A stretch of DNA of 64,000 nt from the NCBI GenBank assembly GCA_040219255.1, contig JAVJSW010000049.1:160001-224000 (forward strand). Reading direction: 5' to 3'. The position numbers were made by a program, and so were the translations under genes. The first letter of the stretch is position 1, and each line of letters begins with the position of its first letter. The notes beneath the pieces were generated by a model. The model worked only from the letters and a program-made list of their open reading frames with translations. It made no database searches and was not told where the DNA came from. Below are positions 1 to 64,000 of this stretch, one piece after another. The stretch comes from Sumerlaeia bacterium. Lineage in GTDB: Bacteria > Sumerlaeota > Sumerlaeia > SLMS01 > JAHLLQ01.

Positions 1-801
1 GAACAGTTTCTTGTCGATGACGATGCCCATGCCCAGGCCGAAGCCGATGTTGATGACGGCGAAGGTGTTGAGGTCGCGGCCGGTGCCGAACCACATCGAG
101 CCGAGGGCGCTCATGCGGGCGTCGTTGTCGAGGAAGACGGGAACGCCGAAGCGTTCTTCCAGGCTGTGGCGGATCTGGCGTTCGTCCGTGCCGCCACCCG
201 CGTGCGTCGCGGCGGCGCCGTTCGATGCGGGCCCGGCGGGGCGTTCCGGTTCGCCGACGAGACCGGGCAGAGCCACGCCGATGCCGGCCAGCGGCGGAAG
301 CATGGAAGCCTGGGAGACGTAGAGGTTTTCGCCGAGGCGCACCAGCCGCTTGGCCAGTTCCTCCGCGGATTCGGACTCCGGCGTGTCTTCTTCGATGCGG
401 GCGAGGATCGTGCCCCCCAGGCTGACCGCCACACCGGTGGTTAGGCGCTTGCCGGCGTCGATGCCGACGACGCAGGCGGCCTGGGGATTGAGCGTGACGA
501 GTTTGGAATGGCGGCCCAGCCGGCTGGTCTTGCTTTTCTCTTCGAAGACGAGGTGTTCATCGAGGCTCTCCTGCACGAAGGAGGAGACGCTGGGCAGGTT
601 GAAGCCGGAGATATCGACGATATCGCGGCGGGAGATCGGCCCCGACTGGCGGATGATGTTCAGAACCTGGTGCTTGCGAAGACGGCGCTTCTCCAGGCTG
701 CGGGCGGCGGGGCTGGAGGAGTCGGGCAGAACGACCAGATCGGGGCGGGTCTTCAAGGGGGAAGTCAAGGAGGGCGAAACCTCGTGTGAATGGTTGCGCA
801 A
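1..801 (-). CDS. ROK-family (NagC/XylR-like) transcriptional regulator; 3' end runs off the window, start uncertain (TTG at 801, 768 or 756)
   Basis: Manual minus-strand translation: HTH region (VLNIIRQSGPISRRDIVDISGFNLPSVSSFV), then ROK motifs VVGIDAG, GIGVALPGLV, VPVFLDNDARMSALG, INIGFGLGMGIVID. Directly downstream of the sugar ABC permeases. Confidence 0.88.
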   Translation of the reverse strand, partial: MRNHSHEVSPSLTSPLKTRPDLVVLPDSSSPAARSLEKRRLRKHQVLNIIRQSGPISRRDIVDISGFNLPSVSSFVQESLDEHLVFEEKSKTSRLGRHSKLVTLNPQAACVVGIDAGKRLTTGVAVSLGGTILARIEEDTPESESAEELAKRLVRLGENLYVSQASMLPPLAGIGVALPGLVGEPERPAGPASNGAAATHAGGGTDERQIRHSLEERFGVPVFLDNDARMSALGSMWFGTGRDLNTFAVINIGFGLGMGIVIDKKLF

Positions 802-804
802 TCG

Positions 805-1683
805 TCAACTCTTCAGACCGGTCGTCGCAATACCAGAGACGAAGGCCTTTTGAGCGCAGATGTACAGGACCAGGATTGGCAAAATCGAGACCATGGCTGC
901 GGCCATCATTTTCGGCCAGTCGCTGCTGAATTGGCCTTGCAGGAAAGAGAGCCCAGCCGTCAACGGCATTTTTTCTAAAGTGTCTATATAAATGAGCGGA
1001 TTGAGCAGATCGTTCCAGCTCGCCATGAAGGTGAAGACCCCCAGCGTGGCGAGCGCGGGCCGCGACAGAGGCAGGTAGATCCGCCACAGGATCGTGAAAG
1101 GATTGCAGCCGTCCACCAGCGCCGCCTCGTAGAGATCTTTTGGTATGGAGATATAAAATTGCCGCAGAAAAAAGACGCCGAAGGCCCCGCCAAAAAACGT
1201 CGGCAGCCAAAGCGGATAGTGAGTGTCCTTCCAGCCGAGCCACTGGAACAGGATGAACACCGGGATGATCGTGAGTTGATAGGGCACCATCAGCGTCACC
1301 AGCGTCGCGCCGAAAATCACGGGCCGCCCCGGAAAGTTCAACCGCGCCATGGCGAATGCCGACATCGAGCAGGACAGCAGCATTCCCAAAACCGCCAACC
1401 CCGTGATCTTGAAGCTGTTGAGCGTGAAGCGCAGCACGGGCAGGTAGTCCTTCGTGAAAAGGTCCGTGTAGTTGCTCCAGTTCCATGCTTCCGGAATCAG
1501 CGTGGGCGGATAGGCGAAGGCCGACGAGAAGGTCTTGAGGGACGTCGACACCATCCAGAGGAACGGAAACACCATCGCCAGGGCGATGACTGTGAGCACA
1601 AAGTACCAGCCCGCGGCGGTGGCAATTTTCGAACCGCGGGGCCAGTTGTCGACCCAGCGGGGGGCCTGCGGAGATTTAGTCAT
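805..1683 (-). CDS. carbohydrate ABC transporter permease (MalG-type)
   Basis: PFLWMVSTSLK, EAA loop IPKDLYEAALVDGC, SWNDLLNPLIY. Confidence 0.95.
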   Translation of the reverse strand: MTKSPQAPRWVDNWPRGSKIATAAGWYFVLTVIALAMVFPFLWMVSTSLKTFSSAFAYPPTLIPEAWNWSNYTDLFTKDYLPVLRFTLNSFKITGLAVLGMLLSCSMSAFAMARLNFPGRPVIFGATLVTLMVPYQLTIIPVFILFQWLGWKDTHYPLWLPTFFGGAFGVFFLRQFYISIPKDLYEAALVDGCNPFTILWRIYLPLSRPALATLGVFTFMASWNDLLNPLIYIDTLEKMPLTAGLSFLQGQFSSDWPKMMAAAMVSILPILVLYICAQKAFVSGIATTGLKS

Positions 1684-2704
1684 GATGCACCCAAACTCTC
1701 TGAGCCCAGATCTGAATCAGGGTCACGGCGAAAATGATGACAAAGAGGGCGGTTCCGATAGTGGTCGCATAGCCCATCTGGAGGTATTCGAAGCCATTGC
1801 GGTAGAGATAGTACACAAGCGTCAACGTCGAGTCCGCCGGCCGGCCGTCGCGGGCCATGATATAGACCTGGTCGAAAACTTGAAATCCGGAAATCAATGT
1901 GATCACGATGACGAAAAAGGTGATGGGAGAAATCGTCGGCAGGGTCACGTGGAGGAACCGCTGAAAGCGGCCCGCGCCATCTAGGGTGGCCGCTTCGTTG
2001 AGAGACACGGGGACTTCCTGCAAGGCCGCCAGGAAAATCACCATGTTGTAACCGAGGCCCTTCCAGACGCTCATAATGATAATCGCCAGCATCGCCGTTC
2101 GAGGATCGTTCAGCCATTTGACGGGCTCGGGAGGCGTCAGTCCCACGAATTTGAAAGTCTGGGAAATCAGATAATTCAGAACCCCGATGTTCGGATCGTA
2201 GAACCACGTCCAAACCAGCGACACCGCCACGAAGGAAGTGACCACCGGCAGGAAATAGAGCGTGCGGAACACCTTGATGCCGGGCAGTTTCTGATTCACC
2301 AGGATCGCCAGCAGCAGCGACAGGACGACCCCCAGCGGCACGGACAGTGCCACGAAGTAGGCCGTGTTGGCGGAGGCCTTCCAGAACAGGCCGTCGGTCA
2401 GCAGACGCGTCCAATTGCCCAGCCCCTTGAACTCGGGCGCGGTGACGCCGTTCCACTCGCACAGGCTCAGAACCCAAGTGAAAACCACCGGTCCGGCGAC
2501 AAAAAACAGGAGGCCGAAGATGTAAGGCCCGGCCAGGATCAGACCCCACGTTCTCTCGAGCCGCTCCAACGGGCCTCTCCGGCGGGGTCGCTTCTTGGTG
2601 AGGGGCGGGTTCTGGCGAACCGTTTCGACCGCCACATCGGCGGCTTGGTGCTCGGGCCCGTCGTCGCGGACGGGCGCTTCGGACTTCAGCAGAGCCGCGC
2701 TCAT
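1676..2704 (-). CDS. carbohydrate ABC transporter permease (MalF-type)
   Basis: FRTLYFLPVV, EAA loop VPVSLNEAATLDGA, FQVFDQVY. ATG at 2704 overlaps the upstream stop codon. Confidence 0.95.
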   Translation of the reverse strand: MSAALLKSEAPVRDDGPEHQAADVAVETVRQNPPLTKKRPRRRGPLERLERTWGLILAGPYIFGLLFFVAGPVVFTWVLSLCEWNGVTAPEFKGLGNWTRLLTDGLFWKASANTAYFVALSVPLGVVLSLLLAILVNQKLPGIKVFRTLYFLPVVTSFVAVSLVWTWFYDPNIGVLNYLISQTFKFVGLTPPEPVKWLNDPRTAMLAIIIMSVWKGLGYNMVIFLAALQEVPVSLNEAATLDGAGRFQRFLHVTLPTISPITFFVIVITLISGFQVFDQVYIMARDGRPADSTLTLVYYLYRNGFEYLQMGYATTIGTALFVIIFAVTLIQIWAQRVWVHHD

Positions 2705-4023
2705 GGCGCCGTCGCCTCGGCCAGAATCGCCTCCACCTCGGCGGCGGCGTCGCGGCAAGCCTCGGTCGCCTCCTTGCGCCCCAGCCACACCAACTCCAAC
2801 TGCGACCGGATCGCCGCTTCCCATCGCGGAAAGCCCGGCGTGAACGGCAGCGGCTGGGCGTATTCGAACTGCGCCAGGAACGCCTCCTTCACCGCCGGCC
2901 GGTCCGCCAGGTACTCGGGCGACTCGGCGACGCTCTTCAGCGCCGGGATCGACGCGCGCAATTCAGCCAGCTTCTTCTGGTAGGCTTCCGACCCCATGAA
3001 CCGGATGAAGCGCCAAGCCGCTTCCTTGTCCGGCGAGGTGCTCGACATCACGTGGCACAACCCGTTCACCGGCGCGGCTTCACGTTTGCCGGCGGGCAGG
3101 GGAACCACGCTCCACTCAAAGGCGTCGATCTCGTCGTAATTGTTCACCATCCACGACCCATCGGTCGTCATCGCGACCCGGCCGGTCAGGAACATCTGCG
3201 ACCCAAAGGCCGCGGCCTGCGAAGCGTCCGGCGACACCTCGTGCTCGGTCACGAGCGAGGTGTAGAACTCGAGAGCCTCGCGGGCGGCCGCCGTGTCGAG
3301 CAGGCACTCCGTGCGATCTTCCGAAAGAATCCGCCCGCCGTTCTGCCATACGAAGGACCCCCAGTGAACCTCCATCGATTCGAAGGAGGCCAGAAAGCCG
3401 AACTGATCGGTGCGCCCATCGCCGTCGTGATCCCGCGTCAACGCCTTCGCCGCCTCCAGCAGATCGGGCCAGGTCCACTCGCTCGTGGGATGCGCGATGC
3501 CCGCCTCGTCGAACAGGTTCTTGTTGAAATACAGGGCCACCGTGTTGCAATCGCGGGGCATGCCGTAGCGTCGGCCATCCACGGTGAAGACCTCGATGGG
3601 AGCCTGATAGTAGGCGCCGAGGTCGATGGACGGATCGTTGGCGAAACGCTCGGTCAAGTCCTCGATCTGACCCAGAGCCAGGTAATCGTGGAACTGCGTG
3701 CCGCCCAGGAGGAAGACATCGGGGGCGCTCCTGGCCGCCATCTGAGCCTGGATTTTCCGGTTGTATTCGGCCCAGGAGGCGTACTCCACCTTGATCTCGA
3801 TATCGGGGTTCTGGGCTTCGAAGAGCGAAATCAGCTCCTTCTCCGCCGCGATCTCCGAAGGCAACCCCCAGCGGCCGTAGCGCACCAGCGTCTTCTCCGG
3901 AGCGCCGCTTCCGCCGCCGCAGGCCGACAGCAGGGCCAGACCCGCCAGCGCGGTCGCGAAGCAAACCCCCAGGCCCGGCGCCCCGTTCTTTCTCAGTGAG
4001 TTTCGAAGTCGAAAAAGCCGCAT
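2701..4023 (-). CDS. sugar ABC transporter substrate-binding lipoprotein
   Basis: Lipobox LLSAC, FEAQNPDIEIK, LYFNKNLFDEAGI, WTWPDLLEAAKALT. First gene of the ABC operon. Confidence 0.93.
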   Translation of the reverse strand: MRLFRLRNSLRKNGAPGLGVCFATALAGLALLSACGGGSGAPEKTLVRYGRWGLPSEIAAEKELISLFEAQNPDIEIKVEYASWAEYNRKIQAQMAARSAPDVFLLGGTQFHDYLALGQIEDLTERFANDPSIDLGAYYQAPIEVFTVDGRRYGMPRDCNTVALYFNKNLFDEAGIAHPTSEWTWPDLLEAAKALTRDHDGDGRTDQFGFLASFESMEVHWGSFVWQNGGRILSEDRTECLLDTAAAREALEFYTSLVTEHEVSPDASQAAAFGSQMFLTGRVAMTTDGSWMVNNYDEIDAFEWSVVPLPAGKREAAPVNGLCHVMSSTSPDKEAAWRFIRFMGSEAYQKKLAELRASIPALKSVAESPEYLADRPAVKEAFLAQFEYAQPLPFTPGFPRWEAAIRSQLELVWLGRKEATEACRDAAAEVEAILAEATAP

Positions 4024-4177
4024 GGCGAAAAACCCTTTCCCAGAGGTCGGCGACCGCCGCGCACGGCGCGATGGAGCCGCGAGGAGAAGTCGATGTTGCA
4101 ACAAGAGGTAGGGGAGGCCGCACGAGTTTGTCAATTCGATTTTTAAAACTTCTACAACAATGGTTGCGCCTTTCTTT

Positions 4178-5149
4178 TCAGGCATCCGCGCTTCCAGTCC
4201 CGTCTCTTCGCGAACGCTCCGGCCGGCGGAATCCGAGCTGGGCGGCACTGACCGGCAGGCCCATCTCCGGCGACACCTCCCACCGCACGCGGTCCAGCGC
4301 CACCGGCAAGACCGCCTTGGCCAGCGAAAGGGCCGCCATGGTACCGACCGACGGCGCAACGATCAGATCGAAGATTTCCACGCCCGGACCCTCGCCCGGC
4401 ATCAGCGATGCCACGCCGCAAGGCAGACCGGTGGCCAACGGGCCGCCATCGAGAACGGCGATGCGGTGCCTTGCCACGTCCCACGACGGAGCGAAGAGCT
4501 TCGCCAGAAGCGGGTGCTCGAGCGAACCCGGCCGGTCCATCCCCAGGCCCCGCCAGGCGAATCCAGCGGGAGCCTGCGGCGGCAGGCAAAAAAGGTTCAG
4601 CCGGGGCCAGTCACCCCATTCGAACCCGCGCACCCGCCACCGGTGCGCTTCTCCGCAGGACGGGGGAACGGTTCCCCAGACCATGGCACCAGCCAGGCCG
4701 GGGACGGAGCGAAAACCCATCTTGCCATAGAACGCCTCCTGATGCGAATCGGGTTCCACATTGAGTTGCAGGCAACGCACGCCGCGGCCTCCGCAATCGG
4801 CCAGCAGGGCCCCGAAAAGTGCCCTGGCGATGCCGCGCCGGCGATGACTCGCTCGCGTGAACACATGGCCCAGCAATCCGGCGCCTCCGCCCTCCCAGGT
4901 GCACACGTTGGCAACCGGCTTGCCATCGTCGAGCGCCAGATAGAAGCGCCACGCGAGCCCGTCGCGCACACCGGGGGCCTCCTCTCCGCCTTGGCGGCGG
5001 AAGTCCTCGAGATGGGCCATCCAAGGCTGACCCTTGTGCCCCAGAAGATCGGCGAGTTCGAAGGAGGACAGGGAGCGATGCACCGCCAGGGCGAGACCGT
5101 CGTACTCGCCCAAAGGACTGAAATCATCCGCATTGTTGGCCGGTTTCAT
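4178..5149 (-). CDS. GNAT-family N-acetyltransferase
   Basis: Acetyl-CoA motif VFTRASHRRRGIARAL and AFYGKMGF. Confidence 0.8.
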   Translation of the reverse strand: MKPANNADDFSPLGEYDGLALAVHRSLSSFELADLLGHKGQPWMAHLEDFRRQGGEEAPGVRDGLAWRFYLALDDGKPVANVCTWEGGGAGLLGHVFTRASHRRRGIARALFGALLADCGGRGVRCLQLNVEPDSHQEAFYGKMGFRSVPGLAGAMVWGTVPPSCGEAHRWRVRGFEWGDWPRLNLFCLPPQAPAGFAWRGLGMDRPGSLEHPLLAKLFAPSWDVARHRIAVLDGGPLATGLPCGVASLMPGEGPGVEIFDLIVAPSVGTMAALSLAKAVLPVALDRVRWEVSPEMGLPVSAAQLGFRRPERSRRDGTGSADA

Positions 5150-5204
5150 CTCGAAATCCTTTCCGCGTGGGGGCTCTTTTTTCTGGGGAGGATGTGAAAA
5201 TCTA

Positions 5205-5221
5205 TTGACAGGGAATGTCAA
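5205..5221. promoter_or_regulatory. palindrome TTGACA-N5-TGTCAA in a divergent intergenic region (operator or back-to-back -35 boxes)
   Basis: Perfect inverted repeat in the AT-rich gap between the divergent GNAT/ABC genes and the pilin gene. Confidence 0.45.
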
Positions 5222-5303
5222 ACTGGATTTTTAAAACGCATTCAATAAATGACCTCAAGAATTGCGGGCCAGTCCCTTCCACCCTATCAGGAGTTCGCAG
5301 CGT

Positions 5304-6011
5304 ATGGTTTTCTCTTCCCCTTTCCGGAGACTTCCGGCTCCTCCGGCAGTCCGTCGCGGAGCCCTCAAGGGGGTCACTTTCCGGGCCTTCACACTGATCG
5401 AGCTTCTGATCGTCGTCGCGATCATCGCCATTTTGGCGGCCATCGCGGTTCCCAATTTCCTGGAAGCCCAGACTCGTGCGAAGACCTCGCGCGTGAAGTC
5501 CGACATGCGCTCCCTCGCCACCGCCCTTGAGTCCTACCGTGTGGACTCGAATCAGTACCCTTACGGCGATGGCACGGGCGACGGGTTCACGGCGGTCGCG
5601 GGGACACGGCGCCTGACGACACCGATCGCTTACATGACGACGATTCCGATCGATGTGTTCTCGCCCGATCCGAACACGGCGCCGTCCGCCGGTGCCTTTA
5701 TCCATCCCTACTCGCCCGCTTTCTTCTACGTTTCCTCGCGCCCCGGCGGCTTCCCTGGAATCGCGGCCAGCGCGGGCACTTGGGGCTGGCTCGTCGTCGA
5801 CTATCGTGTCAACGCCCTCGCCGTCGCCCCCAACACGGTGCTGGGAGCCGCTCTCGCCAACGAGTCGGAGAACGTTTTCTGGGAGCTTCGCAGCCTCGGT
5901 CCCGACCGCGAAGGCAACTCCAGCTTCCCCTACGATCCCACGAACGGAACGATCAGTTCCGGCGACGTCACCCTCTTCGGTCCCGGCAACTCGGGCAAGA
6001 ACGGCTTCTGA
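5304..6011 (+). CDS. prepilin-type N-terminal cleavage/methylation protein (GspG/pseudopilin-like)
   Basis: AFTLIELLIVVAIIAILAAIAVPNFLEAQTR; C-terminal YDPTNGTISSGDV. Start uncertain. Confidence 0.9.
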   Translation: MVFSSPFRRLPAPPAVRRGALKGVTFRAFTLIELLIVVAIIAILAAIAVPNFLEAQTRAKTSRVKSDMRSLATALESYRVDSNQYPYGDGTGDGFTAVAGTRRLTTPIAYMTTIPIDVFSPDPNTAPSAGAFIHPYSPAFFYVSSRPGGFPGIAASAGTWGWLVVDYRVNALAVAPNTVLGAALANESENVFWELRSLGPDREGNSSFPYDPTNGTISSGDVTLFGPGNSGKNGF

Positions 6012-6090
6012 CGCCGCCGTCTTTCCCGGCCGGCGCCACCCTCGAATCGAACGACCCCCGCTTCACTTCCCACAGGAGATTTTCCCCATC

Positions 6091-7518
6091 ATGCCACACA
6101 ATTTCAGAAACCACCTCCTGGGCTTCGCCGCCCTCAGCGCCCTTCCGCTTCTCGCTTCCGGAGCCGGCGCGCAGACACTCATCGAGAACTTTGAATTCGC
6201 CACCGACAACGCCGCCACCTCCGCCGCTCTGACCGTTGGCGTGGACCCTTCCGTGACCCTGAATCCCGTCAGCGGTTCCGGCGCCGACGCCAACGAGGGC
6301 ACTTTCTCCCTGGGCCTGGACCTCAATCTGGGCGGCGCCGCCTTCGAATCCGGGTTCGTGCGCCGCGTCCTCGCCGCGCCGGTCGCACTGTCCAAACCCT
6401 ACACCACCAGCGGCGTCGACAGCGACAACATCGCCGACCTGCGCGTCACCATCGACGTCAAGGGTGCCCCCGCCTTCGCCAGTTCCCTGAACACCAACCT
6501 GTGGATTCGCCTCAACGAAGCCGATGGCGACATCTGGCGCTACATCAACTTCAGCGACCCCGCCCTCAACGCCGCCACCTACACCGACGACCTGCGCCTG
6601 TTCGGCTTGGTTGATCGCGATGGGGCCTCCACCGGCGACGGCAACTTCACGGAAATCGTCAGCGTCGATCTGCTGATCCAAAACCCCGACGCCGTCGCCA
6701 AAGTGGGCACCATCTTCCTCGACGATCTGAAGGTGGAAGAACCCTCCGACGGCCCCACCTCCACCGGCCTGACCTATGTGGTGCCCCTGATCGATCCCGG
6801 CAACGCCCCCGACGTGACGGATTCCACCTTCGACGCGATCTTCGACAACGGCGGCGCCCATCAGGTCATCACCGGCGAGGACTGGAAAGACTGGGCTTCC
6901 CGCGCTTCCGACGAAGGCACTCCGATCACCGACAACCCCACCTCGGGCACGGAAATCGCCGCCACGTCCAAGGCCTATCTGCTCAGCGACGGCGACACCC
7001 TGTACTTCGGCATGCTCGTTTACGATCCCGACACCTCGGCCATGACCGCCGACACGGGCGACGACACCTATACGAAGTTCAATGTGGAAGACATCGAGGT
7101 CGCCTTCTCCGCCCTCTCCGGCGCCGCAGGCGTCAGCGACGCGGTCAAGCTGACCGCCGACGCTTTCGGAAACTTCGACGACATGATGCCCGACAGCCCC
7201 GCCGGCACGGCGATCAACACGTCGGCCCTGACGAACAGCAACAGCTACATCATCGACGCTAACACCTGGGCCGTGGAATGGAGCGTCGGCATCAATGAGT
7301 TGGTCAACCTCAGCGCGGCCAATCTCACGAACACCCTGCCCAGCGCACCGGGCACCTGGTACGGCCATATCGGCTATCAGTCGCCCTTCCCCACGGCCAA
7401 CCCGCGCGTTCCGCTCTATGCCGCCGGCCACGCCAACGGCTTCGCGAACTTCTCGGTCGAGTTCCTGCTTCCCGGCCCGGCTTCCGCCCACCTCGCCGTG
7501 TGGTCGCTCTACGAGTAA
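6091..7518 (+). CDS. secreted protein with a possible CBM9/DOMON-like carbohydrate-binding domain
   Basis: AGGAG RBS, signal peptide, CBM9-like segments (YLLSDGDTLYFGMLVYD, EDIEVAF, WAVEWSV); ends VWSLYE. Confidence 0.65.
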   Translation: MPHNFRNHLLGFAALSALPLLASGAGAQTLIENFEFATDNAATSAALTVGVDPSVTLNPVSGSGADANEGTFSLGLDLNLGGAAFESGFVRRVLAAPVALSKPYTTSGVDSDNIADLRVTIDVKGAPAFASSLNTNLWIRLNEADGDIWRYINFSDPALNAATYTDDLRLFGLVDRDGASTGDGNFTEIVSVDLLIQNPDAVAKVGTIFLDDLKVEEPSDGPTSTGLTYVVPLIDPGNAPDVTDSTFDAIFDNGGAHQVITGEDWKDWASRASDEGTPITDNPTSGTEIAATSKAYLLSDGDTLYFGMLVYDPDTSAMTADTGDDTYTKFNVEDIEVAFSALSGAAGVSDAVKLTADAFGNFDDMMPDSPAGTAINTSALTNSNSYIIDANTWAVEWSVGINELVNLSAANLTNTLPSAPGTWYGHIGYQSPFPTANPRVPLYAAGHANGFANFSVEFLLPGPASAHLAVWSLYE

Positions 7519-7552
7519 AACCACCGGCCCTCTGACAGGCATCCTCCACACA

Positions 7553-7600
7553 AAGAAACCCAGCGTTGAGCGACAAGACTCGGACGCTGGGTTTCTTCTT
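7553..7600. terminator. bidirectional rho-independent terminator
   Basis: AAGAAACCCAGCGT...ACGCTGGGTTTCTT stem between convergent genes. Confidence 0.75.
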
Positions 7601-7619
7601 GAGATCCCGGGCTTGCGGC

Positions 7620-8312
7620 TTACCCCGGGAACGCCCGCGAAGGAATCCGGAACACGTTCCCCATGCTGACCGTTCCGTTCGTCGGATCGTAGCGATTCCC
7701 CAGGTTGTACCGCGACATCGATATCGTGACGCCATTTTCATCCACCACGTGCAGCGTCTGGCTCGGGCCCACGCTGAACAGCAGCCACCGCGCCGGCGTC
7801 AGCGCCGGATCCGTTACCGCCGTGTCCGGGCCGATACCCTCCATCCTGCCGTTGCCCACCGCGTCGGCCGGCACCAGCACCGCCATCGCCGTCGTCCTCG
7901 TGCCGTCGAGATAGCCGAAACCGGCCCGCTCGTAGTAATACGGCCCCTCTGTAAACGTCAGCCCGGAGCCCGAATCGAGCGGATGCTTGAAGGCGTCTTG
8001 CGGCACATCGGTCATGTACGCGATCGGCGTCGTCAGCCCGCCGGGCCGCTCCACCGCGTTCAGCCGCGGATAGCCTTCGGGCACCATGAACAGCGCCCCG
8101 CCCACCGACTCCGAATACGGATAGGTGTTGTTGTCCACCGCGTAGGCCTCGACCGCCGTGGCGATGGTGCGCATGTCCGACGCCACGCGCGAGACCTTAC
8201 TGCGCGTCTGCGCCTCCAGGAAATTCGGCACGGCGATCGCCGCCAGGATCGCGATGATCGCCACCACGATCAAGAGTTCGATGAGTGTGAATGCTTGTGT
8301 TCTGTTCTTCAT
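7620..8312 (-). CDS. second prepilin-type N-terminal cleavage/methylation protein (paralog of 5304-6011)
   Basis: MKNRTQAFTLIELLIVVAIIAILAAIAVPNFLEAQTR, LTTPIAYMT, YDPTNGTVSMGNV. Confidence 0.9.
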   Translation of the reverse strand: MKNRTQAFTLIELLIVVAIIAILAAIAVPNFLEAQTRSKVSRVASDMRTIATAVEAYAVDNNTYPYSESVGGALFMVPEGYPRLNAVERPGGLTTPIAYMTDVPQDAFKHPLDSGSGLTFTEGPYYYERAGFGYLDGTRTTAMAVLVPADAVGNGRMEGIGPDTAVTDPALTPARWLLFSVGPSQTLHVVDENGVTISMSRYNLGNRYDPTNGTVSMGNVFRIPSRAFPG

Positions 8313-8565
8313 GATATTCAATCCAGCCTCCAATACAGCGGGTGATTTCGAACGGTCTTGTGGACCTTCCAATTCCGATTTCACGCATCCTATTTCCCGC
8401 CCCCTCACCGGTCAAGGTTCATCGGGCCGCACGGAAAGCTTTGTCCTGTAGGGGACAAAAGCGCAAACTGGCCAATCTATTCATCCTTGATGGGAGAACC
8501 TCCGGTCATGCCGACGGGGCCTTGCTCTTCATTCGAGCTTTACCTACCCCTCCTCGAAACTAACC

Positions 8566-8594
8566 CCTCCGTGCCTTCGTGTCTCCGTGGTGAA
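8566..8594. repeat. short intergenic REP-like element (CTCCGTG-type), related to 27964-28036 and 30273-30303
   Basis: CCTCCGTGCCTTCGTGTCTCCGTGGTGAA versus CTCTCCGTGTCTCCGCTTCTCCGTGGTGA. Confidence 0.45.
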
Positions 8595-8612
8595 ACCTCT
8601 TCAAGGCGGCGC

Positions 8613-9959
8613 CTAAACCCCTGCCAGCGCCGCCTCCGGCTCCCGCGTCAACACCTCGCCCAGCAGCGTATGCGAGTGCCCCTCGGTGATCCGCACGTCC
8701 ACCAGTTGGCCGACGAGCCGCTCCTCGCCGCTGAACACCACCGTCTTGTCCGTGCGCGTGCGGCCTTTCAGGTCGTTGCCGCGGCGGCTCGGGCCCTCGA
8801 CCAGAACCTGGTGCACGCGGCCCACTTCGGCGGCGTTCAGCTCGGCGCTGATGCGCTCCTGCAGCGCGATCAGCCGCTCCAGCCGGTCCTTCTTCACCAA
8901 CATCGGCAGTTGATCCTCCAGCGTGGCGGCGGGCGTTCCCTGGCGCGGGCTGTACATGAACATGAACGCCGTGTCGTAGCGCATGTCCTCCACCAGCCGC
9001 AGCGTGTCCTGGAACTCCTCCTCCGTCTCGCCGGGAAAGCCGACGATGATGTCGGTCGTCAGGCCACAGACCGGATTCTGCTCGCGGAATTGATCCACCA
9101 GCATGCGGTAGCGTTCGATGTTGTAGGCGCGCTTCATGTTGCGCAGCACGGTGTTGTTGCCGGCCTGAACGGGCAGGTGCAGGCTTTCCATCACCTTCTC
9201 GCACTCGGCGATGGCCGAGAGGTGGCGGCGCTGGGCGCTCTTGGGGTTCGACGTGGTGTAGCGGATGCGCCAGAGCCCCTCGATCTCGTTCAGCGCGTGC
9301 AGCAAATCGGCGAAGTCGTGGCGGTCGTCGTCGCGATAGGAATTCACGTTCTGGCCCAGGAGACAAATCTCTTTGTACCCGCGAGAGACGAGGTCCTCGC
9401 ATTCCGCGACGATTTCCGCCATCGGCCGGCTCCACTCCACCCCGCGCGTGTAGGGCACGATGCAGAAGGTGCATTTGTTGTTACAGCCGAACATGATGTT
9501 CACGAACGCCTTCAGGCCGCTCTTGCGCGCCGGCAACGTCGGCAGCGACAACGGTTTATCCAGGTCCTCGATGCTGACAAAGCGGTCGCCCGTGCGGCGC
9601 ACTTCGTCCACCAGTTGATCGACCTTCACATAATCCCGCGTCCCCATGATCAGGTCCACGTGGGGGAATTTTTCCAGCAGTTCCTGGCCCTTGTCCTGCG
9701 CCGCGCAGCCGCTGATCGCGATCACCATGTCGGGGTTTTTCGCCTTCGCCGGCTTCAACGACATCACCCGCCCATAGGCCCGCTGCTCGGCCCCGTCGCG
9801 CACCGTGCAGGTGTTGAAGACGATCACGTCAGCGTCGTGCTCGTTCTCTTCGGGGGCCTGCTCCTCGAGCCCCCGATTGCGCAGCAGCGCCGCCATGATT
9901 TCGCTGTCATGCTCGTTCATCTGACAGCCATAGGTGATGATGCGGTACTTGCCGGCCAT
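8613..9959 (-). CDS. miaB: tRNA-2-methylthio-N6-dimethylallyladenosine synthase
   Basis: TYGCQMNEHDSE, NTCTVR, radical SAM motif CNNKCTFC, C-terminal TRAM domain. Confidence 0.96.
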   Translation of the reverse strand: MAGKYRIITYGCQMNEHDSEIMAALLRNRGLEEQAPEENEHDADVIVFNTCTVRDGAEQRAYGRVMSLKPAKAKNPDMVIAISGCAAQDKGQELLEKFPHVDLIMGTRDYVKVDQLVDEVRRTGDRFVSIEDLDKPLSLPTLPARKSGLKAFVNIMFGCNNKCTFCIVPYTRGVEWSRPMAEIVAECEDLVSRGYKEICLLGQNVNSYRDDDRHDFADLLHALNEIEGLWRIRYTTSNPKSAQRRHLSAIAECEKVMESLHLPVQAGNNTVLRNMKRAYNIERYRMLVDQFREQNPVCGLTTDIIVGFPGETEEEFQDTLRLVEDMRYDTAFMFMYSPRQGTPAATLEDQLPMLVKKDRLERLIALQERISAELNAAEVGRVHQVLVEGPSRRGNDLKGRTRTDKTVVFSGEERLVGQLVDVRITEGHSHTLLGEVLTREPEAALAGV

Positions 9960-10312
9960 GATGCGTGCGGTGCTCCGGGTGCGAAGGGCGTCGTGAATTC
10001 TCGGCGGCAAGCGAAATCTCTCGCCAGCGCGTGGAGCAATGTCCCGGCCCGCCGCGGGTTTGTCAAGGCGCGCCGGGGTCGGGAGTCCAACGCCCGGCGG
10101 CGAAAAACCGAAAGGGCAAAGGATCGCGGGCGGAGAGACCCGATGTGCGATAAGTGTATTTTGTCTATCTTGTCCCGTAAGCTCCACATGAGGGGACAAA
10201 CGGCCCGGCCTGTGAAACACTCTCCCCGGATCGTCACCTCACCGGGAGCCCCCACGCCATGACCACCCTATCGCACACCGAGCCGGCCACCTTACCGGCC
10301 ACCCGTTTATCG

Positions 10313-11782
10313 CTATTCCGTCCGCTGGATGATGTGGAAGCCGAACTGGGTTTCCACGATGTCGGCGGCGACTTCGCCGGGTTCGAGGGCGAACGCCGCG
10401 TTTTCGAACGGCGGCACCATCTGACCTTGACCGAACGTGCCGAGGTCGCCGCCTTGCGGGGCGCTGGGGCCGTCGGATTCGGTGCGGGCGAATTCCTCGA
10501 AACGCGACGGGTCCGCCTTCACCTGGGCCAGGAGGCCCAGCGCCTTCGCCCGGGCTTCTTCCTTGGTGCGGCTGCCGACTTTGTCGGAAGCCGACGCGGC
10601 GCCTTCGTAGGCGATCAGGATGTGGCGCGCGCCGATGGTGGCCGGCCACTCGGCCTGTTCGTCCGCCGCGGCCGCTTCCTGCGTCAGCTCCGGCATCGAC
10701 GTCATCAGCGGCGCGACCTTGAATCGCGGAAGCTGGAACGCCCAGCCATCGGCCATGCGGTCAATGCGCGCCGCTTCCTCGATCACTTCCTCCACGGACT
10801 TGAGCGTGTCGCTGTTCGGCACGTCCACGTTCCGCAGGGTTTCCTCGTATCGGGCCTCGATGATGCCGTAGTACGTCGCCGGGCTGCCTTCGGTGCGGCT
10901 CAGCGTCAGACTCAGCATCAGACCGTCGTAGGTGGTCGCCGTGATGAGGGTCTGGCTCGTCAGATCGCTCGGCGGTTTGGACATGACCTCCTCGAAGCTC
11001 AGACCCTGGAACGCGCGGCCGAGGGCCGTGAAGTTCGATTGGGGCTTGGCTTCGCGGCCGGCCGGCACGGCCTTGATGCTCCAGTCGCCGCGGGAGCCAT
11101 CGGTGCGGACGAGTTCGGCCGACAGCTTCGACGGGTCGCCGTAGAGCGGCCCGATGCTGAGGTCGCTCAGCCGGTTCGGATCGATGTCCGTCAGGTCCTT
11201 CTCCATCCAGTCGTCCACCCGCGGCTGGGGCTTGGACATCTGGGTCTTGGCGAAATAGGTCTGGTCGCTGCCCACGGGCCGCATGTAGACGCCGACGGTG
11301 TTGTCGTCAAGAGCCCGGCCGCTGTTGCCCAGGATGACGGACAGAAGCGGATCGCCGCTCTCTCCGAGCGTGACCAGCCGGCTGTCGGCGCCCGGTTCGG
11401 CGGGATCGCCCAGGCCCAGCTTTTCGTGCAGCGCGCGATTGGAGGTCTTCGCCTCCACATCGCGCATGGTTCCGAAGCCCCGCAGCAGATCGACCACTTT
11501 GTCCTCAGCGGCGAAGTAGCCTTCGCCGCCCTCAAGGCGCCAGACGCCCTCGACCCTGGCGAGTTCGAGCGTTTCCGCCGGACCCTTGACTTCGATGCGT
11601 TCGATGGTTTCGAGCTTCTGGCCAAAGTCCTCCGGCAGGAGGCCGGCGGTGGCCGTGGCGGAACCCCGGTCCCCAGTGGCGGCGGGGCTCGCCGGTTCGT
11701 CCTCTTGAAGGATCCACCAGGCGCCCAGCACCGCCAGCGCCGTGATCACGGTCACGATTGCGAGTGTTTTGAATTCTTTCAC
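10313..11782 (-). CDS. DUF4340-domain protein fused to a PpiC/parvulin peptidyl-prolyl isomerase
   Basis: N-terminal TM; last gene of the Gld-like ABC operon; C-terminal ARHILIAY, SAPQGGDLGTF, MVPPFENAAFAL, ETQFGFHII. Confidence 0.85.
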   Translation of the reverse strand: MKEFKTLAIVTVITALAVLGAWWILQEDEPASPAATGDRGSATATAGLLPEDFGQKLETIERIEVKGPAETLELARVEGVWRLEGGEGYFAAEDKVVDLLRGFGTMRDVEAKTSNRALHEKLGLGDPAEPGADSRLVTLGESGDPLLSVILGNSGRALDDNTVGVYMRPVGSDQTYFAKTQMSKPQPRVDDWMEKDLTDIDPNRLSDLSIGPLYGDPSKLSAELVRTDGSRGDWSIKAVPAGREAKPQSNFTALGRAFQGLSFEEVMSKPPSDLTSQTLITATTYDGLMLSLTLSRTEGSPATYYGIIEARYEETLRNVDVPNSDTLKSVEEVIEEAARIDRMADGWAFQLPRFKVAPLMTSMPELTQEAAAADEQAEWPATIGARHILIAYEGAASASDKVGSRTKEEARAKALGLLAQVKADPSRFEEFARTESDGPSAPQGGDLGTFGQGQMVPPFENAAFALEPGEVAADIVETQFGFHIIQRTE

Positions 11783-11789
11783 GATCCAG

Positions 11790-13691
11790 TTACCTCCGTC
11801 GGCGGCGCGACACGCGGATGCCGCCCACCACCAGGGCCGCGAGGGCCACCAGCAGCGGAACCGCTCCCAGGTTGATGAGCTTGAGGCGCGTGCCCAGTTC
11901 GTCGATGTCGGCGCGCAATTGGCGCCGCACCTCGCGAAGCTCGACGCGCGTTTCCGCCCGCTTCTCTTGCAGTTTCTCGATTTCCTGGCGTTGCTCCGGC
12001 GTCATCACGAGGGCGTTGGCGTCCTCGCGGCCGGCTTGCAGTTCGGTAATGCGCTGCTCGGTTTCTTCCAGAGCGGCGCGCAACTCTTCCTGGCGCTCGC
12101 GGAACCGCTCCTGCGCCTGCTCTTCCAGGTCGTTGACGACTTCGAAGGGACGCTGGAAGGAGCCGCGGCCGCGGACGCTGATAAGCGCTTCGCTACCGAA
12201 CAGATTCTCCACCGCGTTCAGAGCGAAGTCGCCGTTGCTGGCCTGCGGCTGATAGATGCGCTGGCCGAAGAACGGAATGACCTGCACCCAGTAGCGGTCG
12301 AAAATCATGTCCACGTCGGACACCAGGATCACGTTGATCGGGGACTGGGCCTCGGCGATGTGCTCCTCGTCGGCGGGGGCTTCCTCGCCATCGGCGGCGG
12401 GGGCGCCATTGGGGAACGCGGAGGGCACCTGACCGGTCAGGCGCACGGCCATCGGGAAGGTCTGACCGGAGGGTTCGAATTCCTTCAGCAGTTCCGAGGG
12501 ATTCTGCACGAAGCGGATTTCGCTCACCGGCTTGAGCATCGACTCGGTCGAAGATTCGACCAGTGTGGTGACTTCCGCCTTGGCGTCCTCGGCGATCTGG
12601 AAGGCGCCAGGCTGGAAGTAGATGAGGCCCTGGTTGATGTTGTTGGTCACCACATCGTCCTGGTTGAGGTATTCCTCGCCCAGGAGGCGGAGCAGGTTCG
12701 GCGCGTTGACTTGCTCGATGCCGCGCTGGGTCTGCACCGGAACCTGAAGGGCCGCTTCGCGATCCAGCAGGACCTGGCCGTCGGCCAGGGTCACGCCCCA
12801 GTTTTCCTCTAGGACGCCGAGCGACGAAGACTTGTCTGCGGTGAAGGCGGCGAACTGGTTCTGTGGGTCCGGGGGGGGTTGATAGACGTCGGCGAAGCTG
12901 TCGACGAAGGCCAGCAGGCGGCCGCCGCGCAGCACGAACTGGTCGATGGCGTAGAGCGTCGCTTCGCTCAGGTTCATCGGCTGAATCACGATCAGGACGT
13001 CGACATCGTCGGGGATGCGGCGGGTGCCGGTGGAGACTTCGCGAACGTCGTAGAGTTGGCTGAGCATGTCGTAGATGACCCAGGGCTGGGACCCGCGGCC
13101 CTGCATGCGGGCCATCATGTCCTGTTCGCCCATGACGGGCAGGTTGGTCATCAGACCGACGACCTTTTCCTCGAAGTCGGAGAGTTCGTACACCGAGCGG
13201 GTCAGATCGTATTCGAGGAGGTTTTCACGGCGGGGATCGAAGAAGGCGATGACTTCCTTTTCGTCGATCGTGTTGGTCAACACGGCGCCGAAGAAGAAGG
13301 GGTCGCCACCTTGTTGCAGGGGAGCGGCCTGCAACCCGGCCAGGGAGGCCTGATCTTCCTCTTCCGAGAAAGGTTCCGGGTTGATCACCGTCAGGGTCAT
13401 TTTGTCCCCGGCGATGTCGCTGTATTCGCGCAGGAGTTCCTGGACATAGTTCCCGTAGCTCTTGAGGCTCGGGTAGCCGCTGGCCATTTGCTCGGAGAAG
13501 TAGAAGGTGACCTCGATCGGTTCCTCCAGATTGCGGAGAATCTCGCGGGTGCCCTCAGAGAGCGTGTAGAGCTTCTCCTCGGTCAGGTCCACGCGCGCTC
13601 CGCGAAAGAGCCCCCGGCTGATAATGTTCACCGCGACCAAGAGGACCACGGCGAGCAGGAGGCCTGTGAGGGAGAATAGTTTTCTTCCCAT
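11790..13691 (-). CDS. GldG-family ABC transporter auxiliary component
   Basis: RVDLTEEKLYTLSEGT, LYAIDQFVLRGG, NGDFALNAVENL. Confidence 0.88.
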   Translation of the reverse strand: MGRKLFSLTGLLLAVVLLVAVNIISRGLFRGARVDLTEEKLYTLSEGTREILRNLEEPIEVTFYFSEQMASGYPSLKSYGNYVQELLREYSDIAGDKMTLTVINPEPFSEEEDQASLAGLQAAPLQQGGDPFFFGAVLTNTIDEKEVIAFFDPRRENLLEYDLTRSVYELSDFEEKVVGLMTNLPVMGEQDMMARMQGRGSQPWVIYDMLSQLYDVREVSTGTRRIPDDVDVLIVIQPMNLSEATLYAIDQFVLRGGRLLAFVDSFADVYQPPPDPQNQFAAFTADKSSSLGVLEENWGVTLADGQVLLDREAALQVPVQTQRGIEQVNAPNLLRLLGEEYLNQDDVVTNNINQGLIYFQPGAFQIAEDAKAEVTTLVESSTESMLKPVSEIRFVQNPSELLKEFEPSGQTFPMAVRLTGQVPSAFPNGAPAADGEEAPADEEHIAEAQSPINVILVSDVDMIFDRYWVQVIPFFGQRIYQPQASNGDFALNAVENLFGSEALISVRGRGSFQRPFEVVNDLEEQAQERFRERQEELRAALEETEQRITELQAGREDANALVMTPEQRQEIEKLQEKRAETRVELREVRRQLRADIDELGTRLKLINLGAVPLLVALAALVVGGIRVSRRRRR

Positions 13692-13728
13692 GATTGAAGC
13701 AGTCCTTATTTGACAGAATCGCCAGGGC

Positions 13729-14463
13729 TCAGCGGCCCTTCTTCATGCCAACGACAACCGCGTTGGCGAACAGGAACGTTGCGATGAGCGTGGCGAAGAA
13801 CACCAGGTCGCGCACCTCGATCCGTCCCTGGGTGATCGCGTTGAAGCGATTCAGGAAGCTGAAGTAGCTGATCGTATCCACCACCGGCTGGGGCAGCCAG
13901 CTGCTGAACGCGTCCATTACCATTGGAAAGTTCGCCACCAGGAACAGGAAGCAGACGACCACGCTGAGCACGAAGGCGATGACTTGGTTCTTGGTCACCG
14001 CGGAAATGCAGGAGCCGATGGACAGGTAAGCCCCGGCCATCAGGAAACTGCCCAGATAGCTGGCGAGGATCACGCCGTTGTCGGGCTCGCCCAGGTAATT
14101 GACGGTGATCCACATCGGAAACGTCAGGGCCAGCGCGATGCCGGTGAAGGCCCAGGCGGCGAGGAACTTGCCGATGACAGCCTCGCCCATGGAGATGGGC
14201 AGCGTCAGCAGCAGTTCGATGGTGCCTTGCTTGCGTTCCTCGGCCCACAGGCGCATCGAAATGGCCGGGATCAGGAAGAGGTAAAGCCAGGGATGGAAGT
14301 TGAAGAAGGGAACGAGGTCGGCCTGGTTGCGGGCGTAGAAGTTCCCCAGATAGAACGTGAACGCACCCGTCAGCAGCAGGAACACGACGATGAAAATGTA
14401 AGCCACCGGCGTGACGAAATAGCCGGTCAGCTCGCGTTTGAAGATCGAAAGGGAGGGTTTCAT
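13729..14463 (-). CDS. ABC-2 permease (GldF-like)
   Basis: IFKRELTGYFVTPVAY, SMRLWAEERKQGTIELLLTLP. Confidence 0.92.
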   Translation of the reverse strand: MKPSLSIFKRELTGYFVTPVAYIFIVVFLLLTGAFTFYLGNFYARNQADLVPFFNFHPWLYLFLIPAISMRLWAEERKQGTIELLLTLPISMGEAVIGKFLAAWAFTGIALALTFPMWITVNYLGEPDNGVILASYLGSFLMAGAYLSIGSCISAVTKNQVIAFVLSVVVCFLFLVANFPMVMDAFSSWLPQPVVDTISYFSFLNRFNAITQGRIEVRDLVFFATLIATFLFANAVVVGMKKGR

Positions 14464-15599
14464 TCCTTCTCCTCCTTGCCGCTGCCGGCCTTGTCGCTGT
14501 TGGCCTTGTCACCGTTGGCCTTGTCACTGTTGGCCTTGTCGGTGCCGGAATTCTTCGCGGCGGCCTTCTTGGGGGCCTCGCCCCGGCCGAGGGTCAGGTC
14601 GCGGAAGACTTCGTCGAGGCGGCCGGTCTCGGCGCGCATGTCGTGCAGCGCCCAGTCCTTGCCCCGGGCCAGCTTGGTTACATCGGCCAGGATCGGTTTG
14701 CCGTGGCGGGGCGTGGCCAGAAGGGTCACGTGGCCGTTGTGCGCGGGCTCTTCCGTGACGGTCTGGACGTCCTTCAGGCTTTGCAGGTCTTTGGTCACTT
14801 CGGCCACCTTGGCCTTGTCCACGGTCACGGTGACCGCGTTATGGCGGGCCGACTTCTTCTGGAGGGCTTCGGGTGTGCCGTCGAAGATGGTCTTGCCGCG
14901 GGCGATGATGATGGCGCGGCTGCAGACGGCCTCGACTTCTTCGAGGATGTGGGTCGAGAGGATGATGACTTTGCCCTCGGCCATACGGCGGATCAGCTCG
15001 CGGACCTCGTGCTTCTGGTTCGGGTCGAGACCGTCGGTGGGTTCGTCGAGGATGAGCACGGGCGGATCGTGGAGGATCGCCTGGGCGAGGCCGACGCGGC
15101 GTTTGAAGCCCTTCGAGAGGGTTTCGATGGGCTGGTGGTACACGTCTTCCAGGGCGGCGGCCTGAACGGCGCGGTCGATGGCCGTGCGCTGTTTCTGGCC
15201 GCTGAGGCCGCGAATTTCCGAGACGAATTTCAGAAAGCTCGCCGGGGTCATGTCCGGATAGGCGGGGGCGCCTTCGGGCAGATAACCGATTTTAGTGCGC
15301 ACTTCCCGCGATTTGTTGAGGATGTCATATCCGCAAACGCTCGCCGTCCCGTGGGTCGGCGTAAGGAAGCAGGTCAGCATTTTCATCGTGGTGGATTTGC
15401 CGGCGCCGTTCGGACCGAGGAAGCCGAGGACTTCCCCGCTTCCGACCTCGAACGAGACGCCATCCACCGCGGTGATGGGACCGAAGCGCTTCACCAGGCC
15501 GTCGAGCACGACCGCCGCGTCTCTGCCCCTGGCGGGTTTGGCCCGTCTGGGTTTGGCCCCGTTGGGTTTGGAACTTTCCGACTTACTGTCAGACATCAT
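14460..15599 (-). CDS. ABC transporter ATP-binding protein (GldA-like)
   Basis: Walker A GPNGAGKST, signature LSKGFKRR, Walker B LILDEPTDGLDP. Confidence 0.95.
   Translation of the reverse strand: MMSDSKSESSKPNGAKPRRAKPARGRDAAVVLDGLVKRFGPITAVDGVSFEVGSGEVLGFLGPNGAGKSTTMKMLTCFLTPTHGTASVCGYDILNKSREVRTKIGYLPEGAPAYPDMTPASFLKFVSEIRGLSGQKQRTAIDRAVQAAALEDVYHQPIETLSKGFKRRVGLAQAILHDPPVLILDEPTDGLDPNQKHEVRELIRRMAEGKVIILSTHILEEVEAVCSRAIIIARGKTIFDGTPEALQKKSARHNAVTVTVDKAKVAEVTKDLQSLKDVQTVTEEPAHNGHVTLLATPRHGKPILADVTKLARGKDWALHDMRAETGRLDEVFRDLTLGRGEAPKKAAAKNSGTDKANSDKANGDKANSDKAGSGKEEKE
14487..14540. repeat. 15-bp tandem repeat (about 4 copies) encoding DKA(N/G)(S/G)
   Basis: GGCCTTGTC core recurring every 15 nt at the end of the ATPase gene. 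Confidence 0.8.
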
Positions 15600-16015
15600 G
15601 AAGCCAAGACTCCTTGCGGGAATCGGAGGATGAGTGAAGATTCACGAGGCAACGGACTCAGCCTCATAAGGATGAGGTTTGTTTTCCGGTCCAAGAATTC
15701 CTGAGCCGGGCGTTGCGCCACGTTGTCATCGCTCCCTCGAAAGAGTGGGAATGGGCGGAGGGAAACAATTTTCGAACCAAGAGCGAATTTTCCGAAAATG
15801 CCCGGACGACCGGCCTTCTCCCTCGATTCCCGCCCAGCCTCTCCGCCCGCACCCCGGGCGTAAAGGCCCATCCGCCCCGCCGGCCGTTTCCATCTGACAC
15901 ATCGGGGGTGCTGGCGATTTCTGGCTCGCCGCCTTGCCGAAAGGGGTTGAGTCCGAATTCTTGCTGGTTCAATGGTTGCGTTAGATCCGCACTACGCTCG
16001 GAGGAGTTCCATACC

Positions 16016-16924
16016 ATGGCGCATCAGAAACCGCTTCGCCGGCTTGGCCTCACCGCCGCCTTGGCCTTTGGCCTGGCGACATCGTCTTTCGCATTCGACT
16101 GGACGCAGGTCCTCTCGGAAGAAAACGAGCAGGAGCTGCCTTCCTCGGCCGCGCGGCTTTACGAGGAAGCGCTCGAGTTGGCCGATCACATCGACTATCC
16201 GAACGCGGTGCGCACGCTGGTGGAAGCTGGCGAAGCCGCGCCCGAGCACATTGAGCTGCAATTCGTGATCGTCCGCTGGGCCCGCTACATGGGCGAGGTC
16301 TCCTACGGCGACACGTCGCTGCGCTACTTCGACTATGCGGAAGAGGCGCTGCGCCGGTTGCTGTCAAATTCGGCCATCGGGCCCGAGGAACGGAGCCGCG
16401 CCCTGACGGAAGCGACGCGCGTGCGCGGGTCGAAAGACAGCCTGCGCGAGCGCGATCAGGAACGGATGGAAAGCGGTGGCCTGCTGGTCGACAACATCCG
16501 CTCCTTCCGGATCGAAACCGCCTCCGGTCCCTACGCGGACAATCTGCGCGAGCGCGAACGAGGCGACGTCGAAAGCCGCGAACGCGAAGAAGAAGAAAAG
16601 GAACCCAAGGCCAATCCTTTCGCCAAAGCTCCCGGTGAAGACATCCAGCTTTCCGCCGCTCCCCAGGCCATTCGAGGCGCCGCGGGCGGTTTGAACCCGC
16701 AGTTCGGCGGAGCCGATCCCTTCGGCGGCGGCGCCGATCCCTTCGCCGCTGGCGGTGGCGGGGCCGATCCCTTCGGCGGCGGTGCCGATCCGTTCGCCGC
16801 TGGCGGCGGCGGGGCCGATCCCTTCGGCGGAGGCGGCGGTGCCGATCCGTTTGGCGGCGGTGGGGGCGCGGATCCCTTCGGCGGCGGCGGGGGTGCCGAT
16901 CCTTTTGGCGGAGGCGGAAAGTAG
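16016..16924 (+). CDS. secreted hypothetical protein, helical N-terminus and Gly-rich tail with 8 GADPF repeats
   Basis: GGAGGAG RBS, signal peptide ending SSFA, repeats at about 16705-16921. Confidence 0.8.
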   Translation: MAHQKPLRRLGLTAALAFGLATSSFAFDWTQVLSEENEQELPSSAARLYEEALELADHIDYPNAVRTLVEAGEAAPEHIELQFVIVRWARYMGEVSYGDTSLRYFDYAEEALRRLLSNSAIGPEERSRALTEATRVRGSKDSLRERDQERMESGGLLVDNIRSFRIETASGPYADNLRERERGDVESREREEEEKEPKANPFAKAPGEDIQLSAAPQAIRGAAGGLNPQFGGADPFGGGADPFAAGGGGADPFGGGADPFAAGGGGADPFGGGGGADPFGGGGGADPFGGGGGADPFGGGGK

Positions 16925-17341
<417 letters not shown>

Positions 17342-17374
17342 TCGTTCTCTCAGCAAGGTTGACGACCCCCAATC

Positions 17375-18208
17375 ATGACGACTCTTTCCACGGACAACCG
17401 GATCGAAGCGCTCTTTCGCCGCACCAGGGAGGAAAACCGCGCGGCTCTGATCCTGTATCTGACGTCGGGTTTTCCGAACGAGGAAACGACCCGCAGGCTC
17501 CTGCCGGTGCTGGCGGAAGCGGGCTGCGACCTGATCGAGCTGGGCGTTCCCTTTAGCGATCCGATCGCCGACGGGCCGACGATCCAGAAGGCGTCGAGCG
17601 TCGCGCTCGACAACGGCATGACGCTCTCGAAGACGCTGGAGATCGCCCGGGAATTCCGCGCCGCCCACGAGACGCCGCTGATTCTCTTCGGGGCGCTCAA
17701 TCCGTTTCTCAAGCGGGGTCTGGAGGCGAGCGCCAGGGCCGCCAGGGAAGCCGGTGCGGATGGGTTTCTGGCCGCCGATCTGCCCGCCGAAGAAGCCGAC
17801 GAGTTCGCCGAAATCTGCGAGCGCGAGAACCTGAAACTGGTCCTCCTCGCCGCCCCCACCAGCCCCGACGGGCGCCTGCGCGCCATCGCCGCGAAGTCCA
17901 CCGGGTTTCTCTACTGTATCTCCAGCCGGGGCATCACCGGCGCCCGCGATACAATGGGTCCCAACGTGACCGAGTACCTGGGCCGCGTGCGCGCCCAGAT
18001 CGAAGCCACCGGCAAGCCCCTGCCGCTGGCGGTCGGCTTTGGCATTTCCAAGCCCGAGCACGCCGCCCTGATGGCGCCGCACTGCGAAGCGGTCGTCGTC
18101 GGCAGCGCTCTGATCAACCTGATTCAGGAATGCGCCAACCGAGGCGAAGACCCGGCCGAGCCCGTGCGGGCCTTCGTCCGCGCCATGGCCGACGCCACGA
18201 GGCGCTGA
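17375..18208 (+). CDS. trpA: tryptophan synthase alpha chain
   Basis: IELGVPFSDPIADGPTIQ, GITGAR, AVGFGIS, VVVGSAL. Confidence 0.96.
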   Translation: MTTLSTDNRIEALFRRTREENRAALILYLTSGFPNEETTRRLLPVLAEAGCDLIELGVPFSDPIADGPTIQKASSVALDNGMTLSKTLEIAREFRAAHETPLILFGALNPFLKRGLEASARAAREAGADGFLAADLPAEEADEFAEICERENLKLVLLAAPTSPDGRLRAIAAKSTGFLYCISSRGITGARDTMGPNVTEYLGRVRAQIEATGKPLPLAVGFGISKPEHAALMAPHCEAVVVGSALINLIQECANRGEDPAEPVRAFVRAMADATRR

Positions 18209-18251
18209 CGCTCGGTAGGCCTGGGTCCGATTCCCCCATCATGAAAAACGG

Positions 18252-18290
18252 AAGAAGCCGCCCGGCATGGTCGCGGGCGGCTTCTTTCGT
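18252..18290. terminator. bidirectional rho-independent terminator
   Basis: AAGAAGCCGCCCG...CGGGCGGCTTCTT between convergent genes. Confidence 0.7.
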
Positions 18291-18317
18291 TGGTGCGATC
18301 GGAGAGTGTCGGAGGGC

Positions 18318-19520
18318 TTACGGAGCCGAGGTGTTGGGCTCGACCGGCGCCGGGGCGGCGGAGGTCGTGTAGGGTTCGCGCACGACCATGCTGAAGGGAA
18401 CGGTCAGTTCCTGGGCGGCGCCGGCGGCGTTGCCCTTGACGACGAGAGTGCCGCGATAGGCGCCGATTTCATCGGGAGCGGTGACGCTGGCGCGCAGGCG
18501 CGGCGTGGGGGTGTCTTCCCCAACGAGTTCCAGGCCGAAGCCGATCTTTTCCGCGTCCACCACTTCCTGGCTGGTGCCAAAGGTGGTATTGGTGAGTTCG
18601 TAGCCGGTGAGTTCGAAGGTCTTGCCGGGGCGGACCTTCATGGTCAGGGCCTGGGTCTTGGAGTCGCCGGGGGAAACGACGCCAAACCAGAGGGTGTTTT
18701 GAATGATTTCCACATCGCCGCTGATCTGGCCGGTGATGAGGGCGGAGAACATGGGGTAGTCGGCGTAATCGGTGCGGAGCGTCAGGTTTCCCGCGAGCCG
18801 CTTGGCCGTGGAATTCTCCGGCACCGTCAGGGTCACAGGCGTCCGGGTGCCGGTGCGGCCCCCTTCTTCGGTGTACTCTTCCGGCTCGCCGACGGATGTC
18901 TCGACGGGGATGTTGTCGGGGCTGATGCTGACGTTGAGGATCTTGACCTCCACATCGGGTTCGAAGTCGTAGAGGTAGATCGTCTGGGTGGCGCCTTCGT
19001 TGGCATCCACATCGCCGAAGTTCACGGTGCGGTCGGACAGTTCGACCTTGCGAACCACATCGCCCGCCAGATTGAGGGCGACGGTGGGCTGCCGCTCATA
19101 ATCGGTCATCAGCGTGATGGTCTTGCGCTGGGCGCCGCTGCGGCCGCGGGAGTTGAAGGTGGCGCGGACCGCGTCGCCTTCGCCGGGCTGGAAGGTGCGG
19201 CCGATCAGTTCGTCCTTATTGCCAGCGGTGCAGCCGCAGGACGTGCGCAGATCGGTGATCTTGATGGGTTTGTCACTGGTGTTGACGAAGGGGAATTCAA
19301 CCTTGGCTTCCGCGCCTTCGTCAATGGTGCCGAAGTTCACCGTTTGGGTGGTGAAGGCCAGACCGGGCGAGGACTCCGCGGCGGGACGGGCTTCCGGGGC
19401 TTCCTTCATGTCGACGGTGCCGGGCAGGGGCTCGGCCTGTTGACCATAAGCCATGGTCAGTGGAAGCGCCAGAAAGCCGGAGAGAAGAAGATGGCTGGCG
19501 CGGAATTTCAGAGGCATCAT
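18318..19520 (-). CDS. DUF1573-domain (Ig-like) secreted protein
   Basis: Signal peptide, NFGTIDEG, FPFVNTSDKPIKI, TSCGCTA. Confidence 0.85.
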   Translation of the reverse strand: MMPLKFRASHLLLSGFLALPLTMAYGQQAEPLPGTVDMKEAPEARPAAESSPGLAFTTQTVNFGTIDEGAEAKVEFPFVNTSDKPIKITDLRTSCGCTAGNKDELIGRTFQPGEGDAVRATFNSRGRSGAQRKTITLMTDYERQPTVALNLAGDVVRKVELSDRTVNFGDVDANEGATQTIYLYDFEPDVEVKILNVSISPDNIPVETSVGEPEEYTEEGGRTGTRTPVTLTVPENSTAKRLAGNLTLRTDYADYPMFSALITGQISGDVEIIQNTLWFGVVSPGDSKTQALTMKVRPGKTFELTGYELTNTTFGTSQEVVDAEKIGFGLELVGEDTPTPRLRASVTAPDEIGAYRGTLVVKGNAAGAAQELTVPFSMVVREPYTTSAAPAPVEPNTSAP

Positions 19521-19580
19521 GGATGCGATTCTCCTCGTGATTGCGATACGTTTCGGGACGGTCCCGAAGATGAGACGAGA

Positions 19581-20468
19581 TTATCCCGTGGGAGGTTTGT
19601 CGTCGGACAGAACCGCGTTCAAGCCCCCACTGGCGAACCCGGCCAAATCGAGCGTGATCCAGCGGAATCCGAGTCGCCGGTATTCCCGCACGAGGCGGTC
19701 ACGGTGCGCAAGGAGGATTGGAAACGCCTCCGGTTCGACCTCGATGCGGGCCACTTCGCCATGATGGCGGCAGCGCAGGTTCCCCGTGACGCCGAGACCC
19801 CGCAGGTACTTCTCCGCCAGGGCGACCTGCGTCAATTTGTCCTCCGTGATGCGCTCGCCGTAGGGCACCCGGCTCGACAGACAAGGCGCCGCCGGTTTGT
19901 CGTGGTTCGGCAAGCCCCAGCGCTTGGCGATGGCGCGCACTTCGGCTTTGGTGATGCCGCAATCGCGCAGCGGCGACAGCACGCCCCGCTCCGCCACGGC
20001 CTTCAGTCCCGGGCGGTAATCGCCGCCGTCGTCGGCGTTCGTGCCGTCGCACACGGCGCCAAAACCCTCGGCCCGGGCCACCGCTGTCAGTCGGTCGTAC
20101 AGCTCGGACTTACAGTAATAGCAACGGTTGGCCGGGTTGCTGGCGTAGTTGGGGATGGCGAGTTCGCTGTACTCTATGACGCGCAGGGCGAAGCCGTGCT
20201 CCGCGGCGAGGCCCTCGCACAGCGCCACATCGTCGGTGGTGTTCGATTCGCTCTTGGCCACGACGCCCAGCGCCCCCGCCTCGAGCGCTCGGTGGGCCGC
20301 CGCCATGACGACGGTGCTGTCGACTCCGCCGCTGAACGCCACCAGCACCCGCGGCCCCAGGGCCCGCAGCCGGGCAAGGAGGGCGTCGATTTTCTCGTCG
20401 AGGGTCAAATCCGGGGTGGTGATGGCCAGGGCAGACAAAGGGGAACTCCGCGCAGGGGGTAGGGGCAT
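19581..20468 (-). CDS. larE: ATP-dependent sacrificial sulfur transferase, LarE family
   Basis: PP-loop AFSGGVDS, RCYYCK, DYRPG, PCLSSR, DLAGFASG. Start uncertain. Confidence 0.9.
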   Translation of the reverse strand: MPLPPARSSPLSALAITTPDLTLDEKIDALLARLRALGPRVLVAFSGGVDSTVVMAAAHRALEAGALGVVAKSESNTTDDVALCEGLAAEHGFALRVIEYSELAIPNYASNPANRCYYCKSELYDRLTAVARAEGFGAVCDGTNADDGGDYRPGLKAVAERGVLSPLRDCGITKAEVRAIAKRWGLPNHDKPAAPCLSSRVPYGERITEDKLTQVALAEKYLRGLGVTGNLRCRHHGEVARIEVEPEAFPILLAHRDRLVREYRRLGFRWITLDLAGFASGGLNAVLSDDKPPTG

Positions 20469-20706
20469 CGCCTGCAAAGGGCGCGCCGCCGAGAACTTTT
20501 TAGAGGTTGGGGGCGGGTTCTGGCAATGGGGAGTGCTTGGAGGCTTCACAAATCTTTGGGAGAGCGGGGCGGGCGGGGGGAGACGGAGAGCGCGGAGGGA
20601 ATGTCGTGACGCAACGGCCTCATCCCGCCGTTGCGTCCGCCGCGCCGCTGTGGCATCGGTGCGCGGCTGATTTGGCCCCGGGGGGCTGGTGGAGGTTCGT
20701 TTGCCG

Positions 20707-21540
20707 ATGCGCATGAGGGTGATTGTGACGGGGTCTGGGACCTCGACGGGGGTGCCTCCCATCGGGTGCGAGGCGCCGGTGTGCCTGTCCGGCGACCCGC
20801 GCAACAAGCGCCTGCGGTCGGGGCTGTACTTTCAGGAACTCGGCGGCCAGAGCAGCCCCCACGCCCCCGGCGAGCACCCGCTGGCCTTTATCGTGGATTG
20901 CAGCCCGGATTATCGCCAGCAGGCCCTGACCCACAAAATCAACCGCATCGATGGGGTTTTGCTGACGCATTCGCATTTCGACCACGTGGCGGGTCTGGAT
21001 GATTTGCGGATTTATAATTTCCGGCAAAAACACGCCCTGCCGCTCTATGGCCCGGCGTGGACGCTGGACGATGTGCGGCGGCGCTGCGATTATTTCTTCA
21101 ACCCGCCGCAGGAAGGCGGCGGCGTGGCCAGTTTCGACCTGCGCCCCGTGGACCCGGCGGTGCCTTTTGTCTTTCTCGACCGCCTCGCTGTCGAGCCGGT
21201 GCCGGTGAAGCACGGCATCGCGGACGTGTTCGGTTACCGGTTCGGCGATTTCGCCCACATCACGGACGCGAGCGAAATCCCGGCGTCGTCTCTGGAGAGA
21301 CTGCGAGGCTGCCGCGTGCTGATCCTGAACGCGCTGCGCAGCCGTCCCCACTCGACGCACCTGAGCCTCGACGAGGCGGTCGAGGTGGCGCGGGATCTCG
21401 CCCCCGAGCAGACCTACTTCGTCCACATGAACCACGAACTCGATCATGAGGAAACGAACGCCAAGCTGCCGCGCGGAATGGCGCTGGCGTACGATGGCCT
21501 GGCCTTCGAGATCGAGGCGCGCGAGGCCACCGCCGAATAA
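20707..21540 (+). CDS. MBL-fold metallo-hydrolase (PhnP/phosphodiesterase-like)
   Basis: GSGTSTGVP, CEAPVC, THSHFDHVAGLDDLR, LAYDGL. Confidence 0.9.
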   Translation: MRMRVIVTGSGTSTGVPPIGCEAPVCLSGDPRNKRLRSGLYFQELGGQSSPHAPGEHPLAFIVDCSPDYRQQALTHKINRIDGVLLTHSHFDHVAGLDDLRIYNFRQKHALPLYGPAWTLDDVRRRCDYFFNPPQEGGGVASFDLRPVDPAVPFVFLDRLAVEPVPVKHGIADVFGYRFGDFAHITDASEIPASSLERLRGCRVLILNALRSRPHSTHLSLDEAVEVARDLAPEQTYFVHMNHELDHEETNAKLPRGMALAYDGLAFEIEAREATAE

Positions 21541-21938
21541 TGGCCCGCAAACCGACCTACTATGAGGTGCTGCAAGTCGCCCCCGACGCCGACCGCGAGG
21601 TGATCCTGGCGGCGTACCGGACGCTGCAGAAGAAGCACCATCCGGATAGTGGCGGTTCGGAGGAGATGGCGCGGCTGCTGAACGAGGCGAAGGGCATCTT
21701 GCTGGATCCGGCGCGGCGGCGGGCCTATGACGAGTATCTGACCAGCCGCAACCGCCCGCGCCCGGCGGCGGCTTCCGGGCAAGACTGGGAGGAAGGCTCG
21801 GGCCGCCTGCCCCGGGTCATCCACAACCACGAGGCGGAGGAGGAAGACGGGGCGGAGCCGATCGTGTGGATTCTGGTGGGGCTGGTGGGGGGGCTGATCG
21901 GAGTGGCATTGCTGGCGTACGCGACAACAGTAAATTAA
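21540..21938 (+). CDS. J-domain protein with C-terminal membrane anchor
   Basis: YYEVLQV, HHPD, LLDPARRRAYD, C-terminal TM. Confidence 0.85.
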   Translation: MARKPTYYEVLQVAPDADREVILAAYRTLQKKHHPDSGGSEEMARLLNEAKGILLDPARRRAYDEYLTSRNRPRPAAASGQDWEEGSGRLPRVIHNHEAEEEDGAEPIVWILVGLVGGLIGVALLAYATTVN

Positions 21939-22085
21939 TGGTACCTGTCAAAAATTAACTTCCGGGGCCCAAAATTGGCCCGCTCCAATGCAACAATTTG
22001 CTTGATTGTGGCTGCCTGGGGGAAGCAGGCTCGGCATTGTGTCTACGACATGGAGTTCAAGTTTATTTTCTGCAAGGAGTGCCTC

Positions 22086-23630
22086 ATGAAGCATTCTCAT
22101 CTTTTGGCCATGCTGGCTGGGTTCGCGGCCGTTCCCGTTCTGGCCCCGGCTGCCACCGCCTTCGTCGACGGCGTGACCACCACGACCATTGAAGCGGCTT
22201 ACGCCTCTCTGAACCGCGCCGACGGCGAAGCGGACGTGATCGACATCGTGGGCGACGCGACCTCCGCGGGTCTCTACATTGACAGCAACGGCGCCACGAG
22301 CGACTCGCTGACGATCGAAGGCAACGGCAACCGGATCACCTTCACCGGTGAACTGGCGAACTTTTCAGCTGGTACCGGCTCTCTGATCGACGTCGACGTC
22401 GCGGCGGGGCAGGAAGTCCGTTTCCAGAACTTCACCATGGTGATCGACTGGGCATCGAGCGGCACGATCGGCCGGACAAACGGCATCCTTGTGGACGAAG
22501 CCGACGGCGTCGGCCCGAACGGCGCCATCGTGGAATTGAACAACGTTCAGCTCCGTATGGTGGACAGCGCCAACAACCTGATTCCGCTGGGTGACAACCC
22601 GGTCGGTTCCTACGGCATCGCGTTTGGCGGCGGGTGGTTCTCGACGCCGGCCAGCACAGCGCAATTCAACTTGGTGGACTGCGTGATTCAGACCAAGCAC
22701 GTGGAAACCGGTGGTTTCGCCAGCGGCTGGGAGTTCTACCTGGACGACATGGCTGCCCTGGTCGACAATTGCTCCTTCTACACTTACGGCCCGGACGATG
22801 GTTCCGGCGGTGGCGATTCGCTGTTCTTCAGCGCCGCTAACGGCGCCGATATCACCGTGCAGAATACCTATCTGACGGCGGAATCGCAGGGCATCAACAA
22901 CAGCAGCAGCAGCGGAATCGGCACTGCGTCGACCACGCTGTTGCTGGACACGATCGTTGTCGAAAACTGCGGCGACTTCGGCGTCGAACTTGACGAGGGC
23001 GTCGTCACCATCGTGAACTCGAGCTTCCTGAACAACGGCCAGGAAGGCCTCAAAGTCGTCGACGGCACCACGGTCGTCACCGGCATCACCGACTCGGTCT
23101 TCTGCAACAACGCGTTCTACGGCATCGAGTTCAACGAAATCGACCTGAGCGTCGATCCGATCATCTCGGGCTGCCTGTTCGTGAACAACGGCAGCGATTC
23201 GGGCCACCAGGGCCAGTTCCGCATCGGCGACACGAACGCCACGACGGCGACGCTGACGATCGTGAACAGCACGTTCCACGACGCGGCCACGACCTACGCG
23301 ATCCGCATCAACTCGGCGCTGACCAATGCCGACATCGACGGCTGCATCTTCACCGGCGACGCCGCCGAGCAGGCCGTGGAAGTGACCGGCTCCGGTTCCT
23401 CCGCCACCATCGACGACAGCGCGGTCGTCCTGATGGCGCAGGGCGATGGCACCTTCACCAACATCACCACGGTCGATCCGTCCTACACGAACACGAACTG
23501 CCCGCCGGACGCGGACAGCTTCGACATCAACGACCCGGCCTACTTCACCGCCGGCCCCGGCGGCGCGCAGCTGACCGGCTTCGGCGATCCGAACCCGGCC
23601 AAGGTCGGTTCGTGGCGCATGCTCGACTAA
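22086..23630 (+). CDS. secreted right-handed parallel beta-helix protein
   Basis: AAGGAG RBS, signal peptide, PbH1-like repeats (NSSFLNNGQEG, SVFCNNAFYG, CLFVNNG); ends VGSWRMLD. Confidence 0.75.
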   Translation: MKHSHLLAMLAGFAAVPVLAPAATAFVDGVTTTTIEAAYASLNRADGEADVIDIVGDATSAGLYIDSNGATSDSLTIEGNGNRITFTGELANFSAGTGSLIDVDVAAGQEVRFQNFTMVIDWASSGTIGRTNGILVDEADGVGPNGAIVELNNVQLRMVDSANNLIPLGDNPVGSYGIAFGGGWFSTPASTAQFNLVDCVIQTKHVETGGFASGWEFYLDDMAALVDNCSFYTYGPDDGSGGGDSLFFSAANGADITVQNTYLTAESQGINNSSSSGIGTASTTLLLDTIVVENCGDFGVELDEGVVTIVNSSFLNNGQEGLKVVDGTTVVTGITDSVFCNNAFYGIEFNEIDLSVDPIISGCLFVNNGSDSGHQGQFRIGDTNATTATLTIVNSTFHDAATTYAIRINSALTNADIDGCIFTGDAAEQAVEVTGSGSSATIDDSAVVLMAQGDGTFTNITTVDPSYTNTNCPPDADSFDINDPAYFTAGPGGAQLTGFGDPNPAKVGSWRMLD

Positions 23631-23680
23631 GCGTAGTGGGCGCAACCTCCTCCTGGATGTGCTAAGTTGAGAGAAGAACT

Positions 23681-23716
23681 GGGCTCCTTCCTTCACCGGA
23701 GGGGGCCCTTTTTCTT
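23681..23716 (+). terminator. rho-independent terminator
   Basis: GGGCTCCTTCC...GGAGGGGGCCC stem followed by a T tract. Confidence 0.65.
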
Positions 23717-23784
23717 ATGGCGGCGCCCGCCTCCAGGCGGGCACCATGGCGGCGAATTTTGCCCATGGAAGAGAATGCCGCGAC

Positions 23785-24429
23785 ATGTCCGAACTGAGAG
23801 TGGAAACCCTGCCTGTGGGGCCGATGCAGGCCAATTGCTATCTCCTGCGCGACGCGGCGCGAAAGGCCTGCGTCGTGGTCGATCCGGGGGGCGACGCGGA
23901 CGACATCGTGGAGGCCATCGGAGATGACCGCGTCGAAGCGATCTGGCTGACGCACGCCCATTGCGATCACATCGGCGGTCTGGAGGCGGTGCGGCTTAAG
24001 ACTGGCGCGCCGGTGTGGCTGCACGCGGCGGAGGCCGATTGGCTTTCCGACGACACCAAGAACCTGGGCGCTTTCATTGGCCTGGAAATCGAGCCGAGCC
24101 GCGCCGATCATCATTGGGGCGACGGCGAGGAGTTGGAAGGGCTGGGGCGGACGTGGCGGATTCTGCACACGCCGGGCCATTCGCCCGGCTGCGTGGTGAT
24201 TCATTGCGCGGCGGAAGCGGCGGCCATGGTGGGCGACCTGATCATGCGGGGCAGCATGGGGCGGGTCGATTTTCCCGGCAGCGACCCCGCCGCGATGGAC
24301 GAGAGCCTGAAGCGCGCGGCCCGCGAGCTGCCGCCGGAGACGCGGCTTTTTTCCGGCCATGGCCCCGGCACCACGATGGCGGCGGAATTGGCCTCGAATC
24401 CTTTTCTGTTGCAGTTGATGCGCGGTTAG
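23785..24429 (+). CDS. MBL-fold metallo-hydrolase (glyoxalase II/YcbL-like)
   Basis: NCYL, THAHCDHIGG, HTPGHSPG, SGHGPGTT. Confidence 0.9.
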   Translation: MSELRVETLPVGPMQANCYLLRDAARKACVVVDPGGDADDIVEAIGDDRVEAIWLTHAHCDHIGGLEAVRLKTGAPVWLHAAEADWLSDDTKNLGAFIGLEIEPSRADHHWGDGEELEGLGRTWRILHTPGHSPGCVVIHCAAEAAAMVGDLIMRGSMGRVDFPGSDPAAMDESLKRAARELPPETRLFSGHGPGTTMAAELASNPFLLQLMRG

Positions 24430-24470
24430 GGAACTTCGATAATTCAGAAGCAAAGTAGAGGATTCGCCCG

Positions 24471-25493
24471 ATGCCTCTCCAAGCCGGTCAGTACGATGAG
24501 CGCCGCGGTGTCCTGAAGGTCCTGCTGGACGAGCACGGCGAGTTGGAGCGGCTGGGCTGGAGCGAGGGCTATTGGCGCAACCCGCTGGTCTTGTGCGTCA
24601 CGGGGGTCCGGGGGGCGCGTTTTCGGGGCGAGGACGCGCTGGCTTACCTGCCGTGGTTCTTTGTCACCGTGCTGGAAATCGCCGCGATCCACGCGGCGAT
24701 TCATTCCTTCGTGCCACCGGGGGTGATGGTGTGGTTGGGGCTGCCGCTGATGGTGGCGGTGATGCTGCTGGGCGGCTTTTGCGGCGCGGTGTGCCAGACG
24801 CTCCACGCCCGTCAGGTGATGCGGCGCTGGAATCTATCCGAACTGCTGCTGACAAACCTGACGGCGCCTGAAATTGCCTATGGCTTTTCGGCCCGGCCCT
24901 TGGCGATTCAGAAGCGGGCCATTTGGGTGAACAGCGCCGTGGCGCTTGTGCTGTGGACGGTGTTCCTTGCCGCCGCGCTCAGCACAGTGCTCGGTGTGGG
25001 CGAGGCCGTCATGCTGCTGATCGTTTACACGGTCTGGCAGTTCCTCATCCGCGTGATTGTGGCCTATGGAGCTGTGGGGGCCGGCAGCGCCCTGGCGCTG
25101 CGCGAGATTCTGCTGCGCGGCGGCGAAGGCGCGGGCTGGCGCGCAGCGGGAACCTGGACCCTGATGGCCTTTTTGATTCTGTTCGCCTTCGAACTGCTGG
25201 TGTTCGTCTATCCGATGACAGTCGGCCAGGCCTCCGCGTCCAATGGCTTTGCCATTCTCAGCGCGATCGCTAGCGTTGTCGTGGGCGGACCGATCCTGAT
25301 GATTTCCGTCGGCGTGGGTTTCTACCATTGGGAGGAAGCCATCCAGAAGGAAATCCTGGCGCGGCGCGGGGAATGGCGCCACACGGCTGACCGGCGCGCG
25401 CCCGCTTCCTCCCGCGAGGCCGCGCTGACCATGGCCCGCGATGTCCTCGAAGGGTTGCGCCTGAGCCTCTGCAAACGGGTGGTCCGAGGGTGA
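24471..25493 (+). CDS. multi-pass membrane protein (paralog of the next gene)
   Basis: Several hydrophobic helices; motifs shared with 25490-26464. Confidence 0.7.
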   Translation: MPLQAGQYDERRGVLKVLLDEHGELERLGWSEGYWRNPLVLCVTGVRGARFRGEDALAYLPWFFVTVLEIAAIHAAIHSFVPPGVMVWLGLPLMVAVMLLGGFCGAVCQTLHARQVMRRWNLSELLLTNLTAPEIAYGFSARPLAIQKRAIWVNSAVALVLWTVFLAAALSTVLGVGEAVMLLIVYTVWQFLIRVIVAYGAVGAGSALALREILLRGGEGAGWRAAGTWTLMAFLILFAFELLVFVYPMTVGQASASNGFAILSAIASVVVGGPILMISVGVGFYHWEEAIQKEILARRGEWRHTADRRAPASSREAALTMARDVLEGLRLSLCKRVVRG

Positions 25494-26464
25494 AGACAAT
25501 GGCGACCTCCACCTCCCAATCCTCCCCGGCTCCCATCCGCCGCCGGCACGGCCCCGCCTTCTGGCTGCGCGCCTGCGCGTTTCTGCGGCTGCCGGGCACG
25601 GAAAAGCTGCTGCGCAACCCGGTGGTTCTGCATATCACGGGTCGGCGGCGGGGCTTCCTGGCGGAGGATGTGGTGGCGCTGACGCCGTGGGTGCTGCTGA
25701 GCATTGTCGAGGTCGTTTACATTCTGGCCAACTGGGGATTCCAGAGCCCGATGGCGTTACTGCCGCTGGCGTTGGCGGAGGGCTTCCTGGCCCCGCCGTT
25801 GGCCGGATTCGCGGCGGGTTTCGCCCAGGTGTTCCATGCGCGGAACGTGCGCGGCATCGTACCGCTGGAGCAATTGGCGGTCACAAAAATCCGGGGCGAG
25901 GAATTGACCGACGGCCTCGCCGCGCGGCCGGTGCAGCTTCAGACGCTGGCGCTCCTGGCGAATACCCAGATCATCCTGTTGCTGTTCCTGGTGAATGTCC
26001 TCTCGGGCGGCGGTTTCTGGGTGATGTGGCCGACGCTGCTGTGGGTGGTGGGATTCCTGGTGCTGCGGTGGCTGTTCGCCCAGGGCAGCTTGCACGTCGG
26101 CTCGGCGCTGGCGTTGCGGGTGTGCCTGCTGGAAGGCGAGGAGGCGGTATGGATGGCGCAGGCGGTCAAGGTGCTGCTGCGGCACTATGCAATGTATCTG
26201 ACCTTCGTGGCGGGGGCCGGGCTGAGCCTTCTATTTGCGGGGCGCTTCGGCCTGCCGCCGGTGCTGGTGGTGATGTTCTGGGTGCTGGCGCTGTTCCGGC
26301 TGATCGCCGAGAGCGCGGACGAAGCGGGCCGCATCCGCCGGGGCATCGCCGCCGACCGCGATTATTGGTGGCTGGCCCGGGGCGCGGACCGCACGGACTG
26401 GGATTTCCGGCCCAGCCTCTACCGCCACCAGAAGCGCGCGCGCATCGTGGTGCGGGATCGGTGA
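25490..26464 (+). CDS. multi-pass membrane protein (paralog of the previous gene)
   Basis: Start overlaps the upstream stop; shared RNP...ED...PW and ARP motifs. Confidence 0.7.
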   Translation: MKTMATSTSQSSPAPIRRRHGPAFWLRACAFLRLPGTEKLLRNPVVLHITGRRRGFLAEDVVALTPWVLLSIVEVVYILANWGFQSPMALLPLALAEGFLAPPLAGFAAGFAQVFHARNVRGIVPLEQLAVTKIRGEELTDGLAARPVQLQTLALLANTQIILLLFLVNVLSGGGFWVMWPTLLWVVGFLVLRWLFAQGSLHVGSALALRVCLLEGEEAVWMAQAVKVLLRHYAMYLTFVAGAGLSLLFAGRFGLPPVLVVMFWVLALFRLIAESADEAGRIRRGIAADRDYWWLARGADRTDWDFRPSLYRHQKRARIVVRDR

Positions 26465-26468
26465 GGGC

Positions 26469-27899
<1,431 letters not shown>

Positions 27900-28040
27900 A
27901 GTGCGGCTCCTGGGGGAACGGTGAGGGGAGAAGGATAGCGACCTTCGCACCAAGGCAAGAATGGGACACGGAATTCACAGAGATCGGAGTTTCGCGAAGG
28001 GGAAACTTTCTGTGTTCATCCGTGCAATCTGTGGCAAGAA

Positions 28041-29804
28041 TCAAAACCGCCAGTCGCTCTCCTCTGGCACGTCCGCGCCCTGCGGCACGAAGAGGCCGAG
28101 TTGGGTGTTGCGGGATTGGAAGGGGCTGCCGGGCAATTCGACGTAGTGGCGCGCGACGGCGTCGGCGATCACCGGTACGCGGCCGGTCTGGCGCAGGTCG
28201 AGGAGCAGAAGAGGGATCTCGCGCCGGCGCAGCATGGCGGCGACTTCCTGCATTTTCAGCATGCCCTCGCCTTCCTCGCCGGTGCCCTTGGTGACGTAGA
28301 ACTGCTCGTTCATCCACTTGATCTGCCAAAGGTAGTTCTCCGCCAGCTCGCCCGCCACCTTGCGATCCGTGGCCCAGGCGTAGAACGGCGGCGCCAGGAT
28401 CGGATCGCCGGGCTGGGTGGTTTGATCGATCAGGCGCATCATCTGGCGCACGCCCGGTTCAGGCAGTTCGGACTGAAGGCCCTCCGTCGTCAGCCACAGG
28501 TTCGTGGCGAAGTTGTGGGGGATCTGGCCTTTGAGAGCCGTCTGCGTATTCTGGAACACGAGCCACCCCGTGAAAATCCCGAACGCGACCGCCAACACCA
28601 GGAACAGCGGCCGCAGAAAGCCGAGCGTCGCGCCGAAGCGGATGCTCTTCATGTCGGCCAGCAGATCGGGCCAGAAGGCGGGCGCGGGCTCGGCGGGTTC
28701 CGCTTTCTCGCGCCGGATCAGGCGCGCCAGCGTCCGCCGCCCCCGCACCAGCCCGTCCGCCGCGAAGAGCGCCACGGCGGGCTCGCCCAGCACGAAGATG
28801 TAGTTCGCGGTGCCGCCCTTGGCCGTGAAGCCGATGGAGAGCCACATGCCCAGCGCGCTCCAGGCGGCGAATTCCCAGCGCCGGTAGCCGTCCGCGTTCG
28901 GGTCGTCGCCGAACTCCCGCAGGCGCTCGCGGGTGCCGAGGGCGAGGCTGAGCGCTGCGAGAAGCAGGAAGGGGGCTTCGAGGACGAGGACTTCGAAGCC
29001 TTGGCTGCGCCATTTCCCCCAGACGTATTCCGGCAGCGAACTGCCCGACGCCGCCAGGATTTCCGGGTTGGGAAAGCTGCCGACCTGATTCAGCACCACG
29101 TTGTCCAGGTACGGAAAGCCCGCCCACGCGTACGCCAACGCCGCCCCCAGCCCCCACACGCCGAGCGCCGCCGTGATGTACGGCACCGCCAGCCGGGGCC
29201 GCCGGCAGAGCAGGAACAGCGCGTTCACCAGGAAATACGGAACGCCCGTCATATTGCAGTGCATCGCCAGGGCGCTCGCCACCCCGGCCCACACCACCCA
29301 CCGCGTCCTCAACGTCAGCAGGCCGCAGAAGGCCGCCATCAGGAACACGATCTCGATGTTTTCGCTCTGCAAGCACAACCCCCACCAGAACCCGATCGGC
29401 AGGAACAGGTACACGCCCGCCGCCATGATCGCACGCGCCATGCAGCCAAAGACCTGACGCGCCGCCACATAGATCAACGCCGCCTGGGCCAGCCGCACCA
29501 GCAGGCAATACAACCGCGCGCCGATCAACTGGCTGTCCGCGACCAGCACCCCCACCTTCTGGGCCAGCGCCGCGAGCGCCAGATGCAGCGGGGGCTGAGG
29601 CGCCAGAATATCCCGGTACGGCACCAGCCCGTCGTTCATCCGCGCCCCTACATACAGGTAATTCCCATCGCCGAAATCCCAATACGTCAAATCCCACAGG
29701 GGAATGTTAACCAGGGCGTAGAGCAGAAACAGGGCGCCGAGGAGGGCGAGTTGGAGGGGGAGGGCGTGGGGGTTGAGGCCTCTTCGGATCATATCGTGGG
29801 GCAT
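28041..29804 (-). CDS. GT-C fold (ArnT/PMT-like) membrane glycosyltransferase
   Basis: DGNYLY...GLVPYRDI...QPP first-loop motif, many TM helices. Confidence 0.7.
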   Translation of the reverse strand: MPHDMIRRGLNPHALPLQLALLGALFLLYALVNIPLWDLTYWDFGDGNYLYVGARMNDGLVPYRDILAPQPPLHLALAALAQKVGVLVADSQLIGARLYCLLVRLAQAALIYVAARQVFGCMARAIMAAGVYLFLPIGFWWGLCLQSENIEIVFLMAAFCGLLTLRTRWVVWAGVASALAMHCNMTGVPYFLVNALFLLCRRPRLAVPYITAALGVWGLGAALAYAWAGFPYLDNVVLNQVGSFPNPEILAASGSSLPEYVWGKWRSQGFEVLVLEAPFLLLAALSLALGTRERLREFGDDPNADGYRRWEFAAWSALGMWLSIGFTAKGGTANYIFVLGEPAVALFAADGLVRGRRTLARLIRREKAEPAEPAPAFWPDLLADMKSIRFGATLGFLRPLFLVLAVAFGIFTGWLVFQNTQTALKGQIPHNFATNLWLTTEGLQSELPEPGVRQMMRLIDQTTQPGDPILAPPFYAWATDRKVAGELAENYLWQIKWMNEQFYVTKGTGEEGEGMLKMQEVAAMLRRREIPLLLLDLRQTGRVPVIADAVARHYVELPGSPFQSRNTQLGLFVPQGADVPEESDWRF

Positions 29805-29808
29805 GGGC

Positions 29809-30252
29809 TCAAATCCCTCGTTCTGAGGGAAGCCTTTCTGGAGAAACGGGAGCCCCGTAGAGGCTCAGAATCTTGGCCAACTCGGTGTTTCGGACATGAA
29901 GTGCCAGGTCCAGCGGTGTTCGTCCAAAGCTTGATCGTTGTTCCAGCATGAGCTTGCTCCGTGAACAGAGCAGATGAACGACGTCCGACGCACTTCCCAT
30001 CACCGCGTGGTGCAGAGCGTTCCGGTCCGCGTTGTCTCCACAGAGGAGATCCGCTCCCTGATCGAGGAGATACTCGATGGTCAGAGGTTGCCGTTTTCTT
30101 GCGGCGCGCATCAGTGCGGTTTCTCCCGAATCGATGGGCGAATCGATCGCCATTCCTGCCGCCAGCGCGGCCCTGACCGCACCAATGTCGCCTTCACCAG
30201 CGGCTTCGACGAACTCCTTGATATCCGCAGCTTCTCGTTCGTACTTCGGCAT
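29809..30252 (-). CDS. ankyrin-repeat protein
   Basis: GETALMRAA, NALHHAV, GRTPLDLAL. Confidence 0.85.
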   Translation of the reverse strand: MPKYEREAADIKEFVEAAGEGDIGAVRAALAAGMAIDSPIDSGETALMRAARKRQPLTIEYLLDQGADLLCGDNADRNALHHAVMGSASDVVHLLCSRSKLMLEQRSSFGRTPLDLALHVRNTELAKILSLYGAPVSPERLPSERGI

Positions 30253-30305
30253 GTCTCTTGCCCCGCCAACCGCCTCTCCGTGTCTCCGCTTCTCCGTGGT
30301 GATTC

Positions 30306-31283
30306 CTAAACCACCCCCGCCACGTCATCCACAATATCCTCGATCCCCCGCTGAGGCGCATAGCCAATCAACTCAGCGATCCGCGTCATGTCTGGTTTGC
30401 GGCGCTGCATGTCTTCGAAGTCCTCGTCGTAGGCTTCCTCGAAGGGAATCGTCTGGATTTCGGAGCGCGAGTCGGTGCGTGCGACGATCAGCCGCGCCAG
30501 GTCCATGATGGTGATTTCTTCCATGCCGCCGACGTTGAAGACGCGGCCCATGGCGCCGGGGGTTTCGAGGAGACCCGCCAGCGCCCCGACCGCGTCGGCC
30601 ACGTGGCAGAAGGTGCGGCTTTGCGAGCCATCGCCGTACACCGTCAGCGGTTCGCCGGCTTTGGCCTGGGCCACAAAGCGCGGGATCACCATGCCGTAGC
30701 GCCCCGTCTGGCGCGGGCCGACGGTGTTGAACAGCCGAGCCACCACGACCGGCAGTTTCTTCTCGCGCGCGTAGGCCAGCGCCAGGAATTCATCGATCAG
30801 CTTCGAACACGCATAGGCCCACCGGGGCCGGCGCGACGCGCCCAGGACCACGTCGTCTTCCTCGGCGAAGGGCAGCTTGGGCGACTTGCCGTAGACCTCG
30901 CTGGTGCTCGCGATCAGGACCCGCTTGCCTTTGCGGGCGCAGGCCTGGAGCACGTTCTCCGTCCCGGCGATGTTGGTTTCGATGGTGTGGACGGGACGTT
31001 CCACGATCAGCCGCACGCCGACCGCCGCGGCCAGGTGATAGACGGCGTCGGCGCGATCCACCGCCTCCGCCAGATCGCGGGGCTCGCGGACGGTGCCGAA
31101 GGTGAAGCGGAAGCGTTCGTTGCCTCGCAGGTGATCGATGTTCGTGATCGAACCGGTGGAAAGATCGTCCAGCACTTCGACCCGGCACCCGGCCTCGATC
31201 AGCAAATCCGCTAGGTGCGACCCGATGAAACCGGCGCCTCCGGTGATGAGAACGTTGTGCGGGGTGATCGGTGGGGATGGCAT
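30306..31283 (-). CDS. NAD-dependent nucleotide-sugar epimerase/dehydratase
   Basis: GGAGFIGSHL, ASTSEVYGK, YACSK, RLFNTVGPRQ. Confidence 0.93.
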   Translation of the reverse strand: MPSPPITPHNVLITGGAGFIGSHLADLLIEAGCRVEVLDDLSTGSITNIDHLRGNERFRFTFGTVREPRDLAEAVDRADAVYHLAAAVGVRLIVERPVHTIETNIAGTENVLQACARKGKRVLIASTSEVYGKSPKLPFAEEDDVVLGASRRPRWAYACSKLIDEFLALAYAREKKLPVVVARLFNTVGPRQTGRYGMVIPRFVAQAKAGEPLTVYGDGSQSRTFCHVADAVGALAGLLETPGAMGRVFNVGGMEEITIMDLARLIVARTDSRSEIQTIPFEEAYDEDFEDMQRRKPDMTRIAELIGYAPQRGIEDIVDDVAGVV

Positions 31284-31468
31284 GGTGGCTCCGGGGCGAG
31301 GGAGGATGAAGGGCTGAAAGCCTTGGGGAGCGGAAGGGTTTGGGGCAAGGGGAAGGGTTGGGTCCGCCGAGTCGCGACAGGACCCGGCGGCGCCCTCGGC
31401 CTCGTCGAAGGGGTGTAGGAAACCGTGACGAAGCCTTCGGGGGCTCGATCGAATTCGCCGGGTCGAGC

Positions 31469-32533
31469 CTACAGCGTGACCCAAACGAGTGCCGCCAGGA
31501 GCGCGATCAACGTCAGCCAAATGCCAAGGGCCGTGCGGGTCATTCGCACGGCGGAGTCTTTCTCCCAATAGGAACGCGGCCCGATGCCCTTGATCGCGAA
31601 GGTGCCTACCGCGGCCAGATTGACGGCGATCACGTTCACCGCCGTCAGCAGCGCGGCGTGGGCCGCTCCGGAAAAGTCGCCCGCGCCGAAGAGCAGGCCC
31701 GTCGTCACGAGCGGCGGCATCAGTGCGACGGCGACCATGACGCCGACAAGCGCCGCGGGGACTCCGGTGGTGACCGCGATGGCGCCGGCCACTCCAGAGG
31801 CGAGGGCGAGGGCGATGTCCGTGTAACCGACCTCGGTGCGACTCAAGATTTCCGCCGTGGAAACGTCCAGACCCGGCACCAAGCCGAGGAGCATGGCCAA
31901 GGTCAGCGCCAAGAACAATCCGATGGCGTTGGTGCGAAGGGCTCCGCGGATCAGCGACCACTTTCCCAGGGTGGTTCCCAGAGCCAGGGCCATGTTCGGG
32001 CCCAGGAGGGGGGCGATCACCATGGCTCCGATGACAACGGCGGTGTTATTTCGGCTCAATCCCAGGGCGGCCACGATGGCGGAGAGAAGCACGGTGATCA
32101 TAAAGGTCCCGGTGGGGGCCGCGTCGCCCCGCAGTCTTTCCTCCAGTTCCTCGATGGCCACGCGGCTGCGCGTCCGGCTTTCCTGCTCCTGCTCCTCGTC
32201 GTTCGGCTCTTCCCGCCCGGTTTCTTCCGGTGCGCCGGTGGCGTCCTCCGCCGCCGGCTCGTCGTCCACCTCGGTCATTTCGGTGGGCCGGGGATAGGTC
32301 GCCATCGCCTCCGCCAGGACCAATCGAAAATGCTCCTCGCCCGCGAACAGCTCCATCAGGCCATGAACCACCGGGTCCACTTCGAAGGCGTCGAGCACCA
32401 GAATCGTCATCAGGCCCCAGCCCGGTTCGTCCACGCCGCACCAGAGAACCGGCAGTTTCTTACCTTCCAGAAACTCGTCCATTTCTTCTTTGCGCGAAAT
32501 GGGAAGGTGGATCTGCAGTTGGCGAAGAGGCAT
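31469..32533 (-). CDS. TIGR00341/DUF389 family membrane protein
   Basis: VIGAMVIAPLLGP, EILSRT, LVGVMVAVALMPP. Confidence 0.88.
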   Translation of the reverse strand: MPLRQLQIHLPISRKEEMDEFLEGKKLPVLWCGVDEPGWGLMTILVLDAFEVDPVVHGLMELFAGEEHFRLVLAEAMATYPRPTEMTEVDDEPAAEDATGAPEETGREEPNDEEQEQESRTRSRVAIEELEERLRGDAAPTGTFMITVLLSAIVAALGLSRNNTAVVIGAMVIAPLLGPNMALALGTTLGKWSLIRGALRTNAIGLFLALTLAMLLGLVPGLDVSTAEILSRTEVGYTDIALALASGVAGAIAVTTGVPAALVGVMVAVALMPPLVTTGLLFGAGDFSGAAHAALLTAVNVIAVNLAAVGTFAIKGIGPRSYWEKDSAVRMTRTALGIWLTLIALLAALVWVTL

Positions 32534-32791
32534 GGCGGAGGCGTTCCGAGGGGGGAATTCGTGCAAGCCCGGCGAGGCTGTCATCGGCCGAGAAGAGCCG
32601 CCAAGAAGGACGGGGAGGTCAAAGACTATTCGCCCGTCCGGGGTGGCCTCGGCCGCGGCCAGAGAGTGTCACCCACAGGGCCATGCGCTGCGCAGCCGGA
32701 GCAGTGGACGGCACAGCGAATCCTGTGGCGCGCCTCTGGCTTACGGTCGGTTTCGGCGGAATGCCGATCGTTACTTCAAGAGGGACGCAGC

Positions 32792-33748
32792 ATGCTTCAG
32801 GATCAGGAAAAACGGGGAGTCTTGGCCATCGCGTTGATGGCGGCCTTTGCCGATGGCGCAAAGGATGAAGCCGAGCGTGAATCGGTGCGTTCGGTGGCCG
32901 AGTCGTTGGATGCCGCCGGGGGCGAGGGAGTCTCCGGCGTGCTGAGCGATGTGATGCTGCGGCGGATCGATGTGGAGGACGCCGCGAATTTGCTGCAAAA
33001 CCCCGAGTCGCGGCAGCTCGCCTTTGAGGTGGCCGTGCAGGTCTGCGATGCGGACGGTTTGCGCAACGAGGCGGAGAACAGCTTCTTGGATCGCCTGAAG
33101 GTGGCGCTGTCGATCAGCGCGGCGGAAGCCGGCGAAGCCACCGCCGCACCCGATGCGCTGGCAACGGCGGCTCCGGATCAAGGCCTGCTTCCTCCCGCCT
33201 TGGCGGCGGTTCCTCAGGAGGCGGAGACGGCAAAGCTGGAAGCTATGATCCTGAACTATGCGATTCTGTGTGGTGCGCTGGAACTGCTTCCCCAATCGAT
33301 CGCCGGAATGGCGGTCATTCCGATGCAGATCAAAATGGTGCATCGAATTGGCGCAGCGCACGGCATGACCCTGGGCACGGAGCAGATCAAGGACTTCCTG
33401 GGTACGTTGGGGGTGGGGTTGACCTCGCAATACCTGGAGACCTTTGGGCGGAAGATGTTGGGAGGATTTCTGAAGCGCCAGGTGGGAAGTCTTGGCGGGA
33501 AGCTCGGAAAGGGTGCGACCAGCGTGGCGATGAGCTTCACGACCACTTATGCCCTGGGCCATGTGGCGTTGCAGTATTATGCGGGCGGCCGGCGGATGAA
33601 TACGGAGACACTTCGCTCAGCGTTCCAGTCGGCGCTCGGCGAAGCGCGGTCGCTCCAGACCCAATACATGCCCGCAATCCAGCAGCAGGCGGCGGGTTTG
33701 GACATGGCGAGCGTCATGAACATGGTGCGGGGCCATCGGACTCCTTAG
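32792..33748 (+). CDS. TerB-like plus DUF697 domain protein
   Basis: LMAAFADG, VCDADG...AE (TerB-like); IPMQIKMVHRIG and FTTTYALG (DUF697-like). Confidence 0.7.
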   Translation: MLQDQEKRGVLAIALMAAFADGAKDEAERESVRSVAESLDAAGGEGVSGVLSDVMLRRIDVEDAANLLQNPESRQLAFEVAVQVCDADGLRNEAENSFLDRLKVALSISAAEAGEATAAPDALATAAPDQGLLPPALAAVPQEAETAKLEAMILNYAILCGALELLPQSIAGMAVIPMQIKMVHRIGAAHGMTLGTEQIKDFLGTLGVGLTSQYLETFGRKMLGGFLKRQVGSLGGKLGKGATSVAMSFTTTYALGHVALQYYAGGRRMNTETLRSAFQSALGEARSLQTQYMPAIQQQAAGLDMASVMNMVRGHRTP

Positions 33749-33927
33749 CGCGGGCTGACTGCTTCGTTGCCCGCGATTCTCTAACTGGCGCTGGCTTCCG
33801 AGGCTGCGCGGCAGCAAGTCGAGTTCTTACCCTCATGGTTGACGCGCGGCGCGCGGCGTCATGAGATGGCGCATCGAATTCGCCATGAGGGGTCTGGAAC
33901 GATGACCTTCGAAGTGCAGGTGCCAAC

Positions 33928-35022
33928 GTGAGCCAGAAAACGCCAGAGCAAACCACGGCGGAAGACTTGACCACCCAGGACCCGGGCCAATTCACCCCGG
34001 CGTTGCTCACCGACCTGCGCGGGCTGATCGCGGAAACCCGCGAACGGGTTGCCGCCGCGGTCAACGCGGGGATGACACTGCTGTATTGGCGCATAGGCGA
34101 ACGGATTCAGCGGGAAATCCTGAAGGGAGAGCGCGCGGAGTACGGGAAGGAGATTGTCGCAGCAGTGGCGCGACAATTGACGGAGGAGTTCGGGAGCAGC
34201 TTTTCCGCCAAGCATCTGCGGCGAATGGTCCAGTTCGCCGAGGTCTTCCCCGACCCAGAGATTGTCGCACCACTGGCGCGACAATTGTCCTGGTCTCATT
34301 TCACGATACTTATCCCCATCGACGAGCCCATCAAGCGGGACTTCTACGCGGAAATGTGCCGGGTGGAACGCTGGAGCCGCCGCACACTCCGCGCCAAAAT
34401 CGACTCCATGCTTTTCGAACGCACCGCCATCTCGCGCAAGCCGGATCAGGTCGCTAAGGCGGAGCTGGAAGCCCTGCGCCTGGAAGACCGCCTGTCGCCC
34501 AGCATGGTCTTCAAAGACCCTTACGTTCTCGACTTCCTCGGGCTTCAGGACCGCTATCTGGAGAAGGATCTGGAAGACGCGATCCTTCGCGAGATCGAGC
34601 GTTTCCTCCTGGAGCTTGGCGAGGGATTCGCCTTTGTCGCCCGCCAGAAACGCCTCGTGATCGACGGCGAGGATTTCACCCTCGACCTGCTATTTTATCA
34701 TCGCCGACTGCGCCGGCTCATCGCCATCGAACTCAAGCTCGGCCGCTTCAAAGCGGGATACAAGAGCCAGATGGAGCTTTATCTGCGGTGGCTGGAGAAA
34801 CACGAAACCCAGCCCGGCGAAGAATCGCCCCTGGGCATCATCCTCTGCGCCGAGACGGGCCACGAGCAGCTCGAACTCCTACAGCTCGATCAGGCCGGAA
34901 TCCACGTCGCCCAGTACCTGACCGGGCTGCCTCCCAAGGAAGTACTGCTACGGCGCCTTCGAATCGCCATCGAAGAGTCGCGCGAACGGTTCGGCGCGGG
35001 CGGGGGTGGGGAGGCCGAGTAG
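33928..35022 (+). CDS. YhcG/DUF1016 PD-(D/E)XK nuclease-family protein
   Basis: LYWRIG, LSWSH, KDPYVLDFL, FLLELGEGFAFVARQ, DLLFYHRRLRRLIAIELK. Confidence 0.93.
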   Translation: MSQKTPEQTTAEDLTTQDPGQFTPALLTDLRGLIAETRERVAAAVNAGMTLLYWRIGERIQREILKGERAEYGKEIVAAVARQLTEEFGSSFSAKHLRRMVQFAEVFPDPEIVAPLARQLSWSHFTILIPIDEPIKRDFYAEMCRVERWSRRTLRAKIDSMLFERTAISRKPDQVAKAELEALRLEDRLSPSMVFKDPYVLDFLGLQDRYLEKDLEDAILREIERFLLELGEGFAFVARQKRLVIDGEDFTLDLLFYHRRLRRLIAIELKLGRFKAGYKSQMELYLRWLEKHETQPGEESPLGIILCAETGHEQLELLQLDQAGIHVAQYLTGLPPKEVLLRRLRIAIEESRERFGAGGGGEAE

Positions 35023-35043
35023 GCGGCGCGAAGGCACCGATTC

Positions 35044-35742
35044 ATGATCGTCTTCAAGTTTCTGCTGATCTGCGCGATGGCCGCCTGGGCCGCATGGGAG
35101 GTCGATGGCTGGGTTGCGCGATTGCTGCTTTGCTGGTCGGCGTTCGCGTTTTTCTGGCTGGCGCTGGCCTATGCGGCGCGGCGGCCCGGGTGGCTTTTCA
35201 AAGATCCGGCCTCGGGGCGGTTGCGATGGCCGAGTTGGTTGTTGCTCGGGCCGTACCACACGCTCAACTTCGTGCTGATGGAGACGGTCGTGCGGTTTTC
35301 GCGCGAGAACCCCTGCGACGAGATCGTGCCGGGGCTTTGGCTGGGGCGGCGGCTGGTGGCGCGGGACCGGGCGATGGCTTGCGAGCGCGATTGGGCGGCG
35401 GTGCTGGATTGCACGGCGGAATTCCGCGAGCCGGATTTTCTCCACCCTGGCGACGGCTTACGCTACTTGAACCTGCGTATTCTGGACACCGGCGCCCCCA
35501 CCGCCGGGGACATCGAGGCGGCGGTGCGGTTTCTCTGCGAGCGCCAGCAGAGCGGTCCGCTCTATGTCCACTGCGCCGCCGGCCACGGCCGCAGCGCCAC
35601 GCTGGTGGCGGCGTACCTGATGCGGCGTGGGCTGGCGGCGACGATGGAGGACGCCGAAGCCCTGATCCGCGAGAAACGCCCCGGGGCGCGGCTGCACGGG
35701 AATCAGCGGCGGGCCTTGCGGGCGTGGGCGGGCGGTGGCTGA
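35044..35742 (+). CDS. membrane-anchored dual-specificity protein phosphatase
   Basis: CX5R motif VHCAAGHGRS, N-terminal TM helices. Confidence 0.88.
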   Translation: MIVFKFLLICAMAAWAAWEVDGWVARLLLCWSAFAFFWLALAYAARRPGWLFKDPASGRLRWPSWLLLGPYHTLNFVLMETVVRFSRENPCDEIVPGLWLGRRLVARDRAMACERDWAAVLDCTAEFREPDFLHPGDGLRYLNLRILDTGAPTAGDIEAAVRFLCERQQSGPLYVHCAAGHGRSATLVAAYLMRRGLAATMEDAEALIREKRPGARLHGNQRRALRAWAGGG

Positions 35743-35747
35743 GGCTC

Positions 35748-36911
35748 TCAGCTCAAACGCCGCCGCCTAAGCACCGCCGCCGCCCCACCGCCCAAGACTC
35801 CCAGCGCGGCCAACGCCGCGATCCAGATGGGGAAGCGCCTTGGCCTGCCGGGCTCCGGCGAAGGACCCGCAGTTCGCGCGGTGCGCGGTGATACCTGCCT
35901 GTTTGCCGGAGGCTCCGCGGCTTGTTCGACGGCCCCAGCCGCCGCGTCCTCAGGCGCCGGGCGCGGGGCAAGCTCACCCGCCAGCGCAGCGATTTTCTCC
36001 AGATCTTCCCGCCGGGGCGAATCGAGGCGGTGTTGCGACACCGTGCCATCCGGAGCGGACCGGTGGTGCGTGATGACCGTTCCCGGCAGAGGCTCCGGTG
36101 CCTGCGCCCAATGCGCGGCGAAGTCTGGGTTCACGATAACCCGCTCGAAACGATGGATGATCGTTTGGTTCTCCCCCTCGTCATAGTGGGTGACCGTGCT
36201 TCGCTGCGGAACCAGGAGAACCGGCTCCCCCTCCGACGGGAAAAATTCGGCGTTCTGGATCGTCTTGAACAGTTTGCCCTGGCGGTAGAACTCGATCCGG
36301 CCAAAAGGTCCGTCCTTTCCATCGAGCGGATAAACCCGGCAGGACGCGACGGGCTCGAGCGAGCCCAAGTCATGGACCACGATATCGTGATAGGTTTCCC
36401 CGCCCGGCGCGGTCTCGAAGGCGGGAGGAGAGCCCCCCAAATTCTCGCCCGATTCCTGAGCCATCTTCTGAAGCCAAGGCATAATGCCATAACCGGTCAA
36501 TTCGTAGAAGCTTGTGCTTTCAAATTGTGAGTCTTCATAATAATCGAGTTGGTTTGCACCCCCGCCCAAATGGAAGATCGCGTCTTGCCCGGAGGAGAGG
36601 AAGAAGTAGCTCAATTGTGCATCGTGCTGAGACACATCTGCCAAGGAGACGGTTTGGCTTGGGTCTACTTCCAAGATGGATGCTAGGGACTCAGGATAAG
36701 AGAGGACAGTTGCCCACTCCATCGTATGCAGCGCCATGTTTTTCTCGGTGTAAGACTCGCCGGAGGGATTGGACACCTCCACGCGAGAGATAGCGAAGAC
36801 GGCGGGGGCGCGGCCGATGCCCTGACCAAAGGAGAGAGCGGCGGGGGCCAGCAGTGCCAAGCACACCAGCGCTCCATGGCATGCTGTGGAGTTGCCCAAG
36901 CATCTCTTCAT
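35748..36911 (-). CDS. secreted hypothetical protein with a C-terminal TM helix and Arg-rich tail
   Basis: Signal peptide, Pro/Ala linker, IWIAALAALGVLGGGAAAVLRRRRLS. Confidence 0.65.
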   Translation of the reverse strand: MKRCLGNSTACHGALVCLALLAPAALSFGQGIGRAPAVFAISRVEVSNPSGESYTEKNMALHTMEWATVLSYPESLASILEVDPSQTVSLADVSQHDAQLSYFFLSSGQDAIFHLGGGANQLDYYEDSQFESTSFYELTGYGIMPWLQKMAQESGENLGGSPPAFETAPGGETYHDIVVHDLGSLEPVASCRVYPLDGKDGPFGRIEFYRQGKLFKTIQNAEFFPSEGEPVLLVPQRSTVTHYDEGENQTIIHRFERVIVNPDFAAHWAQAPEPLPGTVITHHRSAPDGTVSQHRLDSPRREDLEKIAALAGELAPRPAPEDAAAGAVEQAAEPPANRQVSPRTARTAGPSPEPGRPRRFPIWIAALAALGVLGGGAAAVLRRRRLS

Positions 36912-36969
36912 CGCAAGTCTGGTCCTGAGCGGCGGTTAGTCGAAGACTAAGAAGTTCTGCGGCCTTCCC

Positions 36970-39900
36970 TCAAGGCCAATCGAACGACACCACGCGCACG
37001 TTCTCGATGTACAGCTCGGCGTCGCGCACGGTGGACGTGCCGAAGTAGAAGATTTCATCGAGCGCCACAACGAGTTGCTCGCCGCCGTCGAAGCCCTCGC
37101 CCTCGGGGACCGCGAGGTAAACCGAGTAGGTTTTCGCTCCGGCGCTCGAGGGGCCAATGTCGCCAATCAGGGAGGCGTTGATGACGGTGGTGTGCGAGAG
37201 GCGGAAGCCGGTCTCGTTCACGCGGGGGCGGATGGTGGGAACCATCGACGACGCGGGCATGTCGGTGCCGAGGGTGAAGTCGGCGCGGTAAAGTCGCCCC
37301 GGCTCGATGGCGACGCGGTCGGCGAGGGCGGGTTCCCACCAGCGGAAGACGACCTGGGGCGGTGAGCCGAGTTCGCCGCCGTCGCCCTTGGCCGAAAGCA
37401 CCAGGACGCCATCGCGCCAGGCCGCACCGGGGCCGAAGTAGGGGCCGAACGCGGTGAAGGAACTCCAGCCCTGGGTGCCGTCCTCAAAAGTCCATTCGCG
37501 CTCGAGCCGCTCGGGGCCAAAGGCGCCCTGGCGGGCGATATCGACTTCCCAGCGGTCGAGACCGAGCGTCGCCCGGGGCGCGTCCACGCCGCCGCCGTTG
37601 ACGACATCGAAGGCGAAGTTGAAGAGCGGCAGCGCCCCGCCCGCCGGGATCACAACGGTGTAGTCGCGGGCGTGGGTCAATGTCGGCGAGAAGGCGCCAG
37701 CGCCGCTGCTGTCGACGGCGAAGTCGGTGCCGAACTGCACGCCTTCGCGCAGGGTGCGCAGGCGGAAGCGGGGAACGAGGGCGCTGTCCATCTGGTCGCT
37801 CATGACGCGGGCGCGCAGGATGTAAGCTTCCACGTCGGCGAAGTCCTCGGGCACAATGGGGTCGGCGAGAGGCCGAGGGCCCGAGTCCCAGAAGCCGAAA
37901 GCGCTCAGGTTGCTCGTGGTGCGCAGAGCCAGCACGCCGCGATCCGACGCCAGCTCGACGCCCTCCAGATCGCCAAGCGGGCCCTCTTCCGGAACCCATC
38001 CATGGCCGGATTCGAGAAAGTCGTAGGCTAGGTCCGGCAGCGGGCTCTCGCCGTCCGTGGCCGCCGCGGGGGCGGGGCCGGCGGCGATGCGGGTGTGGCT
38101 GGAGGTGCTGGTGAGAACGTATTCAGACAGTTCGCGAATGGCGGCAGGGATGCCGGAGGCGAAGGCGTCGACGGCGCCCGAAGCGAGGTCCACCCGCGCG
38201 ATGTGGCTGGCTCCATTCTGAGCCAGAAAAACTGCGCCTTCATCCGTGGAAAGGACAACGTCGGAGGTCTGGTTCAGGTCGAACTCAGGAAAAGGGGCGG
38301 TATCGTAGGTCAGCGGGTTCACGTCTTGGCTGGCGGGGTCGTAGGTGACGAGTTGGGCGGGGAAGGTTTCGTGGAGGAGATAGGTCTCGCCCGGTCCGGC
38401 GGTGGCGTAGGCGGTCTTGCGGGCGAACTGGGGAACGAGGGCCAGGTCGCGCAGCACCATGTAGGTCTCGAAACCGGGCGGTACGGGCGGCGTGACTTGC
38501 AGATAGCGCACCTCGCCCGAGGCCAACTGGCGCGAGGGAAGGGGGATAATCGATTCGAAGATTGCGTAATAGTCGCGGAAGTCGCGCGAACTCTCCATGC
38601 GTTCCAGATCGAACGTCAGGGTGGCATCCGGATCGATTCCGCTGATAATGGCCTGGACTGGCAGCCTGAAGGCGCGATCGTTCAGATCGATGGTGGCCCG
38701 CAACAGGACGTGGCTCGCCCGCAGGTCTTCCTCGATTTCGACGGTCGCTTCGGCAAGCGAGAGGGGCGATTCCGGCTGCCTGATCAGGGTCTGGGTCGTC
38801 ATGGAAATGGGAGCATGAGCGAAATTCTCGTAGTTCCCTTCCCGATCCGCCAGCAAGAGCGGGTTCTCATTCGTCTGATTGGCGACCACCAGGTACTTCC
38901 CGTCCGTCGCGACGTCGACGGAGCGGGGATAACCCAGCATCGGAATGGCCGGGCTGACAGTCGGAGTCGTGCCGGGATCGTCGGCCGGGATTGTGATGAA
39001 CCGGAATTCTTCGCCTTGGACGGTCGCCACGAGCACGATTTCGCCCGTCTCGGTCACATCAATGAAGGGGGCGATGTTCGACCGTTGGACGTACTGCCCG
39101 GCGCTCGTGAAATGATTCGGGAGAATCCGATCCAGCGCCGGCACGACTTCCTCCCGGTCGCCGCTGATCGGATCGACCCGCATGACGCGGGGGCGGTCGT
39201 AGCCGCCATCGAGCACATACAGTTGGCCATCGGGGGCGATGTCGAGGTCGAGCAGGTCCGCGAATGCCGGCCCCTCGCCGCGCTGAACCAGCAGGCGGGG
39301 CTCGGGGAAATCGGCGAGGGCTTCGATGGAAGCCGCGCCGAGATCTGGCGTGGTCGTGAACCAGAGCCCGGGGGCGCGCTCGCGGATGTCGAGGGCTCCG
39401 GTGGGGTCGGCCAAGCTGGATTTGGGCGTGGAAGGACCTCCCCATCGGCGGTAGACGAGTTCACTGGTTGCAGGACCGCTCTCGGGAATCTGGGCGATCC
39501 TCAGTCCATCGCCCGTGATGGTGGAAATTGGTAGCGAACCTGTGTCGGCCCAATGGCTGGCGGAATAAGGCAGGTGCTGAACTAGCTCTAAGAATCGCAA
39601 GCTGCCATCTTCGTTCAAGACTTCTTCGGCCACGGTTCCATCCGGCGAAAAATAGACCGCCGAGGCATCGATTTCTTCGTTGTAGGGGATTTCTCCCGCT
39701 CGTGTTACCAGAAGGGTCTCTTCTGGCGTCACAACCGCCATGACCTGCTCCTGAGCGAAGTCGAAGTCCGTCAAAGAGAGAACGCCGGCCTCGCCGAGGA
39801 TCGCCAGTTCTTCGTCCCTATGGTAGGGTATACCACTTCTCGCTATCCGCCAGTCACGGAGCAACCCCACGCTCCCCCCGAACACATGCAACTGGCGCGC

Positions 39901-40413
39901 GAAGCGGAAGCTGTCGGGCAAGCCGTTCAGGCCGGTGAAATCGTTCAGGTCGGTGGCGAGGCGTTCGAACATCCAGGCGCCGTCTTGCCTTTGACCTTTG
40001 AAGAGGACGAAAGAGTGTCGCCAATTCTCAGTAGCCTCGTCCCCCAGAACGTAAGCCGTCCCACCATCGCGCGACACGCCGACGAGCAAGAAAGTAACGG
40101 ATTCCGGGCTTTCGGCCACTTTCTCAACGTTGCCGAAATCCATGTTGTAGTGCACGATGGAGCGCCGGCCGGGCGGAATGAAAAGGGCTTCCGAGGGATT
40201 GATGAAGGCGAAGCTCTCGCACTCGATGGGGATGGTGGCACTGACGATGCGGGGTTCGCGGCCGGGGCTGTCTTCCTCGACGGCGTAAATGGCCGAGGTG
40301 CGCGGATCGGCGATGTAGAGGATGGCGCCCGCCGAAGCGGGCGGCGGCGCCAAGGCCAACAGACCTCCAGCGAAGAACAGGCTCGTCAGGAAACGGTGGG
40401 GCTGGGCGGTCAT
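36970..40413 (-). CDS. large secreted hypothetical protein (beta-propeller-like segments, duplicated C-terminal domain)
   Basis: 1147-aa ORF, signal peptide, DLDIAPDGQLYVLD-type blades. Confidence 0.7.
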   Translation of the reverse strand: MTAQPHRFLTSLFFAGGLLALAPPPASAGAILYIADPRTSAIYAVEEDSPGREPRIVSATIPIECESFAFINPSEALFIPPGRRSIVHYNMDFGNVEKVAESPESVTFLLVGVSRDGGTAYVLGDEATENWRHSFVLFKGQRQDGAWMFERLATDLNDFTGLNGLPDSFRFARQLHVFGGSVGLLRDWRIARSGIPYHRDEELAILGEAGVLSLTDFDFAQEQVMAVVTPEETLLVTRAGEIPYNEEIDASAVYFSPDGTVAEEVLNEDGSLRFLELVQHLPYSASHWADTGSLPISTITGDGLRIAQIPESGPATSELVYRRWGGPSTPKSSLADPTGALDIRERAPGLWFTTTPDLGAASIEALADFPEPRLLVQRGEGPAFADLLDLDIAPDGQLYVLDGGYDRPRVMRVDPISGDREEVVPALDRILPNHFTSAGQYVQRSNIAPFIDVTETGEIVLVATVQGEEFRFITIPADDPGTTPTVSPAIPMLGYPRSVDVATDGKYLVVANQTNENPLLLADREGNYENFAHAPISMTTQTLIRQPESPLSLAEATVEIEEDLRASHVLLRATIDLNDRAFRLPVQAIISGIDPDATLTFDLERMESSRDFRDYYAIFESIIPLPSRQLASGEVRYLQVTPPVPPGFETYMVLRDLALVPQFARKTAYATAGPGETYLLHETFPAQLVTYDPASQDVNPLTYDTAPFPEFDLNQTSDVVLSTDEGAVFLAQNGASHIARVDLASGAVDAFASGIPAAIRELSEYVLTSTSSHTRIAAGPAPAAATDGESPLPDLAYDFLESGHGWVPEEGPLGDLEGVELASDRGVLALRTTSNLSAFGFWDSGPRPLADPIVPEDFADVEAYILRARVMSDQMDSALVPRFRLRTLREGVQFGTDFAVDSSGAGAFSPTLTHARDYTVVIPAGGALPLFNFAFDVVNGGGVDAPRATLGLDRWEVDIARQGAFGPERLEREWTFEDGTQGWSSFTAFGPYFGPGAAWRDGVLVLSAKGDGGELGSPPQVVFRWWEPALADRVAIEPGRLYRADFTLGTDMPASSMVPTIRPRVNETGFRLSHTTVINASLIGDIGPSSAGAKTYSVYLAVPEGEGFDGGEQLVVALDEIFYFGTSTVRDAELYIENVRVVSFDWP

Positions 40414-40682
40414 GCGGAGAGTGCTCCCGGTCAGGAGGTGGAATTTGGATTCAAAGAAAGAATTCGAGAGAATCGTTGAGCCTGGAGTGAACGGTTGGCA
40501 AGAGAAAGTTTGATTTTGAATTTAGGGGACGAAGGAAGGGCCACCGTTCCCGTGCGATTGGGGGCCTTGCAATCGCCTTCTGCAATCACATCCTGTATTG
40601 ACGAGGCCCGTCGTTGCTGTCAGTCTCGCGGGACTTTATCACGCACCTTTTTGGACCGCGAAAGGCCGGGCGGCAAGAGCTT

Positions 40683-43600
40683 ATGGGCGCGGAGCTTCTG
40701 ACCCAAATCTATCTCTCCACCATTTACGTGGTGGCGCTCGTGGCGTTTTTATACCTGCACCTGATTTTGCGGCGCACGTATTTTCTGCTGTGGGCGGGTG
40801 CGTGGTCCTGCGTCCTGCTGCGTTCGCTGTTGCGCATCCATGTGATCGAGAACAGCATGGACGGCGCCACCGAGGCGGAGGTTTTCATTTTCGAAGCCAT
40901 CGGGAACCTGGTGCTGTACCTGGGGTTGTTGTCCTCGGCGGCGGGCGTGTATCTGTTTTTCCGGCGAAAAGTGCCCGAGCACATCATCTACGTGGTCGGT
41001 CTCGGGGGTGTGGTGCTGGGCGCGATGCCGCTGGCGCTGGTGGATGGGCGCCTGTTCCTCAAGGCCTTGCTGGCCGGGGTGCTGGTCGGCGGGGCCACCA
41101 TCGCCAACGGCCTGCTGTTTTTCCTGATCCATAAGGGGCCGAAGTCGATCAGCGTGACGCTGACAGGCGCGCTGCTGATTCTGGGCGGGACCTATCGGAT
41201 CCTGCTGCCGTTTCTCTCTCCGGTTTACTATTTGCCCGAGGTATCGGGTTACGGCGATTCGCTCTTGCTGCCGATCTTCGAGGTCTTCATCACGCTGCTG
41301 GTACTCTGCCTTTCCGTGGTGATCGCGCTCGAGCAAGTGCGCGGCGATCTGATCGACAGCGAACGGCGATTCCGGCACTTTTTCGAAGGCGCCAGCGATC
41401 CGATTTTCTTGGTCGATCCGGAAGACGGACGCATCCACAATGTGAACCCGCGATGCAGCGACTTGCTCGGCTACGAGCAGAGCCAGCTCCTGACGATGAG
41501 GATTCAGGACTTGGCGGCGCCGGAGCAGGGAACCTCCCCCGCCGGGCTGCTGAGCAAACTGCGCTACAAAGGCACCGGGCCCGACGTGGTGCAGACGCAC
41601 CACCGCCATCGCGACGGCCGGCTCATTCCCATTAGCCTGACCCGCGCGCCCATTCGCGTGGATGGACGCGACATGCTGATCGTCCACACCCGCGACATCA
41701 GCGACCTGCGCGCCCAGGAGCGGGCCCTGGCCAGCCGCATCAGCCAGCTCCAGGCCGTCCAGCGCATCGCCACGGTGCTGACGCGAACCCTCTCGGTGCA
41801 GGACATCGGTCCGGTGCTGTTCGAGAGTTTGCAGCGCCTTCTCGACCTGGATTTCTTCGCCGTGGACCGCCTGGCGGGGACGCCCGAGAACCCCATCCCC
41901 CTGCCCATTTCCGCCATGAAGGTGGTCAACGGCGTCATGACGCGCATGCCCACCACGGGCGAGACGGGTCTGCGCCACGCGGGGGGCGGGTTGACCCTGG
42001 AAGAGTTGCAGCCGCTGATCGAGGACCGCCACGCGCGGCTCGTGCGCCGCACGCAGGAAGAGGCCGATATCGCCTCCGATTATCCCGGCGCCTGCCGCAC
42101 GCTCATTGTGCTTCCTATGATCGCGGGCGACGAAGTCATCGGCCTGCTCTCCCTCGGGTCGAGCCAGCCCCACGCGTTCGACGGCGGCCAGATCGATCTG
42201 CTGCAACACACCGCCTCCATCGCCGCCATCGCGCTGCGCAACGCCATGCTCTATGAAACGCAGCAGGCGCAGACGCTTCGCCAGAAAACCATCGCCGATC
42301 TGGGCCCGCGGCTGATCACCGAGCACGATTCGGTGCAGGTGGCGGCCGTGGTGGCCGAAGCGCTGCGCGAGTTCCTGGATTTGCAGGGGGTCGAGATTTG
42401 GCTGTGCAGCGAAGATCCCCACGTCAGCCACCTGACGCTCCAGTACCCGGTGCGCGAGGCTAACCCGATCGCGTTGGCGGGCGGGGCCGAAGCCCAAACC
42501 ATCGACATGAACGCCATCCGCGCGTGCTTCGCGGCGGGGCGCGAATTCGTCATCAACAATTGCTCGAAATCGCCGCTCATTCCCCGCTCCTGGCGCGAGG
42601 AACTGGGTCTGCTGTCATGCCTCGCGGCGCCAATCCTGGTGGGCCAGCGCGCCATCGGCGTCATCCGCCTCGATTGCACCACCCGTTACAACCGGTTCCA
42701 GGACGAAGACGTGGAATTCGTCCGCCTCGTCACCCAGATCGCGGCGGCGGCGCTGGAAAGCTCGCGCCTCTTCCAACGCGTCCAGGCCAGCGAGCAGCGC
42801 TTCAGCCAACTGATCCAGGCCAGCAGCATCGGCATCGCCATCCTGCGCGACGACCGGCTGGAATTCGCCAACGCCACCTTCCAGGACATGCTCGATCTGG
42901 CGGACCTGCCGATCACGGCCCTGTCCATTTTCGAGATGGTGCCCGAGGAAAACGAGGCCGCCTGGCAACGCATGCTCGAGCTGGCCGCCAAGGGCCGCGA
43001 GGGCCACATCGAGGGATGGATGCAGCGCCCCGACGGCAACCGCATCTGGGCCGAGGTCAGCGCCGGCCTGATCAATTACGGTGGCGTCCGGGCGATCCAG
43101 CTCCTGGTGGAAGACGTGACCGAAAAGCGCGCCGCCGAAGCTCAGCGCGCCAGCGATCTGCGCGTGCGCTCGATCGGCACGCTGACCGCCGGCATCGGCC
43201 AGGATTTCCAGGAATTGTTCAGCGCCATGCTGGGCCACATCGGCTACCTGAAGATGCAGATCGGCAGCCCCTTCGGCAGTTCCGGCATGGACACCGAGCC
43301 GCTCGAAAGCAGCATCCTGGCCGTCGAAGGCGCCATCATGCGGGCGCTCGATTTCACGCGCCAGCTCATGTCCTTCGCCGAGACCAGCGAAGGCGGCGTC
43401 GCCATCCTCGACATCAACGGCGTCGTGATGTCGGCTTCCAAGCTCTACGAGAACCTGCCGAGCGAACGCCCCCGCATGAAGTTTGCCCTCGCCCCCGATA
43501 CGCCGCGCCTGCGCGGCAGCGAAGACCAACTGCGCCAGGCCCTGCTGAACCTGATGGTGGCGCTGGGCGAGCGCGCTGGCGAGAACAACACGCTGCTGGT

Positions 43601-43943
43601 CGAGAGCGGCGGCGAAATCCTCGACGAAGAACGCGCCATGGCGCTCGGCGAACTCAATCCCGGGCTCTACGCCTGCATTTCCTTCAGCGAACGGCGCGGC
43701 GTCATCGATGAAAGCCTCGCCGAACTGCTCCTCTCCTCCACCGGGTCGAGCCTGGGCCGCGGCAGCCTCGGCATGAGCGTCATGCTCTCCACCATCCGCA
43801 ACCACCAAGGCGCCATCGAAGTCCGCGGCGGCACCGCCACCCGCATCGTGCTGCTCCTGCCGGCCGACCAATCGATGCCCCTCAGCAGCGGCCAACGCCT
43901 CCTCAGCGGCGAAGGCTCCTCCATCGCGGCGGCTGGCGGCTAA
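40683..43943 (+). CDS. membrane PAS-GAF-GAF-PAS sensor with a degenerate histidine-kinase module (probable pseudokinase)
   Basis: N-terminal TMs, PAS (SERRFRHFFEGASDPIFLVD...RDIS), two GAF domains, a second PAS; H-box reads AGIGQDF. Confidence 0.85.
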   Translation: MGAELLTQIYLSTIYVVALVAFLYLHLILRRTYFLLWAGAWSCVLLRSLLRIHVIENSMDGATEAEVFIFEAIGNLVLYLGLLSSAAGVYLFFRRKVPEHIIYVVGLGGVVLGAMPLALVDGRLFLKALLAGVLVGGATIANGLLFFLIHKGPKSISVTLTGALLILGGTYRILLPFLSPVYYLPEVSGYGDSLLLPIFEVFITLLVLCLSVVIALEQVRGDLIDSERRFRHFFEGASDPIFLVDPEDGRIHNVNPRCSDLLGYEQSQLLTMRIQDLAAPEQGTSPAGLLSKLRYKGTGPDVVQTHHRHRDGRLIPISLTRAPIRVDGRDMLIVHTRDISDLRAQERALASRISQLQAVQRIATVLTRTLSVQDIGPVLFESLQRLLDLDFFAVDRLAGTPENPIPLPISAMKVVNGVMTRMPTTGETGLRHAGGGLTLEELQPLIEDRHARLVRRTQEEADIASDYPGACRTLIVLPMIAGDEVIGLLSLGSSQPHAFDGGQIDLLQHTASIAAIALRNAMLYETQQAQTLRQKTIADLGPRLITEHDSVQVAAVVAEALREFLDLQGVEIWLCSEDPHVSHLTLQYPVREANPIALAGGAEAQTIDMNAIRACFAAGREFVINNCSKSPLIPRSWREELGLLSCLAAPILVGQRAIGVIRLDCTTRYNRFQDEDVEFVRLVTQIAAAALESSRLFQRVQASEQRFSQLIQASSIGIAILRDDRLEFANATFQDMLDLADLPITALSIFEMVPEENEAAWQRMLELAAKGREGHIEGWMQRPDGNRIWAEVSAGLINYGGVRAIQLLVEDVTEKRAAEAQRASDLRVRSIGTLTAGIGQDFQELFSAMLGHIGYLKMQIGSPFGSSGMDTEPLESSILAVEGAIMRALDFTRQLMSFAETSEGGVAILDINGVVMSASKLYENLPSERPRMKFALAPDTPRLRGSEDQLRQALLNLMVALGERAGENNTLLVESGGEILDEERAMALGELNPGLYACISFSERRGVIDESLAELLLSSTGSSLGRGSLGMSVMLSTIRNHQGAIEVRGGTATRIVLLLPADQSMPLSSGQRLLSGEGSSIAAAGG

Positions 43944-45961
43944 GGCGTCTTGTCCGCGGCGATCTCCGCGAACACCTCCTCGAAAATCGGCCCCAGGTAC
44001 TTCTCCGCACCATAGCGCGTCAGATGGTTGTCGTCGCGGTAGTGTGAGCGTTCGGAGTAGATCTCCAGCCGGCCCTCGGAATTGTCGAAGAATGCCAGGG
44101 TTGGATCGATGACGGTCAGGTTGGGGTGATCGCCCAGGTTTTTCAGGACACTCTCGAAACAGGCCTGCCGCTTCTCGTGCTCGGCTCGTGTGGTGGTGTA
44201 GCGTTCCATACTGTTGAAGAGCGGGTAGCGGAACGTGTAGGAAAAATGCCGCGCGGTGTGATAGTTGTCCGTCTCGGGAACCTGCTTCAGGAGCCAGACG
44301 CGCACTCCAGCATCCTCCAGAGTCACGATCATCCCTCGCAGGTGTTCCTCCAGAACGGCCTCCGCGTGGCTTTCCGTAATGCGATCCAGGCTCATCTTTG
44401 GGTCATCGGTGACAAGGGTGCCCTTGGGCGACTTGCCCAGTTCGACGCGCAGTTGGCTCTGTCCGGAACAGGAGACGGACCATCGTTTCACCAGGATGAC
44501 GTCCGATACACCTCGTTCGAAGATTCCCGTTAAGGTCGCGGCGTTCGTCTCAAGCGCCCAGGCACGCTCCTTTGGCGTGGAATCGACTCGCCAGAGGCCG
44601 GGAATAGGCGTTGAGCCTCCTTCAAGATAGGCCTCCCCCCGCAAGCCCGCTTCGGCTGCTTTGCGGTCAACCATGTCGGAAATGGCGAGCGCGTGGCTGT
44701 CGCCCCAAAACACGAAGTCCGGCGGGGCGTTGGCCGTGGAGGCCTCGGCGCCGATGGGGACGGGCTCGCCGTCCTCGCCCATGCTGAACTCGCGGCCTCT
44801 CCAGTCGATGTCCTCACGATAGATGGCAAACCGGTCGTCGAGTCCCGGTCTTTTCGAATACCCCAACACCCCCACTGCCGCCACCAGCAACCCCGCCGTG
44901 ACGGCGCCTCCGAAGGCGAAAGCGCTCTTCCGGGTCTTCAGCACCGTCTTGCGGCGGAACGGGTTTTCGATGAACTTCCACGATAGCACCGACATCCCGA
45001 ACGACAGCGCCAGGATCGCCGCCAGCGCCACCCCGTCACGCTCGATCAGGACGTAGTTTCCGAACACCAGCAGCGGCCAGTGCCACAGATAGAGCGAGTA
45101 CGAAATCAGACCCACAAAGACCATAGGCCTCCACGCCAGAAGCCGCCCCGACCAGGTCAGCCCCTGCGTATTCGCCCCCATCACCAGAACGGCCCCCAGG
45201 ACCGGCACGACGGCGTAGGCGCCGGGGAAGGGCAGGGACTCATCGAACACCAGCATCGACAGTACAATCAGCCCCAGGCCTGCCGCCGAGAGCAATTCCC
45301 GCACGTCGCCGCGCCATCGCAGGTCCCGCTGCTTGACACTCAAGAGCGCCCCCGCCAGCAGCTCCCACGCGCGGAACGGCAGCCACAAGAAAGCCAGTTT
45401 CTGGTGCGAATCGGTCATCAGGATGGACAGGAGCAGACTCGCCGCCAGCAGTCCCCCGAACACCGGCAGCAGCCATCGCCGCCCCGCCCGGAAGCAACCC
45501 AAGGTCAGCAGCGGAAAGAGCAGATAGAACTGCTCCTCCACCGCCAGCGACCACGTGTGCAGCAGCAACTTCATCTCCGCTTCCTGAGCGAAATAGCCAT
45601 CATCGGCGGCGAAATAAAAGTTCGCCCCCATCACCGACTGCGCGATGGCCGACTCGGCCAGCAGGCGCAGGTCCTCCGAGTCCAGAAGCCAAAGCCCCGC
45701 ACCCAGCACACACAACACCATCGCCGCCAGGGCAGGCAAAATCCGCCGGATGCGCCGCACCCAGAAATTCGCTAGAGAAAAATCGCCGCGTTCCAGGTCC
45801 CGCAAAATGATCGACGTGATCAGGAATCCCGAAATCACAAAGAACACATCCACACCCACGTACCCGCCCCGAAACCCCAGGTCCGCGTGAAACAGCACCA
45901 CACCCAGCACGGCCACGGCCCGCAGACCGTCGATATCGGGGCGATAGGCGATGTTCGACAT
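43940..45961 (-). CDS. OafA-type O-acyltransferase (AT3 plus SGNH)
   Basis: YRPDIDGLRAVAV, FFVISGFLIT, HTWSLAVEEQFY, GDSHA, DDNHL. Confidence 0.93.
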   Translation of the reverse strand: MSNIAYRPDIDGLRAVAVLGVVLFHADLGFRGGYVGVDVFFVISGFLITSIILRDLERGDFSLANFWVRRIRRILPALAAMVLCVLGAGLWLLDSEDLRLLAESAIAQSVMGANFYFAADDGYFAQEAEMKLLLHTWSLAVEEQFYLLFPLLTLGCFRAGRRWLLPVFGGLLAASLLLSILMTDSHQKLAFLWLPFRAWELLAGALLSVKQRDLRWRGDVRELLSAAGLGLIVLSMLVFDESLPFPGAYAVVPVLGAVLVMGANTQGLTWSGRLLAWRPMVFVGLISYSLYLWHWPLLVFGNYVLIERDGVALAAILALSFGMSVLSWKFIENPFRRKTVLKTRKSAFAFGGAVTAGLLVAAVGVLGYSKRPGLDDRFAIYREDIDWRGREFSMGEDGEPVPIGAEASTANAPPDFVFWGDSHALAISDMVDRKAAEAGLRGEAYLEGGSTPIPGLWRVDSTPKERAWALETNAATLTGIFERGVSDVILVKRWSVSCSGQSQLRVELGKSPKGTLVTDDPKMSLDRITESHAEAVLEEHLRGMIVTLEDAGVRVWLLKQVPETDNYHTARHFSYTFRYPLFNSMERYTTTRAEHEKRQACFESVLKNLGDHPNLTVIDPTLAFFDNSEGRLEIYSERSHYRDDNHLTRYGAEKYLGPIFEEVFAEIAADKTP

Positions 45962-46158
45962 GGACAGGGCGCGACTCTCTAGGGTGGGCAACGGATCGTT
46001 TCTCGCTTGTAAGCCCCCACGCCCCGTTCAGTGCAACCGCGAACCGCCCCCGCGCCCACGGAAATCGCCCCGCGCGCCATTCCCCCTTGCGCCCCGGCGC
46101 CCCGCGTCCGCTATGACAGGTCGCAACAATTCGGACTACGTGAGGATACGATCGGCTC

Positions 46159-47040
46159 ATGGCCATTCTTGTCACAGAAAACACCCGCCTGATGATCCAG
46201 GGCATTACCGGCCGCGAAGGCCAGTTCCACGGCCGGCAAATGCTCGACTACGGCACCAAGGTCGTCGCCGGCGTCACCCCCGGCAAAGGCGGCCAGACCG
46301 CCCTCGGCACCGTCCCCGTCTTCAACACCGTCCAGGCCGCCGTCGACGAAACCGGCGCCAACACCACCATCATCTACGTCCCCCCGGCCTTCGCCGCCGA
46401 CGCCGCCCTCGAAGCCATCGAAGCCAACCTCGACCTCGTCATCATCATCACCGAAGGCATCCCCACGCTCCAGATGATGACCGTCTATCATGAAGCCAAG
46501 CGCCGCGGCGTCGTCGTCATCGGCCCCAACTGCCCCGGCGTCATCAGCCCCGGCATCGCCAAAATCGGCATCATGCCCGGCCACATCCACAAACCCGGCC
46601 GCGTCGGCCTCATCAGCCGCTCCGGCACCCTGACCTACGAAGTCGTCGACGCCCTCACCAAAGCCGGCGTCGGCCAGAGCACCTGCGTCGGCATTGGCGG
46701 CGACCCCATCATCGGCTCCACCTTCGTGGATATCCTCGCCCACTTTGAAAAAGACCCCGACACCGACGCCGTCGTCGTCATCGGCGAAATCGGCGGCACC
46801 GACGAACAAGACGCCGCCCGCTTTGCCAAAGAGCACATGACCAAGCCCTGCGTCGGCTTCATCGCCGGCCGCACCGCCCCCCCCGGCAAACGCATGGGCC
46901 ACGCCGGCGCCATCATCAGCGGCGGCGAAGGCACCGCCCAGGAAAAACTCCAGGTCATGCGCGACAACGGCGTCGCCACCTGCGACCTCCCCAGCGAAGT
47001 CCCCGCCCGCATCCAGGAAGTCCTCGCAGCGCGGGTGTAA
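46159..47040 (+). CDS. sucD: succinyl-CoA ligase alpha subunit
   Basis: [29 protein letters not shown]. Confidence 0.97.
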
Positions 47041-47096
47041 GGCTCCGCCGCCCGTTCGTAGTCCCGCCGCCCGGCGGAAGAAAGTCACTCCATCGC

Positions 47097-47143
47097 AAGC
47101 CGCCGCATTCTCCTTCAAGGCAGAGTGCGGCGGCTTTCTTTTC
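47097..47143 (+). terminator. rho-independent terminator after sucD
   Basis: AAGCCGCCGCATTCT...AGAGTGCGGCGGCTT stem followed by a T-rich tract. Confidence 0.8.
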
Positions 47144-47217
47144 GTTCTTTCATCTTTACCTCTTGAGCAGATAGGCCGCATCGTTCGTCCACCAGTTCAA
47201 GCCAAGAGGACGATCCG

Positions 47218-48600
47218 ATGTCCGACGAGAAGTTGCTCAGTAAGACGCTCACTTTCGGTGTGGGCTTCCCCTACGCTTTCAATGTCAGGAAGGGCACCAT
47301 TGAACCCCTTCAGGATGATGTGCGGAAAGCGGTCTATGAACACATGCGGCGCGCATCCTGTGCGGTTGCCCAAGCCTGCAACATCGAAACCGCCAAACGG
47401 TACGTTCAGGTAACCCTCGGGATCGACAAGTCCCAGGAGGAAATTAAACCATCCAACCCCGCCCTGCGCAAGCGCGTTGCCGATTGTGACTGGATTGCCG
47501 GGGGAACTCTTTCCCAGTCCTATAAGCTGACGGACCCACACTTCGCGGGTGACCATGGTAAGGAGCTTATCACAGTCGGTTCGCGCCAACTCCCAACCCA
47601 TCGCACCGACGGCTCCCATCCAATCCCTTTTCGCCATGATGGCACACGCCTTTTCCTGCATGAGAAGGCCTACTGGCTTTGCGTTCAATTGCTTGAAGTC
47701 AAGTACGCAAAAACCAACAATCTGCCCAATTGGCTGGCCTTTCCCATCATCGCCAAGAAACGGGACAAGACACTCAATGGTCAACTCCAGCGGCTGACCA
47801 CCGGGGAATGGATGCTACGCAATTCGCGCCTCGCCCGGAACATGCGCCGCAAAGGCCCCCGGTGGAATGGCCAGGTCGTCCTGCAGTACAAACCCGAACC
47901 GTACAAGACCCTCAATCCCGGCGTCGTGATGGGGATCGACCTGGGGGTCAATGCGCCGGCCGCCATCCATATTCGCCCCCAGGGCTCGGAAGCCGGTGAG
48001 CATTGGGCCATGATCGTCGGCAACGGTCGCCAACTTCTTGCCTCGCGCAATGTCATCCGGTCGGAAATCCGAACTATCGTCCGCGGCCTCCGCGCCAAAG
48101 ACAGCGGCCTCATCGGGGGCGCCCGCGCTCAGGCCCAGGAACGACTCCGTGACCTTCGCAAAAAGGAAAAAGCCATCATCAAGACCGGCTCTCAGCGAAT
48201 CGCCAAACAAATCGCCGAGGCCGCCCGCCGCAATGGCGCTGGGACGTGGCAACTGGAAGACCTGAAGCTCAAGGGTGGGCTCAAGGAAGACAGTTGGCTG
48301 GCCCGCAATTGGGCGCCGGGGACCCTGATCGACGCCATTCGATGGAACGCGCAGAAACTTGGCGTGAGCCTCGTGCTCGTCAATCCGGCTTACACGTCCC
48401 AGCGCTGCGCCAAGTGTGGCCACATTTCCCGGGCGAATCGCCCCAAGGCCAGCAAAGGGCAGGAGCACTTTCAATGTGTCGCCTGTGGCCGCAAAGAAAA
48501 CGCCGACAAGAACGCCGCCAGAAATCTGTCCATCACCGGCATTCAGGACTTGATCGCTGCCACGGTTCCGCCTAAAGAAGAGTCCAATGGCTCTGAATAG
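47218..48600 (+). CDS. cas12f: miniature type V CRISPR effector, Cas12f1-like RuvC nuclease (TnpB superfamily), 460 aa
   Basis: RuvC-I VMGIDLG, RuvC-II GTWQLEDL, zinc finger YTSQRCAKC...FQCVAC, RuvC-III NADKNAARNL. Also matches recalled AsCas12f1 segments (GNLSQ, ILSGEY, GTIQMEDL, QNW). Adjacent to a CRISPR array. Confidence 0.88.
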   Translation: MSDEKLLSKTLTFGVGFPYAFNVRKGTIEPLQDDVRKAVYEHMRRASCAVAQACNIETAKRYVQVTLGIDKSQEEIKPSNPALRKRVADCDWIAGGTLSQSYKLTDPHFAGDHGKELITVGSRQLPTHRTDGSHPIPFRHDGTRLFLHEKAYWLCVQLLEVKYAKTNNLPNWLAFPIIAKKRDKTLNGQLQRLTTGEWMLRNSRLARNMRRKGPRWNGQVVLQYKPEPYKTLNPGVVMGIDLGVNAPAAIHIRPQGSEAGEHWAMIVGNGRQLLASRNVIRSEIRTIVRGLRAKDSGLIGGARAQAQERLRDLRKKEKAIIKTGSQRIAKQIAEAARRNGAGTWQLEDLKLKGGLKEDSWLARNWAPGTLIDAIRWNAQKLGVSLVLVNPAYTSQRCAKCGHISRANRPKASKGQEHFQCVACGRKENADKNAARNLSITGIQDLIAATVPPKEESNGSE

Positions 48601-48775
48601 AGCAGTTCGCCTGGGTGAATTGGAATCTCGCGATTCCTCTTCGGCTGGACGTGTGGCCTTCTCGCAGGCCAATCGGACCGGACCACTCCGGAGAGTGAAT
48701 CCGGATCCGGAAGTCGCTTCTCGCAAGCGATGGCTGTCCCGATATCGGGACATGATACCTCGATTTCTTCCGCCA
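48601..48775 (+). ncRNA. candidate tracrRNA; boundaries approximate
   Basis: Five hairpins between cas12f and the leader. CCTCT (48636-48640) is complementary to the repeat 3' end AGAGG. CCTCGATTTCTTCC (48758-48771) is complementary to the repeat's last 15 nt with G:U pairs, one bulge and one mismatch. Confidence 0.6.
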
Positions 48776-48938
48776 ACCCCAAGCCAACAGGCTAAACCGG
48801 GGAGGACGGCGAAAACTGAAATCGTTGAGCTTAGGCGAAATTCTGAGCCCTGTGCATGGCGTCGGAAGGAGGGTCAAGGCGAGGTCGGCGATGCCGCTAA
48901 TCTTCGCCCCTGAGTTTGTTGACTTTGAGACATGGGCG
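48771..48938 (+). promoter_or_regulatory. CRISPR leader
   Basis: Directly upstream of the first perfect repeat; contains CGCCAACCCCAAGC...GGGGAGGACGGCG, resembling class 1 leader motifs. Confidence 0.6.
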
Positions 48939-49766
48939 GTCGCAACTCGCGCTTAGGCAGGGATCAGAGGGGAAAGCTCCAGCACCGCCGGACCGCCCCC
49001 GTCGCCCGTCGCAACTCGCGCTTAGGCAGGGATCAGAGGGAGTACACGCTGCTCGATCCGCCGCTGAACATCAAGTCGCAACTCGCGCTTAGGCAGGGAT
49101 CAGAGGTGTAAGCAACTACTCAGAGACGCAGAGGAGAAAGAGTCGCAACTCGCGCTTAGGCAGGGATCAGAGGAACGTTTTGCCACACGGTTCGCAGTTC
49201 GGCATCCGTCGCAACTCGCGCTTAGGCAGGGATCAGAGGTTTTCTTCGACCCTTGGCATCATGAGCGAGAAATGTCGCAACTCGCGCTTAGGCAGGGATC
49301 AGAGGAACGGCTGGGTCAAATAACGTCAAGCGGTACGCGTCGCAACTCGCGCTTAGGCAGGGATCAGAGGCTCTTCTCCCGGAAGGAAATCACCGAATTG
49401 CGAGGTCGCAACTCGCGCTTAGGCAGGGATCAGAGGAACGTCGACCCGGATGGGCACGAGAAGCACGTCCGTCGCAACTCGCGCTTAGGCAGGGATCAGA
49501 GGGAGATGCCAACGGGCGAGACCACCCCAAGACGATAGAGTCGCAACTCGCGCTTAGGCAGGGATCAGAGGACCATCACGGCGGTGGCGGCATAATGGCT
49601 GAGCGTCGCAACTCGCGCTTAGGCAGGGATCAGAGGGGTGTCCAGGTAGGTGTTGTGCAGCCCGGCCCCCGTCGCAACTCGCGCTTAGGCAGGGATCAGA
49701 GGACGGCTCGCCGGTTCGTACGCGCAACCAGCGCCAGGTCGCAACTTGCGCCCAGGCAGGCATCAG
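48939..49766 (+). CRISPR. CRISPR array: 12 identical 32-nt repeats GTCGCAACTCGCGCTTAGGCAGGGATCAGAGG, 1 degenerate truncated repeat, 12 unique spacers of 33-37 nt
   Basis: Repeats start at 48939, 49008, 49075, 49142, 49208, 49274, 49339, 49405, 49471, 49540, 49605 and 49671. The degenerate copy at 49738 marks the trailer end and supports + orientation. Confidence 0.98.
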
Positions 49767-49806
49767 CCCCCCCCACACCGTTAAAACCCACAAGTTTAAC
49801 CGCCCT
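49767..49806 (+). repeat. left copy of a 40-bp perfect inverted repeat flanking acnA
   Basis: CCCCCCCCACACCGTTAAAACCCACAAGTTTAACCGCCCT; its reverse complement is at 52909-52948. Confidence 0.92.
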
Positions 49807-50069
49807 TTGTCACGCGACAGGCCCGGCCGTTTCTCGTAGCTTGCTCTCCAGTTCGCTGCGAAGGAGAGGGCCCCATGCTCAGGAACCCGTTCACCCGATC
49901 CAGGTGCCGCCGTGGGGCGGCGTGCGCGCGGGCGCCAACACCCGCTTGCGTCCGCCGCACGGTTCTCGCTAAAGCCTTGTGTCATCGGCGGCGCCCGTTC
50001 GCGGGCGAGCAGGCCCTGTGCGCCGCGCGGTGAACTCAACACGTGTACCCTAAGATCAAGGATCGTCCC

Positions 50070-52760
<2,691 letters not shown>

Positions 52761-52908
52761 GAACCGCCGTGCGGCGTGCTGCGTTCCGCGTGCTTCGTAG
52801 AGGGCGCGGGGCGGAGTTGCGAGTGAGACGGACATGATGGGCGCTGCCTTTCCCGGGGTGGATTAGAGAGGGAGGCTAAGGGAAAGGCGGCGCGCTGTCG
52901 CGTGAGTT

Positions 52909-52948
52909 AGGGCGGTTAAACTTGTGGGTTTTAACGGTGTGGGGGGGG
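52909..52948 (-). repeat. right copy of the 40-bp inverted repeat
   Basis: AGGGCGGTTAAACTTGTGGGTTTTAACGGTGTGGGGGGGG. Confidence 0.92.
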
Positions 52949-52965
52949 GCGCAAGAGCAAGACAA

Positions 52966-52989
52966 TGGTGGGGACGTCAGGATTCACCT
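52966..52989 (-). other. tRNA 3'-end-like fragment (possible att-site remnant)
   Basis: Minus strand reads AGGTGAATCCTGACGTCCCCACCA: T-arm-like GAATCC, acceptor strand and ACCA. No 5' half is visible. Confidence 0.5.
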
Positions 52990-53142
52990 TAGGCCAGCAT
53001 TCTCTTCGATTCAGCTCGGATTGACAGGCGCACTCCGTAGCGATACGATGTCATTTGTGGTCGATTGCAATCTAGTCAATTGAACCACATATGATTTGAT
53101 TGTGCCTAGGAGATTGATCCACATCGAGAAAGATTGTCCTCT

Positions 53143-54210
53143 ATGAAAACTTCTCAACCAATTCAGAAGACCGAGTCCTTTGTCGCGATTGCCCATTCAA
53201 TCTACGTATCTAGGGGAGGAGCTTGGCCAAGCAAATCCGAATTACCTATGGGACTTGGAAATGGCTTGTTCATCGCTGATAAGGAGTATCTGATGGGAAT
53301 GGTTGACGTCGGTTGGCGCAGGCATGCTGATAGAGAAGTGAATAGACTCAAGCAATCTAACTTTGTCATTCTCAAGACAGGAAACTCGCACAGCCCCTTC
53401 GATTTTGATAAGAGCATCGAACTTCTAGCACATTGCGACCGTTTTTTTTGCGCTCTAGCTATGTGTGGAGTCGGATTCGGCGTTCAATCATTAAATTCTG
53501 GAGTTGAAATTATTGGAGAGTATTCAGGAGAGTCACCAGAGATCAGGAGCATGAGCTACATCCCAACATTCTACGGTCCTTGGAAAGGTTCTGAGTCTTC
53601 GTGGGAAGCAATTTCCCCTATTGATATATCAGAAAATGTCATCTTTAGAGCCCAAGCAATCACTTCCGGACTTGAGCGAATTGCCATGGCAGAGGGCGAT
53701 TATGAGAGGCTTAATAAGGCATACTACATGTGGGGCATTGGGATGAAGACGTGGGACTGCCAAGAAAGATTAATACAGTTCGTACGCACAATTGAATGTC
53801 TCTTCCCAGAGAAAGATTATGGAAAGAATAAATTTTGCGAGAATGGAAGAAAGAGCTTTTTCGTGTCGGCAGAAGCAGGTGGTGAAAAAAAATCTATCCT
53901 ATGGCGTTTGTATGAGATCAGGAATAAGCTGCAACACAATGCAAGCCTTTGTAGCGTCATTGAAGATTTCGGACCAAATGACGAGTCTAAGCATCGTGTC
54001 ATGGAACATTCCCTCCAGGCGGAGCTACTGGCATCTAATGCTCTTAGAAGGGTTCTTTCCAGCCCCAGCATAATACGTCATTATATAAATAATGATGCGG
54101 TCGAAAGTCTATTCGCAGAGTTGCCGAATTCTAAGTATGCTTGTTTAGGCCAAGACTTTGATGTCTTGCACGAAATTGACAGCCGCCGCTCCACTCAGAC
54201 CGAAGTCTAG
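53143..54210 (+). CDS. AT-rich hypothetical protein with a HEPN-type R-X4-H motif (ApeA-like HEPN?)
   Basis: LYEIRNKLQHN, preceded by FVRTIECLF; composition clearly more AT-rich than neighbours. Confidence 0.6.
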   Translation: MKTSQPIQKTESFVAIAHSIYVSRGGAWPSKSELPMGLGNGLFIADKEYLMGMVDVGWRRHADREVNRLKQSNFVILKTGNSHSPFDFDKSIELLAHCDRFFCALAMCGVGFGVQSLNSGVEIIGEYSGESPEIRSMSYIPTFYGPWKGSESSWEAISPIDISENVIFRAQAITSGLERIAMAEGDYERLNKAYYMWGIGMKTWDCQERLIQFVRTIECLFPEKDYGKNKFCENGRKSFFVSAEAGGEKKSILWRLYEIRNKLQHNASLCSVIEDFGPNDESKHRVMEHSLQAELLASNALRRVLSSPSIIRHYINNDAVESLFAELPNSKYACLGQDFDVLHEIDSRRSTQTEV

Positions 54211-54255
54211 GGGGTTTGCCGCTTAGTGAAGCCAAATATGTAGGTATCGAAGCCT

Positions 54256-54948
54256 TCACCACGGCCTCGGCGCATCCATCGCGAAAAACGGCAGGAACTC
54301 GCCGCTGGCTTCGCTGATGAGGATGTCGCGGTTGGCTTCGATTTCCGATTGCCAGGCGTGGGAGAGGTCGCGGGGGAAGCCTCGGACGATTTTCTCGCTG
54401 TAGCGCCGCGCCTGCTGCCAGACGGGGTGCGAGTGCGGTGCGGTGTCGAGGAGCCATGAGACCAAAGCCAATGCCCAATCGGGGGATTTGCTTAAATCAT
54501 GGCACACCCGGGCGAGTTCGTAAACGCTTAAAAGAAAGCGGTTGTAATCTTCTTCTTCCTCGACGGCGGATTGCATCAGGGCGCGGGCGTAGATGAGGGC
54601 GCGTTTGTTCTCGGCGCGCAGCAGGAGGGCGATGTCGAGGAACTTCATGAAGGCGAAGTTGCGGACGGCGACGGGCAGGTGGGGGTCGTCGGTGGCGATG
54701 TTGATGGCGCGGTCGATTTGATTGAGGGCGTCGCCGGCGCGGCCGCAAACGGCGTTCATCTGGGCGAGGTTGGCGCGGCAGATGAGGAGCGGCCGCTTGT
54801 CGTCGAGTTCCTCGGCGAGGCGCACGGCGCGGTGCATTTTGGGCAGGGCGGGGTCGAGATCGGGCGGGTTCTTGCCGCTGAACAAGGTGGCAGCCTCGCG
54901 CATCAGGGCGCTGATTCGCTGGCGCTTGAGCTTGTCGTCGTAATCCAT
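54256..54948 (-). CDS. hypothetical helical (TPR-like) protein
   Basis: Host-like codon usage; ANLAQMNAVCGRAGDALNQIDRAI resembles a TPR. Confidence 0.6.
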   Translation of the reverse strand: MDYDDKLKRQRISALMREAATLFSGKNPPDLDPALPKMHRAVRLAEELDDKRPLLICRANLAQMNAVCGRAGDALNQIDRAINIATDDPHLPVAVRNFAFMKFLDIALLLRAENKRALIYARALMQSAVEEEEDYNRFLLSVYELARVCHDLSKSPDWALALVSWLLDTAPHSHPVWQQARRYSEKIVRGFPRDLSHAWQSEIEANRDILISEASGEFLPFFAMDAPRPW

Positions 54949-55058
54949 CGGCCTGGCTTTCCGGCGCGGGCGGGGGAGGAAATCGCCTGCCAAAACGGCT
55001 CCCGCACTGGTGAGCATGGCGGAAATCGCCGCCACGATCAATGGGAAACACTTTGGCG

Positions 55059-55895
55059 TTAGTTGCCCTTTGATAAAAGTCGAGACACCAACCGCCCCCC
55101 GAACCCTCGCCTCCCCCCCGCCTCCGGCACCTCCCCAAACACATCCCACCCGTTCGCCTCCAGCGCATCCAACCGGCCGTGATAATATCCGGTGGTGGCT
55201 TTGAGGAGGTTGCGCGGCGGGCCGGGGGCAAGGAGCGCGGCGCCGGCTTCGCCTTGGGTCAGGAGTTTGCGGGCGCGTTCGGCCTCGAAGGCCACGAGGT
55301 CGCGCAGGGCGGGGGTGGGTTGGCGGGTGGTGAAGATGGATTCTTCGACCCCGAAGTTGGCCAGATCGTCGAGGGGCAACGCGATGACGCCGCGTTCGAG
55401 ATCGGCGGGCACGCTGGTGAGGAGTTGGGCGAGGCGGACACCATTGCCCCCGGCCAAGGCAGGCCCCCGGGCGGCGGCCGGATCGGCGCCGAGGACCTGG
55501 GCGAGGAGCAGGGCGAGGGTGCCGCCGGTTTGCTGGAGCTGGCCTTCGAGCTGGCGCCAGTCGCGCACCGACCGGCGGAAGACCTCCGCGCCGAGGCCGT
55601 CCATCAGCATGGTCAGGCGCAGGCGCGGGATGGCGTGGCGGGCGGCGATGGCGGCGGCGGTACGAAAGGGCTCGGGCGTGGCGGCGGGGTCCGCGAAGGC
55701 CTCGGCGAGGCGGGCGTGGGCGGTGGCCTGGATGTCGGCGAAGGCGCCGCCGCTGGCGCGGTGGGCGGTGTGGAACTGATGGCGGATTTCGTGGGCGAAG
55801 GCAAGCAGGCCGCGGACGTCCTGGCGCTGCGGTTTCGGCAGACGGCCCAGGGCAGAGGCGATGGGCGGTGGCGGGTCGGGGGATGAGAGGGGCAT
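55059..55895 (-). CDS. phytoene/squalene synthase-fold protein with degenerate Asp-rich motifs
   Basis: LGRLPKPQRQDVRGLLAF, LMDG, DLERGVIALPLDDLANFGV, LVAFEAERAR. Confidence 0.72.
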   Translation of the reverse strand: MPLSSPDPPPPIASALGRLPKPQRQDVRGLLAFAHEIRHQFHTAHRASGGAFADIQATAHARLAEAFADPAATPEPFRTAAAIAARHAIPRLRLTMLMDGLGAEVFRRSVRDWRQLEGQLQQTGGTLALLLAQVLGADPAAARGPALAGGNGVRLAQLLTSVPADLERGVIALPLDDLANFGVEESIFTTRQPTPALRDLVAFEAERARKLLTQGEAGAALLAPGPPRNLLKATTGYYHGRLDALEANGWDVFGEVPEAGGRRGFGGRLVSRLLSKGN

Positions 55896-56067
55896 GGGTT
55901 GGGTGACGGGCCGCGTTCGGCTGGCTGTGAGTCTGGTCAGAGCATGCGGCGTGCCGTGTTCGGTGCGCAACGTGATTGGGCTGGGCCTCGCGGCGGGAGA
56001 GCGAGAACTGTTACCGATGTCTCCGGTGTCGAGCGTCAGGCCTATGCCTGGTCGAACGAAATGCCGT

Positions 56068-57249
56068 TCAGGCCGCGCCCCCTGCCAGTAATGCCACCGC
56101 GCCTGGAATCAGGTTCCGCAGCGCCATGGCGAACCCCCATCCGGTCAGGAGCCCGCAGGCCAGGATCATGGCGTACTCGTAGCCGTAGAGCCGGGCGAGG
56201 GTCCAGCGGCTGGCGCCGAGAGCGACCATGGTGCGGCGCTCCGCCGCCCGCAGCCGCAGCGACAGCAGGCCGATCAGCACGAGGAACAGCAGGCCGCTGA
56301 GGGTGACGAAGGCGACGTTGGCGTCGAAGAGGCGCTTGGCGCGCAGAATGAGCGCCATGGTTTCCTCGACGACTCGCAGGGGAACGACGATCTGGGCGCT
56401 TTGGCCTTTGCCGAGATAGCGGCCGCGCAGGAGGGCCTCGGCCTTTTCGCTCTTCGGCACGGCGATCAGCGCCGTGATAGGCAGCGCCTCGGGCTCGGCG
56501 TGAAAGTGGAACGTCCCGCGGTTCTCGTCGGTGATGACCGTATAGGGCACCACGGCGGCGTTGGCGGTCACGTTGCCGGTGGCGTCGCGGTCGAGGACGA
56601 GGGCTTCGTTCCGCGCCACGTCCTCATGACCGTGGCCGATGCCATCGATGATCCATGCGGTCTTGGTATCGACGAAGACGGCTTCGTCGTCTGCTGTGCG
56701 AGCGGGCGCCAGAACGCCCCGGACGTTGAGCTGCAGCGGCTTGGCCCCCGCCAGATCGAACAGGTTGGCGGTGTCCGTGACCAGCGTGTCGCCCGGCTCG
56801 AGGCCGAGCGTCTGCGCCGCCACCGCGCCGAGCACGCAGTCGCCGATGACCAGCAGCGGCGCACCGGCGGCGAGTTCGAGGCCGCGGAAGCCAAAGTAGT
56901 CGGGGCTTGTGCCCACCACGGGGAAATCGCCGGCCGTGTAGCGCACGTGGAGAGGAATGGCCAGGGCGTAGCCGCTGTCGCGGACGCGATGAGCTTCCGC
57001 CAGCGAGATTTCCTCCGCCGCTTGGCCCTTGAAATAGAGCGTGTGTAAGACGAGATCGAGTTCGCTGCCTTTGGGCCCGATCACCAGCGGCGTGGCGCGG
57101 GCGCGGGCGAGCCATTGGCTCTCGAATTCGATCAGCAGTCCGTTCAGCGCCACCGGCATCGCCACCATGAGCGCGATCGCCACCATCAGAATCATGCTGC
57201 GGGGCCAATGGTAGGTAAGCGAACGGAGCGCGAGGCGGAAAACGGTCAT
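56068..57249 (-). CDS. ABC transporter permease (FtsX/MacB-like)
   Basis: LALRSL, LVIGPKGSELDLVL, PVVGTSPDYF, TMVALGASR. Confidence 0.8.
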   Translation of the reverse strand: MTVFRLALRSLTYHWPRSMILMVAIALMVAMPVALNGLLIEFESQWLARARATPLVIGPKGSELDLVLHTLYFKGQAAEEISLAEAHRVRDSGYALAIPLHVRYTAGDFPVVGTSPDYFGFRGLELAAGAPLLVIGDCVLGAVAAQTLGLEPGDTLVTDTANLFDLAGAKPLQLNVRGVLAPARTADDEAVFVDTKTAWIIDGIGHGHEDVARNEALVLDRDATGNVTANAAVVPYTVITDENRGTFHFHAEPEALPITALIAVPKSEKAEALLRGRYLGKGQSAQIVVPLRVVEETMALILRAKRLFDANVAFVTLSGLLFLVLIGLLSLRLRAAERRTMVALGASRWTLARLYGYEYAMILACGLLTGWGFAMALRNLIPGAVALLAGGAA

Positions 57250-57288
57250 GGTCCGAGGCGGGCGCGGAGGGCGGCCAGCGTTGAAGCC

Positions 57289-60200
57289 CTAACGGCTCCC
57301 GCGGCGGGTCTCAAGGCGCTTCCACTCGACGCGCACCGTTTCCTTTTCTCCCGCTTCCGTTTCGAGGAGCACGGTGCCTTCCGCACCACCCCGGCGAATG
57401 CGCGAGGCGTCGACGATGAACCGAACGGTCTGCACCGCATCGCCCCAGAGTTCGCCACTCTCGGGCTCGACCCTCAGCCAGCGGTCGCGGCTCTCGGCCC
57501 GCCACCGCATGACACCGCCCCCGGCGTTGCGGATCGCGAGAGAACCTTCCGTCTCGGCATTGTCTTCGCCATAGAGGAGCAGGCTCCGCGCCGGTTCGAT
57601 GGCGAGCGCCGGCCGGCCGCCAGCGACAACCTGGACGTCGTCGAGGCGGAACCCGGCTCCGTCCTTTCGGTCTTCGCCCGGGTTGGCGAAATGGACGAAT
57701 CGAACGCGGAATTCCCCGTCCAGGCTCAGGCCCCGCCTACGCCGGGCCAAGGCCGTCAGATCGATTTCGCCGCGCCGCCAATCGCCATCCTCGGGAAAGG
57801 CCCCGGCAAACCACCAGCGCTGGCCATCGGAGCTGACGAAGACGCCATCGGCGGGGGCGAGGGACGCGCCGAAATCCGCCCCGGCCTTAGCGCTCTGCAC
57901 CGTTTCGCCAGGCAGGGTTTGGCTGCGAAAGGACAGCACGAGCGGATCGCGGGACCTGTGAGCCGAGGCATCCAGCCGGAGTTCGAGGATGCTGCTCCAG
58001 GGCCCTTCGGCCTTGCCCGTGCCCCGGCCGATGAGAGCTTCGCCCTTGAACGAGCCGACAAGCCCCGGGGACCCAGGAGCCGCCAGCGCCAGCCAACCCG
58101 GGCCGAAGCCCTCGCCGGAGAAATCGTCACCAAAGGGCACTGGCTGGCTCGGCAGGCGATCCGCCACGGCGAGCACCACTCGGACACCGGCCACCTCGCC
58201 ATCGGGTGAAACGACCCACAGATCGCCAGAGTAGGAGCCCTCCGGCAAACCGGAGGCGTCGGCGGTCAGGGCGAGTTGGGCCTCGGCACCATGGGGGCCG
58301 AGAGGCGGCTGCTCTCCGGGGCGGCCCTGCGCGAGCCGCATCCAGCCCCGGCCCCTATCGTCCAATTCCACATACCAGCCCCGCGCGGCCTGGTCCCCCA
58401 CGTTTCGGACCGCGAATTCGATGGGCGCCGCGGCTTCGCCGGGGGTCGCCACCAATAGGGCCTCCGTCCGTGCCGGGATCAATTTCGCCCGTCCCGATTC
58501 CGCCAGGACCCGAACGTCGTCGATGCCGATGCCGCCGCGCTGGCGCTTGTCGTCGTGGGCGCCGGAGGTGGACACGTTGAAGCGCAGGAAGAGCGGGGCC
58601 TGGGCATCGAGGGCTCCTGGAGCGTAGCTTTCGATTTCACGCAGCCGTTCGCTCAGGTCGACCCGGTACGGCGCCCATTTATTGGTCAGCATGCAGCCGC
58701 GCAAGGGCTGGATCTCGAACCACTGGCGGCGGTCCGTGCTGACCGCGATGCCGTCGAATGGCAAGCCGGTGCCATCGCCGGGATAGGCGAAGGGGCCGGC
58801 GTGGGGGAAGCAGGACACCAGTTTGCCAAGCGGGCTTTCCTCTTCCGAAAAGCCGATCGCCGCGTACTCGAGAGTGAGTTCCCGCCCGCGCAACGCACCT
58901 CGCTCCAGCCGCAGTTCGAGGGCCGGATTGGCGAGGGATTCGTCCCCCGGTTCGGCGTTGTCGAGGACCACGAAGTACGCGCCTCCGTCCGGGTTCGTCT
59001 TCGTCTTGGCGACGCGTTCGATGCGCGCGCGGGCGCCGGGCTCCGCGCCTCCCGCTCGTGTCCAGGAAGGTCCCGGAAAGACCCCGTCCTCGAAGCTGTC
59101 CTCGAAGACTGGGCCGATGGAGGATTCGCGTTCGCGGATGGGCGCGCGGATGGGGGTGGCCAGGGCCGCGCGGGCTTGGGCGGGGCGGGGGGCGGGGGCG
59201 CTTTCCCCGAGAACGCGGAGCCGGAATTCCCGGCCGCCGCTCTCGATCCGGAGGAGGCCGCTGGCGGTGGCGCTTTCCGCGATCAGCCGCACCCGGCCGG
59301 GCCGCTCGCCATCCGGTGGCACAAAGACCGGCAGGAACCCTTCGCCCTCGCGAAGGAGGCGCGGCGGGTCGGCGGTTCCTTCACCCAGGGCCGCCAATTC
59401 GACTTCCGTGAAGGTGCCCGGGGCTCCAAGACGAACGGAGGCCTGAAGGGGTTTGTAGGCGGGCGCGTCGCCAGCGGCGGGACTTGCCGTACCGGCGAAG
59501 CTGGCGGCGCTCGCCGCCCCGGCCCGGGAGTTGGTCCGCGGAGCCACCTGATTCCGCAAGAACAGATCGCGGGCATCCGGCGCCGTGGCGCGGGCCGGCT
59601 CTGGCTCGGCGAGGCGGGCGAGCGGTTGCTGGCCCTGGACGGAGCGCAGGCGCAGGCCTTGGAACAGGTTGCCCGCCGCCATGGGTCCGATCAGGCCCGC
59701 GCTGTAATCGCGATAGGTCTTGGTGCCCAACTGGTGAAAACCTTCTCCGGCGAAGGACGCGGTGCAATCCACGAAGGCGTTCCCCAATGCCAGCGGCCCC
59801 AGGTTCGGCACCACTCCGGGTCCCCAATCCATCTGGAATGCGCGCGCCCGGCCGGTGAAGGACAGATAGACGTCGCGCGTCTCGGGGCGCCGGAAATCGA
59901 GGGAGGGAACATCGACCCGTATGGTCTGCTCGCAGCCGTAGAGCGGCACGTCGACCCGCGCCACCGGCTCCGAGCCGAGGCTATCGAGATGCACGTTGAG
60001 TGTTCCGCCATCGTGCGAGAACCGGGTATCGGCGCGCAGTTCAACGCTTCCTCGCCCACTCAACGGCACGGCCCGAAAGACGGCGAAGCCAAGGTGGGCG
60101 GCCTCGACAAGCTGGTCGTGCTCCGCCCCAGCCACCTGGACGCCATCGGTGGCGTCTGGCGCGCCAAGGGGTTGTCCATTGACCGCCAGGCCGCTGAGGT

Positions 60201-62511
60201 TGAACAGCGCGGGCCGGAACCAGCGAAGCCGGTCCTCTCCGCAGAGTTCGCGCTCCGGCGGCAGCTTGAGAGCCAACAGGAATCCATCGCCCAACACGTC
60301 CTCGGCCGCTTCGCCGCGCATCACGTTCCAGTAATTCGGCGCGTCCATGTCTGCCGCGATGGTGCGGGCCGAGGCGGTACCCCAACTGCGGTTGCCTTCG
60401 GCGATGTTGCCAAAGCAATTCCCATCGAGCCGGATGGCGGTGCTGGCGCTCTTGCGCGGGTTCAGGCGCGCGCGCACGTTCTCTGGAATGCCGCGCAGCC
60501 GGTTGCGGTATTGGACCTGATCGCCGTAGGCCTCCAGGAGCAGAAACGCGCTCGTCTGGTCTGGCGCCACGCGCCAGGGCTCGGCCACCGTGATCGTGTT
60601 GGCCTCCGGGTCCATGCGCTCCACCGCGCGGTACTGGCCCAGGCCGCGTCCGTGGGTGATGACCAGAGTGAGGCCGCGGGCGTTTTCCGGGAGGATCCCA
60701 AAGCGCTCGAGTCCCCGCCGCACCGTATTCATCGGCCGGGCGCGGGGGTCGCGCAGCCAGAGGTCCTCACCGAGCACCAGCCCGTCGCCGCGCGGAACGA
60801 TGGTCCGGCCGCCATCGCGCACGGAAGCCACCTGGCCAAAGGTGCTGTCGAGAACGTGGTAGAGAATGATCTCGCCTTTGTTGCCGGGGAAGTACGTATC
60901 CCAGGCGTCGTTGTCCGCGATGTAGGCGTGCCATGGCAGCACGTCCGGGTGCTTGGCGGAACTCAGCATCCGCTTGGCGGTCATGGCTTGCGGGGTGAAG
61001 TCCTCGAAGGCCACAGAGGTCCGGACTGTCGCCTCCTCCATCACGAACCGGGAAGGCGTCACGGAAATGGGGGCTTCGGCCCCCCAATTGCGGTCGTCGT
61101 GCTTACCGCCGTGGAACAGGTTCTCGCCGTGCAGCCAATGATCGCTGCCGATCAGGACGAGTTGGCCTTCCAGTTCCAGGTTTTCGATTTCGACCCGGTG
61201 GGCGTTCAGGCGAATGTGGAAATCCTGGCCGTCGCGGGCGCGCTCGGCGAAGCTCCGGTCCGGGTAGCCGGTGAAGCCGCTGCGGCGGGCTTTCACATCG
61301 CGGATCACGACGTCCGTCGCGAAATGATCAGCCGAGGCGATGGGGCCGGTCACCACGCCACGCGATGGGGCGAAGATGTTCGCGTTCCCTCCCACCGCCA
61401 GGGTCACGTTCTCCACGGCGATGCCGCTGGCCTTGGCGGGGACGGAAATAAAGGCCTCGCCGCGTTTCTTCGTCACTTGAAAAGTCAGCACCGTCTGCGC
61501 GCCAGGAGCTGCACCCATCAGCCGCGTGTTCGAATCCAGCATGATCGGTTCGCTGATGGTGAAGCGCGAGCCCGCGAACAGCAACGTGCCGCCGCCGGCT
61601 GCGCTCAAGGCCCGCGTCGCCGCGTCGAGCACGGGCGGACAGGGCGGCGTCGTGCAATCGTCCACGGCACAGACGCCGCCATCACAGGTCCAGACGCCGA
61701 GAACCCGGGGAGTATCGCCCACGCGCGCCAGACCCGGAATTTCCGAGGCGCGCTCGCGGTACTTGGCCGCCTCGCGGGCGTTGTCCGTCAACACGGCGAC
61801 GGCGCGGGTGTAGGCGGGCGCTTGCGGCGCGAGGATTTCCAGGGCGTCCTCCAGCCGCCCCCGCCCCGCTTCGCCGCCCACGCCGGTATCCACCGCCACG
61901 GTGTAGCGCCCCCCCGCTTCGGCCTGCGGCGGCACGCGAAACCAGACGGCGTAAGGATTGGCGCGCAGGACCTCGCAGCGCAGGGGCTCGGCGCCCGGCC
62001 GCTCCAGCGTCACCGCCGCCAAGTCCCGCGCGGCCGGTGCGCCCGCGTCCTCCGAGTCCCGGTGGCCGCGCGTCAGGTTGACGCCAAAGGCACGCTTCAT
62101 CGCACCCGGCTCGGCCATGTCGCCCAGAGGCCCGATCCAGCGCACTTCGGGCTGATTGACGGCGACCGGCTCGCTCTCGCCCGCGTCCGTTTCCACCCAA
62201 AGCCAGAAGGGATCGAAGGGGGTTCCGGGGAGGTCCTCAGGAACTCCAGCGACGATCAGGTCGTCTGCGGTTTCCCAGATGGCGGCAGCGGTGCCCCGCT
62301 CCGGATCGGCCGCGGGTGCCACCCAGACGCGGGTGTCCGTCCCGGCCAAGTCGCCCCCGTGCGCCGTGAAGTCCACGCCGCTCAGCGTCATGGCCTCGCC
62401 GCGCGCCACGGTGCGGTGGAACTCGGCGAGGGCGGGCTCCTGGGCGGGCAGGGTGCCCGGGCGCAACATGAACAGAATCAGGCAAACAAGGGACAAGACG
62501 GCAAGACGCAT
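57289..62511 (-). CDS. very large secreted modular protein (beta-helix core, CBM6-like segment, BACON-like Ig domains)
   Basis: Signal peptide, AAGGGTLLF beta-helix start, GGTLNVHLDS...DVYLSFTG (CBM6-like), IRNAGGGVMRW...WLRVEPESG (BACON-like). Confidence 0.7.
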   Translation of the reverse strand: MRLAVLSLVCLILFMLRPGTLPAQEPALAEFHRTVARGEAMTLSGVDFTAHGGDLAGTDTRVWVAPAADPERGTAAAIWETADDLIVAGVPEDLPGTPFDPFWLWVETDAGESEPVAVNQPEVRWIGPLGDMAEPGAMKRAFGVNLTRGHRDSEDAGAPAARDLAAVTLERPGAEPLRCEVLRANPYAVWFRVPPQAEAGGRYTVAVDTGVGGEAGRGRLEDALEILAPQAPAYTRAVAVLTDNAREAAKYRERASEIPGLARVGDTPRVLGVWTCDGGVCAVDDCTTPPCPPVLDAATRALSAAGGGTLLFAGSRFTISEPIMLDSNTRLMGAAPGAQTVLTFQVTKKRGEAFISVPAKASGIAVENVTLAVGGNANIFAPSRGVVTGPIASADHFATDVVIRDVKARRSGFTGYPDRSFAERARDGQDFHIRLNAHRVEIENLELEGQLVLIGSDHWLHGENLFHGGKHDDRNWGAEAPISVTPSRFVMEEATVRTSVAFEDFTPQAMTAKRMLSSAKHPDVLPWHAYIADNDAWDTYFPGNKGEIILYHVLDSTFGQVASVRDGGRTIVPRGDGLVLGEDLWLRDPRARPMNTVRRGLERFGILPENARGLTLVITHGRGLGQYRAVERMDPEANTITVAEPWRVAPDQTSAFLLLEAYGDQVQYRNRLRGIPENVRARLNPRKSASTAIRLDGNCFGNIAEGNRSWGTASARTIAADMDAPNYWNVMRGEAAEDVLGDGFLLALKLPPERELCGEDRLRWFRPALFNLSGLAVNGQPLGAPDATDGVQVAGAEHDQLVEAAHLGFAVFRAVPLSGRGSVELRADTRFSHDGGTLNVHLDSLGSEPVARVDVPLYGCEQTIRVDVPSLDFRRPETRDVYLSFTGRARAFQMDWGPGVVPNLGPLALGNAFVDCTASFAGEGFHQLGTKTYRDYSAGLIGPMAAGNLFQGLRLRSVQGQQPLARLAEPEPARATAPDARDLFLRNQVAPRTNSRAGAASAASFAGTASPAAGDAPAYKPLQASVRLGAPGTFTEVELAALGEGTADPPRLLREGEGFLPVFVPPDGERPGRVRLIAESATASGLLRIESGGREFRLRVLGESAPAPRPAQARAALATPIRAPIRERESSIGPVFEDSFEDGVFPGPSWTRAGGAEPGARARIERVAKTKTNPDGGAYFVVLDNAEPGDESLANPALELRLERGALRGRELTLEYAAIGFSEEESPLGKLVSCFPHAGPFAYPGDGTGLPFDGIAVSTDRRQWFEIQPLRGCMLTNKWAPYRVDLSERLREIESYAPGALDAQAPLFLRFNVSTSGAHDDKRQRGGIGIDDVRVLAESGRAKLIPARTEALLVATPGEAAAPIEFAVRNVGDQAARGWYVELDDRGRGWMRLAQGRPGEQPPLGPHGAEAQLALTADASGLPEGSYSGDLWVVSPDGEVAGVRVVLAVADRLPSQPVPFGDDFSGEGFGPGWLALAAPGSPGLVGSFKGEALIGRGTGKAEGPWSSILELRLDASAHRSRDPLVLSFRSQTLPGETVQSAKAGADFGASLAPADGVFVSSDGQRWWFAGAFPEDGDWRRGEIDLTALARRRRGLSLDGEFRVRFVHFANPGEDRKDGAGFRLDDVQVVAGGRPALAIEPARSLLLYGEDNAETEGSLAIRNAGGGVMRWRAESRDRWLRVEPESGELWGDAVQTVRFIVDASRIRRGGAEGTVLLETEAGEKETVRVEWKRLETRRGSR

Positions 62512-62640
62512 GAGAATCGGCGGGGGCTCCGGGACTTCGAATTGGGCTGAGTGACAAACGAGAGCCATGCCGGGTTCGCCCGAGGGGATCGAGGCGGAAT
62601 TGTTTCGCGGCGAAAAAAAGGGCTTGCCAGCCGCGCCCAT

Positions 62641-62673
62641 CTGTCCTAGTCAAATTAGGACAGTTAGAACAGT
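62641..62673. promoter_or_regulatory. probable GntR/YtrA-family operator overlapping the promoter
   Basis: CTGTCCTA-N7-TAGGACAG palindrome plus an extra TAGAACAG half-site, after TTGCCA and before the GGAGG RBS. Confidence 0.7.
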
Positions 62674-62687
62674 GGAGGCATAACGCC

Positions 62688-63089
62688 ATGTTCTTCGAGG
62701 TAGACCTGCAGGGCGGCAAACCCGTCTATCAGCAGATGATCGATCAAGCCAAGTACGCCATCGCCAGCGGGCGGCTGCGGGCGGGCGACCGCTTGCCCAG
62801 CGTGCGCGAGGCGGCGGTCGCGTTGCGCGTGAACCGCAACACCGTCTCGCGCGTGTACAGCGAACTGGAACGCGAGGGCCTCGTCTACTCCCGGCCCGGC
62901 CAAGGCAGTTTCGTATCGGAACGCGCCACCGGCTCGGACCTGAGCGCGGCGTTTCGCCGCGAGCAACTCGCCGCGCGAGCCGACGACCTTTTAGCACAGG
63001 CTAAGTTGTTTCACTTCAACCGCGACGAAACCATGGAACTCATCTCCGCGCGCGCCGAAATCGTCTTCGGCTCCGCTCCCCACCGCTAA
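62688..63089 (+). CDS. GntR-family (YtrA-type) transcriptional regulator
   Basis: PVYQQMIDQ, GDRLPSVRE, VNRNTVSRVYSELEREG, GQGSFV. Confidence 0.93.
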   Translation: MFFEVDLQGGKPVYQQMIDQAKYAIASGRLRAGDRLPSVREAAVALRVNRNTVSRVYSELEREGLVYSRPGQGSFVSERATGSDLSAAFRREQLAARADDLLAQAKLFHFNRDETMELISARAEIVFGSAPHR

Positions 63090-63103
63090 GGAGACTTTCG
63101 AAA

Positions 63104-64000
63104 ATGAAAACGGACTACGCGATTCAGACAGACAGTTTAGGACGCCGCTTTGGCCGCCAATGGGCGGTGCGCCATCTCGGCCTGGAAGTCCCCCGCGGCA
63201 GCGTGTACGGCTTCCTGGGCCTGAACGGCGCCGGCAAATCGACCACCATGCGGATGCTGATGGGGCTCCTCGAGCCGCACGAGGGCGAGGCCAGCGTACT
63301 CGGCCTCGACCCCTCGCGCGAGCCCCTGCCGGTGCGCCGCCGCGTCGGCTACGTGGCCGACCGCGCCTATATGTACGAGTGGATGACGATCCGCGAGATC
63401 ATCGCCTTCGTGGCCCACTACCGGCGCGAGCACTGGGACCGCGCCATGGCCGACCACTTGGCCAAGGTGTTCAAACTGCCCCTCGACCAGAAGATCAAGA
63501 CCCTCTCGAAAGGTCAGGCGGCCAAGGTCTCGCTGCTGCTGGCGATGGGGTTCGATCCGGAGATGCTGATCCTGGACGAACCGACCGGCGGCCTGGACCC
63601 GGTGGTGCGGCGCGAGTTCGTCGAAAATCTGCTGGCCGAGTACATGGAAAGCGGCCGCACGGTTTTCATCAGCTCGCACCTGGTCAATGAAATCGCCGGG
63701 CTGGTGGACCGCGTCGGGATTATCAAGGACGGCGAACTGATCCGCCAGGCGCCGGTGGATGACTTGCGCAATGAAATCAAGCGCGCCCGCCTGGTTTTCC
63801 CGGAATTCGTGCCGGTGAAACTCGACGGCGTCGAAGGCGTCTTGAGCATCCGAGCCCGTGATCGCGAGGCGGCCGTGCTGCTCGAGCGCTTCAACCCGGA
63901 AACGACGCCCAAGGCGCTGGAAAGCTGCGGCGCGGAATCGGTGCGCATCGAGGACCTGAGCCTGGAAGACATCTTTGTGGCGCTCGCGGAAGAGCGGCCG
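63104..64000 (+). CDS. ABC transporter ATP-binding protein (YtrB-like), runs to the window end
   Basis: AAGGAG RBS; manual translation gives GLNGAGKSTT, LSKGQ, ILDEPTGGLDP, ISSH. Confidence 0.92.
   Translation, partial: MKTDYAIQTDSLGRRFGRQWAVRHLGLEVPRGSVYGFLGLNGAGKSTTMRMLMGLLEPHEGEASVLGLDPSREPLPVRRRVGYVADRAYMYEWMTIREIIAFVAHYRREHWDRAMADHLAKVFKLPLDQKIKTLSKGQAAKVSLLLAMGFDPEMLILDEPTGGLDPVVRREFVENLLAEYMESGRTVFISSHLVNEIAGLVDRVGIIKDGELIRQAPVDDLRNEIKRARLVFPEFVPVKLDGVEGVLSIRARDREAAVLLERFNPETTPKALESCGAESVRIEDLSLEDIFVALAEERP

What the first reader, a model, noticed from the sequence alone, without database searches (positions are those of the whole stretch)
48601..48775. Candidate tracrRNA with two separate anti-repeat segments
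Seen: hairpins at 48622-48637, 48654-48671, 48684-48697 and 48714-48730, and an 18-bp perfect palindrome TGTCCCGATATCGGGACA (48735-48752). CCTCT (48636-48640) can pair with the repeat end AGAGG. CCTCGATTTCTTCC (48758-48771) can pair with GGCAGGGATCAGAGG in 13 pairs, including 2 G:U. Known: Cas12f1 tracrRNAs lie near the gene and array and pair with crRNA in two segments, one long-range. Inference: this is the tracrRNA and gives a starting sgRNA design.
Basis: partly seen in the sequence, partly recalled or inferred. Interest (0 to 1): 0.72.

Follow-up and report, generated by a model that had tools for sequence, protein, structure and literature searches.

The report
Helper RNA gene of a mini-CRISPR nuclease

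Summary
Window 48601-48775 lies between a 460-aa Cas12f-like gene (47218-48600, +) and a 13-repeat CRISPR array (48939-49769, +). Four of them are helices P1-P4 of an RNA fold conserved in six loci. 23 of 42 model pairs show compensatory changes, 91% of cells pair against 27-47% in slid controls, and G-U pairs favour the + strand. The layout matches As/Os-type Cas12f guide RNAs: short stem 1, long stem 2, stems 3 and 4, then an anti-repeat. In 6 of 8 loci the 22 nt after P4 pair best with that locus's own repeat.

In the window this long anti-repeat is weak (-15.2 kcal/mol, matched by 13-14% of shuffles). The conserved register starts at 48753.

It sits in a non-conserved flank and recurs as an exact complement in only 1 of 4 relatives. 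By homology, the short anti-repeat is more likely UCUC in the P1 loop (48660-663), but this is unproven.

DNA from about 48771 to 48938 is a type I-C-like CRISPR leader, not tracrRNA. No RNA data exist. Verdict: a new member of a known kind.

The parts
47218..48600 (+). cas12f-like effector gene, 460 aa. It has a TnpB/Cas12f TNB zinc ribbon, and the RuvC acidic residues D241, E347 and D430 are conserved.
   Evidence: Pfam PF07282, E 1.5e-17. NCBIfam guided_TnpB 106 bits against a cut-off of 100; the Cas12f2 model scores 95 bits against a cut-off of 450, not reached. Best solved relatives are 8j3r/8j12 at E about 1e-29 and 7wju/8dzj at E about 3e-27, all homodimeric Cas12f entries. Invariant columns in 59 homologues. 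That these columns are the catalytic triad and the CCCC zinc site is my recall of the family.
48580..48593 (+). Hairpin P(-1), overlapping the last codons of cas12f. A counterpart with a GAAU or GUAU loop stands at the same place in five relatives.
   Evidence: Sequence. MFE folds of the relatives' flanks. Consensus fold with 4 of 5 pairs compensatory among the four relatives given; the window's row was misaligned by MAFFT there and was read by eye. G033.
48611..48648 (+). Hairpin P0. It is conserved in position but not in sequence. It may be a 5' extension of the tracrRNA or the end of the cas12f mRNA.
   Evidence: A stable hairpin stands between P(-1) and P1 in all five loci folded: z = -1.36 in the window, and -5.16, -4.76, -2.11 and -3.53 in the relatives. 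No alignable sequence.
48654..48671 (+). P1, the equivalent of stem 1: 6 pairs with a pyrimidine-rich loop. UCUC at 48660-48663 is the candidate short anti-repeat, forming a pseudoknot with the repeat's last GAGG.
   Evidence: 100% of cells paired and 2 of 6 pairs compensatory. Loop-to-repeat-end covariation is seen in distant Cas12f loci. In this clade there are only 3 Watson-Crick pairs plus 1 G-U, which equals background.
48675..48708 (+). P2, the equivalent of the long stem 2: 13 pairs with one bulged base near its foot.
   Evidence: 9 of 13 pairs compensatory in six loci. Window coordinates.
48713..48731 (+).
   Evidence: 6 of 7 pairs compensatory and 97.6% of cells paired.
48735..48752 (+).
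   Evidence: 4 of 7 pairs compensatory and 97.6% of cells paired.
48753..48771 (+). Long anti-repeat. In the conserved register, 48753-48760 pairs with repeat nt 21-28 (7 of 8).
   Evidence: Register table and swap matrix. Weak in the window: -15.2 kcal/mol, own repeat ranks 4th of 8.
48771..48938 (+). CRISPR leader with an inverted-repeat element P5 (48771-48811) and a third box near 48883-48892. This is a DNA-level motif shared with type I-C arrays and is probably not part of the tracrRNA.
   Evidence: The P5 part of model R1 hits the leader of the genome's own type I-C array (contig C10) and the leaders of distant Cas12f arrays. P5 has 1 G-U against 4 A-C cells.
48939..49769 (+). CRISPR array: 12 identical 32-nt repeats plus a degenerate last one (49738-49769), with spacers of 33-37 nt.

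Best explanation
Window ~48654-48771 (+), possibly starting as early as 48580, encodes the tracrRNA of a type V-F (Cas12f) system.

Shown:
- Four helices P1-P4 are conserved by compensatory change.
- The order is the one described for As/Os/Rh Cas12f guide RNAs: short stem 1, long stem 2, stems 3 and 4.
- The helices are followed directly by a stretch that pairs with the locus's own repeat.

Inferred mechanism: the RNA is transcribed rightwards, either on its own or as the 3' end of the cas12f message. Its 3' stretch pairs with the 3' half of each repeat in the pre-crRNA. In the window the conserved start is UGAU 48753-756 with repeat nt 25-28. The last four repeat bases, GAGG, form a short second helix, most likely with UCUC in the P1 loop as a pseudoknot. 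A Cas12f dimer then binds the two-RNA scaffold and uses the spacer to cut DNA.

The sequence from 48771 to the array is a leader of type I-C design. New spacers are therefore probably inserted by the Cas1-Cas2-Cas4 of the genome's I-C system on another contig.
For: Locus layout. The order is effector gene, 338-nt gap, then array. The same layout is found in L083, L003 and L004 and in G033.

Fold.
- MAFFT alignment of 5 loci: 42 pairs, 19 compensatory, 90% of cells paired against 27-47% when slid, 0 of 500 shuffles as high.
- Model-fitted alignment of 6 loci: 23 of 42 compensatory, 90.9% paired.

Strand. In P1-P4 there are 9 G-U cells against 2 A-C cells.

Anti-repeat.
- The own repeat ranks first in 6 of 8 loci, at -20.6 to -26.3 kcal/mol, with 0-2.4% of shuffles as good.
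- In the six close loci the first 4 nt after P4 pair with the repeat (nt 25-28; 28-31 of L164's single unit).

Architecture in print. AsCas12f1 has a 171-nt scaffold with stems 1-4 plus two repeat:anti-repeat helices, and R:AR-2 stacks on stem 1 (bioRxiv 10.1101/2023.07.03.547593, passages). Os/Rh have four stems with a long stem 2 (PMC13186708, section 8). A 5-7 bp short helix forms a pseudoknot and is essential in AsCas12f1 (PMC11246509, passages).

Short helix by homology. In 8 distant Cas12f loci the stem-1 loop pairs with the repeat end through 4-5 Watson-Crick pairs and changes with it.

Leader..
Against: No transcript data. No sequencing run could be listed, so the ends, the strand and even expression are unverified.

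The window's own long anti-repeat is the second weakest of the eight. It reaches -15.2 kcal/mol, 13-14% of shuffles do as well, and its own repeat ranks 4th of 8. Several other 22-nt windows near the locus pair better, for example 48841-48862 at -25.6.

The proposed P1-loop helix has only 3 Watson-Crick pairs plus 1 G-U in this clade. That is no more than loops give with unrelated repeat ends: mean 2.98 over 114 comparisons with differing repeat ends.

Only six close loci were found, and they are related, so the shuffle statistics overstate significance.

Two relatives look decayed. G033 keeps the RNA and the array but only the last ~95 codons of cas12f. L164 has a single repeat-like unit.

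I could not compare the sequence with published As/Os/Cn tracrRNA sequences, because none was available from a tool.
Confidence: 0.8

Rival explanations
1. The tracrRNA has a 5' short anti-repeat CCUCU (48636-640) that pairs with AGAGG, and a 3' anti-repeat at 48758-771.
For: CCTCT gives 5 Watson-Crick pairs, more than the P1 loop offers. The closest relative G033 has CCTC in the same flank, and L083 has CCTCT, which needs 2 G-U pairs against its GGGG tail. RNAduplex prefers the 48758-771 register for the window.
Against: Both segments need the same GAGG. L003 and L004 have no complement in this flank, so the count is 2 of 5 loci with an exact 4-nt complement. The flank is not alignable. G033 lacks the CCUC-GAU register. 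In As-type guides no RNA lies 5' of stem 1 in the core.
Confidence: 0.2
2. The fold is a structured 3' untranslated region or a terminator-stabiliser of the cas12f mRNA, or a decayed omega-RNA relic. It has no guide-scaffold role, and the crRNA works alone or with an RNA encoded elsewhere.
For: The structure starts inside the last codons of the gene. The window's anti-repeat is not better than chance.
Against: The anti-repeat tracks each locus's repeat in 6 of 8 loci. The four-stem order equals that of known Cas12f scaffolds. No better conserved anti-repeat was found on either strand near the gene or the array. No U-tract terminator was found on the + strand.
Confidence: 0.1
3. The conserved hairpins are DNA-level or minus-strand features: part of the leader, or an antisense RNA.
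For: The minus strand folds with a better z-score, -4.34. The neighbouring P5 element does behave as a DNA motif.
Against: In P1-P4 there are 9 G-U cells against 2 A-C cells, which favours the + strand. The P1-P4 part is absent from the I-C leaders, which carry only P5. Pairing with the crRNA needs the + strand.
Confidence: 0.04

Closest known systems
tracrRNA:crRNA scaffold of type V-F1 Cas12f of the As/Os/Rh/Cn group (PDB 8j12, 7wju, 8j3r, 9nzq)
   Same: It is encoded beside the effector gene and the array. It has a short stem 1, a long stem 2 with a bulge near its foot, stems 3 and 4, and then a long anti-repeat. The total scaffold size is similar: about 120-nt core plus a 32-nt repeat, against 171 nt in AsCas12f1. 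The repeat's last bases are left free for a short second helix. Distant loci of this group held here (L089 from an Oscillibacter MAG, L016, L085, L007 and others) share the stem-1 hairpin followed by an AAUCG motif.
   Different: The protein is only distantly related: E about 1e-29 to solved Cas12f, aligned from residue 95 on. There are two extra positionally conserved hairpins 5' of stem 1, one of them inside the ORF end. In the window the long anti-repeat is reduced to about 7-13 imperfect pairs. The stem-1 loop offers only 3-4 pairs, where 5-7 are described.
Un1Cas12f1 (Cas14a1) tracrRNA
   Same: It carries extra stems 5' of the conserved core, and the two-helix pairing with the repeat. That its short helix uses a hairpin loop is my recall.
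   Different: The protein group is different. I made no sequence comparison.
TnpB omega RNA (reRNA)
   Same: A structured guide scaffold that begins within or at the 3' end of the nuclease ORF. This is established knowledge of IS200/IS605 TnpB and was not tested here.
   Different: Here the guide is supplied separately by a CRISPR array, and no transposon end is seen.
Type I-C CRISPR leader motifs
   Same: An inverted-repeat element lies about 125-170 bp upstream of the first repeat, with further boxes nearer the array. It is shared with the genome's own I-C array and with I-C arrays of G029 and G042. The literature says that I-C leaders hold several subtype-specific motifs 100-200 bp upstream (bioRxiv 10.1101/2023.05.26.542337, passages).
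   Different: Here the leader sits in front of a Cas12f array that has no adaptation genes next to it. I did not compare it with the published I-C motif logos.

Membership tests
Type V-F (Cas12f) tracrRNA | Encoded next to a cas12f gene and its CRISPR array | tested here: met
   The gene is at 47218-48600, the RNA region at 48580/48654-48771 and the array at 48939-49769.
Type V-F (Cas12f) tracrRNA | Conserved multi-stem scaffold: stem 1, long stem 2, stems 3 and 4 | tested here: met
   In P1-P4, 21 of 33 pairs are compensatory in six loci. The layout is as described.
Type V-F (Cas12f) tracrRNA | Long anti-repeat complementary to the repeat, following the last stem | tested here: inconclusive
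   Met in 6 of 8 loci, where the own repeat ranks first. In the window it is only -15.2 kcal/mol and 13-14% of shuffles are as good. Positional homology still holds: the first 4 nt pair with repeat nt 25-28.
Type V-F (Cas12f) tracrRNA | Short anti-repeat (5-7 bp) forming a pseudoknot with the repeat's 3' end | tested here: inconclusive
It is clear in 8 distant loci, through the stem-1 loop. In this clade there are only 3 Watson-Crick pairs plus 1 G-U, which equals background.
Type V-F (Cas12f) tracrRNA | Expressed as a small + strand RNA bound by the effector and required for cleavage | not testable with these tools
   No run holding this sequence could be listed.
Cas12f effector | TnpB-like RuvC with a TNB zinc ribbon, an intact catalytic triad, small size, similarity to solved Cas12f, and an adjacent array | tested here: met
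   PF07282. guided_TnpB scores above its cut-off. 8j3r E 1.8e-29. D241, E347, D430 and four Cys are invariant in 59 homologues. The assignment of these residues is recalled.
Cas12f2 (NCBIfam NF049972) | Score at or above the curated cut-off | tested here: not met
   95.5 bits against a cut-off of 450. I do not file it as Cas12f2.
Rfam families | Match to any curated RNA family | tested here: not met
   In 46500-50500 only one chance-level hit, inside the array (Ocean-VII, E 0.2).
Type I-C-like CRISPR leader | Leader motifs shared with arrays that stand next to cas3-cas5-cas8c-cas7-cas4-cas1-cas2 | tested here: met
   P5 and box 3 are shared with the leader on own-genome contig C10, which follows cas2. 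The same element lies about 130 nt before I-C arrays in 2 of 5 further loci examined. Two others are cut by contig ends, and one has no array in the stretch fetched.

The most novel reading that the evidence does not exclude
The Cas12f module is a stripped-down satellite of the genome's type I-C system. Its array carries an I-C leader, the same 32-nt repeat length and the same spacer sizes. Spacers, and so the usable PAM, would then be chosen by the I-C Cas4-Cas1-Cas2 acting in trans. Its tracrRNA would be made from the 3' end of the cas12f transcript, as a TnpB omega RNA is, and in this sub-lineage the long anti-repeat has shrunk to about 8 pairs. This would be a step between a one-piece omega RNA and a fully split tracrRNA/crRNA.
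Probability: 0.3. Interest if true: 0.55.

Novelty: new member of a known kind. Interest (0 to 1): 0.38.

Why it matters
It gives a comparative definition of the guide-RNA scaffold for an uncharacterised clade of 445-515-aa Cas12f-like nucleases. In the databases these are labelled transposases. The scaffold definition covers the stems, the start of the anti-repeat, and what belongs to the leader. That is the information needed to test the clade as a miniature genome editor, and it corrects the starting point of an sgRNA design.

The shared leader between a Cas12f array and a type I-C array in one genome is a testable case of one adaptation machine feeding two effector types.

None of this changes the known picture of how Cas12f systems work.

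Tried and rejected
RNA evidence. No sequencing run holding the locus was listed, RNA or DNA.

More relatives.
- The metagenome and genome scans were swamped by generic TnpB patterns. They gave only 3 close loci among 160 kept.
- The viral scan found none. Plasmids held only hits of 27% identity or less.
- The protein search found 2 of 75 genomes in the window's phylum and 1 of 401 in the phylum of G075.
- The RNA model added G033.
- The contigs of the other ~55 homologues could not be fetched.

Anti-repeat scan by duplex energy.
- With 40-nt windows it was uninformative in this G+C-rich DNA.
- With 22-nt windows the best hit, 48841-48862 in the leader, pairs 11 of 12 with repeat nt 20-31. It is no outlier: next best are -24.3, -22.7 and -22.6. 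I estimate such a match is expected by chance about twice over all alignments, so I dropped it.

Other pairings of the conserved P1 loop, with the repeat's 5' end or with leader box 1. I read these by eye only. They fail in the window and in L164, so I rejected them.

An '8-nt insertion' in the window's anti-repeat. I inferred this from distant relatives and withdrew it after G033 showed only a 2-nt length difference.

Protospacers. No match of the array in phages, plasmids or the own genome, so no PAM could be inferred.

Promoter and terminator scan. No sigma-70-like promoter and no + strand terminator in 48400-50100. The consensus may not apply to this phylum.

Earlier notes of this scan. 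Nothing on this genome's locus or protein.

Literature. No paper holds both 'Cas12f' and 'Sumerlaeota'. I did not search for this clade under other names.

Full report
**What is there**

The flagged 175 nt lie in the 338-nt gap between two features.
- Upstream is a 460-aa ORF (47218-48600, +).
- Downstream is a CRISPR array of 12 identical 32-nt repeats plus one degenerate terminal repeat (48939-49769), with spacers of 33-37 nt.

The ORF is a Cas12f-like nuclease.
- It matches Pfam PF07282, E 1.5e-17.
- It passes NCBIfam guided_TnpB (106 bits, cut-off 100). It falls far short of the Cas12f2 model (95 bits, cut-off 450).
- Its best solved relatives are homodimeric Cas12f entries: 8j3r/8j12 at E about 1e-29, 7wju/8dzj at about 3e-27 and 9nzq at 9e-26.
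- In an alignment of 59 homologues, D241, E347, D430 and four cysteines are invariant. I read these, from recall of the family, as the RuvC triad and the zinc ribbon, so the enzyme looks active.

The flanking genes are housekeeping genes: succinyl-CoA ligase alpha at 46159-47040 and aconitase at 50043-52760. There is no cas1, cas2 or cas4 nearby.

**Check of the observation**

Every hairpin and the palindrome are at the stated coordinates and appear in the + strand minimum-free-energy fold.

Folding energy alone is weak evidence. The + strand has z = -2.0 and the opposite strand z = -4.34.

The two proposed pairings are arithmetically right but not above chance.
- CCTCT occurs 102 times in the window, against 117 +/- 12 expected.
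- The 13-pair duplex of 48758-771 with the repeat (-15.2 kcal/mol) is equalled by 13-14% of shuffles.
- It ranks 529th of 1848 windows scanned.
- Both pairings use the repeat's terminal GAGG, so they exclude each other.

**Comparative evidence**

The protein has 65 relatives at E <= 1e-20. The full-length ones are 40-64% identical and are mostly unnamed or called transposase.

I could obtain DNA for five relatives.
- L083 is from a Pirellulales MAG (52% identity).
- L003 and L004 are metagenome contigs (44% and 42%).
- L164 is G072. Its protein is identical to P0005, which a source names Candidatus Sumerlaeota.
- G033 was found with the RNA model.

L083, L003, L004 and G033 have the same layout: gene, a gap of 320-360 nt, then an array of 32-nt repeats.

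Fold statistics on the MAFFT alignment of five loci:
- RNAalifold predicts five helices.
- 42 pairs, 19 with compensatory changes.
- 90% of cells paired, against 27-47% when the 3' partners are slid.
- No shuffle of 500 reaches the observed values.

With G033 added, on a model-fitted alignment that leans towards the structure, 23 of 42 pairs are compensatory.

In window coordinates the helices are:
- P1 48654-671
- P2 48675-708, with apex 48684-697
- P3 48713-731
- P4 48735-752
- P5 48771-811

In P1-P4 there are 9 G-U cells against 2 A-C cells, which points to a + strand RNA.

**P5 is not part of the RNA**

- The covariance model's P5 segment alone hits distant Cas12f loci.
- It also hits contig C10 of the same genome.
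- There it lies between cas2 and the array of a complete type I-C system: cas3, cas5, cas8c, cas7, cas4, cas1, cas2.
- The window's leader and the C10 leader share genome-specific variants of box 1 and box 3.
- The same element stands about 130 nt before I-C arrays in G029 and G042. That is 2 of 5 further loci examined; two others are cut by contig ends, and one has no array in the stretch fetched.
- P5 shows 1 G-U against 4 A-C cells.

I read 48771-48938 as a type I-C-like leader. This fits the statement that I-C leaders carry several motifs 100-200 bp upstream (passages of bioRxiv 10.1101/2023.05.26.542337).

**Long anti-repeat**

In eight loci (six close, two distant) I took the 22 nt after P4 and folded them against all eight repeats.
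- The own repeat ranks first in six loci, at -20.6 to -26.3 kcal/mol, with 0-2.4% of shuffles as good.
- The window (-15.2) and G033 (-13.5) rank fourth.

In the six close loci the first four bases after P4 pair with the repeat (nt 25-28; 28-31 of L164's single repeat-like unit), with changes on both sides.
- In the window, TGAT 48753-756 pairs with ATCA, and 7 of the first 8 positions pair.
- In L083, L003 and L004, 13-14 of 16 positions pair.

I favour the conserved register at about 60:40.

**Short anti-repeat**

Published work describes a second helix of 5-7 bp between the repeat's 3' end and the tracrRNA. It forms a pseudoknot, stacks on stem 1, and is essential in AsCas12f1.

In eight distant Cas12f loci held here, the hairpin equivalent to P1 has a loop that pairs with the repeat end by 4-5 Watson-Crick pairs and changes with it. 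That hairpin is followed by an AAUCG motif, as in the window.

In the window's clade the same loop positions give only UCUC with GAGG: 3 Watson-Crick pairs plus 1 G-U. There is one compensatory change, in L083. This is no better than background.

- An exact complement of the repeat's last four bases occurs in this flank in the window and G033 only, 2 of 5 loci.
- L083 has CCTCT against a GGGG tail.

My odds for the partner of GAGG:
- P1 loop, about 50%
- CCTCT, about 20%
- CCUC within 48758-761, about 20%
- none of these, about 10%

**5' extension**

Two further hairpins are conserved in position.
- P(-1) at 48580-593 lies inside the last codons of cas12f. In relatives it has GAAU-type loops.

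They may belong to the tracrRNA, which would then overlap the ORF end as a TnpB omega RNA does. Alternatively they may end the cas12f message. No data decide between these.

**Verdict**

This is a genuine Cas12f tracrRNA gene. It is a new member of a known kind, in an uncharacterised effector clade.

No RNA data could be obtained. Rfam has no matching family. No protospacers were found.

Noticed in passing
window 48771-48938; own genome contig C10 (L002 860-1040, L166): The Cas12f array's leader shares an inverted-repeat element and a third box, including genome-specific variants, with the leader of the genome's complete type I-C system. Both arrays have 32-nt repeats and spacers of about 33-37 nt. 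The Cas12f locus has no adaptation genes. This suggests spacer acquisition in trans.
   Followed up: partly
L169/L177 (G033:C32), tracr at L169 1501-1669 (-), array at L169 149-1385: A genome of the same family keeps an intact tracrRNA fold (103 bits), the leader and an array of at least 19 repeats whose repeat ends like the window's. Only the last ~95 codons of cas12f remain (68% identity, 1 stop inside the match).
   Followed up: partly
L164 (G072:C143) 662-693 (-): The relative with a full cas12f and tracrRNA has the leader followed by a single repeat-like unit, which its anti-repeat matches. No array lies in the remaining 660 nt of the contig. It is either a decayed array or a fixed single guide.
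   Followed up: no
L089, L016, L085, L090 compared with L007 and the window: In some distant Cas12f loci the order is gene, leader element, tracrRNA, array. The tracrRNA there abuts the first repeat. In L007 and in the window's clade the order is gene, tracrRNA, leader, array. The leader element and the tracrRNA gene have swapped places during evolution.
   Followed up: partly
window 48829-48852: The leader holds an 8-nt copy of repeat nt 13-20. It is followed by a 12-nt stretch complementary (11 of 12) to repeat nt 20-31, and together they can form a small hairpin. I judged this to be at chance level.
   Followed up: partly
L176 (G043:C38) 1501-1667 (-); L175 (G047:C144) 1501-1582 (+): These are weak partial matches to the RNA model: the P1 hairpin alone in L176, and P4 plus the leader element in L175. 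Neither genome has a detectable cas12f relative at E <= 1e-5. They may be relics.
   Followed up: no
window 48580-48593 and relatives: A small hairpin with a conserved CC-GAAU-GG core sits at the end of cas12f. It lies inside the ORF in the window, L083 and L164, and after the stop codon in L003, L004 and G033. Its function is unknown. It could be a processing site, or the 5' end of the tracrRNA.
   Followed up: partly
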